NCBI RefSeq assembly: GCF_003018255.1
Contig: NZ_CP027440.1
Direction: 5' to 3' (one strand)
Source of the DNA: Escherichia coli
GTDB lineage: Bacteria > Pseudomonadota > Gammaproteobacteria > Enterobacterales > Enterobacteriaceae
Length of the DNA stretch: 64,000 nt
In this document: positions 1 to 64,000 of the stretch, piece after piece
Position numbering within the stretch: position 1 is the first letter of the stretch
Layout of the letters: every line of letters begins with the position of its first letter
Made by a program: the position numbers and the translations under genes
Notes under the pieces: generated by a model
What the model was told of the DNA's origin: nothing
Seen by the model: the letters and a program-made list of their open reading frames with translations, nothing else
The model's database searches: none

Positions 1-1
1 T

Positions 2-973
2 CTGGCCGCACTGCGTCGGCTGAAAGAAGATTACCCGGACAAAGTATTGATCGCTTCAATCATGGGCGAAAATGAGCAGCAATGGGAAGAGCTGGCGCGT
101 CTGGTGCAAGAAGCTGGCGCGGATATGATCGAGTGTAACTTCTCCTGTCCGCAAATGACTTCTCATGCGATGGGTAGCGATGTCGGGCAAAGCCCGGAGC
201 TGGTAGAAAAATATTGTCGGGCAGTAAAACGTGGTTCCACGCTGCCAATGCTGGCGAAGATGACGCCGAATATCGGTGATATGTGCGAAGTGGCGCTGGC
301 GGCGAAGCGCGGCGGCGCAGATGGCATTGCGGCGATTAACACCGTTAAATCCATCACCAATATCGATCTTAATCAGAAAATCGGTATGCCGATCGTTAAC
401 GGTAAATCGAGTATTTCCGGATATTCCGGTAAAGCGGTAAAACCGATCGCCCTGCGCTTCATTCAGCAAATGCGTACCCATCCAGAACTGCGCGATTTCC
501 CGATCAGCGGTATCGGCGGCATTGAAACCTGGGAAGATGCGGCGGAGTTTTTATTGCTCGGTGCAGCGACGTTGCAGGTGACCACCGGCATTATGCAGTA
601 CGGGTATCGGATAGTGGAAGATATGGCAAGCGGGTTGTCGCATTATCTCGCCGATCAAGGGTTTGATTCGTTGCAGGAGATGGTAGGTCTGGCGAATAAC
701 AATATTGTCCCGGCGGAAGATTTAGACCGCAGTTATATTGTCTATCCCCATATCAATCTCGATAAATGTGTTGGCTGTGGACGCTGTTATATTTCCTGTT
801 ACGACGGCGGTCACCAGGCGATGGAATGGAGCGAGAAAACCCGTACACCGCATTGTAATACCGAGAAATGTGTTGGTTGCCTGCTTTGTGGTCACGTCTG
901 CCCGGTGGGTTGTATTGATCTCGGAGAAGTGAAGTTTAAGAAGGGAGAGAAAGAACACCCGGTAACGTTGTAA
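2..973 (+). CDS. preA: NAD-dependent dihydropyrimidine dehydrogenase subunit PreA, C-terminal part (5' end lies outside window)
   Basis: Frame is open from window position 2. C-terminus carries two 4Fe-4S ferredoxin motifs ([11 protein letters not shown] and [12 protein letters not shown]). Translation matches E. coli PreA/YeiA. Confidence 0.85.
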
Positions 974-983
974 AACCAGAGAC

Positions 984-1030
984 GCATCCGGCATTTGGCA
1001 CCGATTGCCGGATGCGGCGCATCCGGCAAT
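984..1030. repeat. REP-type extragenic palindrome (GCATCCGGCA ... TGCCGGATGC)
   Basis: Inverted GCCGGATGC cores in the convergent preA-mglC spacer, typical of E. coli REP elements. Confidence 0.55.
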
Positions 1031-1043
1031 ACCCACATTCACA

Positions 1044-2054
1044 TCATTTCTTACGCGCGTATTTCAGTGAATCCAGCGCCACGGCGAAGATAATAATCGC
1101 CCCTTTGATGATGTACTGCCAGTATGGGTTTACGCCGATGTACGTCAGGCCATAGTTGATGACGGTAAAAATAATCACCCCGGTCACCACGCCAATCACC
1201 GTCCCTACACCACCGCTGAACGATACACCACCCACCACACATGCCGCGATAGCATCCAACTCATACATAAAGCCGAGGTTGTTGGTGGCAGAGCCGATAC
1301 GTCCGGCTTCTAACATCCCGCCGAAGGCATAGAACACGCCAGACAACGCGTAGATCATCAGCAGGTTCAGGCCGACGTTGACACCAGATACTTTCGCCGC
1401 TTCCGGGTTACCGCCAATGGCAAAAATGTTCTTACCGAAGCGGGTTTTGTTCCACAACACCCAGACGAACGCCACCGCAATCAACGCGTAGAAGGTGATG
1501 TAAGAGAGACGGAAACTCCCCAGCGCGACAAAGCCCTGAGCAAAGGTAGAGAAGCCACTGTCGAAACCAGAAATCGGCGACGCCCCGACAAAGTCGTAAT
1601 AGAGCGAGTTGATGCCATAGACGATGATCATCGTGCCGAGCGTGGTAATGAACGGCGTCACGTTGAGATAGGCGATAATCAGACCGTTGATCAAACCGAT
1701 CACCGCACCAATGGCACAGACAATCAGAATAACCAGCGCAATCGGCATCGTCGCCATTTCCGGGAACACTTTGTTGGCGTTATCCATGGACTGCAATAAC
1801 GTCGCCGCTACTACTGCCGCCAGCCCCACCTGGCGACCTGCAGAAAGGTCGGTCCCCTGGGTGACAATTAACCCTGCCACACCGAGCGCGATAATAATAC
1901 GCACCGATGACTGGGTGAGAATATTACTTAAGTTCAACAGACTTAAAAATGTTGGGTCCTGGAAAATAATAATTGCCAGCAAAACTAAAAGAACGACGTA
2001 AATACCGCCCTCTTTCAGGTAAGTAAGAAAACTTTTCTTATTTAACGCACTCAT
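1044..2054 (-). CDS. mglC: Galactose/methyl-galactoside ABC transporter permease
   Basis: 336-aa polytopic membrane protein, last gene of the mglBAC unit. Confidence 0.93.
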   Translation of the reverse strand: MSALNKKSFLTYLKEGGIYVVLLVLLAIIIFQDPTFLSLLNLSNILTQSSVRIIIALGVAGLIVTQGTDLSAGRQVGLAAVVAATLLQSMDNANKVFPEMATMPIALVILIVCAIGAVIGLINGLIIAYLNVTPFITTLGTMIIVYGINSLYYDFVGASPISGFDSGFSTFAQGFVALGSFRLSYITFYALIAVAFVWVLWNKTRFGKNIFAIGGNPEAAKVSGVNVGLNLLMIYALSGVFYAFGGMLEAGRIGSATNNLGFMYELDAIAACVVGGVSFSGGVGTVIGVVTGVIIFTVINYGLTYIGVNPYWQYIIKGAIIIFAVALDSLKYARKK

Positions 2055-2069
2055 GGGAAGCCCCTAATC

Positions 2070-3590
2070 TTAAAGGTGCAAAGACGCAAGACGCAGAATT
2101 TCGTTTTGCGTTGTTGTTTTTGTATCGACAATTCCGGAAACGAGACCATTGCTCATGACCAGAATACGGTCTGTTATCCCTAACAACTCAGGCATTTCAG
2201 AGGAGATAATAATAATCCCTTTGCCTTTCTTCGCCAGTTCGGCAATTAACTGATAGATCTCAAACTTCGCTCCGACATCAATACCGCGCGTCGGTTCATC
2301 GAGCATTAATATTTCTGGTTGCGTTAGTAGCCAGCGACCAATAATCACCTTTTGCTGATTACCGCCGGAGAGCGAACCAATTTGCGTCCGATGCCCCGGT
2401 GTTTTTACCCGCATCGAATCAATCACCCACTGGGTATCGCTTTTCATCCGCGAGTTATCCAGTAAACCAACTTTATTTTTGTAGTTGCGAATATTGGAAA
2501 TTAACGAGTTAAAACCGATATCCAGATAGGCATAAATTCCCGTTGAGCGGCGCTCTTCAGTTACCAGTGCAAATCCGTGGTTTATGGCTTCGTTGGCATT
2601 ATGGTTATTGATCTTTTTGCCGTGCAACGTAATGGTGCCAGCCGATTTCTCGCGAATACCAAATAACGTCTCAACAATATCGGTACGTTTCGCTCCCACC
2701 AGACCGGCTATACCGAGAATCTCCCCTTTATGCAGATCAAACGAGACATCGCGAATCGACGGCTGGCGCAGCGACGTCAGGTTACGCACTTCAAGAATCA
2801 CTTCGCCCGGCTTGTTTTCTTTGTCAGGGAAACGCTGGTTAAGAGAACGCCCAACCATCATGGCGATGATCTTGTCCATCGTCAGTCCTGCCAGCGGTTC
2901 AGTGGCGATCCACTGACCGTCGCGCAATACGGTAACTTCATCACATAACTGGAAGATTTCTTCCATTTTATGTGAGATATAAACAATACCGCAGCCGCGC
3001 TCTTTTAATTTACGAATAATAGTGAACAGATGATTGACCTCTTTTTCGGTTAACGAAGAAGTCGGTTCATCCATAATCACAATTTTCGCGTTATAGGAAA
3101 ACGCTTTGGCGATTTCGATCATCTGCATTTGCGAAACGGATAATGTGCCGACGCGCGCACGCGGATCGATATCAATATCCAGTTCATCAAAAATCGCTTT
3201 GGTTTCGCGGTACATTTTGTCCTGATCGACAAACATGCCTTTGGTGGGATATCGCCCCAGCCACATGTTGTCCATCACCGAACGTTGTAATACCAGGTTT
3301 AACTCCTGGTGTACCATCGAAATACCATTTTCCAGCGCTTCTTTGGCAGAATGGAAATCGATCTCTTTACCCTGGAATAAAATGGTGCCGGAGTCTTTTT
3401 GATAAATACCAAACAGGCATTTTAATAATGTTGATTTTCCTGCGCCGTTTTCCCCCATTAATGCATGGATAGAATGTGGCCGGACTTTTAAATTAACGTT
3501 ATCAAGTGCCTTAACACCTGGAAAAGACTTGTTGATACCGCTCATTTCCAACAAGTATTCCCCGGAAGACGGAGTCGTTGAGCTGACCAT
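2070..3590 (-). CDS. mglA: Galactose/methyl-galactoside ABC transporter ATP-binding protein (duplicated ABC domains)
   Basis: 506 aa, Walker [10 protein letters not shown], two ABC cassettes. Confidence 0.94.
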
Positions 3591-3619
3591 ATAATTTTAC
3601 CTTGTTGGCCATACAATAA

Positions 3620-3642
3620 GGGCGCAGTAAACGACTGCGCCC
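3620..3642 (-). promoter_or_regulatory. Intercistronic stem-loop between mglB and mglA (9-bp stem GGGCGCAGT/ACTGCGCCC)
   Basis: Perfect inverted repeat in the 60-nt mglB-mglA spacer. Likely mRNA stability or polarity element. Confidence 0.5.
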
Positions 3643-3650
3643 AATCAGTC

Positions 3651-4649
3651 TTATTTCTTGCTGAATTCAGCCAGGTTGTCTTTATCTACGCCAACATAAG
3701 GTACGCGGACCACTTTGTTGTCGATTTTCCAGTTGGTGCCATCAGCCGCACCTTTGCCATCGGCCAGGTTTTTCGCCAGATCAAAGGTCGCTTTCGCCTG
3801 GTTGTTAGCATCGTTCAGTACGGTGCCCGCCAGTGCACCGGATTTCACCAGCGCCAGCGCTTCTGGCAGCGCATCGACGCCAAACACCGGAATGCTGGAC
3901 TTGTTGTGTGCTTTCAGTGCTTCTACCGCGCCCATTGCCATCGCATCGTTGTTGGCGATAACCACTTCGATTTTGTTGGCGTTCGGGCCAGACAGCCAGG
4001 CGTCCATCTTATCTTTCGCCTGAGCGGTATCCCACATAGCGGTATCTAACTGTAACTGTTCAGTTTTGATGCCTTTGTCGTTCAATTCTTTAATCACGTA
4101 AGTGGTACGTGCTTCTGCATCCGGATGGCCCGGCTCACCTTTCAGCAGTACGAACTGAATCTGACCGTCTTTGTTCAGATCCCAACCCTGATTCGCCGCC
4201 CAGTGTTTAGCAATCAAATCGCCCTGAATAATGCCGGACTCTTTGGAGTCAGTGCCAACGTAGTAGGCTTTGTCGTAGCTATCCAGCGCCTTACGAGACG
4301 GTTCTTTGTTGAAGAAAACCACCGGCACGTTTTGCCCACGCGCTTTCTCAATCACCGTACCCGCAGCTGCCGGGTCAACCAGGTTGATTGCCAGTGCCTT
4401 CACCCCTTTCGCCAGCAATACGTCGATCTGATCGTTCTGCTTGGACTGGTCATTCTGAGAATCATTCATCAGCAGCTGAACATCTGGCGCGGCTTTCGCA
4501 TCTTGCTCAATAGCCTTGCGCACCACAGACATAAAGTTATCGTCGTACTTATAGATTGTTACACCAATGCGAGTATCAGCAGCGTGTGCAGCGGCACCGA
4601 ATAACATGCTGGCCATCACAGCAGACAGGGTTAACACCTTCTTATTCAT
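3651..4649 (-). CDS. mglB: Periplasmic D-galactose/D-glucose-binding protein
   Basis: 332 aa with N-terminal signal peptide ([23 protein letters not shown]). Confidence 0.95.
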
Positions 4650-4900
4650 GGTATCTCCGGTTTTTCTTATGCAGGGTAGTGCTTGAGATAAATGCTCGGC
4701 GGGGCAGTAGAGTTAATGAAGTGTTACTGAACGCCGAAGCTCACTTTTTAAAATTCGTTCTTCCATGCCCGGTAACGCTCCAGAAAACGGCTTTAATTGT
4801 TGTTATGACGCTATTACCTCGGTGAAAGTGATTATTCACTGTTACATACGGGTTACAACGTTAAAACGGTGCAATCATAGCTATCACATTGTTAAGATAC

Positions 4901-4916
4901 TGTGAAATCACTCACA
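4901..4916. promoter_or_regulatory. CRP-like site TGTGA-N6-TCACA in the mglB upstream region
   Basis: Perfect match to both CRP half-sites. Lies about 250 nt upstream of the mglB ATG and close to the galS stop, so its role is uncertain. Confidence 0.4.
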
Positions 4917-4928
4917 GATTGAAAGCGG

Positions 4929-5969
4929 TTACATCGCCAGATTTGTTGAGTTAGTGATCGCCGCCGCATTCTGGCGCGTTGCGACAGAATGGCGACGCAC
5001 TAACGTCGGCATAAAACAGTGGCTGGCACGCGGATCAATATTGCCTGCTGCCCCCTGCAAGGCCAGTTCGGTGGCTAATTTAGCCATTGAAGCAATGGGA
5101 TAACGCACAGTCGTTAATTGCGGGTCGGTGTAACGGGCGATGGGAATATCATCGAAACCGATGATGGAGAGATGTAACGGAATCGCAATGCCATTATCTT
5201 TTAATGCTGTCAGTGCGCCAGCGGCCATATTGTCGTTATAAGCAAATACAGCGGTAAGTTGTAGATTGCGCCCCAGCAGTTCAACCATCGCCGCCTCACC
5301 GCCCGGCATGTCCGGCGTACCTGTGCCAATCCAGCTTTCCGGCGGAATAATATCCTGCTCTTTCAACGCACTCATCCAGCCTGCTTTACGCATGGCGTCA
5401 TCTTCAATGCCGTGACTGGAAGAAAGATAACCAATACGTTGATGACCGTTATTCAGCAACATGCGCGTCGCCATTCGGGCACCGCTGAGATTATCCAGGC
5501 AAACGCAACGATGGGCGTACCCCGGCACAACGCGGTTGATTAACACCATACCAGGAATGTTATCCATAAATTGTGCCAGTTCATCATCACTCAATGCTTT
5601 TGAGTGAACAATCAACGCATTACACCGCTGGCGAATTAACACCTCAATGGCGTGACGCTCTTTTTCCGCTTCATGATAGCTATTGCCTATTAGCACGTAT
5701 TTCTGATGCTGCTGGGCGACCAAATCCACCGCTTTTACCAGCGCACCAAAAAACGCATCAGAAACGTCCATCACCACCACGCCAATGGTATCGCTAACCT
5801 GAGTTGCCAGCGCCTGGGCATTGGCGTTTGGCCGATAATCCAGCTCACTCACGGCTTTCATTACTGCTTCACGCGTGTCGGCACTGACCAGCGTGCTGTT
5901 ATTGAGCACCCGGGAAACCGTTGCCACAGAGACGCCAGCCTGACGCGCTACATCACGAATGGTGATCAT
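4929..5969 (-). CDS. galS: LacI-family repressor GalS (mgl/gal isorepressor)
   Basis: N-terminal LacI HTH ([23 protein letters not shown]). Start trimmed to the ATG giving 346 aa; the ORF-track start is a GTG two codons upstream. Confidence 0.9.
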
Positions 5970-6045
5970 ATTCACTACCTGTTATGAGATTGCAGTAAAT
6001 GACTGCTTGCTGGCGGCTATTTTGTCAGCACTGAATACAGGACTT

Positions 6046-6080
6046 CGTGAATCGAGTCACAGCAATGGAAACGGTTACAG
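6046..6080. promoter_or_regulatory. galS promoter elements: CRP-like site (cGTGAatcgagTCACA, 6046-6061) and gal-operator-like ATGGAAACGGTTACAG (6065-6080)
   Basis: Motifs read directly upstream of galS. Operator assignment rests on resemblance to GalR/GalS operators. Confidence 0.45.
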
Positions 6081-6110
6081 CCGTTTTGTTAACGAATGTG
6101 ATCCAGATCG

Positions 6111-7268
6111 TTATCTTGATGTTTTAGATCTTGCCGGCCCAGCTGCACGCAAAGTTAACTGACGCCAGAGCCATTCCACCGGCCCCTGGCGGAAGTAACG
6201 CAGCCAGATAACAGAGAAGAGGATATTCGCCAGCCATACCGGAATAACAAACGCCAGCAGCTCCAGGCGGTCAAAATGCATAAACAAACCGAGGTGGTAA
6301 AAAAGCGTGGTACAAATCAGCGTTTGCAATAGATAGTTGGTCAGCGCCATCCGTCCGACGCAGGCGATCGCAAGCACCAGCTTAAAGCGGCTCAATTGCG
6401 GCCAGAAGCCATAAAACAGCGACGCATAGCCAATCGCCTGAAACGGCGCACTCAGTTCCCGCGGCATCTGAAGTAAAAAGGCACACCAGCGATACGCCCA
6501 GTCCAGCTGCCATTGCAGGGCGATGGCAGGAAGGTTAATGGTCACCCCAATCGCCACCAGCACAAAACCAGTACGACGATAGTGACGTAAGCTGAACTGC
6601 CCTTTCAGCCAGCCGCTGCGCATCAGCGCCGCACCAATGAGCATCATCCCTGCCAGTTGCCAGCCATACTGTGCGCCCAGTGCCAGTAAACTGTTGCCAA
6701 CACCATCGGCACGATTACTGATCGCTTCAACACCACCGTGAAGTTTCCAGTACTTTTCATACAAAATAGCCGATGCATCAGGTGTCCAGGCGCGGCTGGT
6801 CTGGCTATCGGAAATCAACCCCAATAACAGCAAAACGCCAAGCCCCACCAGATAAAGCATGACGCCGGTATTAAACAGGCTTTTTACCGATGGCGCATCG
6901 CGCACCAGCCGCCAGCAGATTAAGCCCACCAGCCCGTAAGCCAGCAGAATATCGCCGTCCCAGAACAATAAACCGTGAATAAAGCCCAGCAAGACTAACA
7001 GCGTTAACCGCGACTGGATCCAGCGTCTGCCACGGGGCAGCAACATTTGCAGGCCAGCACCAAACAGCAGCGCAAAAAGCGTGAGGAATTTCACCTGGCC
7101 GATGAGATCGAGAAATGCCCAGGTCCATGCATCCTGCGGCGTAATAGCGCCGTACCAGGCGGGATTAAGATAAGCCGCCTTTGGTAGCCCAAAGGCGCTG
7201 ATGTTTAATAGCAGGATCCCCAGAATGGCGACGCCGCGAACAAAATCGAGCGTGACGTTGCGCCCCAT
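6111..7268 (-). CDS. yeiB: Inner-membrane protein YeiB (DUF418 family)
   Basis: 385-aa polytopic membrane protein immediately downstream of folE (16-nt gap). Confidence 0.88.
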   Translation of the reverse strand: MGRNVTLDFVRGVAILGILLLNISAFGLPKAAYLNPAWYGAITPQDAWTWAFLDLIGQVKFLTLFALLFGAGLQMLLPRGRRWIQSRLTLLVLLGFIHGLLFWDGDILLAYGLVGLICWRLVRDAPSVKSLFNTGVMLYLVGLGVLLLLGLISDSQTSRAWTPDASAILYEKYWKLHGGVEAISNRADGVGNSLLALGAQYGWQLAGMMLIGAALMRSGWLKGQFSLRHYRRTGFVLVAIGVTINLPAIALQWQLDWAYRWCAFLLQMPRELSAPFQAIGYASLFYGFWPQLSRFKLVLAIACVGRMALTNYLLQTLICTTLFYHLGLFMHFDRLELLAFVIPVWLANILFSVIWLRYFRQGPVEWLWRQLTLRAAGPARSKTSR

Positions 7269-7284
7269 GGTTCCTGCCTTTTAA

Positions 7285-7953
7285 TCAGTTGTGATGACGC
7301 ACAGCGCGCAGAAATTCGTGGCGCGTATTCTGACTGGATTTGAACAATCCACCAAGAGAGGTCGTTGTTGTGGCACTGGTTGCGTCGCGGATGCCACGCG
7401 CTTTCACGCAGTAATGCACCGCGTCGATAGAGACAGCCACGTTATTGGTGCCCAGCAGCGTTTGTAGCGCAATGAGAATTTGCTGGGTCAGACGTTCCTG
7501 TACCTGTGGGCGCTGGGCAAAGAACTGCACGATGCGGTTAATTTTTGACAGACCGATCACCGAATCTTTCGGGATATAAGCCACCGTCGCTTTGCCATCG
7601 ATGGTAACAAAATGGTGTTCACAGGTGCTGGTCAGGGTGATATCGCGCACGGTGACCATTTCATCGACCTTCATTTTGTTTTCAATGAGGGTGATTTTCG
7701 GGAAATTGGCGTAATCCAGACCGGAGAAAATTTCATCGACATACATTTTAGCGATGCGATGCGGCGTTTCCATCAAACTGTCATCAGCCAGGTCGAGATT
7801 CAGCAGCTGCATGATTTCGGTCATATGACCAGCAATAAGGCTTTTGCGCGTTTCGTTATCCATTTCATGCACGGGCGGGCGCAGCGGTGTTTCCAGTCCT
7901 CGCGCAACTAACGCTTCATGAACCAGGGCCGCTTCTTTACTGAGTGATGGCAT
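7285..7953 (-). CDS. folE: GTP cyclohydrolase I
   Basis: 222 aa, matches E. coli FolE ([15 protein letters not shown]...). Confidence 0.94.
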
Positions 7954-8177
7954 TTATGATTTCTCCTGCAGGTGTGACGCCTCCGCCCTGCGTGGGGGCA
8001 AAGTTATTAAGCTGATTTACAGCCTGATTATTGTGCGTGAGGCGGCGCACATAATCCAGTATTCACAGCGATAATTATTGTAATTGCCGCTGCCTTTCAT
8101 CAGCAGATGTTAAAACATCGTTATGCAAATACGGAAGTGAAAGTTACTCACAGCACATTGAATAAACGGTATGATGA

Positions 8178-9047
<870 letters not shown>

Positions 9048-9053
9048 AAGTCC

Positions 9054-9069
9054 GCCCGGTTCGCCGGGC
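9054..9069. terminator. Short GC hairpin (GCCCGG-ttcg-CCGGGC) between convergent yeiG and cirA
   Basis: 6-bp perfect stem. Flanking U-tracts are weak. Confidence 0.3.
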
Positions 9070-9078
9070 ATCTTCTCA

Positions 9079-11058
9079 TCAGAAGCGATAATCCACTGCC
9101 ATAAAGTAACGACGTCCGTCTTCGTTATAGCTGTAGTCGTCACGACTGAGATCCTTGTCGCCAAGGTTCAGCACGCCTGCGCGCAGTTTGACGTCTTTAG
9201 TCACCTGCCAGGCCGCACCGGTATTCCAGATGGTATAACCGCCCGGTGTTTTAGCCGTCGCGCTGTCGGCGCGTTTCTGCCCGGTATAGTGTCCGGAAAC
9301 ATAGAATGACCAGTCTTCCAGCGCCAGCGGTTTCCAGTCCAGCGTACCGTTAGCGGTATGGAACGGCAGATCGGATAAAGGTTTATTTTCGCCGTTGCTG
9401 ACATCACGACCATCGTTGTAGGTGTAGTTGAGTGACAGTTTCCATTCATCGTTGAACGGAATTTTCAGCTCGGTTTCCACGCCCTGAATACGTGCTTTGT
9501 TAACGTTGTAGTAGCTAAATACCGGCACACCGTTCGCTGTAAAACCAACAAAGTTTTGGTAGCCTGGTGCAGCATTGACGTCAGACGTACGGCTGATGCT
9601 GATACGATCTTTCACATCGTTACGGAAAACGGTAACGCTGGATTCAACCCCTTCCAGCCAGCCTTCTTCGCCCATGTAGTAAAGCCCCAGCTCCCAACTT
9701 TCGCTGGTTTCTGGTTTCAGATCCGGGCTACCCACAATCTTACATGCGCCACGGCAGGAATTGCTCGTCCAGTCAGGGCTAAGTTGCAACAGAGAAGGTG
9801 CTTTAAATGCCGTCGCCCAGCCCCCTTTCACCGTTACGGTGTCGGTGGCGTTATAAACCAGGTAGGCACGCGGACTCCAGTGTTCACCGTAGGTTTCATG
9901 ATCGTCCATACGTACGCCGGTCGTCAGCGCCAGCGGCTCGAAGATCCGCCATTCATCTTCAACAAATAGCGCGTACTGGCTGGCAGATGTTTTGGAGCTG
10001 GTTCCCCCAGTCAGGTTCACCGCATCGCTAAGTTTGTCGTGACGCCATTCACCGCCAACCGTGAGAAACTGATTAATCGCCGTCAGCGGCAACGTGTATT
10101 TGCCGTCGACCGTATTGCTTTCGGAAGTTATCGGGCTGCTGTTGCCAGGGTTTTTGTTCTCGACTTTCTCACCGTAGTATTTCAGTTCGCTGGTGCCGTA
10201 ATCCCAACGCCCATTATGGCTGACGGAGTAGTTCTGGCGTTCCAGGCGGTTTTTGTCCAGCGAGTCGGAATCACGATCCTGACGGTCGAAACCGTATCCG
10301 GCAGTAAAATCGTGATTTTGATTCGGTGTCCAGGCAAATTCGACATTGCCGTCGCGGCTGGAGAATCCTTCAATACGCGGCGTTTCTCCGGTATCGGTGG
10401 TCGTTGAGTTTTGCGGGTCATCCTTTTCACGTTTTGCCAGGCTGCCGTAAGCTTTCATTCCCAGCACGCCGTCAATTAATGGTCCGCTGGTAAAGAATTG
10501 ACCGTTATAGGTATCACCGCGATCGCGATGTTCCTGAACGGTGGTATCGACGGTAACGGTGCCCGACCATTTCTGACCGATTTTTTTGGTGATGATATTC
10601 ACTACACCGCCGAGCGCATCGGAACCGTACAGCGACGACATCGGGCCACGGACCACTTCAATACGTTCGATGGAATCGACCGGGATCCAGTTCAGATCGA
10701 AATCATTGTGGCGGAAGACGGCATTGCGGGAGTTAACGCGTTTACCGTCGACGAGAATCAGGGTGTAGCTGCTGTCCAGACCACGAATACTAACGCCCTT
10801 ACGGTTATCCCCTTCGTTCGTCAGTTGTACGCCAGGCACTTCTTTGAGGACATCCTTCAGATTCTGTACCGGTTTTCGCTGCAGGTCTTCCTGGGTAATG
10901 ACGCTGATACTGGCAGGTGCATCTTTAAGGTTTTGCTCAACGGAAGATGCAGTGACAACCATCGTTTCGCCATCATCATCGACCGCTAACACAGGCCATG
11001 CACAAGAAATAGCGGACAAACACAGCCCGACCCGTACGAAAGGGTTCAACCTAAACAT
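9079..11058 (-). CDS. cirA: TonB-dependent catecholate siderophore receptor / colicin I receptor
   Basis: N-terminal signal peptide and TonB box (ETMVVTA). C-terminal ...AVDYRF barrel terminus. Confidence 0.93.
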
Positions 11059-11227
11059 TCCATATCTCCATGAGGTAACTACGAAAATAAAATGGGTTAT
11101 CGCTCACATCTTCTTCACGTCCCCTTGCGTACGGCAGCATCGCGGTGGACTTATTTGTATGCAGGTGATCATCCCAGAAAGCCGGAACAGCCTCTGATTT
11201 GTCAGCCTTTTTTGATTGCGGCGTAAC

Positions 11228-11252
11228 GATAATGCAAACGATAACAATTATC
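11228..11252 (-). promoter_or_regulatory. Fur-box-like sequence (GATAATtgttatcgtttgCATTATC on the minus strand) in the cirA leader
   Basis: GATAAT/ATTATC hexamer array typical of Fur boxes. cirA is a known Fur-regulated gene. Confidence 0.5.
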
Positions 11253-11303
11253 AATCCAAATGTTAAATTTTATATCCGCATGATTTGTCAGGGAAATGGA
11301 ATT

Positions 11304-11330
11304 GAAAAAGCCCTCTCGGTTGAGAGGGCT
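11304..11330 (-). terminator. Rho-independent terminator of lysP
   Basis: Stem AGCCCTCTC/GAGAGGGCT followed by a U-run on the minus strand, 21 nt past the lysP stop. Confidence 0.7.
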
Positions 11331-11350
11331 TAGCAAGGAAGCGAGGAAAC

Positions 11351-12820
11351 TTATTTCTTATCGTTCTGCGGGAACTTCATTTCGCTGTAGCGTACGAAGT
11401 GAGTTCCTTTAATCAGCTTGTAGCCGAACCAAATAATCAGGAACAGCGGGATACCAATATACGTTGCCGCTACGCCGCCCCAGTCAATGGTATCTTTCAG
11501 GAACGCTTCGTAGTTCTGGCCCAAAGTGATAATCAGACACAGAATGAATGCGAAGATCGGCCCCAGTGGGAAGAAACCTGAACGGTACGGCAGATCGTTA
11601 ATGTCGTGTCCCTGCAATACGTAACCGCGACGGAAGCGATAGTGGCTAATGGCAATCCCCAGCCAGGCGATAAAACCCGTCATCCCGGAGGTGTTCAGCA
11701 GCCACAGGTATACCGTCTGGTTGCCAAACATGGAGGTCAGGAAGCACAAACCGGCAATCACCGTCGTCGCATACAGCGCATTACGCGGCACGCCACCACG
11801 CGACAGTTTAGCGAAAATGCGCGGCGCTTTACCGTCACACGCCAGGGTATACAGCATACGAGTAGACGCATACATACCGGAGTTACCTGCTGACAGCACC
11901 GCCGTCAGAATAACTGCGTTCATCACCGCCGCCGCAGAGAGCAGACCCGCGTGCTGGAACACCAGGGTGAACGGACTGACGCTGATGTCTTTAACATCGT
12001 TACGCAGCAGGCTCGGATCGGTATACGGAATAATCAGGCTGATAATCAGGATCGCGAACACATAGAACAACAGGATTCGCCAGAATACCTGACGTACCGC
12101 GCGTGGAATGTTTTTCGCCGGATCTTCGGACTCGCCTGCAGCAATACCGATCAGCTCGGTTCCCTGGAAAGAGAAGCCGACAATCATAGCTACGCCGATC
12201 ATCGCCGCAAAACCACCAGCAAACGGCGCTTCGCCGATTGTCCAGTTGCTCCAGCCCGCAGGCTGCGCGCCTTTGAAGATACCGATAATCATCAGCACGC
12301 CAACGATGATAAAGACAATAACTGTCGTGACTTTGATCAGTGAGAACCAGTATTCCGCTTCACCAAAGCCACGAACTGAGATGTAGTTCAGCAGGAAGAT
12401 AACGCCGAGGAACAGCGCACTCCAGATCCAGCCCGGTGTATCCGGGAACCACCAGCTCATGACCAGCTGAGCTGCAACCAGGTCAACGGCGATAGTCACC
12501 GCCCAGTTGTACCAGTAGTTCCAGCCCAGCGCGAAGCCAAAGCCTTCTTCAACATAGTTCTGACCGTAAGTGGCAAACGAACCGGAAACCGGCATATATG
12601 CAGCCAGTTCACCGAGACTGGTCATCAGGAAGTAAACCATCAGGCCAATCAACATATACGAGAGCAATGCCCCGCCCGGACCTGCCTGAGAAATCGTTGC
12701 GCCAGAGGCAACAAAAAGACCTGTACCGATGGAACCGCCAATGGCAATCATCGTCAGGTGACGCGCCTTTAATTCACGGCGTAAGCCCGGCGCTTCTGTG
12801 GTTTTAGTTTCGGAAACCAT
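11351..12820 (-). CDS. lysP: Lysine-specific permease (APC family)
   Basis: 489 aa, 12-TM amino-acid permease, matches LysP. Confidence 0.94.
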   Translation of the reverse strand: MVSETKTTEAPGLRRELKARHLTMIAIGGSIGTGLFVASGATISQAGPGGALLSYMLIGLMVYFLMTSLGELAAYMPVSGSFATYGQNYVEEGFGFALGWNYWYNWAVTIAVDLVAAQLVMSWWFPDTPGWIWSALFLGVIFLLNYISVRGFGEAEYWFSLIKVTTVIVFIIVGVLMIIGIFKGAQPAGWSNWTIGEAPFAGGFAAMIGVAMIVGFSFQGTELIGIAAGESEDPAKNIPRAVRQVFWRILLFYVFAILIISLIIPYTDPSLLRNDVKDISVSPFTLVFQHAGLLSAAAVMNAVILTAVLSAGNSGMYASTRMLYTLACDGKAPRIFAKLSRGGVPRNALYATTVIAGLCFLTSMFGNQTVYLWLLNTSGMTGFIAWLGIAISHYRFRRGYVLQGHDINDLPYRSGFFPLGPIFAFILCLIITLGQNYEAFLKDTIDWGGVAATYIGIPLFLIIWFGYKLIKGTHFVRYSEMKFPQNDKK

Positions 12821-13024
12821 ACAAAAATGCTATCCATCTTAAAAATGAGGCGCGATTGTAGCAGACGATTGGCAATCCTTCCGGCAGAAATACACGGTTA
12901 TAAGACACCTTCATGATCGCCCAGGGATTATAAGTAAAGCAGCCAATCTCTTTTCTGGCGAATGCATGCTGAGGGCGCTGCGTCACGAAATCGACACAGC
13001 ACCAGCATGTTCTTGTACAGCAAC

Positions 13025-13906
13025 TTAACGCGGTACATTCGCGGGATCGCAATAGTCCAGAAAGCGCCGTAGCGCGTTGGAAAGGTGTTTTTGCCGATGA
13101 TGTATACGCCACAACGTACGCATCAGGCGCGGCAGAGGGACCGCAACTTCACTTAATGTGCCTGCCTGCAATTGATCTTCAATCACCCGTCGCGACAGGC
13201 AACTAATTCCCAACCCATGACGCACCGCATGTTTGATTGCCTCGGAGTTACCTAATTCCATCGCCATCTCAAACTTCGGTAAATGTGACAGCAACAGATA
13301 ATCGACAATCTCCCGCGTGCCGGAGCCGCGTTCACGCAGGATCCACGGCGCAGCGGCCAGCTGTTCTAAGGTGACCGGACCACGAGCCAATGGCGAAGTC
13401 GGCGCGGCGAAAACCACCAGCTCGTCTTCCAGCCACGGTTCAGAAATGATTTCAGTGCTGTGGCACGGTCCTTCAATAAAGCCAATATCAACGCGGAAAT
13501 CCAGCACCGCTTGCATCACGTCCTGGCTGTTCCCAACGCTAAGTTCAATCGGCAACTGCGGATAATCATGGCGATAACGGGCAATGACTGCAGGCAGAAT
13601 GTAGTTACCGATAGTACTACTGGCATAGATACGAATCGCGCCGTTGTCTTCGCGAAACAGTTGTTCGATTTCAACCGCCTGTTCAAGCAGTGCCAACGCG
13701 CGCGGATAGAGCAGCCGCCCGTGTTCATTAACAACCAGTCTTTTCCCCACGCGATCAAACAGTTGCACGCCAAGCTGCCCTTCCAGGTCGGTCAAGGCTG
13801 CGCTCACTGCTGATTGCGACAACGCCAGCATCACCGACGCCTGGGTGGTTGATCCACTTTTCAATACTTCTGCAAAAACTTCCAACTGCCGGAGGGTGAT
13901 GTGCAT
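13025..13906 (-). CDS. yeiE: LysR-type transcriptional regulator
   Basis: N-terminal LysR HTH, 293 aa, divergent from yeiH. Confidence 0.9.
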
Positions 13907-14004
13907 AGTCGCTTACCACTTATAAAGATTAATTATAAATATATAATCAATTTTATTTTTAAACCAGTTAGTCGTAACCTTATGCCCGGTTAAAGGAGAG
14001 GGTT

Positions 14005-15054
14005 ATGACGAATATCACCTTACAGAAACAACATCGTACACTGTGGCATTTTATTCCGGGGTTAGCCCTGAGTGCAGTTATCACCGGGGTCGCCCTGTGG
14101 GGTGGTTCCATTCCCGCGGTTGCGGGTGCCGGGTTTAGTGCCCTCACCCTCGCAATCTTGTTGGGGATGGTTTTAGGCAACACCATTTACCCGCACATCT
14201 GGAAAAGCTGTGACGGTGGTGTGCTGTTTGCCAAGCAATATTTATTACGTCTGGGTATCATTCTTTATGGCTTCCGTCTGACGTTCTCGCAAATTGCCGA
14301 TGTCGGTATCAGTGGGATCATCATTGACGTGTTGACGCTGTCCAGTACCTTCCTGCTGGCTTGCTTCCTGGGGCAGAAAGTGTTTGGTCTGGATAAGCAC
14401 ACCAGCTGGTTGATCGGTGCCGGTAGCAGTATCTGTGGTGCTGCCGCGGTACTGGCGACTGAGCCGGTAGTAAAAGCAGAAGCCAGTAAAGTAACCGTGG
14501 CTGTTGCAACCGTTGTTATCTTCGGGACCGTGGCGATTTTCCTCTACCCGGCGATATATCCGCTGATGTCTCAATGGTTTAGTCCGGAAACTTTCGGTAT
14601 CTACATTGGTTCTACTGTGCACGAAGTGGCGCAGGTGGTGGCGGCAGGTCATGCCATCAGCCCGGATGCAGAAAACGCAGCAGTTATTTCCAAAATGCTG
14701 CGCGTGATGATGCTGGCTCCGTTCCTCATCCTGCTGGCGGCGCGTGTTAAACAGCTGTCTGGGGCGAACAGCGGCGAGAAAAGCAAAATCACTATTCCGT
14801 GGTTTGCCATCTTGTTCATCGTCGTTGCCATCTTTAACTCGTTCCACCTGTTACCGCAGAGCGTGGTGAACATGCTGGTAACGCTGGATACCTTCCTGCT
14901 GGCAATGGCGATGGCGGCGCTGGGTCTGACCACTCACGTCAGCGCGCTGAAAAAAGCCGGGGCGAAACCTCTGCTGATGGCACTGGTACTGTTTGCCTGG
15001 CTGATTGTTGGTGGTGGTGCGATTAACTATGTGATTCAAAGCGTCATCGCATAA
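14005..15054 (+). CDS. yeiH: UPF0324 inner-membrane protein
   Basis: 349-aa polytopic membrane protein divergent from its LysR regulator gene yeiE. Confidence 0.88.
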
Positions 15055-15068
15055 ACCACTACATCTTG

Positions 15069-15120
15069 CTCCTGTTAACCCGCTATCATTACCGTTTTCC
15101 TCCAGCGGGTTTAACAGGAG
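15069..15120 (+). promoter_or_regulatory. Long inverted repeat (16/17-bp arms) whose 3' arm contains the nfo Shine-Dalgarno AGGAG
   Basis: CTCCTGTTAACCCGCT ... AGCGGGTTTAACAGGAG. Distal arm ends 8 nt before the nfo ATG. Confidence 0.45.
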
Positions 15121-15127
15121 TCCTCGC

Positions 15128-15985
15128 ATGAAATACATTGGAGCGCACGTTAGTGCTGCTGGCGGTCTGGCAAATGCCGCAATTCGCGCCGCCGAAATCG
15201 ACGCAACCGCGTTTGCCTTGTTCACCAAAAACCAACGTCAGTGGCGTGCCGCACCGCTCACGACGCAAACCATCGATGAATTCAAAGCCGCCTGTGAAAA
15301 ATATCACTACACATCGGCGCAAATTCTTCCCCACGACAGTTATCTGATTAACCTCGGACATCCGGTTGCTGAAGCTCTGGAAAAATCGCGCGATGCCTTT
15401 ATAGATGAAATGCAGCGTTGCGAACAGCTGGGGCTTTCTTTGCTCAACTTCCACCCTGGCAGCCATCTGATGCAGATTTCAGAAGAGGATTGCCTTGCGC
15501 GTATTGCCGAATCCATCAACATTGCGCTGGATAAAACTCAAGGTGTCACCGCGGTGATTGAAAACACCGCCGGTCAGGGCAGTAACTTAGGGTTTAAATT
15601 CGAACATCTCGCAGCGATTATCGACGGCGTGGAAGATAAATCCCGCGTCGGCGTCTGCATTGATACCTGCCATGCTTTCGCTGCCGGGTATGATTTGCGT
15701 ACTCCTGCCGAATGCGAGAAAACGTTCGCTGATTTTGCCCGTATTGTAGGCTTTAAGTATCTGCGCGGGATGCACCTCAACGATGCGAAAAGCACCTTTG
15801 GCAGCCGCGTTGACCGTCATCATAGCCTCGGCGAAGGCAATATCGGTCATGATGCGTTCCGCTGGATCATGCAAGACGACCGTTTCGACGGCATTCCGCT
15901 GATCCTTGAAACCATCAACCCGGATATCTGGGCAGAAGAGATCGCCTGGCTGAAAGCGCAACAAACTGAAAAAGCGGTGGCCTGA
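15128..15985 (+). CDS. nfo: Endonuclease IV (AP endonuclease)
   Basis: 285 aa, matches E. coli Nfo. Confidence 0.95.
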
Positions 15986-15988
15986 TCG

Positions 15989-17077
15989 ATGAACGACAGG
16001 GAAAAGCAGATTCTTAAAATTTTACGGCGTAACCCGCTGATTCAACAGAACGAAATTGCGGATATGCTGCAAATCAGCCGTTCGCGCGTTGCGGCGCATA
16101 TTATGGATTTAATGCGCAAAGGCCGGATTAAAGGCAAAGGTTACATTCTCACCGAGCAGGAATACTGCGTAGTGGTGGGGACAATCAATATGGATATTCG
16201 CGGGATGGCGGATATCCGTTACCCGCAAGCGGCTTCTCATCCCGGTACCATTCATTGCTCGGCAGGCGGCGTTGGACGCAATATCGCCCACAATCTGGCG
16301 CTGTTAGGCCGCGACGTCCATTTGCTTTCAGTGATTGGCGATGACTTTTATGGCGAAATGCTCCTGGAAGAAACGCGCCGCGCCGGCGTGAATGTCTCCG
16401 GCTGCGTTCGTTTACATGGCCAAAGCACATCGACGTATCTGGCAATTGCCAATCGAGACGATCAAACCGTGCTGGCGATTAACGATACCCATCTGCTGGA
16501 TCAGTTGACACCGCAACTACTGAACGGGTCGCGCGATTTACTTCGTCATGCGGGCGTGGTACTTGCTGATTGTAACCTGACAGCCGAGGCGCTGGAATGG
16601 GTCTTTACCCTCGCTGATGAAATCCCGGTGTTTGTCGATACCGTTTCAGAATTCAAAGCGGGCAAAATCAAACACTGGCTGGCGCATATTCACACCCTGA
16701 AACCCACTTTACCGGAGCTGGAAATTTTATGGGGACAGGCGATCACCAGCGATGCTGACCGTAATGCCGCAGTGAATGCGTTGCATCAGCAAGGCGTTCA
16801 GCAACTGTTTGTTTATTTGCCCGATGAGTCAGTTTATTGCAGCGAAAAGGATGGAGAGCAATTTTTGCTGACAGCGCCAGCGCATACGACAGTAGACAGT
16901 TTTGGTGCTGACGATGGTTTTATGGCGGGCCTGGTATATAGCTTTCTGGAGGGAAACAATTTCCGTGACAGCGCCCGTTTTGCGATGGCCTGCGCGGCAA
17001 TTTCACGCGCCAGCGGCAGCTTAAACAACCCTACCCTGTCTGCCGATAACGCGCTTTCATTAGTGCCGATGGTGTAA
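15989..17077 (+). CDS. yeiI: Putative PfkB-family carbohydrate/nucleoside kinase with N-terminal HTH domain
   Basis: 362 aa. N-terminal winged-helix-like segment followed by a PfkB kinase core (GGVGRNIAHNLALLG) paralogous to PsuK. Starts 3 nt after the nfo stop. Confidence 0.85.
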   Translation: MNDREKQILKILRRNPLIQQNEIADMLQISRSRVAAHIMDLMRKGRIKGKGYILTEQEYCVVVGTINMDIRGMADIRYPQAASHPGTIHCSAGGVGRNIAHNLALLGRDVHLLSVIGDDFYGEMLLEETRRAGVNVSGCVRLHGQSTSTYLAIANRDDQTVLAINDTHLLDQLTPQLLNGSRDLLRHAGVVLADCNLTAEALEWVFTLADEIPVFVDTVSEFKAGKIKHWLAHIHTLKPTLPELEILWGQAITSDADRNAAVNALHQQGVQQLFVYLPDESVYCSEKDGEQFLLTAPAHTTVDSFGADDGFMAGLVYSFLEGNNFRDSARFAMACAAISRASGSLNNPTLSADNALSLVPMV

Positions 17078-17084
17078 CAATGTT

Positions 17085-17118
17085 GCCGGATTCGACGCTT
17101 GACTACATCTTATCCGGC
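17085..17118. repeat. REP-like palindrome (GCCGGA ... ATCCGGC) immediately 3' of nupX
   Basis: Inverted GCCGGAT cores between convergent yeiI and nupX. Confidence 0.5.
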
Positions 17119-17132
17119 TCATAACTCGCGCA

Positions 17133-18383
17133 CTACGCTAAGCCAATAAAGAATCCTGCAATGGTTGCACTCATCAGGTTAGAAAGTGTCGCCGCCGCCA
17201 GCGCGCGTAAACCAAGCTGGGCGATTTCCGGTGCACGGTGTGGCGCAACCGCAGAAAACGCCCCCACCACCACCCCGATAGAACCAAAGTTAGCGAAACC
17301 GCACAACGCGAAGGAAATAATCGCCACGGTTTTAGCATCCAGAGTGCCAGCCGTTTGCAGATAGGGTGAGAAATTGAGGTAAGCGACAAATTCATTTATT
17401 GCCAGTTTCTGTCCAATCAAACTCCCGGCAAGATTCGCATCACTCCAGTCAACACCCATTACCCACGCCAGTGGGGCCAGCAGGTAACCTAAAATGGACT
17501 CCAGCGAGGCATGTTCAAAGCCAAACCAGCCGCCAACGCCGCCGATAATACCGTTAATTAACGCAATGATGGCGACAAATGCCATCACTACTGTCGCCAC
17601 ACCTGCGGCGATTTTCAGCCCGGTCATTGCCCCTGTCGCAGCGGCTTCAATAATGCTTTTTGGCGGTGTTTCGGTGAAAGAGAGGTTATTAAAGGAAACC
17701 TGCGAAGATTCTGTTGCCGGGCTTAACAGGCGGGCAAACAAGATCCCGCCGGGGATCGCCATTAACGATGCCGCCAGCAGATATTCCACAGGCACGCCCA
17801 GTGCGGCGTAACCAATCATTGTCGAACCAGCAATCGAGGCCATCCCGCTACAAATCGCTGTAAATAATTCATTGCGATTCAGACGATTGATAAAGGGTTT
17901 GACGATTGCCGGAATTTCGTTTTGCCCGAGGAAAATGGTAGTGACCGCGACGAATGACTCGATCTTGCTGATATTCAATGCTTTCTGGAAGATACCGCCG
18001 AGAATGCGAATTAAGATCCCCATCACACCGATGTAGTAGAGAATACTCACCAGTGCTGTAACGAAGATAATTGCCGGTAATACCCTGAAACCAAAGATAA
18101 ATCCTGCGCCATCAAATAAGGTATCCATTTTTGGTCCGACCAGAGAACCAAAGATAAATGCGCTACCTGCATCGCTGTACGCCATCACTTTATGCACGCC
18201 AAAAGCGACTTTTTCTGCGACCCAACGCCCTGGTGGTAACCAAAGCATAATGCCGCCAATCACGACCTGTAACACTAACGCCGCGCCAACGGTACGCAGG
18301 CTGATCTTCTTCTTGTTTACTGACAGCAAAAACGCAATTGCCAGCAATACCACCATTCCCAGAACACTTCTCATGACATCCAT
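17133..18383 (-). CDS. nupX: NupC-family nucleoside permease
   Basis: 416 aa, paralog of PsuT in this window. Confidence 0.9.
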   Translation of the reverse strand: MDVMRSVLGMVVLLAIAFLLSVNKKKISLRTVGAALVLQVVIGGIMLWLPPGRWVAEKVAFGVHKVMAYSDAGSAFIFGSLVGPKMDTLFDGAGFIFGFRVLPAIIFVTALVSILYYIGVMGILIRILGGIFQKALNISKIESFVAVTTIFLGQNEIPAIVKPFINRLNRNELFTAICSGMASIAGSTMIGYAALGVPVEYLLAASLMAIPGGILFARLLSPATESSQVSFNNLSFTETPPKSIIEAAATGAMTGLKIAAGVATVVMAFVAIIALINGIIGGVGGWFGFEHASLESILGYLLAPLAWVMGVDWSDANLAGSLIGQKLAINEFVAYLNFSPYLQTAGTLDAKTVAIISFALCGFANFGSIGVVVGAFSAVAPHRAPEIAQLGLRALAAATLSNLMSATIAGFFIGLA

Positions 18384-18408
18384 AGTTATTATCTCTTCAT
18401 GTCATTTT

Positions 18409-18436
18409 GGGCGACGGCTTTCTGCCCATCAGAAAT
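18409..18436 (-). other. Conserved 28-nt leader motif, copy 1 (GGGCGACGGCTTTCTGCCCATCAGAAAT; contains TTTCTG-N5-CAGAAA)
   Basis: Near-identical sequence recurs upstream of psuT at 21637-21664. Confidence 0.4.
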
Positions 18437-18482
18437 AGCCGGGCCTGCATCTTGCGATACTGTCCCGGCTTGTTATCAACAC

Positions 18483-19424
18483 TTAATGGGTTTTGATGTA
18501 GCCGCGCACGCACTCTTCGACTAATCCCCAGAACCAGTCGGTATCAATAGTGATGCCGACTTTGGTATTGGCGGGCTTGCCAAGAACGCCCAGCTCGTCG
18601 CAGACCGTACGCCCGTAGCAAGGGCCGCTGTTAACGTCCACTTCGACGTACATCTCCTGGGTTTTAATGCCATCAGGGTTAATCAGATAACCGATGCAGG
18701 TGGCGTCATGCACCGGGCCGCCAGCCAGGCCGTAGTTTTCGAACTGCGTTTTTAGAGTGAAATTCATGATGTCGCTGAACAGCTCTCCGGCGGGGCCGCC
18801 TACCCTTTCCATCCGAGCAATCACGTCCGGGGTGCAAACAGTCTGGTTGGTGAGATCGAGGCCCATCATCACCAACGGAACGCCGGAGGTGAACACCACG
18901 CGTGCGGCTTCCGGGTCAGCAAAGATGTTGAACTCGGCAGATGGGGTGAAGTTGCCAGTACCGTAAGCGCCGCCCATCAGCACAATTTCACGGATTTTCG
19001 GCAGGATCGCGGGTTGCATACGCATTGCCACCGCGATATTTGAAAGTGGGCCAACCGGCACCAGAGTGATATCGCCATCGCTTGCCATCAGGGTATCGAT
19101 GATATATTTCACCGCATGAGTGCTTTCTGCCTGGCGGGTCAGCGGCTCGAATACCGGGCCATCCAGTCCGGTTTCACCGTGAATATTATCGGCAACGATT
19201 TGTTGACGCATAATGGGCTGTGGCATCCCCGCATAAACCGGAACATTAATCTCCAGTTTCTGGCAAACATTCAGGCCATTAATTAATGTTTTATCAAGCG
19301 TCTGATTACCCGCCACAATGGTGATACCTAATAAATCTATTGCCGGATGTTTCGCTGCCATCATTATGGCAATAGCATCATCATGACCCGGATCACAATC
19401 CAGAATAATTTTTCTCTTTTCCAT
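18483..19424 (-). CDS. rihB: Pyrimidine-specific ribonucleoside hydrolase
   Basis: 313 aa, N-terminal DxDxxxDD nucleoside hydrolase motif ([13 protein letters not shown]). Confidence 0.93.
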
Positions 19425-19592
19425 TGTTTATTTCCTCTGTTTCCAGTTGCGTTATTTTTTCTACAGCAAAGAAAATTCGACCGGGCCGATGATTGAATCT
19501 TAACAACAGCGTAAGTATGCTAAATATGAGAAATCTCATAGCGGATAAACATCGTGAAAGAAATCCACAATAATGACCTTAAGCAGCAATTG

Positions 19593-20252
19593 ATGAGTGA
19601 ATCTGCGTTTAAGGATTGCTTTTCAACGGATGTTTCAGCCGATACGCGGCTGTTTCATTTTTTAGCGCGTGACTACATTGTGCAGGAAGGGCAACAGCCG
19701 TCATGGCTGTTTTATCTGACGCGAGGCCGTGCCAGGCTTTACGCCACGCTTGCTAATGGTCGCGTGTCGCTGATCGATTTCTTTGCCGCTCCCTGTTTTA
19801 TTGGCGAGATTGAGTTAATCGACAAAGACCATGAACCGCGTGCGGTGCAGGCTATTGAAGAGTGTTGGTGCCTTGCGCTCCCTATGAAACATTACCGCCC
19901 GCTGTTATTAAACGACACGCTATTTTTACGAAAACTCTGCGTCACCTTAAGTCATAAAAATTATCGTAATATTGTTTCTTTAACTCAGAATCAATCATTT
20001 CCGTTAGTGAATCGCCTGGCAGCTTTTATATTACTCTCGCAGGAAGGTGATCTTTATCACGAAAAGCATACGCAAGCGGCAGAGTATTTAGGTGTTTCTT
20101 ATCGACATCTTTTATATGTTCTCGCGCAATTCATTCACGACGGTTTATTAATTAAAAGCAAGAAAGGGTATCTCATTAAAAACAGAAAGCAGTTGTCAGG
20201 ACTGGCACTGGAGATGGACCCGGAAAATAAATTCTCAGGGATGATGCAGTAA
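19593..20252 (+). CDS. yeiL: CRP/FNR-family transcriptional regulator
   Basis: Start trimmed to the ATG giving 219 aa (MSESAF...). cNMP-binding-like fold plus C-terminal HTH. Confidence 0.85.
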
Positions 20253-20275
20253 AAATTATTTGCAATAGAGCGATT

Positions 20276-20311
20276 GCCGGATGTGACGCTTAATAAGCGC
20301 GTACATCCGGC
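20276..20311. repeat. REP-like palindrome (GCCGGATGT ... ACATCCGGC) immediately 3' of psuT
   Basis: 9-bp inverted arms between convergent yeiL and psuT. Confidence 0.55.
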
Positions 20312-20319
20312 AATGACAC

Positions 20320-21570
20320 TCAAGCTAAACCAATAAAGAACCCGGCAATGGTCGCGCTCATCAGGTTGGAAAGCGTTGCTGCTGCCAGCGCCCGTAAACC
20401 AAGCTGGGCGATTTCCGGTGCGCGTTTTGGCGAAATAGCCGAAAATGCCCCAACGACAACACCGATAGAACCAAAGTTAGCAAAACCACAAAGCGCAAAG
20501 GAGATAATCGCAATGGTTTTCACTTCCAGCGTGCCGCCCGTTTGCAGGTATGGGGAGAAACTCAGGTAAGCGACGAATTCGTTAATCGCCAGTTTCTGCC
20601 CAATCAGGCTACCCGCAAGATTGGCATCACTCCAGTCCACACCCATGATCCACGCCAGCGGTGCCAGCACATAGCCAAAAATACTTTCCAGAGAGGCATT
20701 GGCGAAACCAAACCAGCCGCCAATTCCGCCGATAATGCCGTTGATCAGCGCAATAATTGCGACAAACGCCATTACAACCGTCGCCACACCAGCGGCGATT
20801 TTCAGCCCGGTCATCGCACCGCTCGCCGCCGCTTCGATAAAGCTTTTTGGCGGCGTTTCGCTGAACGACAGATTTTCAAATGTCACCTGCGAAGGCTCGG
20901 TGGCTGGGCTAAGAATACGTGCAAACAAAATACCACCAGGGATCGCCATCAGCGATGCCGCTAACAGGTAGTCAATTGGTACGCCCATTCCGGCATAACC
21001 AATCATCATCGAACCAGCAATGGACGCCATCCCGCTACAAATTGCGGTAAACAACTCGTTGCGATTCATGCGATCGATAAACGGTTTAACGATCGCCGGG
21101 ATCTCATTTTGCCCGAGGAAAATAGTGGTAACCGCAACAAAAGATTCGATTTTGCTGATGTTGAGGGCTTTCTGGAAAATGCTGCCAAGGATGCGAATCA
21201 GCAGCCCCATCACGCCAATGTAGTACAGCAGACTGATGAGCGCAGTGACGAAGATAATCGCCGGAAGTACGCGAAAGGCGAAGATAAAACCCGCACCGTC
21301 AAAGAGGACATCCATTTTCGGCCCGACCAGCGAACCAAAAATGAAGGCGCTACCGGCATCACTGTAAGACATCACTTTATGAACGCCTAATGCCGCCTGT
21401 TCTACCGCCCATTTTCCTGGTGGAAAATAGAGCATGATTCCGCCAATGGCGATTTGTAGCAGCAACGCGGCTCCAACCGTGCGCAAACTGATGCTCTTTT
21501 TATTCACTGACAACAGAAATGCTATTGCCAGTAACACCACCATCCCCACAACACTTCTCATTATATCCAT
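20320..21570 (-). CDS. psuT: NupC-family transporter, putative pseudouridine permease
   Basis: 416 aa, full-length paralog of NupX, last gene of psuK-psuG-psuT. Confidence 0.9.
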   Translation of the reverse strand: MDIMRSVVGMVVLLAIAFLLSVNKKSISLRTVGAALLLQIAIGGIMLYFPPGKWAVEQAALGVHKVMSYSDAGSAFIFGSLVGPKMDVLFDGAGFIFAFRVLPAIIFVTALISLLYYIGVMGLLIRILGSIFQKALNISKIESFVAVTTIFLGQNEIPAIVKPFIDRMNRNELFTAICSGMASIAGSMMIGYAGMGVPIDYLLAASLMAIPGGILFARILSPATEPSQVTFENLSFSETPPKSFIEAAASGAMTGLKIAAGVATVVMAFVAIIALINGIIGGIGGWFGFANASLESIFGYVLAPLAWIMGVDWSDANLAGSLIGQKLAINEFVAYLSFSPYLQTGGTLEVKTIAIISFALCGFANFGSIGVVVGAFSAISPKRAPEIAQLGLRALAAATLSNLMSATIAGFFIGLA

Positions 21571-21636
21571 ATTGATTTTCCCTTCATGCCAGTAAACCCG
21601 GCGTCAGCGCCAGGTTTTGGTATGCTTGATGAGTAC

Positions 21637-21664
21637 GGGCGACGGCTTTCTGCCCGTCAGAAAT
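21637..21664 (-). other. Conserved 28-nt leader motif, copy 2 (GGGCGACGGCTTTCTGCCCGTCAGAAAT)
   Basis: Abuts the psuG stop codon and lies upstream of psuT. One mismatch to copy 1. Confidence 0.4.
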
Positions 21665-22602
21665 TAACCCGCGAGACGCTGGTATTCTTTGGCTATTTCA
21701 CTCGCCAGGATGGCGTTGTTGAACACCAGCTGGATGTTGGATTTCAGGCTGTCACCGCCGGTCAACTCAGCAACGCGCGCCAGCAGGAATGGCGTACTTT
21801 CTTTACCAATAACACCCTGCGCTTCAGCTTCAGCTACCGCCTGATCGATCGCCGCATTGATAGTGTGTTCCGGCATAGCAAACTGTTCCGGAATCGGGTT
21901 CGCTACCACGAGGCCACCGTTCAGCCCGCTTTGCCATTTCACCGCCATTGCACGGGCAATTTCGCTGGCGCTGTCGAGACGAATGCTCACGTCAAACGGG
22001 CTGGTGCGGCAGAAAAACGCAGGCAGCGCTTTGGTCTGATAGCCAATTAGCGGTACACCGAAAGTTTCTAAATATTCGGTAGTTAAGCCTAAATCGAGAA
22101 TAGATTTCGCCCCGGCACAAACGACGGTGACATTGGTGTGCGCCAGTTCTTGCAAATCGGCAGAAATATCGAAGGTATGTTCCGCCCCGCGATGCACACC
22201 ACCAATTCCCCCGGTGGCAAATACTTTAATTCCGGCAAGCGCCGCAATAATCATCGTTGAAGCAACGGTGGTTGCACCATTTTTTCCGGCGGCAACAACA
22301 AAAGGTAAATCGCGACGACTAACTTTGGTCACGTTATGCCCTTCACGACCCAGCAATTCAATTTCTTCTTTGCTTAAACCCACTTTCATCACGCCGCCAA
22401 TAATGGCGATAGTGGCAGGTACAGCGCCCTGTTTACGAATAGTTTCTTCAACTTCAATTGCGGTCTGGGCATTTTGTGGGAACGGCATCCCGTGAGAAAT
22501 AATGGTCGATTCCAGCGCCACAACCGGTTTTTTGTTTTTTAAAGCGTCCTGCACTTCCGGGGAAATTTGTAATAATTCAGGGGAAATTTTTAATTCAGAC
22601 AT
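21664..22602 (-). CDS. psuG: Pseudouridine-5'-phosphate glycosidase
   Basis: 312 aa, matches YeiN/PsuG. Confidence 0.92.
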   Translation of the reverse strand: MSELKISPELLQISPEVQDALKNKKPVVALESTIISHGMPFPQNAQTAIEVEETIRKQGAVPATIAIIGGVMKVGLSKEEIELLGREGHNVTKVSRRDLPFVVAAGKNGATTVASTMIIAALAGIKVFATGGIGGVHRGAEHTFDISADLQELAHTNVTVVCAGAKSILDLGLTTEYLETFGVPLIGYQTKALPAFFCRTSPFDVSIRLDSASEIARAMAVKWQSGLNGGLVVANPIPEQFAMPEHTINAAIDQAVAEAEAQGVIGKESTPFLLARVAELTGGDSLKSNIQLVFNNAILASEIAKEYQRLAG

Positions 22603-23531
22603 TCTGCGTTCTCCACTAACGATATAACGTTGGCAATCGATAAATCGGGGTTATTGGTGTATTCACAGGAGAGCGCCATTGACGAACATCCCTGTGCGAA
22701 ACGAACAGATTCGGCAAACGGCATTCCGTCTACCCAACACGAAGCAAGTCCCGCCATCATGGCATCGCCCGCTCCGGTAACATTAATGACATTGGTTTTG
22801 ATCGGCGCAGACCAACCACTTTCACCGCTGATATCACTGTAATAAACGCCGTCGCCGCCCATGCTCAATACCAGTCGGTTCAGGCCATGTTGATGGAACC
22901 AGGCAGCAACTTTTGCCACATCTTCACGCCCTGACAAAGCAATCCCACTCAGGGTTTCCGCTTCAAGGCGGTTTGGCTTGAGAGTGTGGATTTGATTTAG
23001 ACGGTCGCGCACTTTGACACATTTCCACGCGGAAACAGGATCGACAAATACGGGTACGTTGGCGGCATTATCCAGAATCCATGCCAGTGCCTCTTCACTG
23101 ATATTACAGTCCGCGACAATGACCTTTGCCCTCTGAATAAATTCACCGTGCTGTGCGAGATATTCAGCTGTAATAGCGTTGCTAATATTCATGTCATTTA
23201 TAGCAACCAGCATTTCACCGGTATTATCGAGTAATGATAAATAGCTCGACGTATTTTCTCCCGGCACAATCAGGCATTTATCGACATAAACACCAGATTG
23301 ATTGGTTTGCGTTAGCAGCGATTGACCATAAAAATCACTGCCTACGGCGCTCAGTAGCCAGGCTTTATTCCCCAGCAACGCCAGGTTTTGTGCAATATTG
23401 CGCCCTACTCCACCAGGCGTAAACTTTATTTTACCTGGATTTGAATCCGCATAATTTAATGATTCATGTGAATATCCGGCGACATCAATATTCGCCGAAC
23501 CTATAATTACGACATAATCCTTTTCGCGCAT
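22590..23531 (-). CDS. psuK: Pseudouridine kinase (PfkB family)
   Basis: 313 aa, PfkB motifs GGVGRNIAQNLALLG and GAGDAMMAG. Overlaps psuG by 13 nt. Confidence 0.92.
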   Translation of the reverse strand: MREKDYVVIIGSANIDVAGYSHESLNYADSNPGKIKFTPGGVGRNIAQNLALLGNKAWLLSAVGSDFYGQSLLTQTNQSGVYVDKCLIVPGENTSSYLSLLDNTGEMLVAINDMNISNAITAEYLAQHGEFIQRAKVIVADCNISEEALAWILDNAANVPVFVDPVSAWKCVKVRDRLNQIHTLKPNRLEAETLSGIALSGREDVAKVAAWFHQHGLNRLVLSMGGDGVYYSDISGESGWSAPIKTNVINVTGAGDAMMAGLASCWVDGMPFAESVRFAQGCSSMALSCEYTNNPDLSIANVISLVENAECLN

Positions 23532-23598
23532 AGCACGTCCTCTGGTAAAAAATTACCAACCCTGTCAATCCACAAGAATATAGATACTGCAAAGACGG

Positions 23599-23634
23599 TT
23601 TAAACATGTGTTCATATTTAAACATGTGCTCATA
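23599..23634. repeat. Perfect tandem 18-bp direct repeat (TTTAAACATGTG[T/C]TCATA x2) upstream of psuK
   Basis: Two adjacent units differing at one position, 68-103 bp upstream of the psuK ATG. A partial third copy follows. Confidence 0.6.
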
Positions 23635-23771
23635 GTATGCATGTTTTACGTAAAGTAAATTACCGCCAGAGATGCAAAATGGGCAGATTTGAGCAGGCTC
23701 ACAAAACGCGATTAAATGCCTGAATTATAAAAACGGGGAATTTGTGACGGAATGCACAGAACAGGAACACT

Positions 23772-23797
23772 AAAAAAGGGCAGAAATTAATCTGCCC
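23772..23797 (-). terminator. Rho-independent terminator (GGGCAGA-ttaatt-TCTGCCC plus U-run on minus strand) distal to fruA
   Basis: Stem-loop followed by six U on the minus-strand transcript. Confidence 0.6.
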
Positions 23798-23913
23798 TTG
23801 AGGAAATAACCTTAGTGTTTGATGAAAGTTTCAGGTTTCCACTAAAAGATAAAACCATTTAAATTCATAAAATTACATTCACAAACCGGTCATTCTCTTT
23901 GCGCGCATCAAAT

Positions 23914-23944
23914 GTTCCAGGGCAGGAAATTTCTGCCCTGGAAC
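23914..23944 (-). terminator. 12-bp perfect stem-loop immediately 3' of fruA (GTTCCAGGGCAG ... CTGCCCTGGAAC)
   Basis: Near-perfect 31-nt palindrome 11 nt past the fruA stop. U-tract is weak. Confidence 0.45.
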
Positions 23945-23954
23945 ACACCTTTTA

Positions 23955-25646
23955 TTACGCTGCTTTTGCTACTGCGTCCACTTCCGGACGTTTCAGGAAG
24001 GCATAGGCCAGACCCGCCACCAGCGTACCGGCAATAATGGCTACCAGGTAACCCAGTACCGGCGTAATAGCGCCAGGGATCAGCAGAACAAACAGACCAC
24101 CGTGCGGTGCCATCAGTTTCGCACCAATCGCCATTGAGATTGCGCCAGTCAGCGCCCCACCAACGATACAACACGGCAGCACACGCATCGGATCACGAGC
24201 AGCAAACGGAATTGCACCTTCCGAAATAAAGCACAGACCAAGAACCAGAGCGGCTTTGCCACCTTCCTGCTGCGCTTTGTCGAATTTGCGACGCGCCACC
24301 ATTGTTGCCAGACCCATTGCCAGCGGTGGCACCATACCTGCCGCCATAATCGCCGCCATCGGGCCATAGGTTTGAGTACTCAGCAGACCCACACCGAATG
24401 CGTACGCTGCTTTATTTACCGGACCGCCCATGTCAGTACACATCATGCCACCGAGGATCGCCCCCAGCAGAACCGCATTCGCAGTCCCCATGGTCTGCAG
24501 CCAGTGAGTCAACCCTTCGAGAATGCCAGCAACCGGTTTACCGATCAGGTAGATCATCGCCAGACCGACCACCAGACTGGAAATTAGCGGAATGATCAGG
24601 ATCGGTTTCAGCGCCTCCATACTCTGTGGCAGTTTCAGTTGCGTACTGATTAACTTCGCAATGTAACCAGCCAGGAAGCCCGCAATAATACCCCCAATGA
24701 AGCCAGAACCGGTGCTGACCGCCAGCATACCCCCAATCAGACCCGGCGTGAGACCCGGACGATCGGCAATGGAGAAGGCAATGTAACCTGCCAGTACCGG
24801 CACCATCAGCGCAAAGGCTGAACCACCACCAATCTGCATCAGCGCCGCTGCCAACGTACCCGGCTCTTTAAACGCTTCGATACCAAAAGCAAAAGAAAGC
24901 GCGATACACAGACCACCTGCAACGACCATCGGCAGCATGTAAGAGACGCCCGTCAGCAAGTGACGGTAAGCGCCTGCACCCTCTTTCTTACCTTCAGTGG
25001 TCGCTGTTTGAGCTTTGCCCGCCGGTTCATACGGCGTTGCTTCAGCAACCGCTTTATCCAGTTCCTGCGCGGTTTTCTTCAGCGCCAGACCGGTAGAGGT
25101 GCGATACATCGGTTTACCAGCAAATTTCGCCAGATCCACTTCGATATCTGCCGCCACAATCACCAGATCCGCTGCGGCTACTTCTTCAGGGGTGATCGCA
25201 TTACCCGCGCCAACAGAACCACGGGTTTCAACTTTCACCCACCAGCCACGTTTTTTCGCTTCGGTTTCAATGGCTTCAGCCGCCATAAATGTGTGTGCTA
25301 CGCCAGTCGGGCAAGCTGTCACCGCAACTACGCGTTTCGGACCGCTGGTGGCAACTGGTGCTGTCGCAGCGACCGGTGCAGTGTAAGGTTTCGCATGGCC
25401 TTTGGCTTCACTCAGGAACAGCTCAGGGTGCGCAACTGCCCGGGAAATATCGCCCAGCCAGACATTTTTACCGTTCAGCGCGCTGTCGTTCGGGATGGAA
25501 TCACCGAGAACAATCGCCATTTCAGCGTCGTTCGGATTGTCGATGATTTCCAGTTTTGCTTTTCGCGCCGCCGCGCCCAGCAGGGTCTTCGCCATATAGG
25601 CGCGTGCCTGACCGAGATTAGCGTCAATAATCAGCAGCGTTTTCAT
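23955..25646 (-). CDS. fruA: Fructose PTS enzyme IIB'BC
   Basis: 563 aa, matches E. coli FruA. Confidence 0.95.
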   Translation of the reverse strand: MKTLLIIDANLGQARAYMAKTLLGAAARKAKLEIIDNPNDAEMAIVLGDSIPNDSALNGKNVWLGDISRAVAHPELFLSEAKGHAKPYTAPVAATAPVATSGPKRVVAVTACPTGVAHTFMAAEAIETEAKKRGWWVKVETRGSVGAGNAITPEEVAAADLVIVAADIEVDLAKFAGKPMYRTSTGLALKKTAQELDKAVAEATPYEPAGKAQTATTEGKKEGAGAYRHLLTGVSYMLPMVVAGGLCIALSFAFGIEAFKEPGTLAAALMQIGGGSAFALMVPVLAGYIAFSIADRPGLTPGLIGGMLAVSTGSGFIGGIIAGFLAGYIAKLISTQLKLPQSMEALKPILIIPLISSLVVGLAMIYLIGKPVAGILEGLTHWLQTMGTANAVLLGAILGGMMCTDMGGPVNKAAYAFGVGLLSTQTYGPMAAIMAAGMVPPLAMGLATMVARRKFDKAQQEGGKAALVLGLCFISEGAIPFAARDPMRVLPCCIVGGALTGAISMAIGAKLMAPHGGLFVLLIPGAITPVLGYLVAIIAGTLVAGLAYAFLKRPEVDAVAKAA

Positions 25647-25662
25647 TATGCCTCTCCTGCTG

Positions 25663-26601
25663 TCAGTTAAAAGGTTGTAAGTCGACGCGCGCCATCATTG
25701 CGGCCAACTGCGGACGATCGGTAATACCCACATTGCTTTGACTTACCGCCAGGGCTGCAACAGCTGTCGCCAGACGCAGTGTGTGTTCACTGGATTCACG
25801 CATCAGCAAGCCATAAATCAGGCCACCAACCATAGAATCCCCTGCGCCAACGGTGCTTACGACATCGACTGACGGTGGTTTGGCGATCCATTCGCCGGAG
25901 GCATTAACCCAAAGCGCGCCTTCGGCACCCAGTGAAATAACGACATGCGCGATACCTTGTTCACGCAGCGCATGCGCAGCTTCAATCACATCTTTCATTT
26001 CAGGCAGTTTACGGCCTGCCCAGATTTCCAGCTCGCGGCGGTTAGGTTTCACCAGCCACGGTGCCGCTTTCAAACCTGCTACTAACGCTTCACGGCTACT
26101 ATCAAAGATAATGCAAGGACACTGACTACGCAGGCGAGTCATCCAGTCGGTGAACGCTTCCGGGCTGACGCCTGACGGTAAGCTTCCGCTGACACAGACC
26201 ATATCGAACTGACCGAGCCAGCTCAGAGAATCAGTCACAAAGCGTTCCCAGTCGGCGGGGGTAACGTCAAAACCCGAGAAGTTGAAGTCGGTCACTTCGC
26301 CGTCTTTTTCCGTCAGCTTAACGTTAATTCGGGTGCGCCCCTGTACAACCTGGAAACGGTTGGCAATGCCCAGCTCGCTGAACAGTTGCTGAAAACCATC
26401 CTGATTGTCTTTACCGAGGAAGCCACCAACGGTGACATCAATTCCCAGGTCTTTTAATACTTTGGCCACGTTGATGCCTTTACCCGCCGCATGCAGACCG
26501 GTGGTTTTCACCAGGTTCACTTCGCCGCGTTCAATTTCCGGGCAGAAACCAACAAGGTCATAAGCCGGATTAAGGGTGATAGTAGCAACACGTCTGCTCA
26601 T
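25663..26601 (-). CDS. fruK: 1-phosphofructokinase
   Basis: 312 aa PfkB-family kinase, matches FruK. Confidence 0.95.
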   Translation of the reverse strand: MSRRVATITLNPAYDLVGFCPEIERGEVNLVKTTGLHAAGKGINVAKVLKDLGIDVTVGGFLGKDNQDGFQQLFSELGIANRFQVVQGRTRINVKLTEKDGEVTDFNFSGFDVTPADWERFVTDSLSWLGQFDMVCVSGSLPSGVSPEAFTDWMTRLRSQCPCIIFDSSREALVAGLKAAPWLVKPNRRELEIWAGRKLPEMKDVIEAAHALREQGIAHVVISLGAEGALWVNASGEWIAKPPSVDVVSTVGAGDSMVGGLIYGLLMRESSEHTLRLATAVAALAVSQSNVGITDRPQLAAMMARVDLQPFN

Positions 26602-27731
26602 TATGCGCCCTCCCCAAGACCAGCAGCGATAGCGTCGCCGATTGCTTTCAGCGCCTGTTCAGCATCTGCACCCTGGGCGGTAAAGCGTAGGCGATGACCT
26701 TTCTTAACGCCAAGTGCCACAACTTTCATCAGACTACGTCCGTTTGCCGGTTTGCCGGTACCATCAAGGTTTGTCACGGTAATATCACTGTTAAATTGTT
26801 TAATGGTATTGACCAGCATGGTACCTGGACGAGCATGCAGGCCGTGTTCATTGCGCACCACAAACTCCGCGCTTAACACGTCGTCGGTCGGCGCATCATC
26901 GCTGGTCAGCAGCGCCAGCAACGTTGCCGCATCCGCTTTCAGCAAGCGGTCAGCTTTATTGTCGAGTAACAAATCAGCGAGACGCTTAAGAACCGCAATG
27001 GGCTGATCGTCATTCATCGCCACACTCACCAGCATGGCTGCCGTTTCGCCGTCCACATCAAAAGCATTTGCCGCACGGCTTACCGCAATCGCGCTACGCA
27101 GATTGCCTTCGGCGCTATCGCTCAGCCAGATACCCTGCCCGAGGTTCAGCGGTTGTTCATTGATGGCTTTGGTGACGAAAGTGGCGTCAACTGCCCCCGC
27201 TTCTTTCAGACGCGCAGCGTTCAGCGCCTGAAGAGTCAGCAGATCGCTGGCGACGATATCCAGCGTCAGCATTTCGTTGTCGAGCTTCAGCTGCTCACTC
27301 TGCTTTTCGCCCATCAGCAATGCGCGAAGTTCTTCTGCTGTTGTTGCTGACTTCAGTTGTTCAGCAACGGAATCATCGCTCAGTACGTGGGTCAGCTGGC
27401 GTAGCAGGCCCAGATGTTCATCCGAGCTGGCAGCAATACCGATCGCCACGTACGCTACCTGGCCGTCACCCCAGGTGACGCCTTCCGGGAACTGAAATAC
27501 CTGAACGCCGGTTTTCAGCACCTGATCGCGGGTGTCGGTAGTGCCGTGTGGAATAGCAATACCATTGCCGAGGAACGTTGAGGTTTGCTGTTCGCGCGCC
27601 AGCATGCCATTGACGTAGCCTTCAGCTACATTACCGGCCTGCACCAGCGCCGCAGCGACCTGGCGAATCGCCTCTTCTTTGTCTCCGGCCTTTTCGCCCG
27701 GATGGATGTCCTGTACGGATAACTGGAACAT
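26601..27731 (-). CDS. fruB: Fructose PTS multiphosphoryl transfer protein (IIA-M-FPr)
   Basis: 376 aa, C-terminal HPr-like domain (HGLHARPG). Confidence 0.95.
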
Positions 27732-27752
27732 AGTTCTCCTCTCTTGCTGAAT

Positions 27753-27764
27753 TGAAACGATTCA
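27753..27764. promoter_or_regulatory. Cra (FruR) operator-like palindrome TGAAACGATTCA, 22 nt upstream of the fruB ATG
   Basis: Match to the Cra half-site TGAAAC in inverted arrangement. fruBKA is the classical Cra target. Confidence 0.6.
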
Positions 27765-27819
27765 GCTTCTATGAGAAAAAAAGCGCCAACCTGGCTTAGG
27801 GTTAAAGACAAGATCGCGC

Positions 27820-27831
27820 TGAAACGTTTCA
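27820..27831. promoter_or_regulatory. Second Cra operator-like perfect palindrome TGAAACGTTTCA
   Basis: Perfect 12-bp palindrome about 90 nt upstream of fruB. Confidence 0.6.
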
Positions 27832-28098
27832 AGAGAGCATAATACTTTTGTTTCAGCACGCAAGGAAAGCCGTAAAGTTATGAGCAAAAGTTTGATGTGC
27901 TGCACAATTTTTTGTCATTTTTCCTAATTGCTGATGGGAAAATCCGTTATCAGCAATTTCATTTCAGCAGCGTCAGCAGCCAATCAGCAACAGTGAAATG
28001 GCATTTTGATTATTCGTGGCGCTTTTGATTTCGCTGTCTGTTTATTTTCTGACAAGCAGCGTAAACTCCGCGTCTTCCTCTTCCAGTGATCGACCAGC

Positions 28099-29280
28099 AT
28101 GCATAACTCCCCCGCAGTCACCAGCGCGAAATCGTTTGACCTGACCTCGACGGCGTTTTTAATCGTTGCCTTTCTCACCGGTATTGCGGGCGCTCTGCAA
28201 ACCCCGACACTCAGTATTTTTCTTACCGATGAAGTACATGCCCGTCCGGCGATGGTGGGATTCTTCTTTACCGGCAGCGCTGTCATTGGGATTCTGGTGA
28301 GTCAGTTTCTCGCCGGGCGCTCTGATAAGCGCGGCGATCGCAAATCGCTGATTGTCTTTTGCTGCCTGTTAGGCGTGCTGGCCTGCACCCTTTTTGCCTG
28401 GAATCGCAACTACTTTGTTTTGCTATTCGTTGGCGTCTTTCTTAGCAGCTTTGGCTCGACCGCTAACCCGCAAATGTTTGCCCTTGCCCGTGAACATGCC
28501 GACAAAACCGGACGTGAGGCGGTGATGTTCAGCTCTTTTTTACGCGCTCAGGTTTCACTGGCATGGGTCATTGGCCCACCGCTGGCTTATGCCTTAGCGA
28601 TGGGTTTCAGCTTTACGGTAATGTATCTGAGCGCAGCGGTAGCGTTTATTGTTTGCGGCGTGACGGTGTGGCTGTTTTTACCGTCAATGCAAAAAGAACT
28701 TCCGCTGGCGACCGGCACGGTTGAAGCGCCGCGCCGTAACCGTCGCGATACGCTGCTGCTGTTTGTCATTTGTACATTGATGTGGGGCTCGAACAGCCTG
28801 TACATCATCAACATGCCGCTATTTATTATCAACGAACTGCATCTTCCCGAGAAACTGGCCGGTGTGATGATGGGGACCGCCGCCGGGCTGGAAATCCCGA
28901 CCATGTTGATTGCCGGATATTTCGCCAAACGTCTGGGTAAGCGTTTCTTAATGCGCGTTGCTGCCGTGGGTGGCGTCTGTTTTTACGCAGGAATGCTGAT
29001 GGCGCATTCACCTGTCATTCTGTTGGGCTTGCAGCTGCTAAATGCTATTTTTATTGGCATTCTGGGTGGCATCGGGATGCTCTATTTTCAGGATTTGATG
29101 CCCGGTCAGGCAGGTTCAGCCACCACGCTCTATACCAATACGTCGCGCGTGGGCTGGATCATCGCAGGATCAGTGGCGGGCATCGTCGCCGAGATCTGGA
29201 ATTATCACGCTGTGTTCTGGTTTGCGATGGTGATGATTATCGCCACTCTGTTTTGCTTACTGCGGATTAAAGATGTTTAA
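28099..29280 (+). CDS. setB: MFS sugar efflux transporter B
   Basis: 393 aa, 12-TM MFS protein, matches SetB. Confidence 0.9.
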
Positions 29281-29531
29281 GGCGCGGTCAGCATTTCCAG
29301 ATCGATAAGCCAGGTCATTGCCTGCTGACGCGAGTTACCGCACATTTCAGCGCTGGCTTGTAAGCCTGCACAGACTTTCGGCCGCAGTGGCGAGGTGAAA
29401 ATTTTACAGCGTTGCTGTTCATCAAGCTGAATGCAGGGCGTATTGGCGGGCTTGCCATCTGGCATACCGGGAATAGGGCTGGAAATCGAAGGGGCAGTGC
29501 AACACGCCCCGCAACCCGGACGGCATTCCAT
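29277..29531 (-). CDS. yeiW: Small cysteine-cluster protein (UPF0153/YkgJ-like)
   Basis: Start trimmed to the internal ATG giving 84 aa ([14 protein letters not shown]...). Its stop codon overlaps the setB stop on the opposite strand. Confidence 0.78.
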
Positions 29532-29685
29532 ACGTTGTTCTCTTAAGGTTAACCACCGGATTGATGAGCGCGCACAGTACCACCTTTTTTGCACCAGCAA
29601 AAGTGCGAATACCACTTGCCCGAAAGGCCCGTCGCGAGTACTTTGTCGCGATATTTTTGACATTTTCGACTACAGGAATTTTTCG

Positions 29686-30258
29686 ATGCCAAGAGCGAAC
29701 GAAATTAAAAAAGGTATGGTACTGAATTACAACGGCAAACTGCTGCTGGTTAAGGACATTGATATTCAGTCGCCCACTGCCCGCGGTGCCGCTACGCTGT
29801 ACAAAATGCGTTTTTCTGATGTCCGTACCGGGCTGAAAGTAGAAGAGCGTTTCAAAGGAGATGATATCGTTGACACCGTGACGCTGACCCGCCGTTACGT
29901 TGACTTCTCCTATGTCGATGGCAACGAATATGTCTTTATGGATAAAGAAGACTATACCCCGTATACCTTCACCAAAGATCAGATTGAAGAAGAGTTGCTG
30001 TTTATGCCAGAGGGCGGCATGCCGGACATGCAGGTGCTGACCTGGGACGGTCAACTGCTGGCGCTTGAGTTGCCGCAGACCGTTGATCTGGAAATCGTTG
30101 AAACCGCACCAGGCATCAAAGGGGCATCTGCCAGCGCCCGTAACAAACCGGCGACATTGAGCACTGGTCTGGTGATTCAGGTACCAGAATACTTAAGCCC
30201 GGGCGAAAAAATTCGTATCCATATCGAAGAACGCCGTTATATGGGGCGTGCTGACTAA
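29686..30258 (+). CDS. yeiP: Elongation factor P-like protein (EfpL)
   Basis: Start trimmed to [10 protein letters not shown] giving 190 aa. EF-P fold paralog. Confidence 0.9.
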
Positions 30259-30277
30259 CTTCAGCCGCATGCAGAAA

Positions 30278-30306
30278 AGGGATAGCTCAGGCTGTCCCTT
30301 TTTTAA
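30278..30306 (+). terminator. Rho-independent terminator of yeiP
   Basis: 9-bp stem (AGGGAUAGC/GCUGUCCCU with one G-U pair) followed by UUUUUU. Confidence 0.65.
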
Positions 30307-30480
30307 TTTATTATACCAATCTTCTATTTTGCGCTTCCTGAACACCTTACACCCGCAATATTCACTCGTTGATTGATCGCCCTCACACTTCATCGCATTA
30401 ACAATCCAGACCAATTTCAATTGCTGTCATATAACTTTACACTGTCATTGTTAATTAATCGTTACTAAGACGTGACTCCT

Positions 30481-31947
30481 ATGAATACAATCGCCTCCGT
30501 TACGCTCCCGCATCATGTACACGCTCCACGCTACGATCGCCAGCAGTTGCAATCACGTATCGTTCATTTTGGCTTTGGAGCCTTTCACCGCGCTCATCAG
30601 GCGTTACTGACCGATCGTGTGCTGAATGCCCAGGGCGGCGACTGGGGGATCTGTGAAATCAGCTTGTTCAGCGGTGATCAACTGATGAGCCAGCTCCGCG
30701 CACAGAACCATTTATATACCGTGCTGGAGAAAGGGGCGGACGGCAATCAGGCGATAATTGTCGGTGCCGTTCACGAATGCCTTAATGCAAAACTGGATTC
30801 CTTAGCGGCAATTATTGAGAAATTTTGCGAGCCACAGGTGGCAATTGTTTCCCTGACGATTACCGAAAAAGGCTATTGTATTGACCCAGCCACCGGTGCA
30901 CTCGACACCAGCAATCCGCGGATTATTCACGATCTTCAAAATCCTGAAGAACCTCACTCCGCGCCGGGTATTCTCGTCGAAGCACTGAAACGACGCCGTG
31001 AACGCGGCCTTGCACCGTTTACCGTACTCTCCTGCGACAATATTCCCGACAATGGCCATGTGGTGAAAAACGCGGTGCTGGGGATGGCGGAAAAACGTTC
31101 ACCAGAACTCGCCGGGTGGATAAAAGAACACGTCAGTTTTCCGGGAACCATGGTCGACCGTATTGTTCCGGCAGCAACCGACGAATCACTGGCGGAAATC
31201 AGCCAGCATCTGGGGGTGAATGATCCCTGTGCGATTAGCTGCGAACCGTTTATCCAGTGGGTGGTGGAAGATAACTTCGTCGCTGGGCGTCCTGCCTGGG
31301 AAGTCGCAGGTGTACAAATGGTGAATGATGTCCTGCCATGGGAAGAGATGAAACTGCGTATGCTTAATGGCAGCCACTCTTTTCTCGCTTATCTGGGTTA
31401 CCTCTCAGGATTCGCGCACATCAGTGATTGCATGCAGGATCGCGCATTTCGCCATGCCGCCAGAACATTAATGCTGGATGAGCAAGCGCCAACACTGCGA
31501 ATTAAAGATGTCGATTTAACACAATATGCGGATAAGTTAATTGCACGTTTTGCTAACCCGGCGCTGAAACATAAGACCTGGCAAATCGCGATGGATGGCA
31601 GCCAGAAATTACCGCAACGTATGCTGGCAGGTATTCGCATACATCTGGCGCGCGAAACAGACTGGTCGTTGCTGGCATTAGGCGTTGCAGGCTGGATGCG
31701 TTACGTCAGCGGCGTTGATGATGCCGGAAATGCCATTGATGTTCGCGATCCGCTTAGCGATAAAATTTGCGAACTTGTTGCGGGCAGTAGCAGTGAACAA
31801 CGCGTCACCGCCCTGCTTTCCCTGCGTGAAGTTTTCGGTGATGATCTGCCAGATAACCCGCATTTTGTGCAGGCCATCGAACAAGCCTGGCAACAAATCG
31901 CACAATTCGGCGCGCATCAGGCGCTATTAAACACCCTCAAAATTTAA
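30481..31947 (+). CDS. yeiQ: Mannitol dehydrogenase-family oxidoreductase of unknown substrate
   Basis: Start at the ATG giving 488 aa. Long-chain mannitol/fructuronate dehydrogenase family. Confidence 0.88.
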   Translation: MNTIASVTLPHHVHAPRYDRQQLQSRIVHFGFGAFHRAHQALLTDRVLNAQGGDWGICEISLFSGDQLMSQLRAQNHLYTVLEKGADGNQAIIVGAVHECLNAKLDSLAAIIEKFCEPQVAIVSLTITEKGYCIDPATGALDTSNPRIIHDLQNPEEPHSAPGILVEALKRRRERGLAPFTVLSCDNIPDNGHVVKNAVLGMAEKRSPELAGWIKEHVSFPGTMVDRIVPAATDESLAEISQHLGVNDPCAISCEPFIQWVVEDNFVAGRPAWEVAGVQMVNDVLPWEEMKLRMLNGSHSFLAYLGYLSGFAHISDCMQDRAFRHAARTLMLDEQAPTLRIKDVDLTQYADKLIARFANPALKHKTWQIAMDGSQKLPQRMLAGIRIHLARETDWSLLALGVAGWMRYVSGVDDAGNAIDVRDPLSDKICELVAGSSSEQRVTALLSLREVFGDDLPDNPHFVQAIEQAWQQIAQFGAHQALLNTLKI

Positions 31948-31963
31948 CGATTTCTGCGGTTAA

Positions 31964-31990
31964 AGCGGATGAAGCTCGCCTTCGTCCGCT
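31964..31990 (+). terminator. Stem-loop (11-bp stem with one G-U pair) followed by a U-rich tract after yeiQ
   Basis: AGCGGATGAAG-ctcgc-CTTCGTCCGCT, then ctccccttctcttttctgccgttttt. Confidence 0.35.
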
Positions 31991-32064
31991 CTCCCCTTCT
32001 CTTTTCTGCCGTTTTTAGCCAGGATTAACGCTCAGTTAACTTTTAAGAGTATTGCGGAGCCGTT

Positions 32065-33051
32065 GTGACCAGGACCAACCTCATCACCGGTTTTCTCGGC
32101 AGCGGGAAAACTACGTCGATTCTTCATCTGTTAGCCCATAAAGATCCCAACGAAAAATGGGCGGTACTGGTTAATGAATTTGGGGAAGTCGGAATTGATG
32201 GTGCTTTGCTCGCCGATAGCGGCGCATTGCTGAAAGAGATCCCCGGCGGCTGCATGTGCTGCGTTAATGGTTTACCCATGCAGGTAGGATTGAATACCTT
32301 ACTGCGTCAGGGAAAACCAGACCGCTTGTTGATAGAGCCGACCGGACTGGGTCATCCGAAACAGATCCTCGATCTCTTAACCGCGCCCGTGTATGAACCG
32401 TGGATAGATCTGCGCGCCACGTTGTGCATTCTCGATCCACGCCTGCTGCTGGACGAAAAAAGCGCCAGCAATGAAAACTTCCGTGACCAGCTGGCTGCCG
32501 CAGACATTATTGTCGCCAATAAATCCGACCGTGCGACGCCCGAAAGTGAGCAAGCGCTACAGCGCTGGTGGCAGCAAAATGGTGGCGATCGGCAATTAAT
32601 TCACAGCGAGCATGGGAAAATTGACGGTCATCTTCTGGATTTGCCGCGTCGCAATTTAGCCGAGTTGCCCGCCAGCGCCGCGCATTCTCATCAGCATGGC
32701 GTGAAAAAAGGGTTAGCAGCGTTAAGCCTGCCAGAGCATCAACGCTGGCGTCGCAGTCTGAACAGCGGGCAAGGATATCAGGCCTGTGGCTGGATATTCG
32801 ACGCTGATACGGTATTCGACACCATTGGCATTCTGGAATGGGCGCGACTTGCACCGGTGGAACGCGTCAAAGGCGTGATGCGTATTCCCGAAGGGCTGGT
32901 GCGAATCAACCGTCAGGGCGATGACCTGCACATTGAAACGCAAAACGTTGCGCCACCGGACAGTCGTATTGAGCTGATTTCCAGCAGCGAAGCTGACTGG
33001 AATGCCTTGCAGAGCGCGCTGTTGAAGCTTCGTTTAGCGACCACCGCGTAA
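32065..33051 (+). CDS. yeiR: COG0523-family zinc-binding GTPase
   Basis: GTG start. P-loop GFLGSGKTT and CxCC motif (GGCMCCVNG). Confidence 0.9.
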   Translation: MTRTNLITGFLGSGKTTSILHLLAHKDPNEKWAVLVNEFGEVGIDGALLADSGALLKEIPGGCMCCVNGLPMQVGLNTLLRQGKPDRLLIEPTGLGHPKQILDLLTAPVYEPWIDLRATLCILDPRLLLDEKSASNENFRDQLAAADIIVANKSDRATPESEQALQRWWQQNGGDRQLIHSEHGKIDGHLLDLPRRNLAELPASAAHSHQHGVKKGLAALSLPEHQRWRRSLNSGQGYQACGWIFDADTVFDTIGILEWARLAPVERVKGVMRIPEGLVRINRQGDDLHIETQNVAPPDSRIELISSSEADWNALQSALLKLRLATTA

Positions 33052-33089
33052 GGTTGCCTGCGTTTTTCAGTAAGATAATTAGAGAAAAT

Positions 33090-33803
33090 ATGATTAAAAA
33101 TTTGCCGCAAATAGTGTTGTTGAATATTGTCGGCCTCGCGCTGTTTCTTTCCTGGTATATTCCCGTTAATCATGGATTCTGGTTGCCGATTGATGCGGAT
33201 ATTTTTTATTTTTTTAATCAGAAACTGGTCGAAAGTAAGGCCTTTTTGTGGCTGGTTGCATTGACCAACAATCGCGCTTTCGACGGTTGTTCACTGCTGG
33301 CGATGGGAATGTTGATGCTGAGTTTCTGGCTGAAAGAAAACGCCCCAGGCAGACGACGTATCGTGATTATTGGTCTGGTCATGCTATTAACTGCAGTGGT
33401 ATTAAACCAGCTGGGTCAGGCATTAATTCCTGTAAAACGGGCCAGCCCAACATTGACTTTTACCGATATTAACCGCGTCAGCGAACTGCTCTCTGTTCCC
33501 ACGAAAGATGCCTCACGAGATAGCTTTCCCGGCGATCACGGTATGATGCTGCTTATTTTTTCGGCATTCATGTGGCGTTATTTCGGCAAAGTTGCAGGCC
33601 TTATCGCCCTTATTATTTTTGTGGTTTTTGCGTTTCCCAGAGTAATGATTGGCGCACACTGGTTTACTGACATCATTGTCGGTTCGATGACCGTGATATT
33701 GATCGGTTTGCCCTGGGTGTTGCTGACGCCATTAAGTGATCGATTAATCACCTTTTTTGACAAATCACTACCGGGAAAAAACAAACATTTCCAAAACAAA
33801 TAA
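33090..33803 (+). CDS. lpxT: Lipid A 1-diphosphate synthase / undecaprenyl-pyrophosphate phosphotransferase (PAP2 family)
   Basis: Start trimmed to MIKNLPQ giving 237 aa. PAP2 membrane phosphatase. Confidence 0.87.
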   Translation: MIKNLPQIVLLNIVGLALFLSWYIPVNHGFWLPIDADIFYFFNQKLVESKAFLWLVALTNNRAFDGCSLLAMGMLMLSFWLKENAPGRRRIVIIGLVMLLTAVVLNQLGQALIPVKRASPTLTFTDINRVSELLSVPTKDASRDSFPGDHGMMLLIFSAFMWRYFGKVAGLIALIIFVVFAFPRVMIGAHWFTDIIVGSMTVILIGLPWVLLTPLSDRLITFFDKSLPGKNKHFQNK

Positions 33804-33818
33804 CTCACAGTAATTAAC

Positions 33819-33859
33819 ATCATCAGGGTTATTTTTATAGTGAGGATAATCCTGATGAT
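33819..33859 (+). other. Imperfect 14-bp inverted repeat (ATCATCAGGGTTAT ... ATAATCCTGATGAT) just 3' of lpxT
   Basis: One mismatch in 14 bp, 13-nt loop. Possible lpxT terminator or regulatory hairpin in the long mepS leader region. Confidence 0.3.
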
Positions 33860-34214
33860 GCGCACCGTGCTTTCATCCATCGCGCGCAAAAATCATTCTC
33901 TAAGTAAATGAATGGATTGCATGCGTTTCACTCAATCGTACTTTAATTGACCAATCCCGTTTATTAACTTTCTGTATCACTTTTTCTTATAAAGAATCAT
34001 GTAAAACCGCTCGCCAAGACCGCACCAATCGGGTAATCTCGAACTCGTTTTGCCTCGGCGGTAGATTATCCTCACAGCATATAATTTTGTGCGTTAGTCC
34101 ACAGATTTGGCCTTAAGGAATTGTTTCAACATGCCCAGGTAATTAGTCTCGTGTCGCTTGGCATTTTTTTATAACGATATTTGTCGTTAAGGACTTCAAG
34201 GGAAAACAAACAAC

Positions 34215-34781
34215 ATGGTCAAATCTCAACCGATTTTGAGATATATCTTGCGCGGGATCCCCGCGATTGCAGTAGCGGTTCTGCTTTCTGCATGTAGTGC
34301 AAATAACACCGCAAAGAATATGCATCCTGAGACACGTGCAGTGGGTAGTGAAACATCATCACTGCAAGCTTCTCAGGATGAATTTGAAAACCTGGTTCGT
34401 AATGTCGACGTAAAATCGCGAATTATGGATCAGTATGCTGACTGGAAAGGTGTACGCTATCGTCTGGGTGGCAGCACTAAAAAAGGCATCGATTGTTCTG
34501 GTTTCGTACAGCGTACATTCCGTGAGCAATTTGGCTTAGAACTTCCGCGTTCGACTTACGAACAGCAGGAAATGGGTAAATCTGTTTCCCGCAGTAATTT
34601 GCGTACGGGTGATTTAGTTCTGTTCCGTGCCGGTTCAACAGGACGCCATGTCGGTATTTATATCGGCAACAATCAGTTTGTCCATGCTTCCACCAGCAGT
34701 GGTGTTATTATTTCCAGCATGAATGAACCGTACTGGAAGAAGCGTTACAACGAAGCACGCCGGGTTCTCAGCCGCAGCTAA
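34215..34781 (+). CDS. mepS: Peptidoglycan DD-endopeptidase / NlpC-P60 lipoprotein
   Basis: 188 aa, lipobox LLSAC, NlpC/P60 catalytic Cys (GIDCSGF). Confidence 0.93.
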
Positions 34782-34828
34782 TAAACCGTTTGGATGCAAT
34801 CCCTTGGCTATCCTGACGAGTTAACTGA

Positions 34829-34856
34829 AAGCACTGCTTAGGCAGTGCTTTTTTGT
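34829..34856 (+). terminator. Rho-independent terminator of mepS
   Basis: Stem AGCACTGC/GCAGTGCT, loop ttag, followed by a T-run. Confidence 0.7.
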
Positions 34857-34961
34857 TTTCATTCATCAGAGAAAATGATGTTTCCGCGTCTTGATCCAGG
34901 CTATAGTCCGGTCATTGTTATCTTTTAAATGTTGTCGTAATTTCAGGAAATTAACGGAATC

Positions 34962-36518
34962 ATGTTCATACGCGCTCCCAATTCTGGACGTAAGCTCCTG
35001 CTTACCTGCATTGTTGCAGGCGTGATGATTGCGATACTGGTGAGCTGCCTTCAGTTTTTAGTGGCCTGGCATAAGCACGAAGTCAAATACGACACACTGA
35101 TTACCGACGTACAAAAGTATCTCGATACCTATTTTACCGACCTGAAATCCACTACTGACCGGCTCCAGCCGCTGACCTTAGATACCTGCCAGCAGGCTAA
35201 CCCCGAACTGACTGCCCGCGCGGCGTTTAGCATGAATGTCCGTACGTTTGTGCTGGTGAAAGATAAAAAAACATTCTGTTCATCTGCGACTGGTGAGATG
35301 GACATTCCACTAAAAGAATTGATTCCGGCGCTCGACATTAATAAAAATGTCGATATGGCGATCTTACCCGGTACGCCGATGGTGCCGAACAAACCCGCAA
35401 TCGTCATCTGGTATCGCAACCCGTTGTTGAAAAATAGTGGCGTGTTTGCCGCGCTGAATCTCAATCTGACGCCTTCTCTCTTTTATAGTTCACGGCAGGA
35501 AGATTACGATGGCGTCGCCCTCATTATTGGTAATACTGCGCTATCTACCTTTTCTTCACGTTTGATGAACGTTAATGAATTAACCGACATGCCGGTCCGT
35601 GAAACTAAAATTGCGGGCATTCCTCTGACCGTTCGGCTTTATGCAGATGACTGGACATGGAACGATGTGTGGTACGCATTTTTACTGGGTGGCATGAGTG
35701 GAACTTTCGTTGGACTTCTCTGCTATTACCTGATGAGTGTGCGTATGCGCCCAGGCAGAGAAATCATGACCGCCATCAAGCGCGAACAATTTTACGTGGT
35801 GTATCAACCGGTGGTGGATACACAAGCTTTGCGGGTAACGGGCCTGGAAGTACTGCTACGCTGGCGGCATCCAGTAGCAGGAGAAATCCCCCCGGATGCC
35901 TTCATTAACTTTGCCGAAGCGCAAAAGATGATTGTGCCACTGACTCAGCACCTGTTTGAGTTGATTGCCCGCGATGCCGCAGAATTAGAAAAAGTACTGC
36001 CGGTAGGCGTCAAATTTGGCATTAACATTGCGCCGGCCCACTTGCACAGCGAAAGCTTTAAAGCGGATATCCAGAAACTGCTCACTTCCCTGCCCGCACA
36101 CCATTTCCAGATTGTGCTGGAAATTACCGAGCGCGATATGCTGAAAGAGCGAGAAGCCACACAACTCTTCGCCTGGCTGCATTCGGTCGGCGTAGAAATT
36201 GCTATTGATGACTTCGGCACCGGGCACAGCGCGCTTATCTATCTTGAGCGTTTTACGCTCGATTATCTGAAAATTGATCGTGGATTTATCAACGCCATCG
36301 GTACGGAAACGATCACTTCACCCGTACTTGACGCGGTGCTGACGCTGGCGAAACGCCTCAATATGCTGACGGTTGCTGAAGGGGTCGAAACGCCAGAACA
36401 GGCACGATGGCTAAGCGAACGCGGCGTTAATTTCATGCAAGGCTACTGGATTAGTCGCCCGTTACCGCTGGACGATTTTGTTCGCTGGCTGAAGAAACCG
36501 TATACGCCGCAGTGGTAA
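34962..36518 (+). CDS. rtn: Membrane-anchored EAL-domain c-di-GMP phosphodiesterase
   Basis: 518 aa, N-terminal TM/periplasmic domain plus C-terminal EAL domain (EVLLRW). Confidence 0.87.
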   Translation: MFIRAPNSGRKLLLTCIVAGVMIAILVSCLQFLVAWHKHEVKYDTLITDVQKYLDTYFTDLKSTTDRLQPLTLDTCQQANPELTARAAFSMNVRTFVLVKDKKTFCSSATGEMDIPLKELIPALDINKNVDMAILPGTPMVPNKPAIVIWYRNPLLKNSGVFAALNLNLTPSLFYSSRQEDYDGVALIIGNTALSTFSSRLMNVNELTDMPVRETKIAGIPLTVRLYADDWTWNDVWYAFLLGGMSGTFVGLLCYYLMSVRMRPGREIMTAIKREQFYVVYQPVVDTQALRVTGLEVLLRWRHPVAGEIPPDAFINFAEAQKMIVPLTQHLFELIARDAAELEKVLPVGVKFGINIAPAHLHSESFKADIQKLLTSLPAHHFQIVLEITERDMLKEREATQLFAWLHSVGVEIAIDDFGTGHSALIYLERFTLDYLKIDRGFINAIGTETITSPVLDAVLTLAKRLNMLTVAEGVETPEQARWLSERGVNFMQGYWISRPLPLDDFVRWLKKPYTPQW

Positions 36519-36599
36519 GGTGTGCTTACGTCCCTTATTATTCATAGTGAAAGCATGCCGGATTGCGGCTAATGATGAGTAAAAGGAAATCCGTTGCAG

Positions 36600-38414
36600 A
36601 TGATTGTGCGCATACTGCTGCTGTTTATCGCTCTGTTCACCTTTGGTGCGCAGGCGCAGACTATCAAGGAAAGCTATGCCTTTGCCGTACTGGGCGAACC
36701 CCGGTACGCATTTAATTTCAACCATTTTGATTATGTGAACCCCGCCGCGCCAAAAGGTGGGCAAATAACGTTGTCTGCGCTCGGCACCTTCGATAATTTC
36801 AACCGCTATGCACTGCGCGGCAATGCGGGCGCACGCACCGAGCAGCTGTACGACACGCTATTTACGACTTCCGATGACGAACCAGGCAGTTATTACCCGC
36901 TGATTGCTGAAAGCGCACGCTATGCTGACGATTATTCCTGGGTGGAGGTCGCTATTAATCCACGCGCCCGTTTTCATGATGGTTCGCCCATTACTGCCCG
37001 CGATGTAGAGTTTACTTTTCAAAAATTTATGACCGAAGGCGTGCCGCAATTTCGTCTGGTCTACAAAGGCACCACCGTCAAAGCCATTGCGCCGTTAACC
37101 GTGCGCATTGAGTTAGCGAAACCCGGCAAAGAAGATATGCTGAGCCTGTTTTCGCTGCCGGTCTTTCCAGAAAAGTACTGGAAGGATCACAAACTTAGCG
37201 ACCCGCTCGCCACGCCTCCGCTTGCCAGTGGTCCGTACCGAATTACGTCCTGGAAAATGGGGCAAAATATTGTCTATTCCCGCGTGAAAGATTACTGGGC
37301 AGCAAACTTACCGGTAAACCGTGGACGCTGGAATTTCGACACCATTCGCTACGATTATTACCTCGATGATAATGTCGCCTTTGAAGCGTTTAAAGCCGGT
37401 GCCTTTGATTTGCGTTTGGAAAACGACGCCAAAAACTGGGTCACGCGCTATACCGGTAAAAATTTCGATAAGAAATACATCATCAAAGATGAGCAAAAGA
37501 ACGAATCAGCCCAGGATACGCGCTGGCTGGCGTTTAATATCCAACGTCCGGTATTCAGCGATCGCCGGGTGCGGGAAGCAATCACTCTCGCCTTTGACTT
37601 TGAATGGATGAACAAGGCGTTGTTTTATAATGCCTGGAGTCGCACGAACAGTTATTTTCAGAATACCGAATATGCGGCCAGAAATTACCCCGACGCCGCG
37701 GAGCTGGTGCTTCTGGCACCAATGAAAAAAGATCTACCGCCAGAAGTCTTCACGCAAATCTACCAGCCGCCGGTATCCAAAGGCGATGGCTACGATCGTG
37801 ACAACCTGTTAAAAGCCGACAAACTTCTCAACGAAGCGGGCTGGGTGCTGAAGGGTCAGCAACGCGTAAATGCCACAACGGGTCAGCCGCTCAGCTTTGA
37901 GTTATTGCTACCTTCGAGCAGCAATAGTCAGTGGGTATTGCCGTTCCAGCACAGCCTGCAACGGCTGGGTATCAACATGGACATTCGCAAAGTGGATAAC
38001 TCGCAAATCACCAACCGCATGCGCAGTCGCGACTATGACATGATGCCGCGCGTATGGCGGGCGATGCCGTGGCCCAGTTCCGATTTACAGATTTCCTGGT
38101 CATCGGAATATATCAATTCCACTTATAATGCCCCCGGCGTGCAAAGCCCGGTTATCGACTCGCTGATCAACCAAATTATTGCCGCGCAGGGAAATAAAGA
38201 AAAATTACTGCCGTTGGGGCGAGCACTGGATCGCGTATTAACGTGGAATTATTACATGCTGCCAATGTGGTACATGGCGGAAGACCGTCTCGCCTGGTGG
38301 GATAAATTCTCCCAACCCGCTGTACGCCCTGTTTACAGCCTGGGTATTGATACCTGGTGGTATGACGTTAATAAAGCGACGAAACTGCCGTCAGCCAGAC
38401 AACAGGGAGAGTAG
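36600..38414 (+). CDS. yejA: Periplasmic substrate-binding protein of the YejABEF peptide/microcin C ABC importer
   Basis: Start at the ATG after RBS AAAAGGAAA giving 604 aa. The ORF track starts at a TTG two codons upstream. Confidence 0.9.
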   Translation: MIVRILLLFIALFTFGAQAQTIKESYAFAVLGEPRYAFNFNHFDYVNPAAPKGGQITLSALGTFDNFNRYALRGNAGARTEQLYDTLFTTSDDEPGSYYPLIAESARYADDYSWVEVAINPRARFHDGSPITARDVEFTFQKFMTEGVPQFRLVYKGTTVKAIAPLTVRIELAKPGKEDMLSLFSLPVFPEKYWKDHKLSDPLATPPLASGPYRITSWKMGQNIVYSRVKDYWAANLPVNRGRWNFDTIRYDYYLDDNVAFEAFKAGAFDLRLENDAKNWVTRYTGKNFDKKYIIKDEQKNESAQDTRWLAFNIQRPVFSDRRVREAITLAFDFEWMNKALFYNAWSRTNSYFQNTEYAARNYPDAAELVLLAPMKKDLPPEVFTQIYQPPVSKGDGYDRDNLLKADKLLNEAGWVLKGQQRVNATTGQPLSFELLLPSSSNSQWVLPFQHSLQRLGINMDIRKVDNSQITNRMRSRDYDMMPRVWRAMPWPSSDLQISWSSEYINSTYNAPGVQSPVIDSLINQIIAAQGNKEKLLPLGRALDRVLTWNYYMLPMWYMAEDRLAWWDKFSQPAVRPVYSLGIDTWWYDVNKATKLPSARQQGE

Positions 38415-39509
38415 ATGGGCGCTTATCTGATTCGCCGTCTGTTGCTGGTGATCCCAACGTTATGGGCGATTATCACTATCAACTTTTTCATCGTGCAAAT
38501 TGCGCCTGGCGGTCCGGTCGACCAGGCCATCGCCGCCATTGAGTTTGGTAATACTGGTGTATTACCCGGTGCAGGCGGTGAAGGTGTTCGCGCCAGCCAT
38601 GCACAAACGGGCGTCGGTAATATCAGCGACAGTAATTACCGTGGCGGACGCGGATTGGATCCAGAAGTGATCGCCGAGATCACTCATCGCTACGGTTTCG
38701 ATAAGCCGATCCACGAACGTTACTTCAAAATGCTCTGGGACTACATCCGTTTTGATTTTGGCGACAGCCTTTTTCGCAGCGCCTCGGTGCTGACGCTGAT
38801 TAAAGACAGTCTGCCGGTCTCCATCACCCTCGGATTGTGGAGCACGCTGATTATCTATCTGGTGTCGATTCCGTTAGGCATTCGCAAAGCTGTTTATAAT
38901 GGGAGCCGTTTTGACGTCTGGAGTAGTGCATTTATCATCATCGGCTACGCCATTCCGGCCTTTTTGTTTGCCATCCTGCTGATTGTCTTCTTCGCGGGCG
39001 GCAGCTATTTCGACCTGTTCCCTCTGCGCGGCCTGGTTTCCGCTAACTTTGATTCGCTGCCGTGGTATCAGAAAATCACCGATTATCTGTGGCATATCAC
39101 GCTGCCGGTGCTGGCGACAGTGATTGGCGGCTTTGCGGCTCTGACCATGCTGACAAAAAACTCATTCCTTGATGAAGTGCGTAAGCAATACGTGGTGACG
39201 GCACGTGCGAAAGGGGTAAGTGAAAAAAATATTCTCTGGAAACATGTGTTCCGCAACGCCATGCTGCTGGTGATTGCCGGTTTTCCGGCGACGTTTATCA
39301 GCATGTTTTTTACCGGCTCGCTGCTGATTGAGGTGATGTTTTCACTCAATGGTCTTGGCTTACTGGGCTACGAAGCGACCGTCTCGCGCGATTATCCTGT
39401 AATGTTTGGTACCTTGTATATTTTCACCCTGATTGGCCTGCTGCTGAATATTGTCAGTGATATCAGCTATACGCTGGTCGATCCGCGTATAGATTTTGAG
39501 GGACGTTAA
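38415..39509 (+). CDS. yejB: ABC transporter permease
   Basis: 364 aa, starts 1 nt after the yejA stop. Confidence 0.92.
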
Positions 39510-40534
39510 TGTCGCGACTCAGCCCCGTCAATCAGGCCCGTTGGGCGCGTTTTCGTCATAACCGTCGCGGCTACTGGTCGTTATGGATTTTCCTCGTCTT
39601 GTTTGGTTTGAGTTTGTGTTCTGAACTTATCGCCAACGATAAACCGTTGCTGGTGCGTTATGACGGCAGTTGGTATTTCCCGTTGTTGAAAAACTACAGC
39701 GAAAGCGATTTTGGCGGCCCGCTGGCAAGTCAGGCTGATTATCAGGACCCGTGGCTGAAACAACGGCTGGAAAATAACGGCTGGGTACTGTGGGCACCGA
39801 TTCGCTTTGGTGCTACCAGTATCAACTTTGCTACCGATAAGCCCTTCCCTTCTCCACCCTCCCGGCAAAACTGGCTGGGAACGGATGCCAATGGCGGCGA
39901 TGTGCTGGCGCGCATTCTCTATGGCACGCGGATCTCGGTTCTGTTTGGCCTGATGCTGACTCTCTGTTCCAGCGTGATGGGCGTGCTGGCGGGGGCGCTA
40001 CAAGGCTATTACGGCGGTAAAGTCGATCTCTGGGGGCAACGCTTTATTGAAGTATGGTCAGGGATGCCGACGCTGTTTTTGATTATTTTACTTTCCAGCG
40101 TCGTACAGCCTAACTTCTGGTGGCTGCTGGCAATTACCGTCTTGTTTGGCTGGATGAGTCTGGTCGGCGTGGTGCGGGCGGAGTTTTTACGTACCCGTAA
40201 TTTCGACTACATCCGCGCGGCGCAGGCGCTTGGCGTCAGCGATCGCAGTATCATCCTGCGTCATATGTTGCCAAATGCCATGGTCGCTACCCTCACCTTT
40301 TTACCGTTTATTTTATGTAGTTCGATAACCACCCTGACCTCACTCGATTTCCTCGGCTTCGGTCTGCCGCTCGGTTCACCGTCACTCGGCGAACTGCTGT
40401 TACAAGGGAAAAATAACCTTCAGGCCCCGTGGCTTGGGATCACCGCCTTCTTGTCGGTGGCGATATTGTTGTCTTTGCTGATCTTTATTGGTGAAGCCGT
40501 CCGCGACGCATTTGATCCTAATAAGGCGGTGTAG
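39509..40534 (+). CDS. yejE: ABC transporter permease
   Basis: 341 aa. Start overlaps the yejB stop by 1 nt. Confidence 0.92.
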   Translation: MSRLSPVNQARWARFRHNRRGYWSLWIFLVLFGLSLCSELIANDKPLLVRYDGSWYFPLLKNYSESDFGGPLASQADYQDPWLKQRLENNGWVLWAPIRFGATSINFATDKPFPSPPSRQNWLGTDANGGDVLARILYGTRISVLFGLMLTLCSSVMGVLAGALQGYYGGKVDLWGQRFIEVWSGMPTLFLIILLSSVVQPNFWWLLAITVLFGWMSLVGVVRAEFLRTRNFDYIRAAQALGVSDRSIILRHMLPNAMVATLTFLPFILCSSITTLTSLDFLGFGLPLGSPSLGELLLQGKNNLQAPWLGITAFLSVAILLSLLIFIGEAVRDAFDPNKAV

Positions 40535-40535
40535 C

Positions 40536-42125
40536 ATGACGCAAACTCTGTTAGCGATTGAAAATTTGTCGGTGGGTTTTCGCCATCAGCAAACCGTACG
40601 CACAGTAGTCAATGATGTTTCACTTCAGATTGAGGCTGGCGAAACGCTGGCGCTGGTGGGTGAGTCAGGTTCAGGCAAAAGCGTTACCGCGCTGTCAATT
40701 TTACGCCTGCTCCCTTCCCCGCCGGTTGAATATCTCTCCGGCGATATTCGTTTTCATGGCGAATCGCTGCTTCATGCCAGCGATCAAACGTTGCGCGGTG
40801 TACGCGGTAATAAGATCGCCATGATTTTTCAGGAGCCGATGGTGTCGTTAAATCCATTACATACCCTGGAAAAACAGCTTTATGAAGTACTTTCACTCCA
40901 CCGCGGGATGCGTCGGGAAGCGGCTCGTGGCGAAATTCTTAACTGCCTTGATCGCGTCGGTATCCGCCAGGCGGCAAAACGGCTGACAGATTATCCGCAT
41001 CAGCTCTCCGGCGGCGAACGCCAGCGGGTGATGATTGCGATGGCGCTGTTAACGCGACCGGAATTATTAATTGCCGATGAACCAACCACCGCGCTGGACG
41101 TCTCTGTCCAGGCGCAGATTTTACAGCTGTTGCGCGAACTGCAAGGCGAGCTGAATATGGGTATGCTGTTTATTACTCATAACCTCAGCATTGTTAGAAA
41201 ACTGGCCCACCGCGTGGCGGTAATGCAAAACGGTCGCTGTGTCGAGCAAAATAACGCCGCTACGCTATTTGCCTCACCCACTCATCCTTACACACAAAAG
41301 CTACTCAACAGTGAACCGTCAGGCGACCCGGTCCCATTGCCAGAACCTGCCTCAACGTTGCTGGATGTTGAACAGCTTCAGGTTGCCTTCCCCATTCGCA
41401 AAGGGATTTTGAAGCGCATTGTGGATCATAATGTGGTGGTGAAAAACATCAGTTTTACGCTACGAGCGGGTGAAACACTGGGTTTAGTGGGCGAGTCTGG
41501 TTCCGGGAAAAGCACGACGGGACTGGCGCTGCTGCGACTGATTAACTCTCAGGGCAGCATCGTCTTTGACGGTAAGCCACTGCAAAATTTAAATCGCCGC
41601 CAGCTGTTACCTATTCGTCATCGCATTCAGGTGGTATTTCAGGATCCAAACTCCTCGCTCAACCCACGACTCAACGTTTTGCAGATTATTGAGGAAGGCT
41701 TACGGGTTCACCAGCCGACGCTTTCTGCCGCGCAACGCGAACAACAAGTGATAGCCGTGATGCATGAAGTGGGATTAGATCCTGAAACACGCCACCGTTA
41801 TCCGGCGGAGTTCTCTGGTGGTCAGCGGCAACGTATTGCGATTGCCAGGGCGTTAATTCTTAAGCCCTCGCTGATCATTCTTGATGAACCAACATCATCA
41901 CTCGACAAAACGGTGCAGGCGCAAATATTGACGCTATTGAAATCATTGCAACAAAAGCATCAACTGGCCTATTTGTTTATCAGCCACGATTTGCACGTTG
42001 TCCGCGCGTTATGTCATCAGGTTATCGTACTGCGACAAGGGGAAGTAGTGGAACAAGGACCGTGCGCGCGCGTGTTTGCCGCACCGCAGCAGGAGTATAC
42101 GCGTCAGCTACTGGCGTTGAGCTGA
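40536..42125 (+). CDS. yejF: ABC transporter ATP-binding protein (two ABC domains)
   Basis: Start trimmed to [11 protein letters not shown] giving 529 aa. Two Walker A motifs GESGSGKS. Confidence 0.9.
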
Positions 42126-42128
42126 CGC

Positions 42129-42473
42129 TTAAAAAGGATTGTAGTTTGAAAAGGGTTCGGCAATTGCCACACCAAAATTTTTCAATCGGCATGTTGCAGC
42201 AAATTCGTCCTGGCGATTTACAAACAGGCACGGCTCACCTTCACACTCCAGCACCGAACATGGAACTTCGATGTCGCTTAACGCCTGGCTTAGTTTGTAC
42301 ATCACCGACCATGCATTATCACCATCCGGGCTAAGCAATTTAAGCGCCACCAGGCTGTTGTCACCGCACGGTCCATTTTGCGGAATCGGTTCAACCTTCG
42401 AACCTGCGAAACCAGCAGACCAGCGATAGTTCTGCGGCAGTCGATGGACGATTGAGAGTTGTAATGAAGTCAC
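42129..42473 (-). CDS. yejG: Small protein of unknown function
   Basis: 114 aa, convergent with yejF with only 3 nt between the stop codons. Confidence 0.78.
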
Positions 42474-42773
42474 TTATTTTCCCCGGAAGTACATTTTACT
42501 TCACAATTTGTTTACATCAATTTTAACACATCATCAACAATCCGTCTTTATACAGATCGTAAAGATTGATGCCTCGCCTGCGTGGCCTCTATGGCTCTGA
42601 TTTAAATAATATCTGCGGGCGTGGTCACGTTTGCGGGGCTATATGTACCCGTTTCTGCGATCTAACTCAACCTTTTTAACTACAATGATGTGACTTTTTA
42701 CATAAATTGATTTTACATAAAATAAACATATATCGGGGGAATGATAGATTTGTGGTTGACATGCATCAACAAA

Positions 42774-42791
42774 GGAAGCCTTTTAGCTTCC
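42774..42791 (-). terminator. Hairpin GGAAGC-N6-GCTTCC just 3' of bcr
   Basis: 6-bp stem followed by a short U-tract on the minus strand. Confidence 0.35.
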
Positions 42792-42806
42792 TCGTTGTGC
42801 AATAGA

Positions 42807-54018: not shown

Positions 54019-55958
54019 ACAGCCTCCGGCGCAGTTTTCTGCGGGTTCACGCGCTTACGATAGCGAGGATCAAACAGGCACAGCAGCCCGCCCAATGCCA
54101 TCATCAGCCCGCCCGCCCAAATCCAGCGAACAAACGGTTTGTAGTAAAGACGCACGGCCCACGCGCCGTTTTCCAGCTCTTCACCGAGCGCGGCGTACAG
54201 GTCACGCGTGATGCCGCCGTCAATTGCCGCTTCGGTCATCATCGACCCGGCAGTGTTGTAATAACGTTTTTCCGCATACAGCACCGTTTCCGGCTTGCCA
54301 TCTCGCGTTACGCCGATAGTCGCCACACCGCCGCGCCAGTTCGGGCCAGTCACCTCTTTGACATCACGGAAGGTGAAGCGATATTCATGAATATCGACAC
54401 TATCGCCGGACTTCATGCGCACATCACGCTCAACGCTATAGTTCTGGCTAAAGGCAATACCAACAATTGTCACTGCCAGCCCCAGGTGAGCCGCCACCAT
54501 TCCCCAATAACTGAAGGTGGTTTTCGTGCCGCGTGAAATACGCAGCGCAGCTTCCGCAATTGCCAGCACCGCAATCCAGCAGGCCATTGCCAGGCCGAGC
54601 ACCGTCATCGCCACAACTTTGCTTTCGAACAGCCACGGCAGCAGCAGCGACAGCACCAGCGTTGAGATGAAGGCGATAATCAATAAATTGCGGATTTTAA
54701 GTGGGCGATCGCGCCCCCAGCGCACCAGAGGACCGACACCGAGCAGCAGCGCAAACGGCACCATCAGCCAGGTAAACATGGTGTTGAAGAACGGTTCGCC
54801 AATCGAAATACTGCCCAGTCCCAGTTGCTTGTGCACCAGCGGCAGCAGCGTCCCCAGTAATACCACCAGCATCGCGGCGACCAGCAAAACGTTGTTCGCT
54901 AACAGCAGAGATTCCCGCGACCACAGCGCATTGTTTACGCGTGAGCGAACTTTGTGTCCACGCGCGGCAAACAGCAGCAGCGAACCGCCAATCACCAACA
55001 CCATAAAGGCGAGGATAAACATACCGCGCGCCGGATCAGAGGCAAACGCGTGTACCGATACCAGCACGCCGGAACGCACGAGGAAAGTCCCCAACAGACA
55101 CAACGAGAAGGCACTGATTGCCAGCAGTAATGTCCACGCTTTGAAGCTGGCGCGTTGTTCAGTGACCGCCAGTGAGTGCATCAGCGCAGTCCCCACCAGC
55201 CACGGCATAAACGAGGCGTTTTCTACCGGATCCCAGAACCACCAGCCGCCCCAGCCGAGTTCGTAATAGGCCCATGCGGAACCGAGCACAATGCCGAGCG
55301 TCAGGAAGATCCACGCCGCCAGCGTCCACGGGCGGGTAAAACGCGCATAGGTGCTGTCCAGACGCCCACTCAACAAAGAAGCAATGGCGAAAGCAAACGC
55401 CACCGAGAAACCGACGTACCCCATATAGAGCAGAGGCGGATGGAAGATCAGCCCCGGATCCTGCAACAGCGGGTTAAGATCGCGCCCTTCAATCGGGAAA
55501 TTCGGCAGCGTGCGTGAGAATGGGTTAGAGGTAAAGAGAATGAACAGCAAAAAGCCGACACTGACCATCCCCATTATCGCCAGTACGCGGGCCACAATAT
55601 CCAGCGGAATACGCTGACTAAAAATCGCCACCGCAAAGGTCCAGCCGCTCATCAGCAGCACCCACAGCAGGAGCGAGCCTTCATGCGCGCCCCAGGTAGC
55701 CGCCACGCGATACCACACCGGAAGCTGGGTATTGGAGTTGCTGGCAACATAGGTGACGGTGAAGTCGTTGACCACGAAAGCATTGACCAGCACCAGAAAT
55801 GCGCCAGCCACAGACATAAACAGCAGCCAGGCAAACAAGCGGGAAGACGCCATCATGCGCGCATCTCCGCGCGCCACGCCCCATAGCGGATACACGGACA
55901 GCAGCAGCGCAATTCCCAGCGCCAGGCACAGCAGCCCGTTACCAATTTCCGGCATCAT
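54015..55958 (-). CDS. ccmF: Cytochrome c-type biogenesis heme lyase CcmF
   Basis: 647 aa, WWD motif ([12 protein letters not shown]). Confidence 0.94.
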
Positions 55959-56434
55959 GATGCTGGGTCCTTATAAACACTCGCCGGGCGACGGTGGTTA
56001 GCTTCCATCGCTTTCTCAACTTCTGGCGGCGTATAGTTTTCATCATGTTTCGCCAGCACTTCTTTCGCGAGGATATGATTGCCTTTTTCCAGCTCGCCCT
56101 GCACCACAACGCCCTGCCCTTCACGGAACAGATCCGGCAAAATGCCTTCGTAAGAAACATCCACTGAGCCTTCAGCATCGTAAATGGTGAAGGTCACTTT
56201 CAGCGAATTGGGATCGCGCTGCACACTCCCCGGCATCACCATCCCGCCAACGCGCAGACGCTGACCGACTTCCGGCATTTGCTGAGTTTCACGCTTGCCG
56301 TAGAGAATTTCCCCCGGCGTATAAAAGAGATCGATATTCGAGCGCAGCGCATATAGCACCAGACCGATAGTCAGCGCCAGCCCTGCCAACACGGCACAGG
56401 CAATCCACAAGCGGTTTTTACGGCGAATATTCAT
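55955..56434 (-). CDS. ccmE: Heme chaperone CcmE
   Basis: 159 aa, single TM helix plus OB-fold. 4-nt overlaps with both neighbours. Confidence 0.93.
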
Positions 56435-56640
56435 GCAGCCTCCTGCTGTTGCGCAGCACGTAAACGCGCCTCACGCGCCCGCTGTTGCGCCACGCCACGC
56501 AGAATTGCGCGATGTTGCATCACCGAGTGCACGACCAAAACCACCAGCGGAATAACGGTCATCACCACCGCCAACCAGACAAAAAAGGCGTAACCGCCCA
56601 TTGCGAAAAATTCATTCCAGGAAGCAAATGCAGGGGTCAT
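56431..56640 (-). CDS. ccmD: Heme exporter protein CcmD
   Basis: 69-aa small membrane protein between ccmC and ccmE. Confidence 0.88.
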
Positions 56641-57374
56641 TTACGGCCTCTTTTCAGTATCAGTTCACTCACCCACGGACGGCGTTTTTCCATCAGCAAA
56701 ATCAAATTACGCATCCGCATCAGCGTCAGCGTGGCAGACAGGAGCAGGAAGCCAAAAATCGACCAGCGCAGCGGCGAACGCATCGCCGGATCGATACTTT
56801 GCTGCATCCGCGTTGATCCCTGATGCAGGGTGTTCCACCACTCAACGGAGTAATGAATAATCGGCAGATTCACCACGCCAATCAGCACCAGGATACCTGC
56901 CGCACGGCCAGCCAGACGACGGTCGTCGAAGGCGTGCCACAGGGCAATGACACCAACATACAGAAACAGCAGCACCAGTTCAGAAGTCAGACGTGCATCC
57001 CATACCCACCAGGTGCCCCACATCGGTTTTCCCCATGCAGAGCCGGTAACCAGGGCAATAAAGGTAAACACGGCACCAATGGGGGCCATCGCCGCCACCG
57101 CCAGGTTGGCCATTTTCATCTGCCAGACCAGGCCAATAAACGCTGCCACCGCCATTGATGCATAAATGCCCATCGACCAGATCGCCGCAGGCACATGCAG
57201 GTAGATAATGCGGTAGCTATTTCCCTGCTGATAATCAGCCGGAGCAAAGCCGAACCCCCAGATCCAGCCGACGGTAAGCACGACCACACTGGCAATTGCC
57301 AGCCACGGTATAAACCAGCCACAGATTTGATACAGCCGTGGTGGGATCGCCAGTTGATGCAGTGTTTTCCACAT
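56637..57374 (-). CDS. ccmC: Heme exporter protein CcmC
   Basis: Start trimmed to MWKTLHQ giving 245 aa. WWD motif (WGTWWVWDARLT). Confidence 0.92.
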   Translation of the reverse strand: MWKTLHQLAIPPRLYQICGWFIPWLAIASVVVLTVGWIWGFGFAPADYQQGNSYRIIYLHVPAAIWSMGIYASMAVAAFIGLVWQMKMANLAVAAMAPIGAVFTFIALVTGSAWGKPMWGTWWVWDARLTSELVLLFLYVGVIALWHAFDDRRLAGRAAGILVLIGVVNLPIIHYSVEWWNTLHQGSTRMQQSIDPAMRSPLRWSIFGFLLLSATLTLMRMRNLILLMEKRRPWVSELILKRGRK

Positions 57375-57415
57375 AGTTTCGATACCAGACTCGAACAAAA
57401 ATCAGTAATCCAGCG

Positions 57416-58078
57416 TTATTGAATGCTGATTCGTAACGCTGCCGCCGTCGCAAAAGGACTTAATGTCGCGGTGCCTGCCAGCAACGCGCCTAAAATTGCC
57501 AGATACCCATCAACGGGCAAATGCATAGAAGCCGCGTCCATCGCGGCGGTGGCAAAGATGAGTAATGGGATAGTCAGCGGTAACACCAGTATGCTGAGCA
57601 GCACACCACCGCGCTTAAGTCCCACTGTCAGCGCCACGCCCGGCGCACCAAGAAAGCCAAGCGTAGGGGTTCCCAGCAGTAGCGTTAACGCCATCACTTG
57701 CCAGCCATAAACATCCATTCCCAGTAGCATTGCTACCAGGGGCGAAAGGATGAGTAACGGCAGACCGGTTACCATCCAGTGCGCCATCACCTTCGCCAGC
57801 ACAGCGGCGGGCAAGGGTAACGGCAACAACATCAATTGTTCAAGACTGCCGTCCTGCAAATCGTCACGGAACAGTCGCTCGAGTGCCAGCAAGGATGAAA
57901 GCAGCGCGGCAACCCAGATAATGCCCGGCGCAATACGCGCCAGCAGTTGCGGCTCCGGACCGATACTGAGCGGAAAAAGGGTAATTACAATCAGGAAGAA
58001 CCACAGCGGGTTGGCGATTTCGGCGCTATGGCGAAACGCTACGCGCAGCTCAAGACGGAAAATGCGCCAGAACATCAT
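57416..58078 (-). CDS. ccmB: Heme exporter permease CcmB
   Basis: 220 aa, 6-TM ABC permease. Confidence 0.93.
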
Positions 58079-58698
58079 GCGGCCCCCGTTTGCGTCAGTG
58101 AAATGCGGCGAATTTTACTTTCAGCAACGTTGAGCGGCTGGTGGGTAGTCAGAATCACAATCCCCCCCTGCTCCGTATGCTGCGCCATACGCTGGGTCAG
58201 ACGATCGACGCCGTTAACGTCAATCGCGGTAAAAGGCTCGTCGAGTATCCATAACGTGGCACGGGTCAACCACAGACGCGCTAAAGCGACGCGGCGTTGT
58301 TGCCCGGCAGAAAGTTGATTTACCGGAATATCTTCGAATCCGGCAAGCCCGGCCTGCGCCAGGGCTTCCAGACATTGTGCGGTATCGCCATCGCGATGAT
58401 AAAAGTGCAGATTTTCTAACGCCGTCAGCCGGGTTTTGATCCCCGGCTGATGCCCTATCCATAACAGGTTTTGATGGTAGCTGTCGCGTACCTGATGCAA
58501 GGGCTGCCCTTGCCAGAGAACGTCACCCGCATCAGGGCGAGACAACCCCGTCAGCAAACGGAGAAGCGTTGTCTTCCCCGCGCCGTTGCTACCGGTGATT
58601 TGTACCCACTCTCCTGCGTTCAGCGTAAATGACAAGCCACTAAATAAGGTTCGTTCATCCCGCTCGCAAAGTAACTCTCTGGCTTCAAGCATACCCAC
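58075..58698 (-). CDS. ccmA: Heme exporter ATP-binding protein CcmA
   Basis: 207 aa, Walker [10 protein letters not shown]. Confidence 0.93.
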
Positions 58699-58710
58699 GC
58701 AATAACCCTG

Positions 58711-59313
58711 TTAAAAACCTGGCTCGACTTCGCGCATATCGGGCAGCTTGTGCGCTATCCCTTTATGGCAATCAATACAGGTTTGCCCATCTTTCACCGC
58801 CTGGTCATGCATCTTCGCGGCAACCGATTTCTGGGCGGTTGTATCCATATACTCGAAGTTGTGACAGTTACGGCACTCCTGCGAGTTATTGTCCTTCATG
58901 CGCCGCCACTCATTCTGTGCCATCGTCAGACGATGAGCTTCAAATTTCTGCGGCGTGTCAATAACGCCAAAAATTTTACCATACAGCTCTTTACTTGCTT
59001 TGAGCTTGCGTATCATCTTCGGCACAAACTCGTGCGGAACGTGACAATCCGGACAGGTCGCACGGACGCCGCTACGGTTGTTGTAGTGCACGGACTCCAT
59101 GTATTCCTGATACACCGTGTTACGCATTTCGTGGCAGCTAATGCAGAACTCTTCGGTATTGGCTTTTTCCATCCCGGTGTTAAAGCCGCCCCAGAAGACA
59201 ATGCCGCCGACAAAACCGATCAACAGCAGCGTCCCCAGCGCCAGACGGCTGGGGGTACGCCACCATTTCCACAGGCGCTTAATCAGACCAGGCTTACGGT
59301 CAGAATTTCCCAT
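58711..59313 (-). CDS. napC: Membrane-anchored tetraheme cytochrome c NapC (NapC/NirT family)
   Basis: 200 aa, four CXXCH motifs (CISCH, CPDCH, CRNCH, CIDCH). Confidence 0.94.
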   Translation of the reverse strand: MGNSDRKPGLIKRLWKWWRTPSRLALGTLLLIGFVGGIVFWGGFNTGMEKANTEEFCISCHEMRNTVYQEYMESVHYNNRSGVRATCPDCHVPHEFVPKMIRKLKASKELYGKIFGVIDTPQKFEAHRLTMAQNEWRRMKDNNSQECRNCHNFEYMDTTAQKSVAAKMHDQAVKDGQTCIDCHKGIAHKLPDMREVEPGF

Positions 59314-59322
59314 AATAACCTC

Positions 59323-59772
59323 TTATTTCCCGTAACCTTTTGACGGGGTAAAGGTATTCCCCACGATTGGCGCGGTATCAGCCTGCGGCACGTGACATTG
59401 CAGACAGAAGTAACGACGTGGAGCAACTTCCGCGCCCACTTTGCCGTCGCTGTCCATAAAGTGAGTAGGACTTATGCGCGGCGCGCCAGTGGTGCGATAG
59501 CTTTCGACACCGTGGCACTGCAAGCAGCGGTTGGTATTGGTCGTTACCTGATAACCTTCAACGCTATGCGGGATCATTGGCGGCTGATTCACATAGTTCA
59601 GCGGCATCCGTTCCTGCTCTTTTGGCATCCGAATGGCCCCTTCCTGCGTCCCGGATACTTCCGGCGACTGGCTAAAATCGACGCCATTAGCCGCCCAAAC
59701 CGCGCCGCTCACCACCAGGGCCAGCATCGCCGTCCATTGACACAGCGCTTTCTTCAGGTCATGGCTTTTCAT
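59323..59772 (-). CDS. napB: Periplasmic nitrate reductase diheme cytochrome c subunit NapB
   Basis: Start trimmed to give 149 aa. Two CXXCH motifs (CLQCH x2), signal peptide. Confidence 0.92.
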   Translation of the reverse strand: MKSHDLKKALCQWTAMLALVVSGAVWAANGVDFSQSPEVSGTQEGAIRMPKEQERMPLNYVNQPPMIPHSVEGYQVTTNTNRCLQCHGVESYRTTGAPRISPTHFMDSDGKVGAEVAPRRYFCLQCHVPQADTAPIVGNTFTPSKGYGK

Positions 59773-60632
59773 GATTTCGCTCCCGAACTCCATCGTGTAG
59801 TTATTGTAAATACATCCTCAGAACAGACATCCACGCAGCGACCGCACGTCATGCAATCGCGACTGGTGACCTGCACCGGGCTTTGTTCATCCAGCACCGG
59901 GGCACGTAGCACATGCGGTTCCGGGCAAACATGAAAACAATCCATACAGCGGTTACATTTCTGCCGATCGGTGGCCGCAACGGTAATCACACCTTTGCTA
60001 CCCAGCACGCCATACAGTGCACCAACCGGACAAATGTGCCCGCACCAGCCGTGTTCAACGACCAGTAGATCAAATAAAAACAGCGCGAGAATAAGCAGCG
60101 CGCCGCTGCCGAAGCCCATTACCAGGCTACGCCCCATCAGAGAAACGGGGTTGATCCATTCCCAGATGAGCGTGCCAGTTAAGGCCGATCCCACCAGAAT
60201 GACCACCAACAGCACGTAGCGAATATGGCGAGGGATCGTCGCAGACTGATTGAGGTCAAATCGTCTGCGTAACCAATTTGCTAAGTCGGTAATCGGGTTC
60301 AGCGGACAGACCCAGCTGCAAAATAATCGCTTTCCTGCCAGGGCGTAGAGCACGGTGATAATCACCGCACCGGTCAACGCCACCGTGGCAGGCAGATGAC
60401 CGCTGGCAAGACTTTGCAGCGTCATCAGCGGATCGGTCAGTGGAACGGTGTCGAATAACAGGCTACTGCTGTAGTTGCCGTGCAAGATCCACACACCAAA
60501 CCACGGACCGCTCAAAAACATCCCCAGCACGAAGAACTGACAAAGGCGACGTAACACCAGCCAACGGTGACTGCGCCACCAGCCTTTTTTCTCCAGCGCC
60601 TCGCGCCCGGCGTCACGTTTACGATTTGCCAT
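59769..60632 (-). CDS. napH: Membrane-bound ferredoxin-type protein NapH
   Basis: 287 aa, TM helices plus two C-terminal 4Fe-4S motifs ([23 protein letters not shown]). Confidence 0.93.
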
Positions 60633-61314
60633 TGTTCCCCTCCAGCCAGCCGAAGCGGTAATGGTGACCTAACTCCCCTTTCGCCAGTGACAGCGGTAAC
60701 ACCTTGATTGCCGGTTGTTCCAGCACGCACACTTTTTCGCACTTACCGCAACCGGTACAGGCGTCGCTGTGAACCGTCGGCAGAAAGCGGGCGTGCTTAC
60801 CGGTACGCGTGTTGCGCTCCAGCTCCAGGGTGATGGCCTCATCAATTTTCGGGCATTCGCGATAACAAACATCGCAGCGCAGCCCCTGAAAGTTGAGACA
60901 GTTTTCCTGGTCCACCAGTACCGCCAGCCCCATCCGCGCGTCGTCGATCGATTCGATCTCACGATCCAGCGCACCGCTCGGGCACACTTTGGCGCACGGA
61001 ATGTCCTCACACATTTCGCAAGGAATATCCCGCGCAACAAAGTATGGCGTACCTGCCGACAGGCCAGAGGCCAGCGTCGCCAGTTTTAAGGTGTCGTAAG
61101 GGCAAGCCTGAACACACTGACCGCAACGCACACAGGCACTGGCAAAGGCGTTCTCGTTTATGGCTCCGGGCGGGCGCAACCGCACGCCAGATGCGCGTGC
61201 GGTTTGCTGTTGTAACCCCAGCGCCACACCCACGGCAGCCAGCCCGCCTGCTGTGCGAACAACATCGCGCAGAAAGCGGCGGCGACCATTTTGAGGTTTC
61301 GCTGACCGGGACAT
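60619..61314 (-). CDS. napG: Periplasmic ferredoxin-type protein NapG
   Basis: 231 aa, twin-arginine signal (RRRFLRD), four CxxCxxCxxxCP clusters. Confidence 0.93.
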
Positions 61315-61320
61315 AATGGC

Positions 61321-63807
61321 TTACACCTTCTCCAGTTTGACCGCGCACTTCTTGAAGTCCGTCTCTTTCGAGAGCGGATCGGTCGCGTCCAGCGTCAGTT
61401 TGTTAACCAGCTGTGCGGCATCGAAGAACGGCATGTACACCAGGCCCTGCGGCGGACGGTTACGACCGCGCGTTTCGACAATCGAGATCACTTCGCCACG
61501 GCGAGAAACCACTTTCACTTTGTCGCCACGGCGCAGATCGCGCGCTTTCGCATCCAGCGGGTGAATAAACAGGACCGCTTCCGGGAAGGCGCGGTGCAGT
61601 TCCGGTACACGGCGAGTCATACTGCCGGTATGCCAGTGCTCCAGAACGCGTCCGGTAGAGAGCCACAGGTCGTACTCTTCATCCGGTGCCTCCGCCGCCG
61701 GTTCGAACGGCAGCGCGAAGATCACCGCTTTGCCATCCGGTTTACCGTAGAACTTGTAGCCTTCGCCCGCTTTCACGTACGGGTCGTTACCTTCGCTGTA
61801 ACGCCACTGCGTTTCTTTACCGTTCACTACCGGCCAGCGCAGACCGCGTGCTTTGTGGTAATCATCGAACGGCGCCAGATCGTGACCGTGACCGCGACCA
61901 AACCATGCGTACTCTTCGAACAGCCCTTTTTGCAGATAGAAGCCTAGCTCGCGGGATTCATCGTTCAGCTGATCTTCCGCCAGTTCGGATAGCGGGTATT
62001 TGCTCACTTCCGGGGTGGCATACAGAATTTCGTACAGCGTTTTGCCACGCAGTTCCGGTTTCTTCGCCAGCAGATCTTCCGGCCATACTTCTTCAGTTTT
62101 GAAGCGGCGGGAGAACTGGACTAACTGCCAGAGATCCGATTTCGCTTCGCCCGGTGCCTGTACCTGCTGACGCCAGAACTGAGTACGGCGTTCGGCGTTA
62201 CCGTAAGCACCCTCTTTTTCTACCCACATTGCGGTCGGCAGGATCAAGTCGGCGGCCAGAGCACTGACTGTCGGATACGGATCGGAGACGATGATGAAGT
62301 TGCGCGGATCGCGCCAGCCCGGCATACGCTCTTCATTGATGTTCGGCCCGGCCTGCATGTTGTTGGTACACATGGTCCAGTAAACATTCAGCTTGCCGTC
62401 TTTCAGCGCACGGTCTTGTGCTACCGCATGCAGACCGATTTTTGCCGGAATGGTGCCGCTCGGGATATTCCACTTCTTCTCGCAGATATCACGATGTTTC
62501 TCGTTAGTCACCACCATGTCCGCAGGCAGACGGTGAGCAAAGGTGCCCACTTCACGCGCAGTACCACACGCGGAAGGCTGCCCGGTCAGGGAGAACGGAC
62601 CGCAACCCGGCTGGGAAATTTTGCCGGTCAGCAGGTGCAGGTTGTAGACCAGGTTGTTAGCCCACACGCCACGAGTATGCTGGTTGAAGCCCATCGTCCA
62701 GTAGGAGATGACTTTCTTGTTCGGATCGGCATACAGCTGCGCCAGTTGTTCTAACTGGTCTTTCGGCACGCCGGTCATTTCGGCAGTTTTTTCCAGCGTA
62801 TACTCAGCAACGAAGGCTTTGTAATCTTCAAAGCTCATCGGTTCGGAGGCGTCAGAACCCGGATTCTTCGCTGCTTTTTCCAGCGGATGGGTCGGACGTA
62901 AACCGTAGCCGATGTCCGTCGCCCCTTTGCGCAGGTTAACGTGTTTGCTGAAGAAGTCCTGATTTATCGCATTGTTTTGAATGATATAGTTGGCGATATA
63001 GTTCAGGATCACCAGGTCAGATTGCGGCGTAAAGATGATGCCGTTATCCGCCAGCTCGAAGCTACGATGCTGGTAGGTAGAAAGCACCGCCACGGTAACG
63101 TTCTGGTTAGAGAGACGACGGTTAGTGATGCGCGACCAGAGGATCGGGTGCATCTCCGCCATGTTTGCGCCCCACAGCACAAACGCGTCAGCCTGCTCGA
63201 TGTCGTCATAGCAGCCCATCGGCTCATCCATACCAAAGGTACGCATAAAGCCAACTACCGCCGACGCCATACAGTGACGCGCGTTCGGGTCGATGTTGTT
63301 CGAACGGAAGCCCGCTTTGAACAGCTTGGACGCGGCATAACCTTCCCAGATAGTCCACTGACCAGAACCGAACATACCGATCGATTCCGGCCCTTTTTCT
63401 TTCAGGGCGGTTTTGAATTTCTCTTCCATCACATCGAAGGCTTGATCCCAGGTGATTGGGGTAAATTCGCCTTCTTTGTCATATTTACCGTTTTTCATAC
63501 GCAGCAGCGGCTGCGTCAAACGGTCTTTACCGTACATGATTTTGGGCAGGAAATAGCCCTTAATGCAGTTCAGACCACGGTTAACCGGTGCGTCCGGGTC
63601 GCCCTGACAGGCCACCACACGCCCCTGCTGCGTTCCGACCAGAACGCCGCAACCCGTACCGCAGAAACGGCACGGCGCTTTATCCCATTTAATGGCTTCC
63701 TGCTGACCAACAACGGCGCGGGCAACGCCCGGCACGCTGAGACCGGCAGCCGCCGCAGCGGCCGCAACGGCGTTAGCTTTCATAAAGCTACGACGACTGA
63801 GTTTCAT
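61321..63807 (-). CDS. napA: Periplasmic nitrate reductase catalytic subunit NapA (molybdopterin)
   Basis: 828 aa, Tat signal ([31 protein letters not shown]), N-terminal Fe-S Cys motif [10 protein letters not shown]. Confidence 0.95.
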
Positions 63808-64000
63808 GGTGTTTCCTCACCTTGCTCTTCCTGCTGGTGATAAACCAGCGACACCGCCAGCACGCCCTCTACGTTGCGTACTGACTCAATGGTTTGAATC
63901 AGCGTTTCGCTGTCTTCTGCTTCCACCACCACAATCAACTGACCGCTCGGCGCGTCGCTGACAGCAACTTCACAGCCGGGAAAGGCGTTCAGTTGGGTGC
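63804..64000 (-). CDS. napD: NapA chaperone NapD, C-terminal part (5' end outside window)
   Basis: Minus-strand frame ending in ...[12 protein letters not shown] with the TGA overlapping the napA ATG (ATGA). Not in the ORF track because the start lies beyond the window. Confidence 0.8.

Follow-up and report, generated by a model that had tools for sequence, protein, structure and literature searches.

Which protein, acting at which sites, controls transcription of psuKGT, the pseudouridine-catabolic operon of Escherichia coli? The literature searched on psuK regulation, PsuR, YeiI and the targets of YeiL names no psuK regulator. The 64-kb stretch of E. coli DNA that was analysed here (64,000 nucleotides, the window) contains the operon and, upstream of psuK, a tandem pair of 18-mers that an earlier note had read, from the letters alone, as a transcription factor binding-site array controlling psuKGT. 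Phylogenetic footprinting strongly supports that reading. The form of the array, its place on the promoter and the identity of its probable owner are the subjects of what follows.

The locus and its tandem 18-mers

psuG and psuT lie downstream of psuK, and fruA lies upstream. The features of the locus are:

15989..17077, plus strand: yeiI, winged helix (HTH_24) followed by PfkB; proposed operator binder
19554..20252, plus strand: yeiL, CRP/FNR family; alternative local regulator, beside psuT
20320..21570, minus strand: psuT, nucleoside transporter
21664..22602, minus strand: psuG, pseudouridine-5'-phosphate glycosidase (Indigoidine_A, E 2e-132)
22590..23531, minus strand: psuK, pseudouridine kinase, no HTH
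23599..23634, no strand assigned: tandem 18-mer pair, head to tail, 17/18 identical

The A of the psuK ATG is at 23531 on the minus strand, which places the pair 68-103 nt upstream, as had been reported. Unit 1 (23599-23616, TTTAAACATGTGTTCATA) and unit 2 (23617-23634, TTTAAACATGTGCTCATA) were also correctly located and transcribed, but the description of the repeat as perfect is too strong: a single base differs, and TRF reports 94% matches with a score of 65. Two-copy repeats with a TRF score of at least 40 occur eight times in the window and three of them score about 65, so that the weight of the repeat has to rest on its conservation. The K-12 sequence of the pair is the same as that of the window; the 153 nt closest to psuK do not differ between this strain and K-12, whereas the distal (fruA-side) 270 nt contain ~19 differences.

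Other features of the locus can be recorded at this point. A 21-bp tandem repeat spans the psuK/psuG overlap (22555-22594) and specifies a repeated peptide, ELKISP/ELLQISP, at the PsuG N-terminus; yeiI starts 3 nt past the nfo stop codon (15985-15989). A UTI89-like allele of the whole yeiI-to-fruA locus, ~89% identical and with nupX reduced to a fragment, is present in ~1000-1200 E. coli genomes. An apparent loss of psuK in ~1200 E. coli genomes proved to be an artefact of megablast sensitivity, these genomes carrying the ~89% identical allele instead. yeiI itself falls into two allele classes, the divergent one (~81% nucleotide identity) being found in 2060 genomes, and the yeiI and promoter alleles are not strictly linked: NCCP 13983 combines the divergent yeiI with the standard promoter.

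The conserved element is a pair of 12-bp palindromes

psuK loci were collected from 11 species (of Escherichia, Buttiauxella, Citrobacter and Raoultella) and their upstream regions were aligned as 12 sequences; Salmonella and UTI89, a B2-type E. coli, were added to the comparison afterwards. A CRP-like site, ATTTACTTT, TAYYAT and four half-sites are conserved throughout the 12 (the Escherichia sequences include E. albertii), with no indels between these conserved elements and with diverging flanks, and the layout in Salmonella and UTI89 is the same. The conserved unit is a 12-bp palindrome, RAACA-NN-TGTTY, that occurs twice with centres 18-19 bp apart; its dyad symmetry and its size are those of a site for a dimeric HTH protein. 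In the window the two copies are:

23620..23631, minus strand: predicted operator site A, GAGCA-CA-TGTTT in the psuK sense, immediately 3' of the predicted -10 hexamer, at about -6 to +6; 20/20 orthologous promoters have it
23602..23613, minus strand: predicted operator site B, GAACA-CA-TGTTT in the psuK sense, 18 bp from site A (about +13 to +24)

Read in the psuK sense from the -10 hexamer, the order is GARCA-YR-TGTTY, six variable bases, and GAACA-YR-TGYTY. The 18-mers do lie in tandem, but the functional units within them are inverted repeats. Across the 40 sites of 20 loci the core positions are 95-100% conserved (A in 39/40, C in 38/40, A in 38/40, G in 40/40), while the central dinucleotide is variously CA, TG, TA, CG, AA, GG, AT or AG. 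ACATGT, which the earlier note had singled out as the core, is present in this strain; because the central dinucleotide varies among loci it is not the conserved feature. Palindromy is perfect or nearly so in site B of E. albertii and in the sites of Shewanella, Aliivibrio and Salmonella. The weaker matches, at 7/10 each, are Xenorhabdus sites A and B and Salmonella site B.

The half-sites keep their position and spacing in at least 11 genera and 20 loci; among relatives with the operon, to which the earlier note had looked for a decision, they were found in all that were examined. The identity of the 18-mers to each other is not kept. It is 12/18 in UTI89 and only ~12/18 in E. albertii and Citrobacter as well, all of which retain the four half-sites; the near-perfect 18-bp direct repeat is therefore a derived trait of one E. 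coli lineage.

The pairing can be scored by half-site matches, with a threshold of at least 8/10 per site and centres 18-19 bp apart. Pairs at this threshold are expected by chance 0.32 times per 64 kb of shuffled sequence, and one stands immediately ahead of the operon in each of E. coli, Serratia, Yersinia, Photorhabdus, Pasteurella, Shewanella and Aliivibrio. Other copies of the motif in the window (at 13655 within yeiE, at 39240 within a coding region and at 27882 upstream of fruB) either stand alone or form weak pairs, lie in coding or AT-rich sequence, and are consistent with chance. The 18-bp spacing of centres puts the two sites on different faces of the helix, which is unusual for cooperatively binding dimers.

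Within E. coli, the 71-bp promoter-operator segment is 100% identical in 2756/4213 genomes, and the variants that were sampled differ nearly always at non-footprint positions. The sole footprint exception among them is GPEC1405, with C>T in the GAGCA half-site of site A. E. coli SCPM-O-B-8794 has a 14-bp deletion just downstream of site B that leaves both operators intact. These sites, as judged from their sequence and conservation, are a genuine and previously undescribed, though mechanistically ordinary, pair of predicted operators at the psuK promoter.

The psuK promoter and its recurrent mutation

The promoter elements next to site A are:

23632..23637, minus strand: predicted -10 hexamer TACTAT; TAYYAT/TACAGT in 13 psuK-type promoters, with no indels between elements
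23642..23646, minus strand: AAACA half-site-like block in the promoter spacer, conserved in the alignment
23654..23659, minus strand: predicted -35 hexamer TTTACT, conserved; its base 23657 is the site of a recurrent SNP

The spacer between TTTACT and TACTAT is 16 nt long and carries AAAC..GC; the combination TTTACT-16/17-TAYYAT is conserved. What had been described as a partial third copy of the repeat comes down to the single AAACA half-site of this spacer. Site A directly follows a TACTAT/TAAAAC hexamer in 16/20 loci. The sites of Serratia, Yersinia and Photorhabdus follow the promoter-like pair TTTACT-17-TAAAAC; the loci of Xenorhabdus, Pasteurella, Shewanella and Aliivibrio have no clear hexamer immediately before site A.

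The predicted start of transcription lies ~7 nt past the -10 hexamer, at ~23625, so that the two sites would span about -6 to +24. Two published transcription start site data sets have no entry near psuK, and positions relative to +1 consequently refer to the predicted promoter. Sites so placed have the geometry of repressor-operators. They do not form the array at a distance upstream that the earlier note had pictured: they abut the predicted -10 hexamer and cover the predicted start, a repressor-type rather than an activator-type position.

The psuK/fruA intergenic region is known as a hot spot of adaptive change. An identical A>C change 126 nt upstream of psuK recurred in mouse-gut evolution (PMC7518454, PMC9509342), and the psuK/fruA intergenic A>C has been found in many mice at position 2257444 of MG1655, version 2 (PMC7518454, PMC9509342, PMC6731689, PMC10340439). 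An A>C change designated psuKp arose in three long-term stationary-phase populations and is recorded in the supplement to that work as 'intergenic (-126/+297)' (PMC7858067). The 1978-nt offset between MG1655 genome versions was confirmed with three srlR mutations that reproduce the published amino-acid changes, and the mouse-gut and stationary-phase SNPs both map to position 23657 of the window, the third base of the -35 hexamer. On the psuK strand the SNP turns TTTACT into TTGACT. Because a recurrent adaptive SNP improves its -35 hexamer, the promoter assignment has independent support.

Wild-type K-12 apparently needs a promoter-up mutation to profit from the operon, and for this reason induction by pseudouridine alone may be inefficient. 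Early work by Breitman reportedly found that pyrimidine auxotrophs of E. coli need mutations to use pseudouridine, a requirement that fits a normally near-silent psuK promoter.

Five complete genomes carry the TTGACT allele: the laboratory K-12 derivatives S17-1, ST18, ER1821R and ER2683, and the pigeon isolate fEC.1. It is fixed in all five and otherwise absent from about 4200 complete genomes. Mobile elements have also entered the region: in NZ_LR883050.1 an IS1 separates the promoter spacer from the -10 hexamer precisely at their boundary, and in NZ_CM149870.1 an IS200/IS605 transposase gene occupies the psuK/fruA intergenic region.

CRP-like sites and the upstream edge of the control region

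Upstream of the promoter are:

23688..23703, minus strand: CRP-like site TGTGAGCCTGCTCAAA, centred ~70.5 bp before the predicted start
23743..23758, minus strand: a further and weaker CRP-like site, TGTGCATTCCGTCACA, lying 55 bp farther upstream; only partly conserved in other genera
23776..23799, minus strand: terminator-like hairpin with T-run that would end the upstream fruBKA transcript; conserved in Escherichia and Buttiauxella

The proximal site, TGTGA-GCCTGC-TCAAA, matches 9/10 core positions of TGTGA-N6-TCACA, and its TTGTGA and TCAWATCT are present in all 12 aligned sequences and in Salmonella. Class I CRP sites are centred near -61.5, -71.5, -82.5 or the like; here the centre would be at -70.5 if the predicted +1 is 23625, and at -68.5 to -71.5 for starts at 23627-23624. 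This predicted site makes the psuK promoter a candidate for CRP dependence. SELEX with the sigma-70 holoenzyme gave a constitutive promoter signal at nfo>yeiI and none for psuK (PMC3946193), and PsuG co-varies with CRP-regulon proteins (PMC11039860). In the latter work, recA mutants treated with ciprofloxacin have PsuG and PsuK among their most under-expressed proteins (log2FC down to -6, in 4/6 strains), with SOS proteins and many CRP-regulon proteins falling alongside (PMC11039860); since so many CRP-regulon members are in the same list, the recA effect on PsuG and PsuK may be physiological, and it is not taken here as SOS control. A CytR-type promoter was considered and rejected: the CRP-like centres are at about -70.5 and -125.5, and there are no conserved TGCAA repeats between the CRP-like sites in Escherichia.

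The terminator-like hairpin at 23776..23799 forms the distal edge of the psuK control region. It is one of two related GGGCAG...CTGCCC hairpins (23776-23799 and 23913-23945, ~140 bp apart, downstream of fruA) whose arms share 12 identical nt. Of the two, one comes right after the stop codon of fruA; the T-run belongs to the other.

The psuK leader

Between the operators and psuK lies one further element:

23542..23559, minus strand: 5'-UTR hairpin TTGGTAA-tttt-TTACCAG abutting the Shine-Dalgarno sequence; its stem shows compensatory substitutions both between species and among E. coli

Most E. coli have the stem TGGTAA/TTACCA; in E. albertii it reads TGGTAA/TTGCCA, which includes a G.U pair. 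UTI89 and Citrobacter share TGGCAA/TTGCCA, Salmonella has TGGCAT/ATGCCA, and the loop measures 4-6 nt. This pattern of substitution suggests a conserved leader RNA structure. The sole match of the leader to Rfam covariance models has an E value of 0.83, far below the gathering score. A sigma-54 reading of TGGCAA...TTGCC near the Shine-Dalgarno sequence was discarded: E. coli is without the GC element, and the spacing varies.

YeiI and the winged helix-PfkB proteins

The function of YeiI is described in the literature as uncharacterised, and its NCBIfam label is 'sugar kinase' only. It consists of an HTH_24 winged helix (residues 1-48, E 2.7e-11) followed by a PfkB domain, and is 39% identical to PsuK over the full kinase length (38% in the protein alignment). 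Fusion proteins of the same winged helix-PfkB (wHTH-PfkB) architecture are closer to E. coli PsuK than is YeiI: 53-60% identical in Enterobacterales and Pasteurella and 41-45% in Shewanella and Aliivibrio. The winged helix is nearly invariant across the fusions and YeiI, and in the two E. coli alleles of YeiI it is identical at 56/58 residues against 86% overall. None of the solved structures covers the wHTH-PfkB architecture.

The case for YeiI as the binder rests on linkage, on co-occurrence with the motif and on the comparison of domains, which together make it the best supported of the candidates that had been put forward. A wHTH-PfkB gene heads the psuG(-psuT) operon in Serratia, Yersinia, Photorhabdus, Xenorhabdus, Pasteurella, Shewanella and Aliivibrio, and adjoins psuT-psuG-psuK in Salmonella and Affinibrenneria; regulator gene and operon are thus linked at 9/9 non-Escherichia loci examined. 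Tandem sites of at least 8/10 each precede the operon at six of the seven fusion-type loci with complete upstream sequence, Xenorhabdus having 7/10 per site. A wHTH-PfkB protein is the sole DNA-binding protein common to all these loci. Species in which the sites lie before an HTH-less psuK (C. braakii, C. werkmanii, B. gaviniae and E. albertii) have YeiI orthologues, and yeiI is present in 5422/5426 E. coli genomes. The window holds no copy of the tandem motif near nfo-yeiI, and there is accordingly no sign of YeiI autoregulation in E. coli.

S30, N143 and K170 (PsuK numbering), which determine pseudouridine affinity and the substrate-induced conformational change (PMC9061257), are invariant across the alignment of PsuK, YeiI and fusion proteins. 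In the YeiI clade alone, GAGD has become GADD or GADE and the N of NxxE has become T or S. The PROSITE-type PfkB pattern tolerates GADD, for which reason YeiI may still be an active kinase. Retention of the pseudouridine-contacting residues together with non-canonical catalytic motifs makes pseudouridine or its 5'-phosphate the probable inducer.

Only ~10-45 nt separate the sites from the start codon in fusion-type operons. The annotated ATG of the Serratia and Yersinia wHTH-psuK genes lies inside operator A (AAACTCATGTTT and AGACACATGTTT, respectively). Translation probably begins 27 nt farther downstream, which would make the proteins 363 amino acids long, as in Photorhabdus and Xenorhabdus, rather than 372.

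Other readings of the sites

LexA, CytR, RutR, DeoR and NrdR motifs were compared with the sites by eye, as consensus sequences, and none fits as owner of the sites; the E. coli LexA box CTGT-N8-ACAG is absent from both strands of 23590-23710. It is nonetheless possible, if unlikely, that the operators are genuine and serve another binder: YeiL, which would recognise TGTTY-N6-RAACA where the two palindromes meet, RutR, which senses uracil, or some other factor. YeiL had been suggested for trial along with YeiI; yeiL adjoins psuT in E. coli, and the junction sequence TGTTTAAATATGAACA is as well conserved as the palindromes and is spaced 5-N6-5, as CRP-family sites are. However, yeiL is missing from every non-Escherichia locus examined that keeps the sites (those of Serratia, Yersinia, Photorhabdus, Pasteurella, Shewanella, Aliivibrio and Salmonella), which makes it an unlikely binder. 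Uracil is a product of the pathway, and the RutR box, of consensus TTGACCAnnTGGTCAA with CC at the centre of its half-site TTGACCA, is one base per half-site away from the operator; yet the C at half-site position 3 that defines a RutR box is found in 0/40 sites (A in 35, G in 5). Against any such owner stands the wHTH-PfkB protein as the only DNA-binding protein that all the loci have in common.

The remaining readings do without a repressor at the start site. A consensus scan finds a promoter-like match (9/12) downstream, with a -35 hexamer TTTAAA at 23604-23599 and a -10 hexamer TATATT ending at 23577, for which the palindromes might be activator sites, one overlapping the -35 hexamer and the other upstream of it. 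We regard this as improbable: TTTAAA/TATATT is not conserved, E. albertii, UTI89, Citrobacter, Buttiauxella and Salmonella having a different sequence, and its spacing is altered by the SCPM-O-B-8794 deletion; it is instead TTTACT-16/17-TAYYAT that is conserved and whose -35 hexamer the recurrent SNP improves. The short distance from sites to start codon in fusion-type operons leaves no room for a downstream promoter there. The units might alternatively act as RNA, pairing in the 5' UTR as an 11-bp hairpin that affects mRNA stability or translation, and the predicted fold of the 99-nt leader does pair them (MFE -25 kcal/mol, z = -2.4). Such a hairpin requires the 18-mer identity that is peculiar to one E. 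coli lineage, whereas complementarity of the flanks is lacking in Citrobacter, Buttiauxella, UTI89 and E. albertii, which all keep the four DNA half-sites; conservation is poor from the sites to the Shine-Dalgarno-proximal hairpin, no Rfam family matches the leader, and an RNA-level role is very improbable. As for a functionless local duplication arising by chance, the ~3 two-copy repeats of similar score in the window speak for it, but the half-site position and spacing kept in at least 11 genera and the invariance of the psuK-proximal 153 nt against the ~19 differences in the distal 270 nt effectively refute it, and we give it almost no credence.

A model for control of psuKGT

Repression by YeiI is thus the preferred reading. 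On balance it is probable that the 12-bp operator pair serves a CRP-assisted psuKGT promoter, repressed most likely by YeiI, with release by pseudouridine or pseudouridine-5'-phosphate. A sigma-70 promoter with a weak -35 hexamer (TTTACT), a 16-nt spacer and TACTAT would be assisted from a class-I-type CRP site near -70.5. Two YeiI dimers, one per palindrome, would occupy the -10/+1 region and block either open-complex formation or promoter escape. Pseudouridine or its 5'-phosphate, bound in the kinase-like pocket, would release YeiI, and the operon would be off unless CRP-cAMP is present and the regulator has been released.

A wider proposition, which in our estimate is evenly balanced between being right and wrong, is that pseudouridine catabolism is governed by a family of enzyme-derived regulators not recognised before, the YeiI-type wHTH-PfkB proteins. 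Many gamma-proteobacteria would have one protein that serves as pseudouridine kinase and as autorepressor of its own psuK-psuG-psuT operon, through tandem RAACA-NN-TGTTY operators; in Enterobacteriaceae the gene would have been duplicated and its functions split between PsuK, which has no HTH, and the sensor-regulator YeiI, whose catalytic motifs have degenerated. The -126 A>C change would be the cheapest way to raise a weak, repressed promoter.

The consequences are several. The pseudouridine-catabolic operon of E. coli gains a regulatory architecture, consisting of a CRP-like site, a weak promoter and a dual predicted operator, and a y-gene, yeiI, gains a testable function. A highly reproducible adaptive mutation of K-12, selected in the mouse gut and in long-term stationary phase, is explained as a -35 up-mutation directly upstream of the operators. 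Operator position corrects the start codons of the Serratia and Yersinia fusion genes, which are likely mis-annotated, and the comparison offers a route by which one bifunctional kinase-repressor could have given rise to an enzyme gene and a distinct sensor gene. Native control elements are identified for pseudouridine bioproduction strains, in which psuK and psuG are already manipulated. If confirmed, the assignment of YeiI would add a new scaffold to the enzyme-derived regulators.

Comparison with known systems

The Gram-positive SOS (Cheo) box, CGAACATATGTTCG, is bound by LexA/DinR. The psuK sites share its GAAC-N4-GTTC symmetry, and site B of E. albertii, cGAACATATGTTCt, matches it at 13/14 positions; the E. 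coli LexA, however, recognises the CTGT-N8-ACAG that is lacking here, and this is a resemblance only. The nucleoside promoters controlled by CytR and CRP (deoP2, cdd, udp) have a proximal CRP site at -41.5 and TGCAA repeats for CytR. Like these, the psu operon catabolises and transports a nucleoside and has two CRP-like sites ~55 bp apart; unlike them, its proximal CRP-like site is near -70.5 and no conserved TGCAA repeats accompany it in E. coli.

Catabolic promoters of the lac/gal type combine CRP activation with a specific repressor whose operators overlap the transcription start. The psuK promoter resembles them in its weak -35 hexamer, its upstream CRP-like site at a class-I-like distance from the predicted start and its palindromic operators at and just after the predicted +1, and the selection of a single-base promoter-up change, here in the -35 hexamer, recalls the promoter-up alleles of lac. 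It differs in having two adjacent 12-bp operators 18 bp apart, both past the -10 hexamer, with no distant auxiliary operator seen, and in that YeiI, its proposed repressor, is not of the LacI/GalR family.

The proposed repressor instead resembles the enzyme-derived or bifunctional one-component regulators BirA, NadR, the ROK-family proteins NagC and Mlc, and archaeal RbkR. In common with these, YeiI has a winged helix fused to a homologue of a pathway enzyme with its substrate pocket retained, and the wHTH-PfkB gene is linked to, or part of, its putative target operon. What sets YeiI apart from them is its scaffold, a PfkB ribokinase-fold kinase, and the arrangement in Enterobacteriaceae, where the kinase PsuK and its HTH-bearing paralogue YeiI are the products of separate genes.

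Follow-up and report, generated by a model that had tools for sequence, protein, structure and literature searches.

The window analysed here, a stretch of 64,000 nucleotides of Escherichia coli DNA, carries on its minus strand the gene fruA (23955–25646), which codes for the PTS fructose IIBC and was placed from the list of open reading frames together with the RefSeq annotation of identical and orthologous E. coli loci. The next gene downstream is psuK (22590–23531), of psuKGT, which is co-directional; since both genes lie on the minus strand, the RNA strand of the region between them is the minus strand as well. The stop codon of fruA is a TAA (23955–23957), followed by a second TAA in frame, and the fruA-psuK spacer is 423 nt long, 100% identical to that of E. 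coli strain E04 and 95.6% identical to that of K-12. It contains two hairpins, which we named HP1 (proximal to the stop codon) and HP2 (distal). By folding and a scan for perfect hairpins, HP1 was located at 23912–23946, starting 8 nt past the fruA stop codon. Its RNA strand reads GUGUUCCAGGGCAG-AAAUUUC-CUGCCCUGGAACAU, with AAAUUUC as a 7 nt loop, and its conserved inner helix is CAGGGCAG/CUGCCCUG. The earlier note had described a perfect stem of 12 bp at 23914–23944, which is correct but conservative, as Watson-Crick pairing extends to 13 bp (23913–23945) and an added G-U pair makes 14 bp (23912–23946). The hairpin has a ΔG of −26.2 kcal/mol (z = −6.0 against 200 shuffles), and its 3′ tail, CAUUUGAUG, (CA)UUUGAUGC, has 3–4 U in 8 nt and no U-tract. 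HP2 (23776–23799, from the fold and a terminator scan) reads AAGGGCAGA-UUAAUU-UCUGCCCUU on the RNA strand, a 9 bp stem with five G-C pairs and a 6 nt loop (ΔG −15.5 kcal/mol, z = −4.9 in the fold). The U-tract UUUUUU comes directly after GCCC, at 23772–23777 on the minus strand, its first two U doubling as the last two stem pairs, and the predicted RNA 3′ end of the fruA transcript is 23772. A hairpin with a U-tract had been reported before at 23772–23797; the hairpin and the U6 are indeed present, but those coordinates clip two stem pairs, the stem running to 23799. Measured from start to start, the two hairpins are 142 nt apart, which leaves about 160 nt between the stop codon and HP2.

On the plus strand the hairpin cores read GGGCAGGAAATTTCTGCCC and GGGCAGAAATTAATCTGCCC, and the GGGCAG…CTGCCC core that both had been said to share is distinctive in the window: the pattern GGGCAG-N(4-10)-CTGCCC has exactly two matches in the 64 kb, at HP1 and HP2, against 0.03 expected, and two matches were reached in none of 100 shuffles. 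In an exhaustive scan the window yielded just four perfect hairpins with stems of 11 bp or more, where shuffles predict 0.2, and HP1 is the longest. Two further long perfect hairpins, at 47056–47083 and 50366–50394, comprise a two-way terminator, A6-CCCCGC…GCGGGG-T6, and an AT-rich palindrome of 11 bp, GCTAACTGATT…AATCAGTTAGC.

The consensus terminator scan called HP2 on the minus strand. The curated Term-seq data for K-12 MG1655 (Adams et al., 2021; PMC7815308, Supplementary file 1) include a minus-strand 3′ end at 2259536, in the sheet for M63 glucose at OD 0.4, with an average read count of 28,731 and with …CCTCAAGGGCAGATTATTTTCTGCCCTTTTTT|ATTG as its sequence. With K-12 fruA at 2259719–2261410, this position is the last U of the HP2 U-tract GCCCUUUUUU, 185 nt beyond the point where the fruA stop codon begins, and equals position 23772 of the window, the end having been measured at the orthologous K-12 site and not in the window's strain. 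Its distance from fruA, 183 nt, explains why the table classes it as “orphan” (PMC7815308). HP2 combines a stem and loop, an adjoining U-tract and, in K-12, an in vivo 3′ end within the U-tract, and it is the intrinsic terminator of fruBKA. A Rho-termination peak has also been reported at 2259533 (score 3.54, p = 3e-5; PMC7815308, Supplementary file 2), with low coverage (44/28 reads without the Rho inhibitor bicyclomycin and 43/97 with it), so Rho may also contribute near HP2. For the interval of HP1, 2259600–2259799, the curated lists, which are thresholded and come from media in which fruBKA is poorly expressed and not induced, hold no 3′ end on either strand in LB at OD 0.4, LB at OD 2.0 or M63 (PMC7815308). 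The earlier note had proposed that the second hairpin may be the actual terminator and that Term-seq could check this; the published K-12 data, with an end on the last U of HP2 and none listed at HP1, bear the proposal out, as do the sequence features of HP2 and its positional orthology, set out below, to the single fruA terminator found elsewhere. HP2 is like the canonical intrinsic terminators of E. coli in its G+C-rich 9 bp stem, 6 nt loop, U6 and place at the end of an operon, in having a 3′ end mapped in the U-tract and in being kept as the single fruA terminator across Enterobacteriaceae; it differs from them only by the gap of about 160 nt from the stop codon. HP1, in contrast, shares the stem with them but has neither the U-tract nor a mapped end. 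The “orphan” K-12 end at 2259536 can now be assigned to the fruBKA operon, which defines a fruA 3′ UTR of about 185 nt, and the locus illustrates that the hairpin nearest to the stop codon need not be the terminator.

We scanned the DNA past the stop codon in 80 enterobacterial fruA loci, 75 of them from outside Escherichia. Exactly one GGGCAG…CTGCCC hairpin follows fruA in 34 of these 75, starting 18–47 nt past the stop codon, and two such hairpins were found in none of them (0/75). The modal outgroup core, GGGCAGAGATTTCTCTGCCC, is present in 17 loci and usually flanked by A and T runs, and this succession of A-run, core and T-run is the classic layout of a two-way terminator. The gene order fruA-psuK is retained in 12 outgroup loci (from Citrobacter amalonaticus, C. 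sedlakii, Enterobacter soli, E. asburiae, the Klebsiella oxytoca group and Leclercia). When the fruA-psuK spacers of 18 loci were aligned, HP2 and both its flanks fell on the outgroup terminator: its 5′ flank, TTCCTCAAGGGCAGA, is identical in C. sedlakii, and the T-tract and the entire psuK upstream region align too. Escherichia has about 140 nt of extra DNA between the fruA stop codon and the aligned terminator; HP1 opens this extra segment, and the DNA between HP1 and HP2 is absent from all 12 outgroup loci with the fruA-psuK order. The ancestral flanks have been kept by HP2 and the ancestral distance to the stop codon by HP1, whose core, GGGCAGAAATTTCCTGCCC, is two edits away from the modal outgroup core, while that of HP2 is four edits away. 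The alignment thus makes HP2 the orthologue, by position, of the one fruA terminator in the outgroup and, as the Escherichia insert opens with HP1, the two hairpins are local paralogues. HP1 itself reads as a copy of the terminator that has lost its U-tract.

The suggestion in the earlier note that the hairpins are copies of a small repeat survives in part: copies they are, as local paralogues of one terminator, but there is no genome-wide family, because the 3′ UTR is single-copy. Using blastn with a word size of 11 and E up to 10, we searched 5,426 E. coli genomes for the 193 nt 3′ UTR and found it at 4,514 places in 4,230 genomes, with a median of one per genome. The core, whose recurrence had been named as the sign of a repeat family, does not recur in the 64 kb outside the two hairpins. 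These two results exclude a dispersed repeat family of the REP/BIME or MITE-like kind. HP1 and HP2 differ from the REPs of strain PA45B (locus L004) and Pluralibacter (L063) described below, and the spacer between the hairpins of the window allele is not significantly similar to the REP-pair spacer of the second Escherichia allele. Among the families of Rfam 15, searched at E up to 10, the best matches scored 10–19 bits against gathering thresholds of 43–398, which is chance level. We also considered the spacer as downstream DNA imported along with a foreign fruA end and rejected the idea, as no homologue was found in the 80 enterobacterial fruA loci.

About 1,200 of the 5,426 E. coli genomes, presumably those of phylogroup B2 (e.g., the ST131 strain PA45B; L004, 2750–2976), have a second allele, and E. 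albertii (L009) has the same arrangement. This allele diverges from the window from 27 nt inside fruA on through psuK, and consists of the stop codon, the hairpin CAUCAUCGGGGCUGAGACAUCUCUGCCCCGAUGAUG, a REP pair and AGGGCAGAAACAUCUCUGCCCU with a U-tract, the extra DNA amounting to about 170 nt; the loops of both hairpins are the non-palindromic ACAU. The spacers of the two alleles have no detectable homology, their local alignment being no better than that of shuffles, so one duplication followed by spacer replacement is indistinguishable from two independent duplications. Hairpin cores within one allele are 2–3 edits apart, whereas positional orthologues across alleles are 4–5 edits apart, and this greater likeness of the paralogues suggests local gene conversion. 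Together with the shared ACAU loop, this pattern is consistent either with paralogues that underwent gene conversion or with two duplications that happened independently, and it does not fit selection for pairing between the hairpins. The PsuK protein of the second allele is 88.5% identical to that of the window, against 95.5% for other Escherichia species, and the allele looks like an imported one, or an ancient one in common with E. albertii.

Other natural variants were also found. In Pluralibacter sp. UBA7423 (L063, approximately 3260–3420) the fruA terminator, AAAAAGGGCCG-ATTT-CGGCCCTTTTT, precedes a REP pair, after which comes a second, related hairpin, AAAGGGTCGAC-ACG-GTCGGCCCTTTTT; this layout of hairpin, REP pair and hairpin arose separately from that of Escherichia, and the insertion of a REP pair alongside a terminator hairpin may lead to duplication of the hairpin. 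Escherichia sp. MOD1-EC7003 (L005, approximately 3250–3380) has a deletion from the spacer into psuG, by which HP2 and psuK are gone; the tail of its HP1, UCAUUUUAUG, is a better U-run than in genomes that retain HP2, which hints that HP1 could return to service as a terminator. The 3′ UTR is disrupted by insertion sequences in HCP5S3_I2 (L002, approximately 1240–1950), 203740 (L088, approximately 735–1510) and CX21 (H49). An IS200 is inserted exactly past the HP2 U-tract (CCCTTTTTTAT|TG) in a natural isolate, and an IS1 lies inside the HP1-HP2 spacer of natural isolates with a 9 bp target duplication, CGGTTTGTG. The fruA 3′ UTR tolerates disruption in natural isolates.

Across four Escherichia lineages (the window, L006, L007 and L008), 15 of the 16 columns of the HP1 core arms are invariant. 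Core and loop together are invariant in 19 of 23 columns, compared with 44 of 95 spacer columns (Fisher p = 0.002), and HP2 in 22 of 24 (p = 5e-5). The immediate flanks of HP1, UAAUAAAA and UUGAUG, are invariant as well, and its outer 5′ arm is hypervariable (0/6 columns invariant). Among 12 haplotypes, 90.5% of the HP1 stem cells are paired, compared with 34–52% in slid controls, and the pair 20:44 covaries, being A-U in seven, C-G in two, G-C in one and U-G in one. It is the only pair to do so; six never vary, and the outer five are often broken in other Escherichia species. Taken together, this is modest evidence that an inner helix of about 8–9 bp has been maintained. Compensatory changes in HP1 can arise from template-switch mutation in a palindrome instead of selection, and its conservation could come from gene conversion with a selected HP2.

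The earlier note had offered the stop-proximal hairpin as a possible stabiliser or processing site, a plausible role for HP1, which is a stable hairpin of conserved structure lying ahead of the terminator and behind the coding region. Elsewhere, upstream mRNA is shielded against 3′ exonucleases by stem-loops or REP/BIME elements that sit in a 3′ UTR or separate two cistrons, the malE-malF REPs being an example. Like these protectors, HP1 is very stable, has no U-tract and sits just past the coding region, upstream of the true terminator, and a genuine REP pair fills the same interval in the second Escherichia allele; unlike them, HP1 has no REP consensus, is single-copy and is terminator-derived, and its protective role is putative. 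By inference, HP1 is most likely a 3′-exonuclease barrier that protects fruA, or a retained relic. The best explanation, in which we place moderate confidence, is that both hairpins descend, as local paralogues, from a single ancestral fruA terminator, with HP2 terminating and HP1 serving as an exonuclease barrier or surviving as a copy kept by conversion. The ancestral terminator would have had the form (A)n-GGGCAGAG-AUUU-CUCUGCCC-(U)n, and Escherichia would have gained about 140 nt between it and the fruA stop codon, beginning with the second hairpin copy, HP1. RNA polymerase would transcribe HP1 and pass it, because this very stable stem has no adjacent U-tract and would release the transcript inefficiently, and after crossing the AU-rich spacer it terminates at HP2, on whose last U the K-12 3′ end was mapped; the outcome is a 3′ UTR of about 185 nt. 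HP1 may have been retained because it blocks 3′-to-5′ exonucleases after cleavage in the spacer and so protects the fruA coding region or, alternatively, through repeated homogenisation with HP2 by gene conversion. A terminator hairpin duplicated around inserted DNA in Escherichia is a minor evolutionary point; it leaves the understanding of terminators and of the fructose operon unchanged, the region being an ordinary terminator region.

We regard it as unlikely, though worth some weight, that HP1 is a functionless relic of the duplication or insertion, whose likeness to HP2 is kept up solely by gene conversion and by repair templated on the palindrome. Such a relic would account for paralogues being closer within an allele than orthologues are across alleles, for an outer stem without one invariant column in six and a single covarying pair, and for the persistence of IS1 between HP1 and HP2 in natural strains. 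It sits badly, however, with the invariance of the inner helix and of the flanks UAAUAAAA and UUGAUG next to a spacer whose identity is down to 0.69; HP2 does not have these flanks, so conversion from HP2 cannot have supplied them. Moreover, a hairpin has been kept at the HP1 position in both of the otherwise unrelated alleles.

Tandem or double terminators exist, for example rrnB T1-T2, and the fruA region is alike in having two terminator-type hairpins in series after one operon. We think it improbable that HP1 is a weak intrinsic terminator that acts as a leaky first stop, with HP2 as the strong backup. HP1 is very stable and has UUU two nt past its stem, it occupies the position that the single terminator has in other genera, and in MOD1-EC7003, where HP2 is deleted, its tail UCAUUUUAUG is a better U-tract. 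Nevertheless, the 8 nt past the HP1 stem contain only 3–4 U, so the terminator scan did not call HP1 on the minus strand, and K-12 Term-seq, which detected the HP2 end, lists none at HP1 in three conditions. A U-tract and a mapped end are found here only at the distal hairpin, and the fruA hairpins are sequence paralogues 142 nt apart and not independent terminators.

The Escherichia-specific, AU-rich spacer (23800–23911, minus strand), which is absent from the outgroup loci, shows near-neutral evolution. In the four lineages compared above, its pairwise identity is 0.69, with 35 of 77 columns invariant, and the fourfold-degenerate sites of fruA in the same lineages are 0.69–0.84 identical, or about 0.75. 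By this comparison the spacer seems to evolve at about the neutral rate except for two complementary islands, and it may be dispensable. One invariant island, CAUUUGAUG (23906–23914, minus strand), has as its first three nt the last three of the HP1 3′ arm; the other, UUCAUCAAAC, of 9–10 nt (23817–23826, minus strand), is located approximately 17 nt upstream of HP2. The minimum-free-energy fold of the K-12 sequence pairs the two islands. We rejected this helix, UUUGAUGA/UCAUCAAA, which is paired in the K-12 fold but has both its strands invariant, and in which the common haplotype UUGGAUGA breaks one pair with no compensation. Also rejected were the long-range pairs that RNAalifold drew from seven 3′ UTRs, among them UAAUAAAA with the terminal U-tract, for which the covariation term is only −0.21. 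A candidate operator for Cra (FruR) in the spacer (23822–23834, minus strand, half-site CTGAAACTTTCAT) has one mismatch to the consensus; one-mismatch matches number 34 against 24.7 expected, so the site is not significant and probably meaningless. Its half-site reads CTGAAACGTTCAT in some strains. In strain 2014C-3057 (L086, 156–302; approximately 23716–23862 on the plus strand of the window), the RefSeq annotation has a hypothetical protein of 48 aa, WP_001300063.1, that spans HP2 on the opposite strand; the window has no open reading frame of at least 40 aa at 23716–23862, and the annotation is probably spurious.

Small RNAs that derive from 3′ UTRs and depend on Hfq are known, CpxQ, SdhX and similar ones among them, and the fruA region resembles them in its long 3′ UTR, its U-tract terminator and the short conserved island upstream. 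There is, in our estimate, only a slight chance that the spacer and HP2 are released as an RNA of this type and that HP1 marks the end of the mRNA proper; by the same slender chance, a cut in the spacer would leave HP1 capping the fruA mRNA, and the distal 100–140 nt or so would be the small RNA, with UUCAUCAAAC as its seed and the “orphan” end as its 3′ end. HP2-U6 and the AU-rich stretch on its 5′ side look like an Hfq-binding module, the “orphan” Term-seq end does lie 183 nt beyond fruA, and UUCAUCAAAC is an invariant island just upstream of HP2, within a spacer that is neutral otherwise. Yet the region differs from those of CpxQ and SdhX in being mostly neutral and replaced in the second allele, where a REP pair takes the place of the spacer, and a processed Hfq-bound species is hypothetical; IS1 disrupts the spacer in some strains, the Rfam search gave no match, and no promoter is predicted in the spacer. 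Our literature search found no paper that ties fruA to a 3′-UTR-derived small RNA.

A role for HP1 on the opposite strand, as a plus-strand terminator guarding the fruA end against antisense transcription, strikes us as very doubtful. The scan does call a terminator-like site on that strand, with the tail CACCUUUUAU, and the TAATAAAA block that forms the tail is invariant in Escherichia; but the U-run is set 4 nt away from the stem, part of the constraint on TAATAAAA comes from its being a tandem stop codon, the spacer contains no predicted plus-strand promoter, and no plus-strand Term-seq end is listed at 22597xx. Least credible of all is a regulatory switch in which an arm of HP1, by pairing with an arm of HP2, forms an antiterminator that governs how far transcription from fruA reads through into psuKGT: the arms are complementary (12 nt at 100%, 23777–23788 with 23928–23939) and psuKGT is co-directional downstream, but any two palindromes that are alike will show such complementarity, during transcription each hairpin folds locally before the arms could meet, the ACAU loops of the second allele are identical and not complementary, as expected of paralogy and not of selected pairing, and a terminating ribosome would cover just the outer, non-conserved pairs of HP1.

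Finally, we recorded several regulatory features in the vicinity. Near fruB, the Cra operator has perfect matches at 27752–27765 and 27819–27832, and between them, in the fruB leader, lies a hairpin followed by U7 (approximately 27775–27800, minus strand). In K-12, Term-seq found a strong 3′ end at 2263539 on the minus strand, 44 nt upstream of the fruB ATG, in three conditions and with an intrinsic score of 9.6 (PMC7815308), which suggests premature termination in the fruBKA leader. At the other end of the region, tandem 18-mers, TTTAAACATGTGYTCATA, lie at 23599–23634, just upstream of the predicted −35 element of psuK and overlapping it. Their paired ACATGT half-sites are kept in every genus with the fruA-psuK order, and they are probably the operator for some regulator of psuKGT, the pseudouridine genes.

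Follow-up and report, generated by a model that had tools for sequence, protein, structure and literature searches.

yeiQ and yeiR of Escherichia coli: neighbouring genes for a hexuronate reductase and a zinc GTPase that are very probably functionally unrelated

The genes yeiQ and yeiR lie next to each other on the same strand of the Escherichia coli chromosome, in a region present in 5425 of 5426 complete genomes. The window analysed here is a stretch of 64,000 nucleotides of this chromosome. A preliminary description of the window had named both genes, and our ORF calls confirm their identities and positions, which coincide exactly with the RefSeq annotation of yeiQ and of yeiR. The spacer length of 117 bp given there is likewise exact. 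The features at the locus are as follows.

30273 to 30304, plus strand: intrinsic terminator of yeiP, a 14-pair stem followed by TTTTTT (terminator scan)
30305 to 30321, no strand assigned: UxuR/ExuR-operator-like box AATTTATTATACCAATC, 10/14 match to AATTGGTNNACCAATT
30372 to 30387, no strand assigned: CRP binding site ATTGATCGCCCTCACA in the yeiQ promoter, identical to a published ChIP-seq site
30409 to 30444, plus strand: putative core-promoter block GACCAATTTCAATTGCTGTCATATAACTTTACACTG upstream of yeiQ, nearly invariant in a 75-locus alignment
30481 to 31947, plus strand: yeiQ, 488 aa
31948 to 32064: yeiQ-yeiR spacer, 117 bp
31964 to 31990, plus strand: stem-loop at the yeiQ 3' end, arms 31964 to 31974 and 31980 to 31990
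31996 to 32025, plus strand: pyrimidine-rich block CTTCTCTTTTC-N11-GCCAGGAT, the yeiR promoter region, near-invariant in the spacer alignment
32025 to 32039, no strand assigned: short inverted repeat TTAACGCTCAGTTAA, at the position of a Zur box in relatives
32056 to 32059, plus strand: yeiR Shine-Dalgarno sequence GGAG, invariant in 40/40 aligned species
32065 to 33051, plus strand: yeiR, GTG start, 328 aa
33090 to 33803, plus strand: lpxT (PAP2 family), 38 bp downstream of yeiR

The families to which both proteins had been assigned were correct. YeiQ carries Mannitol_dh (PF01232), the N-terminal Rossmann domain, and Mannitol_dh_C (PF08125), the C-terminal helical domain, with 232.1 and 248.8 bits against gathering cutoffs of 27 and 30.7. 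It also passes the NCBIfam model of fructuronate reductase, NF011611 (653.5 bits, cutoff 603), for which its orthologues reach 657-706 bits, and stays below the cutoff of the tagaturonate reductase model (189.5 bits, cutoff 359). YeiQ is 56.7% identical to E. coli UxuB and 79% identical to the syntenic gene product of Klebsiella. UxuB shares its Pfam architecture, but scores far higher with NF011611 (1130 versus 653 bits), and its gene belongs to the uxuAB operon, whereas E. coli yeiQ lies outside it, away from uxuA and uxuR. Full-length homology extends to YdfI (PDB 4IM7; 2e-179) and to the mannitol 2-dehydrogenase of Pseudomonas fluorescens (1LJ8/1M2W; 4e-111), which share the catalytic Lys, Asn, Asn, His and Asp of YeiQ; their substrates differ from those of YeiQ, and YdfI was deposited as a 'hypothetical oxidoreductase'. 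Residues N187, D226, K291, N296 and H299 of YeiQ align with N191, D230, K295, N300 and H303 of 1LJ8. In the latter, the lysine K295 acts in catalysis together with its Asn/His partners N191, N300 and H303. Members of the long-chain mannitol dehydrogenase family such as the P. fluorescens enzyme work without a metal cofactor. No conserved Cys/His cluster was found in YeiQ in the residue alignment including 1LJ8. What is known of the family, together with the conserved catalytic Lys/Asn/His, suggests that YeiQ would be metal-independent.

The preliminary description considered YeiQ an enzyme with no assigned substrate. This view is outdated in the light of both the fructuronate reductase score and published genetics: growth on glucuronate is abolished in a uxuB yeiQ double mutant, YeiQ being able to stand in for UxuB on this substrate, and it takes a uxaB uxuB yeiQ triple mutant to abolish growth on galacturonate (PMC4056367). 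On the basis of genetics, homology and gene context, YeiQ is an NAD(H)-dependent fructuronate/tagaturonate reductase isozyme. Its main reaction would be the reduction of D-fructuronate to D-mannonate, with tagaturonate reduced less efficiently to altronate, which would make YeiQ a back-up for UxuB and UxaB. A Dickeya gene, possibly an orthologue and called yeiQ by its authors, is required on glucuronate.

YeiR belongs to a different protein family. It matches PF02492 (cobW) with 149.7 bits and, marginally, PF07683 (CobW_C) with 23.8 bits against a cutoff of 22, and it aligns with the YjiA structure 1NIJ. Its motifs are a Walker A sequence GFLGSGKT (residues 9-16), the CxCC motif noticed previously and found here as CMCC (63-66), the switch II motif EPTG (91-94) and NKSD (152-155). 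The G3E domain with Walker A, CxCC, switch II and NKxD motifs is shared with the COG0523 metallochaperones ZigA, ZagA/YciC, ZNG1 and YjiA, as is a variable C-terminal domain; however, YeiR remains far below the equivalog cutoffs of ZigA, YjiA and CobW. Nor is yeiR any longer uncharacterised, as had been stated, since published work describes YeiR as a GTPase that binds Zn and is required when zinc is restricted (PMC10763504, PMC7895991), with a Zn KD of about 3e-12 M for the Salmonella protein. YeiR is a GTP-dependent zinc-binding COG0523 (G3E) protein helping cells through zinc restriction.

Concerning the regulation of yeiQ, the yeiP terminator directly abuts the yeiQ regulatory region. In the operator-like box AATTTATTATACCAATC Escherichia has its own form of a box that adjoins a divergent uxuA in other genera, where the aligned position holds an 11/14 box of the type AGTTGTTATACCAATA, the form found in Klebsiella; 11/14 is the best match in 67 of 75 upstream regions. 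The operator pattern comes from the uxu locus of E. coli, where 12/14 matches occur in the two regulatory spacers only. The sequence similarity makes the box at 30305-30321 a candidate UxuR/ExuR operator. The CRP site downstream of it is kept across genera in the 75-locus alignment and has the same sequence as the CRP ChIP-seq site of yeiQ in ETEC H10407 (PMC4287617). Reg-Seq assigned an FNR site to the yeiQ promoter, and ArcA is reported as a repressor of yeiQ. The block GACCAATTTCAATTGCTGTCATATAACTTTACACTG, judged by its conservation, is the putative core promoter.

As described previously, the spacer contains a hairpin; it occupies 31964-31990 and starts 16 nt past the yeiQ stop codon. Its stem has 11 bp, one of them a G.U pair, and its loop 5 nt. 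In the alignment of 40 species 85.8% of the cells are paired and nine of ten pairs have changed on both sides; none of 500 shuffles was as good, and slid controls reached 40-49%. Among 78 spacers, 76 fold better than their shuffled versions. In Salmonella, which lacks yeiQ, the hairpin is degenerate. The hairpin had been called weak and terminator-like. Only the second term holds, in the sense of a non-canonical terminator; the stem is strong and has been conserved in evolution. With intrinsic terminators the structure shares a G+C-rich stem with compensatory changes, but these need an adjacent U-tract, and no T-run directly follows the hairpin; CTCCCC comes next, in a C-rich, G-poor tract. 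The terminator consensus scan did not call the hairpin and detected no other terminator-like site before yeiR. A conserved T-rich run begins 5-9 nt past the stem and stays with yeiR where yeiQ is lost. We infer that the hairpin is a transcript-end or stabiliser element and at best a leaky terminator; the yeiQ transcript would be ended at, or stabilised by, this conserved stem-loop. Since the adjacent U-tract is missing, some read-through from yeiQ into yeiR is possible.

Other identities for the hairpin were considered. It is no REP element: its sequence is unlike the REP consensus in its familiar form, it occurs as a single copy and covaries in its structure. Searched against Rfam at gathering thresholds, the whole window yielded no family in or near the yeiQ-yeiR region. 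There is reason to doubt that the predicted sigma-28 promoter yeiRp3 is a conserved element: the hairpin arms have kept their pairing but not their sequence. An inverted repeat has been reported over the -10 of yeiRp3, which we take to be the yeiQ hairpin.

The pyrimidine-rich block downstream of the hairpin is retained upstream of Salmonella yeiR despite the loss of yeiQ, and it is overlapped by a validated TSS/promoter of yeiR, pTSS-2472 (PMC10763504). Promoter-up mutations in the spacer raise yeiR expression and confer EDTA resistance (PMC10763504). The promoter from which yeiR is transcribed lies within the final ~70 bp of the spacer and is its own; its GTG start is found in 39 of 40 aligned species. 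The boundary between the two genes is within the spacer: the upstream covarying stem-loop belongs to yeiQ and the downstream promoter block to yeiR.

Genes of the ZigA/ZagA type typically have a Zur box, whereas E. coli yeiR has none. Scored with consensus sequences of 23 bp and 20 bp (GAAATGTTATANTATAACATTTC or TGWNAYRWTATAWYRTNWCA), the best matches in the E. coli spacer were 11/22 and 11/18, which equals background. At the position of the inverted repeat TTAACGCTCAGTTAA, Klebsiella, Raoultella, Enterobacter and Leclercia show a Zur match of 15-17/22, and a match of at least 15/22 occurs in 21 of 78 related spacers versus 12 of 2000 random windows. The pattern RNNNYRNNRYNNYRNNNY of PMC7895991 proved too degenerate to inform. 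Genus-dependent Zur boxes may explain how E. coli becomes tolerant to EDTA by promoter-up mutations of yeiR.

The gene neighbourhood was compared by a genome search with YeiR, which covered Enterobacteriaceae at an identity of at least 81%; other families were reached via a 66%-identical representative and contig inspection. The backbone yeiP-yeiR-lpxT-mepS is conserved across Enterobacterales. Within it, 77 of 79 informative Enterobacteriaceae loci have yeiQ next to yeiR. In 69 other Enterobacteriaceae loci the mannonate dehydratase gene uxuA (TIGR00695, 685 bits) stands divergent from the yeiQ orthologue, and it is also present with this orthologue in Serratia and Yersinia. The E. coli window contains no uxuA; uxuA, uxuB and uxuR of this species are found at the distant gntP-uxuAB-uxuR locus. 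Four lineages have no uxuA/yeiQ cassette beside yeiR. Of yeiQ only scraps are left in Salmonella, where yeiR, lpxT and the promoter block persist, and in Pectobacterium, Dickeya and Pragia yeiP-yeiR occurs without yeiQ. In Serratia and Yersinia one or two opposite-strand genes separate yeiQ from yeiR. Co-conservation of the two genes is thus not borne out, with yeiR occurring without yeiQ in four lineages and the pair being interrupted in two genera. The comparative evidence identifies E. coli yeiQ as the syntenic uxuB-type reductase of Enterobacterales, orphaned by the loss of uxuA. Escherichia would have lost the divergent uxuA and kept yeiQ with a promoter controlled by CRP, ArcA and FNR. 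The published redundancy of YeiQ and UxuB is explained by this origin, as yeiQ is an orphaned uxuB-type gene of the uxu cassette. The stable adjacency in Enterobacteriaceae is accounted for by synteny, though a weak functional link would look alike.

Taken together, we consider it very probable that yeiQ and yeiR are functionally unrelated core genes, adjacent only via a hexuronate (uxu) cassette between yeiP and yeiR. The functional link proposed earlier is contradicted by separate promoters and by the failure of co-conservation, and shared transcription by the validated spacer promoter of yeiR and the CRP/ArcA/FNR promoter of yeiQ. Co-transcription free of internal promoter or terminator, as in an operon, is at odds with the conserved stem-loop and the published yeiR promoter in the spacer. 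The reading as an operon or functional couple, in which YeiR delivers zinc to YeiQ, could point to the common strand, the distance of only 117 bp with a hairpin lacking a U-tract, and the adjacency in nearly all informative Enterobacteriaceae loci. It is nevertheless largely refuted and we give it hardly any credence: yeiR has its own promoter, is kept where four lineages lost yeiQ and is set apart from it by opposite-strand genes in two genera, and CRP, ArcA and FNR act on yeiQ, which is listed without yeiR in the expression lists consulted. Moreover, YeiQ has the Lys/Asn/His set of a metal-free dehydrogenase family and no conserved Cys/His cluster. A link at the level of transcription only, with a CRP-driven yeiQ transcript reading past the hairpin and giving yeiR a carbon-source input, is unlikely but would agree with the missing T-run after the stem and the missing terminator-like site before yeiR. 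As E. coli is without the Zur box of its relatives, other inputs to yeiR may also matter. However, the strongly conserved, covarying stem-loop leads into a C-rich, G-poor tract, and one would expect such an arrangement to halt or process transcripts; published work treats yeiQ as a unit of its own that changes without mention of yeiR.

Two further readings place the client of YeiR in the neighbourhood. One assigns it to a metal-dependent part of the ancestral hexuronate cassette, the FCD zinc site of UxuR/ExuR or UxuA, instead of YeiQ. Just upstream of yeiR there are indeed uxuA and yeiQ, joined in Yersinia by a UxuR-like GntR/FCD regulator, and zinc-mediated effector binding has been reported for UxuR (PMC8092373, PMC11672702). 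The idea is extremely improbable all the same, with the cassette missing beside yeiR in four lineages that keep yeiR, with uxuA, uxuB and uxuR of E. coli at a distant locus and with no experimental hint found in the literature. Very improbable, too, is its extension, in which the adjacency would be the relic of a zinc-hexuronate link, YeiR loading the FCD zinc of UxuR/ExuR or the metal of UxuA in the cassette found beside it in Yersinia, Serratia and most Enterobacteriaceae, and read-through of the hairpin supplying YeiR upon induction of the cassette. The other reading sees the true partners of yeiR in the downstream envelope genes lpxT and mepS. The order yeiR-lpxT-mepS recurs in almost every one of the 80 Enterobacteriaceae loci as well as in Pectobacterium, Serratia, Yersinia and Pragia. 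Only some 33-53 bp lie between yeiR and lpxT, where E. coli shows no terminator-like site, and for another COG0523 protein, MigC of Acinetobacter baumannii, an action on the cell-wall enzyme MurD has been reported. Still, RT-PCR in E. coli W3110 found no joint yeiR-lpxT transcript (PMC2904496), neither LpxT (PAP2) nor MepS (NlpC/P60) is known as a zinc enzyme, and lpxT is absent in Dickeya and in one Pluralibacter locus, which leaves a partnership with the envelope genes improbable. Both yeiQ and yeiR are already annotated and have published functional data, and their adjacency is very probably without functional meaning. Outside the families described above, none of four distant YeiR homologues (45-48% identity) has a Mannitol_dh neighbour; one of the four follows a FUR-family gene, and a Vibrio fischeri gene called yeiR adjoins glmS.

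The window is chromosomal DNA of E. coli. Of 5426 complete E. coli genomes, 5425 carry the interval 30300-33300 (at least 95% identity), which is annotated as yeiQ, yeiR and lpxT. The open reading frames 30481-31947 and 32065-33051 match the RefSeq genes exactly; the gene positions and the 117-bp gap given in the preliminary description are thus confirmed by open reading frames, annotation and sequence. The adjacency of yeiQ and yeiR is ordinary and already known. The additions of this analysis are small: the history of the yeiQ cassette, the covariation of the hairpin 3' of yeiQ, the point in the spacer at which yeiQ elements give way to those of yeiR, and Zur boxes upstream of yeiR in some lineages.

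YeiQ carries both mannitol-dehydrogenase domains, as expected for the family proposed. It reaches 653.5 bits against the fructuronate reductase model of NCBIfam (NF011611, cutoff 603), falls below the NCBIfam cutoffs for tagaturonate reductase and D-arabinitol dehydrogenase, and shares 56.7% identity with E. coli UxuB. Growth on glucuronate is abolished in a uxuB yeiQ double mutant, and growth on galacturonate fails solely in a uxaB uxuB yeiQ triple mutant (Tervo and Reed, PMC4056367). By these growth defects the substrate of YeiQ, which had been described as lacking one, is assigned genetically. Among solved structures, E. coli YdfI (4IM7) and Pseudomonas fluorescens mannitol 2-dehydrogenase (1LJ8) come closest; K291, N187, N296 and H299 of YeiQ align with the four catalytic residues (Lys, Asn, Asn, His) of the latter, and D226 with its Asp. 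Dehydrogenases of this family are not known to require a metal for catalysis.

YeiR was correctly read as a CobW-like GTPase: a cobW domain and a marginal CobW_C domain were found, together with the motifs GFLGSGKT, CMCC (the CxCC motif), EPTG and NKSD. It is a zinc-binding COG0523 GTPase, as already published. For the Salmonella protein loaded with Mg-GTP, the KD for Zn(II) is ~3e-12 M, and its predicted in-cell metal is zinc (PMC7895991). Deletion of yeiR makes E. coli hypersensitive to EDTA, DTPA and TPEN; independent point mutations within the yeiQ-yeiR spacer, near the -10 of the RNA-seq-validated promoter pTSS-2472, give more yeiR mRNA and EDTA resistance, for which YeiR overproduction on its own suffices (PMC10763504).

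A functional link between YeiR and YeiQ, which the preliminary description had left uncertain, is highly improbable. Independent transcription and the lack of co-conservation speak against it directly, and metal-independent YeiQ activity is expected from its family. One metagenomic contig (L093 3931-6187) offers a more plausible type of zinc client than YeiQ: its YeiR homologue (46% identity) precedes, on the same strand, a gene for a zinc-type medium-chain alcohol dehydrogenase (ADH_N/ADH_zinc_N).

The proposed check of neighbourhood conservation showed that the pair is not co-conserved. Pectobacterium has yeiP-yeiR-lpxT-mepS with yeiQ absent, and Dickeya yeiP-yeiR-mepS. Pragia has yeiP, an opposite-strand YmdA-family gene and yeiR-lpxT; Serratia has yeiP-uxuA-yeiQ, the opposite-strand YmdA-family gene and yeiR; Yersinia adds to the Serratia arrangement an opposite-strand UxuR-like GntR/FCD regulator between yeiQ and yeiR. 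No Mannitol_dh gene adjoins any of four more distant YeiR homologues (45-48% identity); one of the four comes after a FUR-family gene, beside DUF3299 and an ABC transporter. The Vibrio fischeri gene called yeiR adjoins glmS. From these neighbourhoods the conserved backbone is yeiP ... yeiR-lpxT-mepS, into which the uxuA/yeiQ(/uxuR) module is set as a cassette between yeiP and yeiR in some lineages only. In Serratia, Yersinia and Pragia, the YmdA-family gene (PF27184, ~105 aa) sits directly upstream of yeiR; E. coli has no counterpart of it:

L089 5369-5680, opposite strand to yeiR, YmdA-family gene
L090 5361-5687, opposite strand to yeiR, YmdA-family gene
L091 5303-5626, opposite strand to yeiR, YmdA-family gene

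Gene order was compared at 80 loci anchored on YeiR, giving setB-yeiP-[uxuA, minus strand]-yeiQ-yeiR-lpxT-mepS. A divergent mannonate dehydratase gene (685 bits on TIGR00695) stands just upstream of the yeiQ orthologue in 69 loci (e.g. L080 5019-6413), in Citrobacter, Enterobacter, Klebsiella, Kosakonia, Raoultella, Kluyvera and others. The Escherichia loci of this set have no uxuA between yeiP and yeiQ; in the window this gap is 222 bp only (30259-30480), and E. coli uxuA-uxuB-uxuR sit elsewhere, beside gntP. Conservation among genera, E. coli included, is strong over the 230 nt upstream of yeiQ, which contain:

30372-30387, CRP site ATTGATCGCCCTCACA, identical to the ETEC CRP ChIP-seq site for yeiQ (PMC4287617)
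30305-30321, candidate UxuR/ExuR-operator-like box by sequence likeness, ATTTATTATACCAATC in E. coli and AGTTGTTATACCAATA in most genera

The box resembles palindromes that, within the E. coli uxu locus, are confined to its two regulatory spacers. Further, yeiQ is repressed by ArcA (PMC3798270), and its promoter has an FNR site according to Reg-Seq (PMC7567609). All this makes yeiQ a hexuronate gene under catabolite control, encoding the reductase of a uxu cassette that lost its dehydratase partner at this site in Escherichia. The yeiP terminator (30273-30304) directly abuts the operator-like box, a junction that looks like the deletion scar of the lost uxuA.

The spacer (31948-32064) holds two conserved elements:

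31964-31990, stem-loop with an 11-bp stem
31996-32025, near-invariant block CTTCTCTTTTC...TTTTTCGCCAGGAT, 3' of the hairpin

The stem-loop bears out the terminator-like hairpin described earlier. In an alignment of 40 species, 85.8% of cells are paired and both sides have changed in 9 of 10 pairs; none of 500 shuffles does as well, and pairing in slid controls is 40-49%. Most spacers (76/78) fold better than shuffles (p <= 0.05), with a median free energy of -16.5 kcal/mol for the hairpin segment. No T-run adjoins the stem-loop and the terminator scan made no call. As it has no U-tract, this hairpin may let some transcription read through from yeiQ; we consider this unlikely, and it would imply nothing at the protein level. 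Salmonella has lost yeiQ (S. enterica arizonae retains its last codons and a weak remnant only); its hairpin region folds no better than shuffles (p 0.07-0.41), and yeiR is still preceded by the CTTCTCTTTTT...CGCCAGGAT block. Therefore the stem-loop goes with yeiQ, as a putative 3'-end element or leaky terminator, and the pyrimidine-rich block with the yeiR promoter. In S. enterica diarizonae (L006 1976-7881), the uxuA/yeiQ position is occupied by tor-like genes and a regulator of the MocR type; the TMAO/DMSO-reductase-like products are of 832, 381 and 209 aa, and the regulator (MocR/PdxR-like, NF052282 at 376 bits) ends ~120 nt before yeiR. In Citrobacter sp. MGH106, a 145-bp insertion (L010 7750-7894) separates the hairpin from the stop codon of yeiQ. 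Bounded by perfect inverted repeats of 18 nt (GAGCCTATCCCATTAGGC / GCCTAATGGGATAGGCTC), it looks like a miniature transposable element. Intestinirhabdus (L025) carries a different insertion of ~150 bp, 3' of the CCAGGAT block.

The block, CTTCTCTTTTC-N11-GCCAGGAT, is conserved above the flanking coding ends in ~40 species. Good sigma-70 hexamers are missing from it, and the published account of this validated promoter gives its sigma factor as undefined (PMC10763504). Next come a variable segment, an invariant GGAG and the GTG start. We scored 78 spacers against 22 positions of the 23-bp Zur box of PMC4219657. The variable segment matches at 15-17 of 22 in 21 spacers, from Klebsiella, Raoultella, several Enterobacter, Leclercia, Silvania and Lelliottia; among 2000 random windows, 15 matches were reached only 12 times. 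The E. coli spacer scores 11/22, the background level. These scores suggest that Zur control of yeiR was gained or lost by lineage. The Zur-box-like palindromes, such as TAATTGTTATAGCATTACATTTA (17/22), precede the yeiR start by ~30-60 nt (e.g. L080 7945-7975) at loci L026, L031, L048, L075, L032, L058, L061, L064, L080, L081 and others, and are absent there in Escherichia and most Citrobacter.

The pair yeiR-lpxT is far more operon-like than yeiQ-yeiR. Its gap in the window is 38 bp (33052-33089) with no terminator-like site, and the adjacency (33-53 bp) is kept in Pectobacterium, Serratia, Yersinia and Pragia (L087-L091). RT-PCR found no joint yeiR-lpxT transcript (PMC2904496). Unrelated to either gene, the window also contains an L25 ribosomal-protein leader (Rfam, 46.9 bits) at 46708-46733 and a tRNA-Pro(GGG) gene (Rfam and ARAGORN) at 50449-50525.

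Follow-up and report, generated by a model that had tools for sequence, protein, structure and literature searches.

Between lpxT and mepS, the Escherichia coli chromosome carries a 411-bp spacer (33804–34214) that opens with an inverted repeat, which raises the question of what this repeat does and what fills so long an intergenic region. All positions refer to the window, the whole 64-kb stretch of DNA analysed here, which is E. coli chromosome from the yeiR-lpxT-mepS-pdeN region; a window position equals the NC_000913.3 position minus 2235764. A 601-nt query spanning the repeat matched 5425/5426 complete E. coli genomes, with lpxT and mepS as the flanking annotations. The K-12 RefSeq record has lpxT ending at 2269567 and mepS starting at 2269979, with no annotation in between. 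The initial annotation had reported the same spacer length, and suggested that the space could hold either a long, regulated mepS 5' UTR or an unannotated small RNA. We conclude that the inverted repeat very probably forms the stem-loop at the 3' end of the lpxT mRNA, whether this is transcribed by itself or together with yeiR, and that the repeat acts as RNA of the + strand. This reading is based on its position, its stability, a mapped RNA 3' end, conservation through compensatory changes, and orthologues that carry a T-run. The features of the locus are as follows.

33090–33803, + strand: lpxT coding sequence (Kdo2-lipid A phosphotransferase), from the ORF list and the RefSeq annotation of near-identical E. 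coli genomes and K-12.
33801–33803, + strand: lpxT stop codon, TAA.
33818–33860, + strand: inverted repeat, very probably the 3'-terminal stem-loop of the lpxT transcript, from the repeat search, folding and conservation with compensatory changes (80 species).
33863, + strand: RNA 3' end mapped by Term-seq (K-12 2269627), from Adams et al. 2021, eLife, Supplementary file 1.
33861–34040, + strand: untranslated stretch 3' of the hairpin with C in excess of G, a possible Rho loading zone, from GC skew.
33965–33995, + strand: conserved region upstream of mepS P2, from the conservation profile.
34007–34046, + strand: mepS promoter P2, with -35 element CGCTCGCCA at 34007–34015, -10 element GGTAATCT at 34032–34039 and transcription start site (TSS) at 34046 (-169), from Mendoza-Vargas 2009, Table S1.
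34156–34214, + strand: short mepS leader from P1, with TSS at 34156 and a 59-nt UTR, from the Kim 2012 TSS table.
About 34192–34202, + strand: OxyS pairing site, with C(-18) at 34197, from the numbering of the OxyS paper (G37-G47, C(-18)G).
34215–34781, + strand: mepS coding sequence (peptidoglycan endopeptidase), from the ORF list and annotation.

A repeat search placed the two arms at 33818–33832 (CATCATCAGGGTTAT) and 33846–33860 (ATAATCCTGATGATG), each 15 nt long, 14/15 (93%) complementary and 13 nt apart. This is within 1 nt of the imperfect inverted repeat originally described at 33819–33859. The repeat starts 14 nt past the lpxT stop codon, and the sole non-Watson-Crick position of its stem, G33828/T33850, is a G·U wobble in the + strand RNA. 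The + strand RNA folds with -25.8 kcal/mol (z = -4.73), a stability found in none of 200 shuffles, and the fold of the - strand RNA is slightly weaker. RNAfold lengthens the 15-bp stem to 20 pairs by means of apical U·G and U-A pairs. The stem is AU-rich, with 6/15 G-C pairs, and the apical part is large. Scanning the window for 15-nt arms with at least 14 matches and a loop of at most 20 nt yielded just two repeats of this quality, at 33818–33860 and 23913–23945, and none in ten dinucleotide shuffles.

The second of these repeats (TGTTCCAGGGCAGGAAATTTCTGCCCTGGAACA) is located just upstream of the coding end of fruA on the minus strand, within the psuK-fruA gap (23532–23954). At 423 bp this gap exceeds the lpxT-mepS spacer, so that the earlier statement ranking the spacer first among non-coding stretches, the autotransporter remnant excepted, is slightly wrong.

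The hairpin is present as a single copy in 5425/5426 complete E. coli genomes, with no annotated feature beneath it, and a 72-nt query around it is covered to at least 80% in 5424 of the 5425 matching genomes. The one interrupted hairpin among these 5425 genomes is that of E. coli 20A24 (L086; NZ_CP147044.1, about 4341478), in which an IS1A has inserted in the right arm, between lpxT and mepS. The Escherichia sequences compared, from E. coli, E. albertii and others, all share the same outer 10 bp (CATCATCAGG / CCTGATGATG), save for one C-to-T change in lineage L003 that keeps a U·G wobble. The apical 13 nt vary between Escherichia species, and all four bases occur at position 33828 in one lineage or another. 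Given this polymorphic position and the IS1 insertion, selection for perfect pairing is not absolute.

To compare the locus more widely, we assembled 80 Enterobacteriaceae loci by a MepS scan, taking one genome per species. The lpxT gene is located upstream of mepS in 79/80 of these loci. Most of the 80 species have a spacer of about 411–426 bp, and this length persists at LpxT identities of only 65–80%. The downstream 250 bp of the spacer, which contain the promoters and leaders, are about 90% conserved, while conservation of the first 150 bp is patchy. Nearly all of the 80 species have a hairpin in the same position just past lpxT. The distance from the hairpin to the mepS ATG is kept within a few nucleotides, though about 100 bp of the spacer are poorly conserved.

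Covariation across Enterobacteriaceae, suggested as a check in the initial annotation, was determined on 31 sequences, drawn from about a dozen genera and aligned without gaps. It was found that the 14-bp helix covaries, with both sides changed in 12/14 pairs, and that none of 500 shuffles reaches any of the five measures used. Helix cells are 82.5% paired in these 31 sequences, compared to 28–49% when the 3' partner is slid. Furthermore, RNAalifold predicts a 9-bp core with 7 compensated pairs when supplied with no structure. The entire stem sequence has been exchanged with retention of pairing in Salmonella (ATTACCTTCAGCGATG / CATCGTTGAAGGTAAT), Kluyvera (AAAAAGAGGGC / GCCCTCTTTTT) and Siccibacter (AAAAATCCCCCGTTA / TAACGGGGGATTTTT). 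Internal stem mismatches, scored in a strand-neutral manner, comprise 13 G·T and 2 A·C (binomial p = 0.007, with the species being related and not independent). This excess of G·T indicates + strand RNA, rather than a DNA palindrome or - strand RNA. When the 31 sequences were turned into a covariance model, each locus yielded a single hit, and the only hit in the 64-kb window was 33812–33864 (15.2 bits).

Term-seq of MG1655 (Adams et al. 2021, Supplementary file 1) lists an RNA 3' end on the + strand at 2269627, with a score of 1323. This corresponds to window position 33863, 3 nt beyond the stem base, and the flanking sequence given in that study (ATTAACATCATCAGGGTTATTTTTATAGTGAGGATAATCCTGATGATGCGC|ACCGTGCTTT) agrees with the window. 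The 'orphan' class given to this end results from its distance of 60 nt to the stop codon, the limit for the 'primary' class being 50 nt; identification as the lpxT mRNA end would explain it. The peak is low and present in one of the three condition sheets, which, judging from its position in the file, is presumably the first (LB at OD600 0.4). No lpxT entry was found in the TERMITe tables. Transcription of lpxT itself is weak: Kim 2012 reports a TSS with 2 reads at window position ~33062, 28 nt 5' of the lpxT ATG and inside the yeiR-lpxT junction, and lpxT may therefore own a promoter besides yeiR read-through.

The E. coli hairpin is a stable stem-loop shortly 3' of a stop codon on the transcribed strand, as expected for an intrinsic terminator. 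The tail directly after the stem (CGCACCGTG) has 1 T in 9 nt, against the approximately five or more U within 8–9 nt taken to define a U-tract. Lacking a T-run, the E. coli hairpin fails the defining feature of an intrinsic terminator, and it is not called by a terminator scan. The orthologous hairpin is followed by a T-run in Kluyvera and relatives (L058, L059, L061, L062), Siccibacter (L065), Klebsiella (L066, L069), Atlantibacter (L080) and Cedecea (L082), and a consensus terminator scan calls the L062 hairpin as a terminator. Escherichia, Citrobacter, Salmonella, Enterobacter, Kosakonia and others have the hairpin without a T-run. The locus thus offers a clean comparative case of a terminator stem held by compensatory changes, with the U-tract present or absent by genus.

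We infer that the hairpin descends from, or is interchangeable with, an intrinsic terminator of lpxT. The U-tract would have been lost in Escherichia, Citrobacter, Salmonella and Enterobacter, leaving a hairpin that is probably inefficient as a lone terminator. Transcription would most likely be halted further 3', in the untranslated stretch with more C than G, probably by Rho, and 3'-to-5' exonucleases would then trim the RNA back to the hairpin, setting the 3' end and stabilising the lpxT mRNA. The 3' end could also arise by weak termination at the hairpin itself, and the combination of Rho and trimming appears the somewhat likelier route. The hairpin would also mark where the lpxT transcript gives way to mepS with its own promoters. 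The GC skew is -0.17 to -0.44 over 33860–34060 (80-nt windows) in an AT-rich stretch without a defined rut site, and is weakly compatible with Rho loading. Adams 2021 Supplementary file 2 contains no Rho-termination region at 2269600–2269999, which is weakly informative and of little power because lpxT expression is very low, as judged from the 2 TSS reads.

The remainder of the spacer is largely accounted for by mepS. Published mapping, the check proposed for a mepS leader, places one start at 34046 (row 'spr -169' of Mendoza-Vargas 2009, Table S1) and another at 34156, 59 nt 5' of the ATG and supported by 188 reads (Kim 2012). These starts are named P2 and P1, respectively, by Elgrably-Weiss et al. 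(RNA 2024; PMC10798246), and the long and short mRNAs of that study, offset by 109 nt, are consistent with P2 at 34046. OxyS pairs at the mepS ribosome-binding site. The long leader is predicted to sequester this site, and its fusion is expressed at a 5.6-fold lower level. Between the end of the repeat, at 33860, and P2, the furthest-upstream published mepS TSS found, lie 186 nt. As the repeat is upstream of both starts, it is located outside the mepS leader. Hence, the idea of a long, regulated mepS 5' UTR holds for the spacer and not for the repeat. The spacer is long mainly because it contains the published two-promoter, OxyS-targeted mepS leader (169 nt from P2, 59 nt from P1) and a conserved promoter-upstream region, to which the lpxT 3' end is added.

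Several further observations were made in the promoter-proximal part of the spacer. The block at 33965–33995 (TTAACTTTCTGTATCACTTTTTCTTATAAAG; -81 to -51 of P2) shows an identity of about 90% or more between genera, and no regulator assigned to it was found. Many loci contain a Pho-box-like direct repeat, CTGTCAT-N4-CTGTCAT, with 13–15/18 matches to CTGTCATAWAWCTGTCAY and located -341 to -324 from the mepS ATG (L009, L011, L013, L021, L027, L034, L035, L042 and many others; locus positions ~2660–2677). The genera concerned include Citrobacter, Enterobacter, Leclercia, Kosakonia, Phytobacter and Trabulsiella, the distance to mepS being fixed. The direct repeat is degenerate in Escherichia and Salmonella, the corresponding window sequence at 33870–33887 (CTTTCATCCATCGCGCGC) matching at 11/18 positions, and a conserved ATTCAT-N8-ATGAAT palindrome is found 3' of it. 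The main text of an E. coli PhoB ChIP-seq paper mentions neither mepS nor lpxT. Published Term-seq 3' ends, recorded under at least two growth conditions, are also present at 34209 and 34211 (K-12 2269973 and 2269975), 4–6 nt before the mepS start codon; the single row with a Rho call is scored as not Rho-dependent. These ends point to an uncharacterised leader fragment, ~54 nt long from P1 or ~164 nt from P2, which would stop inside an A-rich stretch past the OxyS site.

Could the hairpin nevertheless serve mepS, as a conditional terminator or attenuator of lpxT-to-mepS read-through or as part of a very long leader structure? The lack of a U-tract makes read-through plausible, and both the spacer length and the hairpin-mepS distance are unusually constant between genera. 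There is also a 12-nt perfect complement (GTGAGGATAATC / GATTATCCTCAC) between the hairpin apex and 3' arm (33840–33851) and the P2 leader (34064–34075, +19 to +30). A complement as good occurs in 30 of 3000 shuffles when non-overlapping arms are required (nominal p ~0.01). It is restricted to E. coli proper: in E. albertii and the two further Escherichia lineages compared (L003, L005) the complementarity is gone and no compensatory change restores it. With no covariation outside E. coli, we record it as an observation only. Both published mepS starts found are far downstream of the hairpin, Kim 2012 has no TSS from the lpxT stop to P1, and mepS expression has been studied from its own two promoters, all of which makes a role in mepS control unlikely. 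The specific version suggested by the complementarity is that, in E. coli proper, lpxT-mepS read-through (in cis) or a stable lpxT 3' fragment (in trans) could remodel the long mepS leader that occludes the ribosome-binding site; more broadly, a hairpin that a large clade retains without a U-tract, and whose distance from mepS is fixed, could act in conditional termination. We regard this proposal as very unlikely; if true, remodelling of the leader would tie a peptidoglycan endopeptidase to a gene of lipid A modification. A DNA palindrome bound by a dimeric protein, such as one that regulates mepS or lpxT, or a nucleoid protein, is similarly improbable. The core CAGGGATCG-TTTT-CGATCCCTG is conserved in sequence as well as in pairing in many genera, contains two GATC sites and is located ~190–230 bp upstream of P2. 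Against this, the excess of G·T mismatches and the RNA 3' end mapped at the repeat base both fit RNA, the stem is wholly replaced and still paired in Salmonella, Kluyvera, Siccibacter and Atlantibacter, and a loop that varies from 4 to 15 nt would shift the spacing of the half-sites.

A small RNA or short transcript that starts within the repeat, and maybe encodes an 18-aa peptide, is to our mind extremely doubtful. A promoter-like site (TTAACA at 33814–33819, a 16-nt spacing, and TATAGT at 33836–33841) matches at 10/12 positions, an ORF is listed at 33840–33911, and a GAGGA Shine-Dalgarno sequence is found 8 nt 5' of the ATG at 33855. The site is a single one where shuffled sequences contain 2.2, and its -10 element is missing in E. 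albertii and outside Escherichia; the embedded sigma-70-like promoter, neither conserved nor associated with a Kim 2012 TSS, is hence unsupported. The 18-aa ORF is intact in 1/81 aligned sequences, varies both in length and in sequence within Escherichia itself, including E. albertii, and was rejected, as were three minus-strand spacer ORFs that are intact in 2–4/81. All spacer ORFs have at most 32 codons' worth of product (≤32 aa) and none is intact in more than 4/81 sequences, in agreement with the initial view that the spacer holds no convincing ORF. An Rfam scan of 32000–36000 with E up to 10 returned only chance miRNA and snoRNA matches far below gathering scores, no U-tailed terminator is found before P2, and a literature search found no link between lpxT and an sRNA. 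With no TSS listed in Kim 2012, no U-tailed terminator and no match to a described family, the small RNA first envisaged for the spacer finds no support. Finally, REP hairpins are common in E. coli intergenic regions, and the repeat might be a dispersed element (REP/BIME or a MITE remnant) or a functionless chance palindrome. Either is barely credible: the hairpin occurs at one place per genome (median 1; 5425/5426 genomes) rather than in many copies, which effectively refutes a dispersed repeat, and the covariance model likewise matches one site in the window and one in each of the 80 loci. As for chance, the stability and rarity of the hairpin are far beyond those of shuffles, and it is conserved with compensatory changes.

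The preferred reading, a stem-loop at the 3' end of the lpxT mRNA, assigns a probable function to a very stable and so far unannotated hairpin found in 5425/5426 complete E. coli genomes (intact in 5424), and matters little beyond annotation. Elements of this kind are known, and the hairpin adds an unannotated example. It shares its spacer with the known OxyS-repressed mepS leader transcribed from P2 and P1 (PMC10798246), and differs in belonging to neither leader. Its resemblance to a canonical intrinsic terminator lies in the place after the stop codon, the stable hairpin and the mapped 3' end, and extends to a full hairpin with T-run in the Kluyvera, Klebsiella, Siccibacter, Atlantibacter and Cedecea orthologues. 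The E. coli copy, however, has a long AU-rich stem with a large apical part and no U-tract. A further counterpart is provided by Dar and Sorek (NAR 2018; PMC6061677), who describe stable stem-loops without U-tracts that delimit Rho-dependent E. coli transcripts at the 3' end and shield these Rho-terminated RNAs from PNPase and RNase II. Here lpxT differs in that its Rho dependence and exonuclease trimming are presumed, with no Rho region assigned in Adams 2021. The likeness comprises a stable stem-loop just past the gene with a tail that is not U-rich and a precise steady-state 3' end directly downstream, at lpxT 3 nt away, and may extend to the untranslated sequence beyond it, in which C exceeds G.

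Follow-up and report, generated by a model that had tools for sequence, protein, structure and literature searches.

Overlapping bidirectional terminators were reportedly described by Ju et al. in 2019, with head-on and trailing collisions said to release both RNA polymerases paused at a shared hairpin. Terminators of this collision type require a stem-loop, are unlike intrinsic terminators and act independently of Rho (Wang et al., bioRxiv 10.1101/2022.10.23.513370). Stable stem-loops without a U-tract protect Rho-terminated mRNAs of Escherichia coli, with rut sites following immediately behind (Dar and Sorek 2018, PMC6061677), and REP elements lying between convergent genes act as dual 3' UTR stabilisers/terminators (bioRxiv 10.64898/2026.03.23.713779). 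The excludon, a further arrangement of opposed genes, is defined by its consequence, mutually exclusive expression via transcriptional interference or RNase III (PMC12288877). The gene pair considered here, yejF-yejG, is listed among 165 convergent excludons of strain MG1655 (ExcludonFinder, PMC12288877, Table 1), in a catalogue that is silent on the conserved hairpin we describe at the junction of the two genes.

Within the window, a 64,000-nt stretch of an E. coli chromosome, yejF (40536-42125, plus strand; RefSeq start adopted, the longest open reading frame beginning at 40488) encodes the ATP-binding subunit of the YejABEF microcin C / oligopeptide ABC transporter and faces yejG (42129-42473, minus strand), which encodes a YejG family protein of 114 aa. 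Both gene names follow the RefSeq annotation of E. coli genomes that are identical or nearly so. A preceding sequence-only reading had described a 9-bp perfect inverted repeat straddling the yejF stop, with 3 nt between the two stop codons, and our re-examination confirmed each of these elements: the yejF TGA occupies 42123-42125 on the plus strand, the yejG TAA occupies 42129-42131 on the minus strand (TTA on the plus strand), the gap spans 42126-42128, and the repeat arms GCGTCAGCT (42101-42109) and AGCTGACGC (42120-42128) enclose a 10-nt loop, ACTGGCGTTG (42110-42119). The 5' arm falls within the yejF codons Thr-Arg-Gln-Leu and the loop within Leu-Leu-Ala-Leu, where synonymous sites vary freely among species, whilst the 3' arm combines the Ser codon and TGA stop of yejF with the spacer, CGC. 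The repeat can be extended to 12-nt arms (42098-42109 and 42120-42131) with one mismatch, in which case it includes the yejG stop. The MG1655 hairpin (2277865-2277892) is identical to that of the window.

The yejG transcript ends well inside its neighbour. Under each of the three growth conditions sampled by Adams et al. 2021 (PMC7815308, Supplementary file 1), Term-seq detected a minus-strand 3' end at position 2277685 of MG1655, with read counts of 212,916 and 168,450 in two of the entries. This end maps to window position 41921, inside yejF, 208 nt beyond the yejG stop and approximately 170-177 nt past the stem. The yejG 3' UTR (41921-42128, minus strand; end taken from the published Term-seq) is accordingly antisense to the last ~68 codons of yejF. 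Further downstream on the same strand, a Rho termination region at 41511 (MG1655 2277275; Rho score 3.76, significance 2e-10), also antisense to yejF, is sensitive to bicyclomycin (PMC7815308, Supplementary file 2), so that downstream termination of yejG is Rho-dependent. A C-rich, G-poor stretch that follows the hairpin directly in the yejG transcript (41992-42091, minus strand), in which the C/G ratio of 1.4-1.7 reflects a modest enrichment, is a candidate Rho loading region. On the plus strand, a GGAAGC-CTTTTA-GCTTCC hairpin in the bcr-yejG spacer (42774-42803) coincides with a Term-seq 3' end at 42803 (MG1655 2278567), possibly the end point of yejABEF read-through across the whole of yejG.

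The antisense overlap at the 3' ends that had been predicted from the sequence therefore holds, because the pair is catalogued as an excludon and the yejG transcript ends 208 nt within yejF. As the transcripts overlap, yejF-yejG is a convergent excludon, sharing with the described class convergent neighbours, a very short spacer and overlapping transcripts, with the assignment made by transcript overlap and not by mutually exclusive expression. The same reading had proposed that both transcripts must terminate either inside the opposing gene or at the shared hairpin; the first course is the one taken by yejG, and the second was not supported. Since the overlap has already been published, this part of the finding is largely ordinary. 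The new element, obtained by comparing sequences, is the conservation of both the hairpin and the 3-nt gap across the Enterobacteriaceae despite near-saturated synonymous sites.

Conservation of the junction was evident at several levels. The 3-nt gap was kept in 65 of the 78 loci in which yejF lies opposite yejG, and in an alignment of 66 sequences 90.5% of stem cells were paired, compared with 13-36% in slid controls. Covariation reached 0.142 against 0.087 in shuffles, none of 500 shuffles attaining the observed value. At pair 42101-42128, G-C occurred in 33 sequences, C-G in seven (the Klebsiella and Superficieibacter groups) and A-U in six (Kosakonia), with the spacer base changing to match; at pair 42104-42125, U-A was found in 44 sequences and C-G in six, the latter carrying a TGA to TAG change of the stop codon. 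Pairs were thus kept by double changes (G-C to C-G, G-C to A-U and T-A to C-G), and the alternative pair states fell in separate clades. These compensatory changes amount to only ~3-5 independent events, and with clades counted as units, pair 42101-42128 gave three Watson-Crick matches among six changed lineages (p ~0.17), which is not significant alone. The hairpin was weak or absent in Pluralibacter, Enterobacter sp. ENT03, Enterobacter sp. Cy-643, Kosakonia cowanii, the L065 MAG and L077. RNAalifold recovered only six of the nine pairs from the alignment, with a weak energy of -2.64, and the explicit pair count is the more informative measure. Within the species, 5383 of 5425 E. coli genomes share the 70-nt junction at 99% identity or more, which says little because there are few free sites. 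Overall, the junction would qualify as a structured RNA element under selection with moderate support, since the independent compensatory events are few.

Our preferred account, held tentatively and at slightly less than even probability, is that a selected RNA stem-loop, which does not end transcription, lies precisely at a convergent junction that is very tight and whose conservation is ancient. The alternative that survives best, unlikely as we consider it, is that the palindrome is a functionless accident of the YejF C-terminal peptide, preferred codons, a tight junction and passive inheritance, leaving the overlap as the sole real biology. Perfect 9-bp inverted repeats with loops of 3-20 nt are common enough to make this plausible: dinucleotide-shuffled versions of the 64-kb window contained 5.2 +/- 2.5 9-mer matches of this kind, the real window contained 39 at ~19 places, and the yejF/yejG repeat belongs to the minimal class, with a single 9-mer match. 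By chance, therefore, a perfect 9-bp repeat is not rare, whereas its exact position on the junction and its conservation are not expected. The stem is GC-rich, with six G-C among its 9 bp, and the 34-nt element folds at -16.2 kcal/mol on the plus strand (z = -3.2) and -16.6 kcal/mol on the minus strand (z = -4.3); within 61 nt of sequence, z is only -1.3 and -1.5 and the fold is unexceptional, as an accident would predict. The handful of independent compensatory events, the lineages in which the hairpin is weak and the lack of any 3' end or other experimental signal mapping to it in published tables likewise favour an accidental origin.

Codon usage within yejF provides a counterweight. Relative to E. 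coli, ~60% of fourfold-degenerate and ~40% of twofold-degenerate yejF sites differ, and synonymous sites are thus near saturation. Most stem positions are set by the conserved YejF C-terminus (TRQL...S), and the stem CAG and AGC codons are conserved no better than other CAG and AGC codons of the gene, in keeping with passive inheritance. By contrast, the G of the stem ACG codon, a non-preferred codon, is kept in 72% of species against 3-13% at other yejF ACG codons, and the T of the stem CGT codon in 73% against 40-49% elsewhere. When ACG does change at its third base, the change is matched by the third base of the spacer (42126-42128), which is non-coding, yet the C and G of this spacer are more than 90% conserved. 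Against a codon-resampling null (p <= 0.03), the hairpin was significant on the minus strand in 22 of 28 lineage representatives and on the plus strand in 17 of 28. A second stem-loop in the same gene (41927-41964, minus strand), whose end lies 6 nt short of the mapped 3' end of yejG and which is not conserved beyond E. coli, served as negative control and carried no such signal (p = 0.13-0.96 across the 28 lineages), ruling it out as a conserved element. These observations argue for constraint beyond that imposed by the peptide.

A shared bidirectional terminator, either a weak intrinsic one or an overlapping bidirectional terminator of the collision type to which the hairpin contributes the stem-loop, is a less probable explanation again, and one we regard as improbable. 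It was one of the two options named by the sequence-only reading, and it draws on the stability and symmetry of the stem-loop, on its placement exactly between convergent genes and on conservation that is significant on both strands in many lineages. Like a bidirectional intrinsic terminator, the stem is GC-rich, palindromic and usable on both strands, but it differs in its long, 10-nt loop and in having no flanking A-tract or U-tract: the plus-strand tail UUAAAAAG contains two U in eight and the minus-strand tail GUAUACUC three in eight. The hairpin was not called by a consensus terminator scan. Over MG1655 2277800-2277999, the published supplementary tables of Adams et al. 2021 (PMC7815308) list no curated Term-seq 3' end for any of the three conditions, the sheet examined of the published TRS table (PMC10687069) gives none between 2276757 and 2278519, and yejF/yejG are not mentioned in the SMRT-Cappable-seq supplements. 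The bcr hairpin 650 nt away (42774-42791) has a U-rich tail and nearby 3' ends on both strands, and the yejF/yejG hairpin has neither. As an intrinsic or bidirectional terminator the hairpin is ruled out by its sequence (U-tract and loop) together with published 3'-end maps, and we conclude that it is not a terminator; these maps, which place ends far from the hairpin, refute that role only and not the overlap.

The collision-type version of this explanation fits in part, as the class needs a stem-loop that need not resemble those of intrinsic terminators, and the yejF/yejG stem-loop is symmetric, lies between convergent genes and is not intrinsic-like. Furthermore, yejABEF is weakly expressed, so a plus-strand 3' end could fall under published thresholds. 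However, the stem has no reported pair of 3' ends; the minus strand reads through, with its strong 3' end beyond the hairpin in three conditions, and is terminated by Rho, in contrast to the Rho independence ascribed to collision-type terminators. The example worked through for such terminators, ynaJ-uspE, contains a genuine intergenic region, while the yejF/yejG stem lies almost wholly inside the coding sequence of one gene. A DNA-level palindrome, namely a dimeric-protein binding site or cruciform-prone sequence, would account for conserved, symmetric 9-bp half-sites 10 bp apart but is highly improbable, as substitutions in these half-sites are complementary (G-C to C-G to A-T) and keep to no fixed consensus, and the half-sites lie within a coding region far from any promoter, have no Rfam match and tolerate one-strand G-U wobble changes unequally between the strands, a pattern meaningful only for RNA.

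Several described elements were also compared with the junction and set aside. REP elements resemble it in that one palindrome is common to two convergent transcripts and could stabilise both, but the yejF/yejG hairpin is a single-copy element overlapping coding sequence and keeps the same position from genus to genus, unlike REP elements, whose locations differ among strains; REP-like palindromes of the window (983-1030 and 20275-20312) carry GCCGGATG, which the hairpin lacks. A known RNA family was rejected, as no Rfam model matched over the hairpin (41400-43000, E <= 5) and two weak matches elsewhere were irrelevant. A general rule of hairpins at tight junctions was likewise discarded, the window's other tight convergent junction, setB/yeiW (4-nt overlap), showing neither a clean inverted repeat nor a fold out of the ordinary. 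A precedent lies in the stem-loops of Dar and Sorek: the yejG hairpin is stable, has no U-tract, is followed by a C-rich stretch and lies upstream of Rho-dependent termination, differing in that the dominant K-12 yejG 3' end, at 41921, lies 6 nt after another, non-conserved stem-loop.

Returning to the reading of a selected RNA stem-loop, its strand preference points to yejG. Stem cells paired on one strand only numbered 32 on the minus strand and 17 on the plus strand, all nine pairs were intact in 37 of 62 sequences on the minus strand and 28 of 62 on the plus strand, and the minus strand gave the more stable fold in 42 sequences, the plus strand in seven, although available synonymous transitions could be partly behind this preference. 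The hairpin is most likely a structural stem-loop of the yejG mRNA made from the last yejF codons, as suggested by the comparative data. That it serves the yejG mRNA as a functional 3' element encoded by yejF, constraining the synonymous codons, stop choice and exact spacing of its neighbour, we put forward as a possibility falling just short of an even chance. On published data, both genes are transcribed beyond each other's stop codons, and the yejG message crosses the hairpin and runs at least 208 nt antisense to yejF before Rho-dependent termination and then 3' trimming. The stem, comprising the last eight yejF codons, the TGA stop and the 3-nt spacer, would, as we infer from its conservation, be kept mainly for the yejG-mRNA strand, where it starts at the first base past the UAA.

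The most likely of its putative post-transcriptional jobs is perhaps that of a barrier to 3'-to-5' exonucleases entering the yejG coding region; alternatively, it may act as a barrier against decay after cleavage of the sense/antisense duplex, and the mirror-image hairpin could serve the yejABEF mRNA likewise. If it is a barrier, the hairpin cannot be the principal one in K-12 under the sampled conditions, because no steady-state 3' end is reported at the base of the stem, and a ribosome terminating at either stop would cover or melt the stem, which counts against the barrier model.

The practical stakes are small, as the overlap has already been catalogued and yejG is without an established function. 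For annotation, the locus cautions that a conserved palindrome between convergent genes is not necessarily a terminator. Should the hairpin prove functional, it could easily be destroyed unknowingly, and yejF knock-outs or a codon-optimised yejF could alter yejG expression. Very tight convergent junctions would then represent more than compact packing, with the 3' RNA structure of one gene sitting in the coding sequence of its neighbour and tying together the evolution of both ends. Ultimately, if true, the reading of the hairpin as a yejG element would explain the frozen 3-nt gap and offer a clear-cut natural example of dual coding on opposite strands at a convergent junction.

The sequence-only reading had placed a 9-bp perfect inverted repeat across the yejF stop codon, with a gap of only 3 nt between the stops of the convergent yejF and yejG genes, and its coordinates for repeat, stops and gap proved exact when re-read from the window. 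The 5' arm (GCGTCAGCT, 42101-42109) lies in the yejF codons Thr-Arg-Gln-Leu and is separated by a 10-nt loop from the 3' arm (AGCTGACGC, 42120-42128), composed of the last yejF Ser codon, the stop and the spacer; the yejF stop (TGA) occupies 42123-42125 on the + strand and the yejG stop (TAA) 42129-42131 on the - strand. With one mismatch the arms can be extended to 12 nt, reaching into the yejG stop. The junction is identical in MG1655, and the 1.1-kb stretch around it has a chromosomal match, annotated as yejF and yejG, in 5425 of 5426 complete E. coli genomes. The longest yejF ORF begins at TTG 40488, against a RefSeq start at 40536, one base after the yejE stop, so the mechanical ORF over-extends 16 codons into yejE. 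Farther along the window, a truncated pertactin-like autotransporter pseudogene (~50449-51424; 28850-29825 of the comparison locus L083, from a 100%-identical strain) directly adjoins a tRNA-Pro gene and has the appearance of an insertion remnant at a tRNA site.

Taken alone, the junction repeat is not beyond chance, and it is cross-species comparison that gives it weight. In dinucleotide shuffles of the window, perfect 9-bp inverted repeats (loops of 3-20 nt) numbered 5.2 +/- 2.5, against 39 such hits at ~19 places in the real window, mostly REP elements and terminators, among which the junction repeat belongs to the minimal class. Two clusters of nested perfect inverted repeats with GCCGGATG and the look of REP elements, at 983-1030 and 20275-20312, make up much of this excess. 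The 34-nt element folds at -16.2 kcal/mol on the + strand (z = -3.2) and -16.6 kcal/mol on the - strand (z = -4.3), with z only -1.3 (+) and -1.5 (-) in a 61-nt context.

Scanning one genome per species for YejG returned 80 loci. yejF lay opposite yejG in 78, and in 65 of these the stops were exactly 3 nt apart, covering Escherichia, Salmonella, Citrobacter, Klebsiella, Kluyvera, Kosakonia, Enterobacter and Leclercia, among others; the remaining pairs showed overlaps or gaps of 0-23 nt. YejG homologues are not always tied to yejF, since Intestinirhabdus alba (L034) had no yejF-like ORF opposite yejG and Citrobacter koseri (L080) carried a divergent YejG-like gene (51% identity) at a different kind of locus. 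With 66 junctions aligned without gaps (A1), standard pairs filled 90.5% of stem cells, compared with 13-36% when the 3' partners were slid by 1-3 columns, and covariation was 0.142 versus 0.087 in shuffles, a value reached by none of 500 shuffles. Double changes were seen at two pairs: 42101-42128, joining the third bases of the Thr codon and the spacer (33 G-C, 7 C-G, 6 A-U, 3 wobble, 13 unpaired), and 42104-42125, joining the third bases of the Arg codon and the stop (44 U-A, 6 C-G, the latter where TGA has become TAG and CGT has become CGC). When pair states were placed on a neighbour-joining tree, G-C fell in the Escherichia/Salmonella/Citrobacter and Leclercia/Enterobacter clades, C-G in Klebsiella and Superficieibacter/UBA5654, and A-U in Kosakonia; Kluyvera has G opposite G, but bulged re-pairing and a gained inner pair bring its fold to -17.8 kcal/mol. 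These compensatory changes correspond to roughly 3-5 independent events, a suggestive rather than conclusive number.

Synonymous divergence is such that a hairpin free of selection should have decayed: over the last 200 yejF codons, ~60% of fourfold-degenerate and ~40% of twofold sites differ from E. coli in every non-Escherichia genus. The G of the stem ACG codon is retained in 72% of species, versus 3-13% at the three other ACG codons of yejF, and the T of the stem CGT codon in 73%, versus 40-49% elsewhere in the gene; retention at the stem CAG and AGC codons was unremarkable relative to the rest of yejF. A null model drew synonymous codons according to the yejF usage of the species concerned and randomized the stop codons and spacer; against it, of 28 lineage representatives, 22 had a hairpin at p <= 0.03 on the - strand and 17 on the + strand. 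The same null gave p = 0.13-0.96 in all 28 lineages for a control hairpin (41927-41964, - strand), so the test is not generically permissive. Moderate comparative evidence supports selection on the stem as an RNA structure, with the clearer signal on the yejG strand; that the hairpin is an accident of coding constraint is unlikely, though an alternative to be taken seriously.

Published data establish that the yejF and yejG transcripts overlap, and that Rho takes part in ending the yejG transcript within yejF. The curated Term-seq 3' ends of Adams et al. 2021 (PMC7815308, Supplementary file 1; LB OD 0.4, LB OD 2.0 and M63) include, in all three conditions, a - strand end antisense to yejF at MG1655 2277685 (MG1655 coordinate = window + 2,235,764; window 41921), with read counts of 212,916 and 168,450 in two of its entries. 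This end sits 208 nt beyond the yejG stop, ~177 nt beyond the hairpin and 6 nt after the stem-loop at 41927-41964, within yejF coding sequence; a 3' end shortly after a stem-loop is the signature of trimmed Rho-dependent transcripts (Dar and Sorek, PMC6061677), and a Rho termination region is reported at 2277275 (-) (window 41511; score 3.76, p = 2e-10; PMC7815308, Supplementary file 2). The RNA that directly follows the junction hairpin is C-rich and G-poor to a moderate degree (C/G 1.4-1.7). As the stem-loop at 41927-41964 is conserved no further than protein sequence gives, the yejG 3' end probably lies at a species-specific position. ExcludonFinder (PMC12288877, Table 1) counts yejF-yejG as one of 165 convergent excludons, pairs with overlapping transcripts, found in at least 50% of 58 MG1655 transcriptomes. 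Antisense overlap of the 3' ends, the main inference of the sequence-only reading, is thus borne out by this listing and by the yejG 3' end, and is not new, the excludon having been catalogued and the end mapped. A second very tight convergent pair in the window, setB (+) and yeiW (-), overlapping by 4 nt at 29278-29281, is also listed as an excludon (PMC12288877); its junction has no clean inverted repeat and an unremarkable fold (z = -1.0 and -0.6).

The other option in the sequence-only reading, termination at a shared hairpin, did not hold. No curated 3' end falls on the hairpin (MG1655 2277865-2277892), no 22778... or 22779... entry occurs in any PMC7815308 supplementary table, and the yejG transcript reads through, establishing that the junction hairpin is not a terminator. 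In one sheet of the TRS table of PMC10687069 (Supplementary Data 3) there is no entry at the junction: after 2276757 on the - strand, antisense to yejF, the next is 2278519 (-), the primary end of bcr. A bidirectional terminator of the collision type, or a weak one, is improbable, being disfavoured by read-through and Rho dependence, both from - strand data. On the + strand, the sole nearby curated 3' end (2278567, window 42803; read counts 1086 and 3147; PMC7815308) lies 678 nt beyond the yejF stop, beside the bcr terminator hairpin, and could be where yejABEF read-through stops after crossing the whole of yejG in antisense. That hairpin (GGAAGC-CTTTTA-GCTTCC, 42774-42791), directly behind the bcr stop, has the look of a true bidirectional terminator: UUUGUUGAU follows it on the - strand, and the published (-) terminus at 2278519 and the + strand end lie nearby. 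The AT-rich bcr-yejG intergenic region upstream of yejG (42474-42806, 333 nt) is where PMC4152368 mentions an Hfq-enriched '5' UTR-yejG' small RNA, and contains promoter-like - strand matches at 42769-42741 and 42520-42493 and no credible Rfam family match.

One-strand G-U wobble changes favour the - strand, with 32 cells pairing only on - and 17 only on +; all nine pairs are kept in 37 of 62 distinct sequences on - versus 28 on +, and the more stable fold is on - in 42 sequences and on + in 7. The + strand hairpin looks degraded, with the - strand still significant, in Kosakonia oryzendophytica, K. oryziphila, Superficieibacter sp., Enterobacter asburiae and a MAG labelled Enterobacter. Read on the - strand, the stem begins at the base directly after the yejG UAA. 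We regard the strand preference as a lean and no proof, as available synonymous transitions may partly account for the bias. A DNA-level site is very improbable, with complementary substitutions and strand-asymmetric wobble changes both speaking against it.

Most plausibly, judging from sequence comparison, the hairpin acts after transcription, as a barrier against decay by 3'-to-5' exonucleases that would guard the yejG reading frame; the mirror-image hairpin could guard yejF likewise. The main weakness of the barrier interpretation is that the reported 3' ends include none at the hairpin base. Closest in working are the protective stem-loops of Rho-terminated mRNAs, which share the lack of a U-tract but, unlike the junction hairpin, carry the dominant 3' end, whilst collision-type bidirectional terminators are alike in position only. 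We found no description of the junction hairpin itself in the literature open to search. The modest twist is that the 3' structure of yejG is encoded in the last codons of its neighbour yejF and appears to hold the 3-nt spacing frozen.

Follow-up and report, generated by a model that had tools for sequence, protein, structure and literature searches.

ArcA is the response regulator of the ArcB/ArcA redox two-component system. Class I CRP promoters such as lacP1 have CRP centred at -61.5, and UP elements of the rrnB P1 type contact alpha-CTD in a zone from -38 to -59. Park et al. (2013, PLoS Genet e1003839, PMC3798270) mapped ArcA anaerobically by ChIP-chip and ChIP-seq and gave two ArcA regions for yejG, named yejG1 and yejG2 (Tables S1/S2/S4). 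The primary site, yejG1, was enriched in both replicates (8.2 and 8.5; Tables S1/S4/S6), and yejG2, with an ArcA box of 17.6 bits, had an enrichment of 1.9 in one replicate of two (replicate 2). In the same study yejG was placed among the 85 operons directly repressed by ArcA and rose 11.9-fold in an arcA mutant (Tables S5/S6), an effect of the whole yejG control region in which any share of yejG2 is combined with that of the site over the promoter P1. Expression of yejG is likewise higher in Salmonella arcA mutants. Chung et al. (2013, PMC3798280), using dPeak, found two sigma-70 binding events upstream of yejG, and their primer extension bore out both, with starts at 2,276,299 (P1) and 2,276,419 (P2) in U00096.2 (their Table 1). 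Finally, Myers et al. (2013) found 26-fold higher sigma-70 occupancy at yejG aerobically than anaerobically (1462 versus 56) and a 4-fold higher aerobic expression of the gene. A preliminary description of the DNA studied here had called the regulation of yejG unknown, a statement that no longer holds given the two mapped starts, the direct repression by ArcA and the aerobic bias of sigma-70; CRP, Cra and RpoH signals from SELEX or ChIP have also been reported. The site, its sequence and the regulation are thus already in the literature, though just in supplementary tables.

The locus lies in a 64,000-nucleotide stretch of Escherichia coli DNA (the window), in which the gene order is yejF (+), yejG (-), spacer, bcr (-) and rsuA (-). 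The spacer (positions 42474-42806; 333 bp, 62.5% A+T, rising to 72% around the repeats) separates the bcr coding sequence (42807-43997, minus strand) from that of yejG (42129-42473, minus strand; 114 aa), the gene regulated from it. These gene names agree with the RefSeq annotation of K-12 and of the identical E. coli ATCC 11775 locus, to which the spacer is 100% identical, and 5425 of 5426 complete E. coli genomes carry the spacer. Two exact copies of the 11-mer TTTTACATAAA stand in it on the plus strand at 42696-42706 and 42711-42721, separated by TTGA and 15 bp apart from start to start, confirming both the sequence and the context that had been described for them. On the strand of yejG, either copy appears as TTTATGTAAAA, which reads TTT-ATGTAAAA. 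A repeat search grouped the pair with a third, imperfect copy at 42511-42522 (family D1). When the spacer was simulated as a first-order Markov sequence, 0.35% of trials gave an exact repeat of at least 11 nt within 30 nt. Across the window, 4 distinct close repeats of this kind were seen against 0.34 expected, indicating that short local duplications are in general excess in real DNA; statistics based on composition are therefore suggestive at most. Tandem Repeats Finder did not call the pair because the copy number is just two. Elsewhere in the window, an 18-bp tandem duplication (TTTAAACATGTGTTCATA / TTTAAACATGTGCTCATA, 23599-23634) lies between the minus-strand open reading frames 22590-23531 and 23955-25646, which by map position are probably psuK and fruA, with two CRP-like boxes (23688 and 23743) located about 60-130 bp downstream of it. 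Close exact direct repeats were also found at 53027-53054 (TCCGGCACGCTT twice, 16-bp period) and 61493-61533 (TCGCCACGGCG twice, 30-bp period).

To place the published features on the window, we set the offset between U00096.2 and NC_000913.3 (1978) from the coordinates of bcr and verified it by the published ArcA site sequence, which was found at the predicted place. With this offset, the P2 start is the G at 42634 and the P1 start falls at about 42514. We read TTGAGT (42665-42670) and TACATA (42642-42647), 17 bp apart, as the probable -35 and -10 hexamers of the P2 core promoter (42634-42670, minus strand), a block that is almost invariant across genera. The copy nearer to P2 (hereafter proximal) occupies -62 to -72 and the other (distal) -77 to -87 of P2, and both lie more than 180 bp upstream of P1. 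The 17-bp spacer of P2 itself (TAGATCGCAGAAACGGG, 42648-42664) includes a GATC Dam site and is almost invariant across genera, which is unusual for a promoter spacer. Within it, GCAGAAACGGGTAC resembles a Cra half-site by reading; published work describes repression of yejG by Cra and a Cra ChIP-exo site placed in "intragenic yejG", and an RpoH-holoenzyme SELEX peak at 2,276,452 also maps here.

A further promoter has been proposed upstream of the repeats, where Shimada et al. assigned TTGATG and TATCAT (TTGATG-17-TATCAT, 42769-42741) to a "constitutive" RpoD promoter of yejG from holoenzyme SELEX, and where a consensus scan finds the same pair. If this promoter were active, the repeats would lie in its leader or operator, and the ArcA site, at about +5 to +35, would be a promoter-proximal operator. 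We consider this very unlikely, as deconvolution of the sigma-70 ChIP-seq data gave two binding events only, matching P1 and P2, primer extension with the P2 primer, which was able to detect an upstream start, gave one product, and the TATCAT element is poorly conserved. The -35 of this proposed promoter coincides with an FNR-consensus palindrome on the yejG strand (TTGATGCATGTCAA, 42756-42769; one mismatch to TTGATnnnnATCAA), about 35 bp upstream of the ArcA elements. The palindrome is kept across Enterobacteriaceae, and many genera carry the perfect consensus. In Myers et al. (2013) it appears as a predicted FNR site of 14.1 bits with a Fis ChIP-seq overlap and no FNR peak noted in its row, so that its strong conservation contrasts with an apparent lack of FNR occupancy. 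Between this box and bcr lies the bcr terminator hairpin (GGAAGC-TAAAA-GGCTTCC followed by TTTGTTG, 42774-42791), which a consensus terminator scan missed and which is supported by compensatory stem changes across genera (GGGAGC/GCTCCC, GGGGGC/GCCCCC and AGGCCC/GGGCCT). An Rfam scan of 42000-43100 found no structured RNA, returning one meaningless sub-threshold lncRNA hit.

The repeats coincide with the published site yejG2. This site lies on the minus strand at 42699-42729 (2276484-2276514 in U00096.2) and runs from one DR element, DRa, through a second, DRb, to a weak DR3; its sequence there, ATGTTTATTTTATGTAAAATCAATTTATGTA, is the first 31 nt of the yejG2 site ATGTTTATTTTATGTAAAATCAATTTATGTAAAA and takes in all of the distal copy and the greater part of the proximal one. 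The ChIP-seq peak of yejG2 is centred at 2,276,488 (42703 in the window), between the copies (Park et al. 2013, PMC3798270). This peak is weak and lies about 200 bp from the strong one, and could therefore partly be shoulder signal. The strong peak belongs to yejG1 (42497-42540, minus strand; 2276282-2276325), whose four DRs cover P1 from -26 to +18 and score 8.0, 10.0, 9.4 and 8.0 bits with the rebuilt matrix described below. The third ATGTAAA copy of family D1 (42508-42517) is DR3 of yejG1. The fourth DR of yejG1 (42497-42506) is TTGTGAAGTA in the window (8.0 bits) and TTGTGAAGTG in K-12 (5.8 bits, with a 1-nt deletion), predicting a slightly stronger P1 operator in the window strain than in K-12.

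We think it probable that the 11-mers are recognition elements for ArcA-P and part of an upstream, secondary ArcA site of yejG. For the distal copy at least, we put the chances that ArcA is the relevant factor somewhat above even. To examine the individual elements, we rebuilt a 10-bp DR matrix from 66 two-DR sites of Table S4 of Park et al. (2013), none of them from yejG, which reproduced the published scores within about 1 bit. Four elements were found upstream of P2, all on the yejG strand: DRa (ATGTTTATTT, 42720-42729), a TGTTTA element of 7.1 bits; DRb (ATGTAAAATC, 42709-42718), which is the distal copy and DR2 of yejG2, at 8.9 bits (published Ri 8.5 bits); the DR-like DRc (ATGTAAAAAG, 42694-42703), which is the proximal copy, also at 8.9 bits; and the DR-like DRd (TAGTTAAAAA, 42673-42682) at 10.6 bits, which occupies -48 to -39 of P2 and adjoins the -35 hexamer. 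For comparison, 71 of the 127,982 10-mers in the window reach 8 bits. DRa and DRb together (42709-42729, minus strand) have a centre-to-centre distance of 11 bp and a score of 16.1 bits and form an ArcA box by the published definition of two tandem DRs (consensus about TGTTAA), and this box includes the distal 11-mer only. The window holds just four ArcA boxes that reach 16 bits, against 0.15 expected; three lie in this spacer and one is the published yeiQ site. The yeiQ site (TTGTTAATTAATCGTTACTAA, 30448-30468) is the strongest ArcA box of the window at 20.4 bits (rebuilt matrix).

The proximal copy fits this architecture less well. The 15-bp spacing of the copies falls outside the ArcA spacing of 10-12 or 22 bp, which leaves DRc, 15 bp from DRb, out of the 11/22-bp register. 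Park et al. (2013, PMC3798270) scored, instead of DRc, a DR3 of 1.4 bits at 10-bp spacing, and at putP a 12-bp spacing abolished protection of DR3 in their footprints, so that a single additional base pair can be enough to lose an extra DR. Since 15 bp lies outside the published ArcA architectures, the pair consists of two ArcA-type elements and is not a single dimer site of ArcA; another protein may use the proximal copy. DRd, which is conserved in most genera and absent from the list of Park et al., stands 21 bp from DRc. We infer that DRd is an ArcA element, and the distance to DRc suggests a second ArcA module that would reach the -35 region.

We also asked how the region varies among relatives, taking 80 yejG loci, one genome per species, and aligning the 79 distinct upstream regions. 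Counted from the yejG start codon, positions of about -262 to -165 make up a block conserved at about 90-100%, which ends at the mapped P2 start; the next 80 bp or so, the P2 leader, are essentially without constraint. Among complete E. coli genomes, 5181 of 5423 share an identical 70-bp stretch around the repeats, and just 544 of 4983 do so for the adjoining 70 bp of P2 leader. Both copies, with at most one mismatch each and the same 15-bp spacing, were found in Escherichia, Salmonella, Citrobacter, Kluyvera, Enterobacter and several Kosakonia, as well as in Superficieibacter, Intestinirhabdus and Pseudenterobacter; Klebsiella, Leclercia and Mangrovibacter retain the distal copy at least. Within the repeats, variation falls on the 4-nt spacer and on the TTTA in the proximal copy. 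Conservation rests on the TGTAAAA cores, which hold across genera together with the 15-bp spacing between them and the distance to P2. DRb scores at least 6 bits in 98.7% of the 79 regions and DRc in 87%. The repeat pair is not a product of chance, and conservation is the decisive argument. On the two points by which the preliminary description had proposed to judge the repeats, the place of the yejG promoter and the conservation of the copies, P2 maps just downstream and the copies are conserved.

Conservation also bears on the origin of the repeat. The excess of close short duplications in the window would be in keeping with a functionless remnant of a 15-bp slippage duplication, but across genera both cores have been kept, in contrast to the freely diverging leader next to them, so that this highly improbable reading is effectively refuted. 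Strong purifying selection across Enterobacteriaceae, despite the weak ChIP signal, argues that the site is functional and not a computational by-product. However, the constraint extends over the whole block of about 100 bp, with the P2 spacer and an invariant GTCACA among its parts, and so does not point to ArcA in particular. Members of the Klebsiella oxytoca group keep the ArcA box and P2 but show joint decay of three parts: the proximal copy, the GTCACA and DRd, the fourth element. This joint loss hints that the three may form one module.

The invariant hexamer belongs to a CRP-like box. This box (TGTGACTTTTTACATA, 42689-42704, plus strand) agrees in E. coli with the TGTGA-N6-TCACA core at 8 of 10 positions and is centred at -62.5 of P2; it has the form TGTGA-CTTTTT-ACATA, and the proximal copy overlaps its weaker half, ACATA. 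Read as a class I site, this box would let cAMP-CRP activate P2, with the proximal copy as its weaker half, and the likeness of that copy to the distal one would be secondary. We regard this as a possible but tentative explanation. Across genera the TGTGAC half does not vary, and nine other lineages reach 9 of 10 positions (TGTGACTTTTTACACA, with an ACACA half). Measured from the mapped P2 start, the centre falls within 1 bp of the classical position, and genomic SELEX gave cAMP-dependent CRP binding to the yejG-bcr spacer (a chip peak and two clones). On the other hand, matches at the 8/10 level seen in E. coli are at chance level in the window (25 found, 25.6 expected), and the SELEX authors assigned other boxes, at 42796-42811 and 42657-42672. 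The published CRP/Cra ChIP-exo paper mentions yejG for Cra only, and a CRP site would leave the distal copy unexplained. A CRP site here would be compatible with ArcA acting as an anti-activator. It is also conceivable, though we hold it to be unlikely, that the proximal copy, GTCACA and DRd constitute a separate conserved module in which an off-register ArcA element lies over a class I CRP site. If so, ArcA-P would repress P2 by anti-activation, and redox and carbon signals would be joined on yejG.

The preliminary description had proposed that the repeats are either an UP element or a regulator binding site for yejG. The second part is borne out by the published ArcA-P site yejG2, lying in the conserved block just upstream of the mapped P2. 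The first part fails on position, since both copies lie outside the UP zone of P2 and far upstream of P1; any UP subsite here would be the A-tract at -40 to -44, within DRd, which is also where a proximal subsite would sit. A broader version of this idea is that the repeats are a sequence bound or bent by a nucleoid protein (Fis, IHF or H-NS), or an UP-like A/T tract stimulating P2 through the alpha subunits of RNA polymerase. The local A/T richness fits such a role. So do the Fis ChIP-seq signal that Myers et al. (2013) flag at the predicted FNR site nearby and the sequence spanning the gap between the copies, which by reading agrees with the IHF core WATCAANNNNTTR at 12 of 13 positions. But the conservation is base-specific, on TGTAAAA, and the ATCAA spacer that carries the IHF core is the least conserved part; moreover, the table of Shimada et al. 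in which H-NS sites are marked has no such mark for this spacer, and the evidence for Fis is at the level of the region only. Together with the position outside the UP zone, this makes an architectural role quite unlikely.

Another member of the OmpR/PhoB family that binds tandem half-sites might be involved instead of ArcA: PhoP (TGTTTA-N5-TGTTTA), CpxR (GTAAA-N5-GTAAA), OmpR or RstA. TGTTTA-TTTTA-TGTAAA in the repeat region resembles a PhoP box, yejG was 2.7- to 3.9-fold up in a Shigella phoPQ mutant, and the gene is specifically induced by acid. However, the PhoP-box match has two mismatches, a level reached 13.3 times per shuffled window, and CpxR yields just two-mismatch matches, near chance, at a spacing of N10 and not N5. 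PhoP and CpxR boxes were rejected on these frequencies. The phoPQ effect may also be indirect, and we deem such a regulator improbable. By eye, TyrR and DnaA boxes, OmpR/RstA half-sites and an FNR half-site within the repeats each failed on symmetry or spacing.

Taking ArcA as the preferred regulator, we propose the following model. The distal copy together with the upstream DRa (ATGTTTATTT) forms a canonical 11-bp ArcA box at -95 to -75 of P2, the proximal copy is a further DR-like element 15 bp downstream of the distal one, and DRd (TAGTTAAAAA) is a fourth, set against the -35 hexamer of P2. Under anaerobic or micro-aerobic conditions, ArcA-P would occupy this upstream cluster and the stronger four-DR site over P1, turning both yejG promoters off. 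Silencing of P2 might come about by spreading to the -35/UP region or by displacement of an activator such as CRP at -62.5. That ArcA binds the proximal copy and the fourth element, and that binding from -95 to -39 represses P2 in one of these ways, are the predicted steps of the model. Looping of the DNA from the upstream cluster to the one over P1 was considered and rejected: the two are 189 bp apart in E. coli, or 18.0 helical turns, but this distance ranges from 95 to 223 bp among orthologues without a preferred helical phase.

As the probable secondary ArcA operator of a gene with an uncharacterised product, the repeats matter little beyond tidy annotation: a repeat noticed in sequence can now be assigned to a published ArcA site. 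What is added here is modest, namely the position of the site relative to P2, its deep conservation, the off-register proximal element and the fourth DR-like element. The yejG control region holds candidate sites for several regulators (the conserved FNR-like box, the ArcA DRs and the CRP-like box) along with two promoters. Should the function of YejG ever be established, tight aerobic-only and acid-inducible expression would be part of the story.

Finally, we compared the repeats with the described systems that they most resemble. With the UP elements of rrnB P1 they share A/T-rich DNA upstream of a sigma-70 promoter, and they differ in lying at -62 to -87 and in a conservation of particular bases, TGTAAAA, rather than of composition. 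The likeness to class I CRP promoters such as lacP1 lies in a TGTGA half-site with a partner 6 bp away, a weak -10 and a SELEX signal in the spacer; set against this are a second half-site that is poor in E. coli (ACATA), a centre 1 bp off and evidence at the level of SELEX. A DR offset by 15 bp that competes with CRP is not among the published classes of ArcA sites. The closest match is to the multi-DR ArcA sites of Park et al. (2013), represented by yejG1 and yejG2 themselves: the locus and sequence are the same, DRs of the TGTTA/TGTAA type stand on one strand, DRa and DRb form an 11-bp box with extra DRs beyond the dimer site, and an aerobically expressed gene is repressed. Compared with those sites, the copies are 15 bp apart where the published spacings are 10, 11, 12 or 22 bp, and the occupancy in vivo is weak. 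Unlike most repressing ArcA sites, the site at -95 to -62 lies upstream of the P2 core promoter and does not overlap it.
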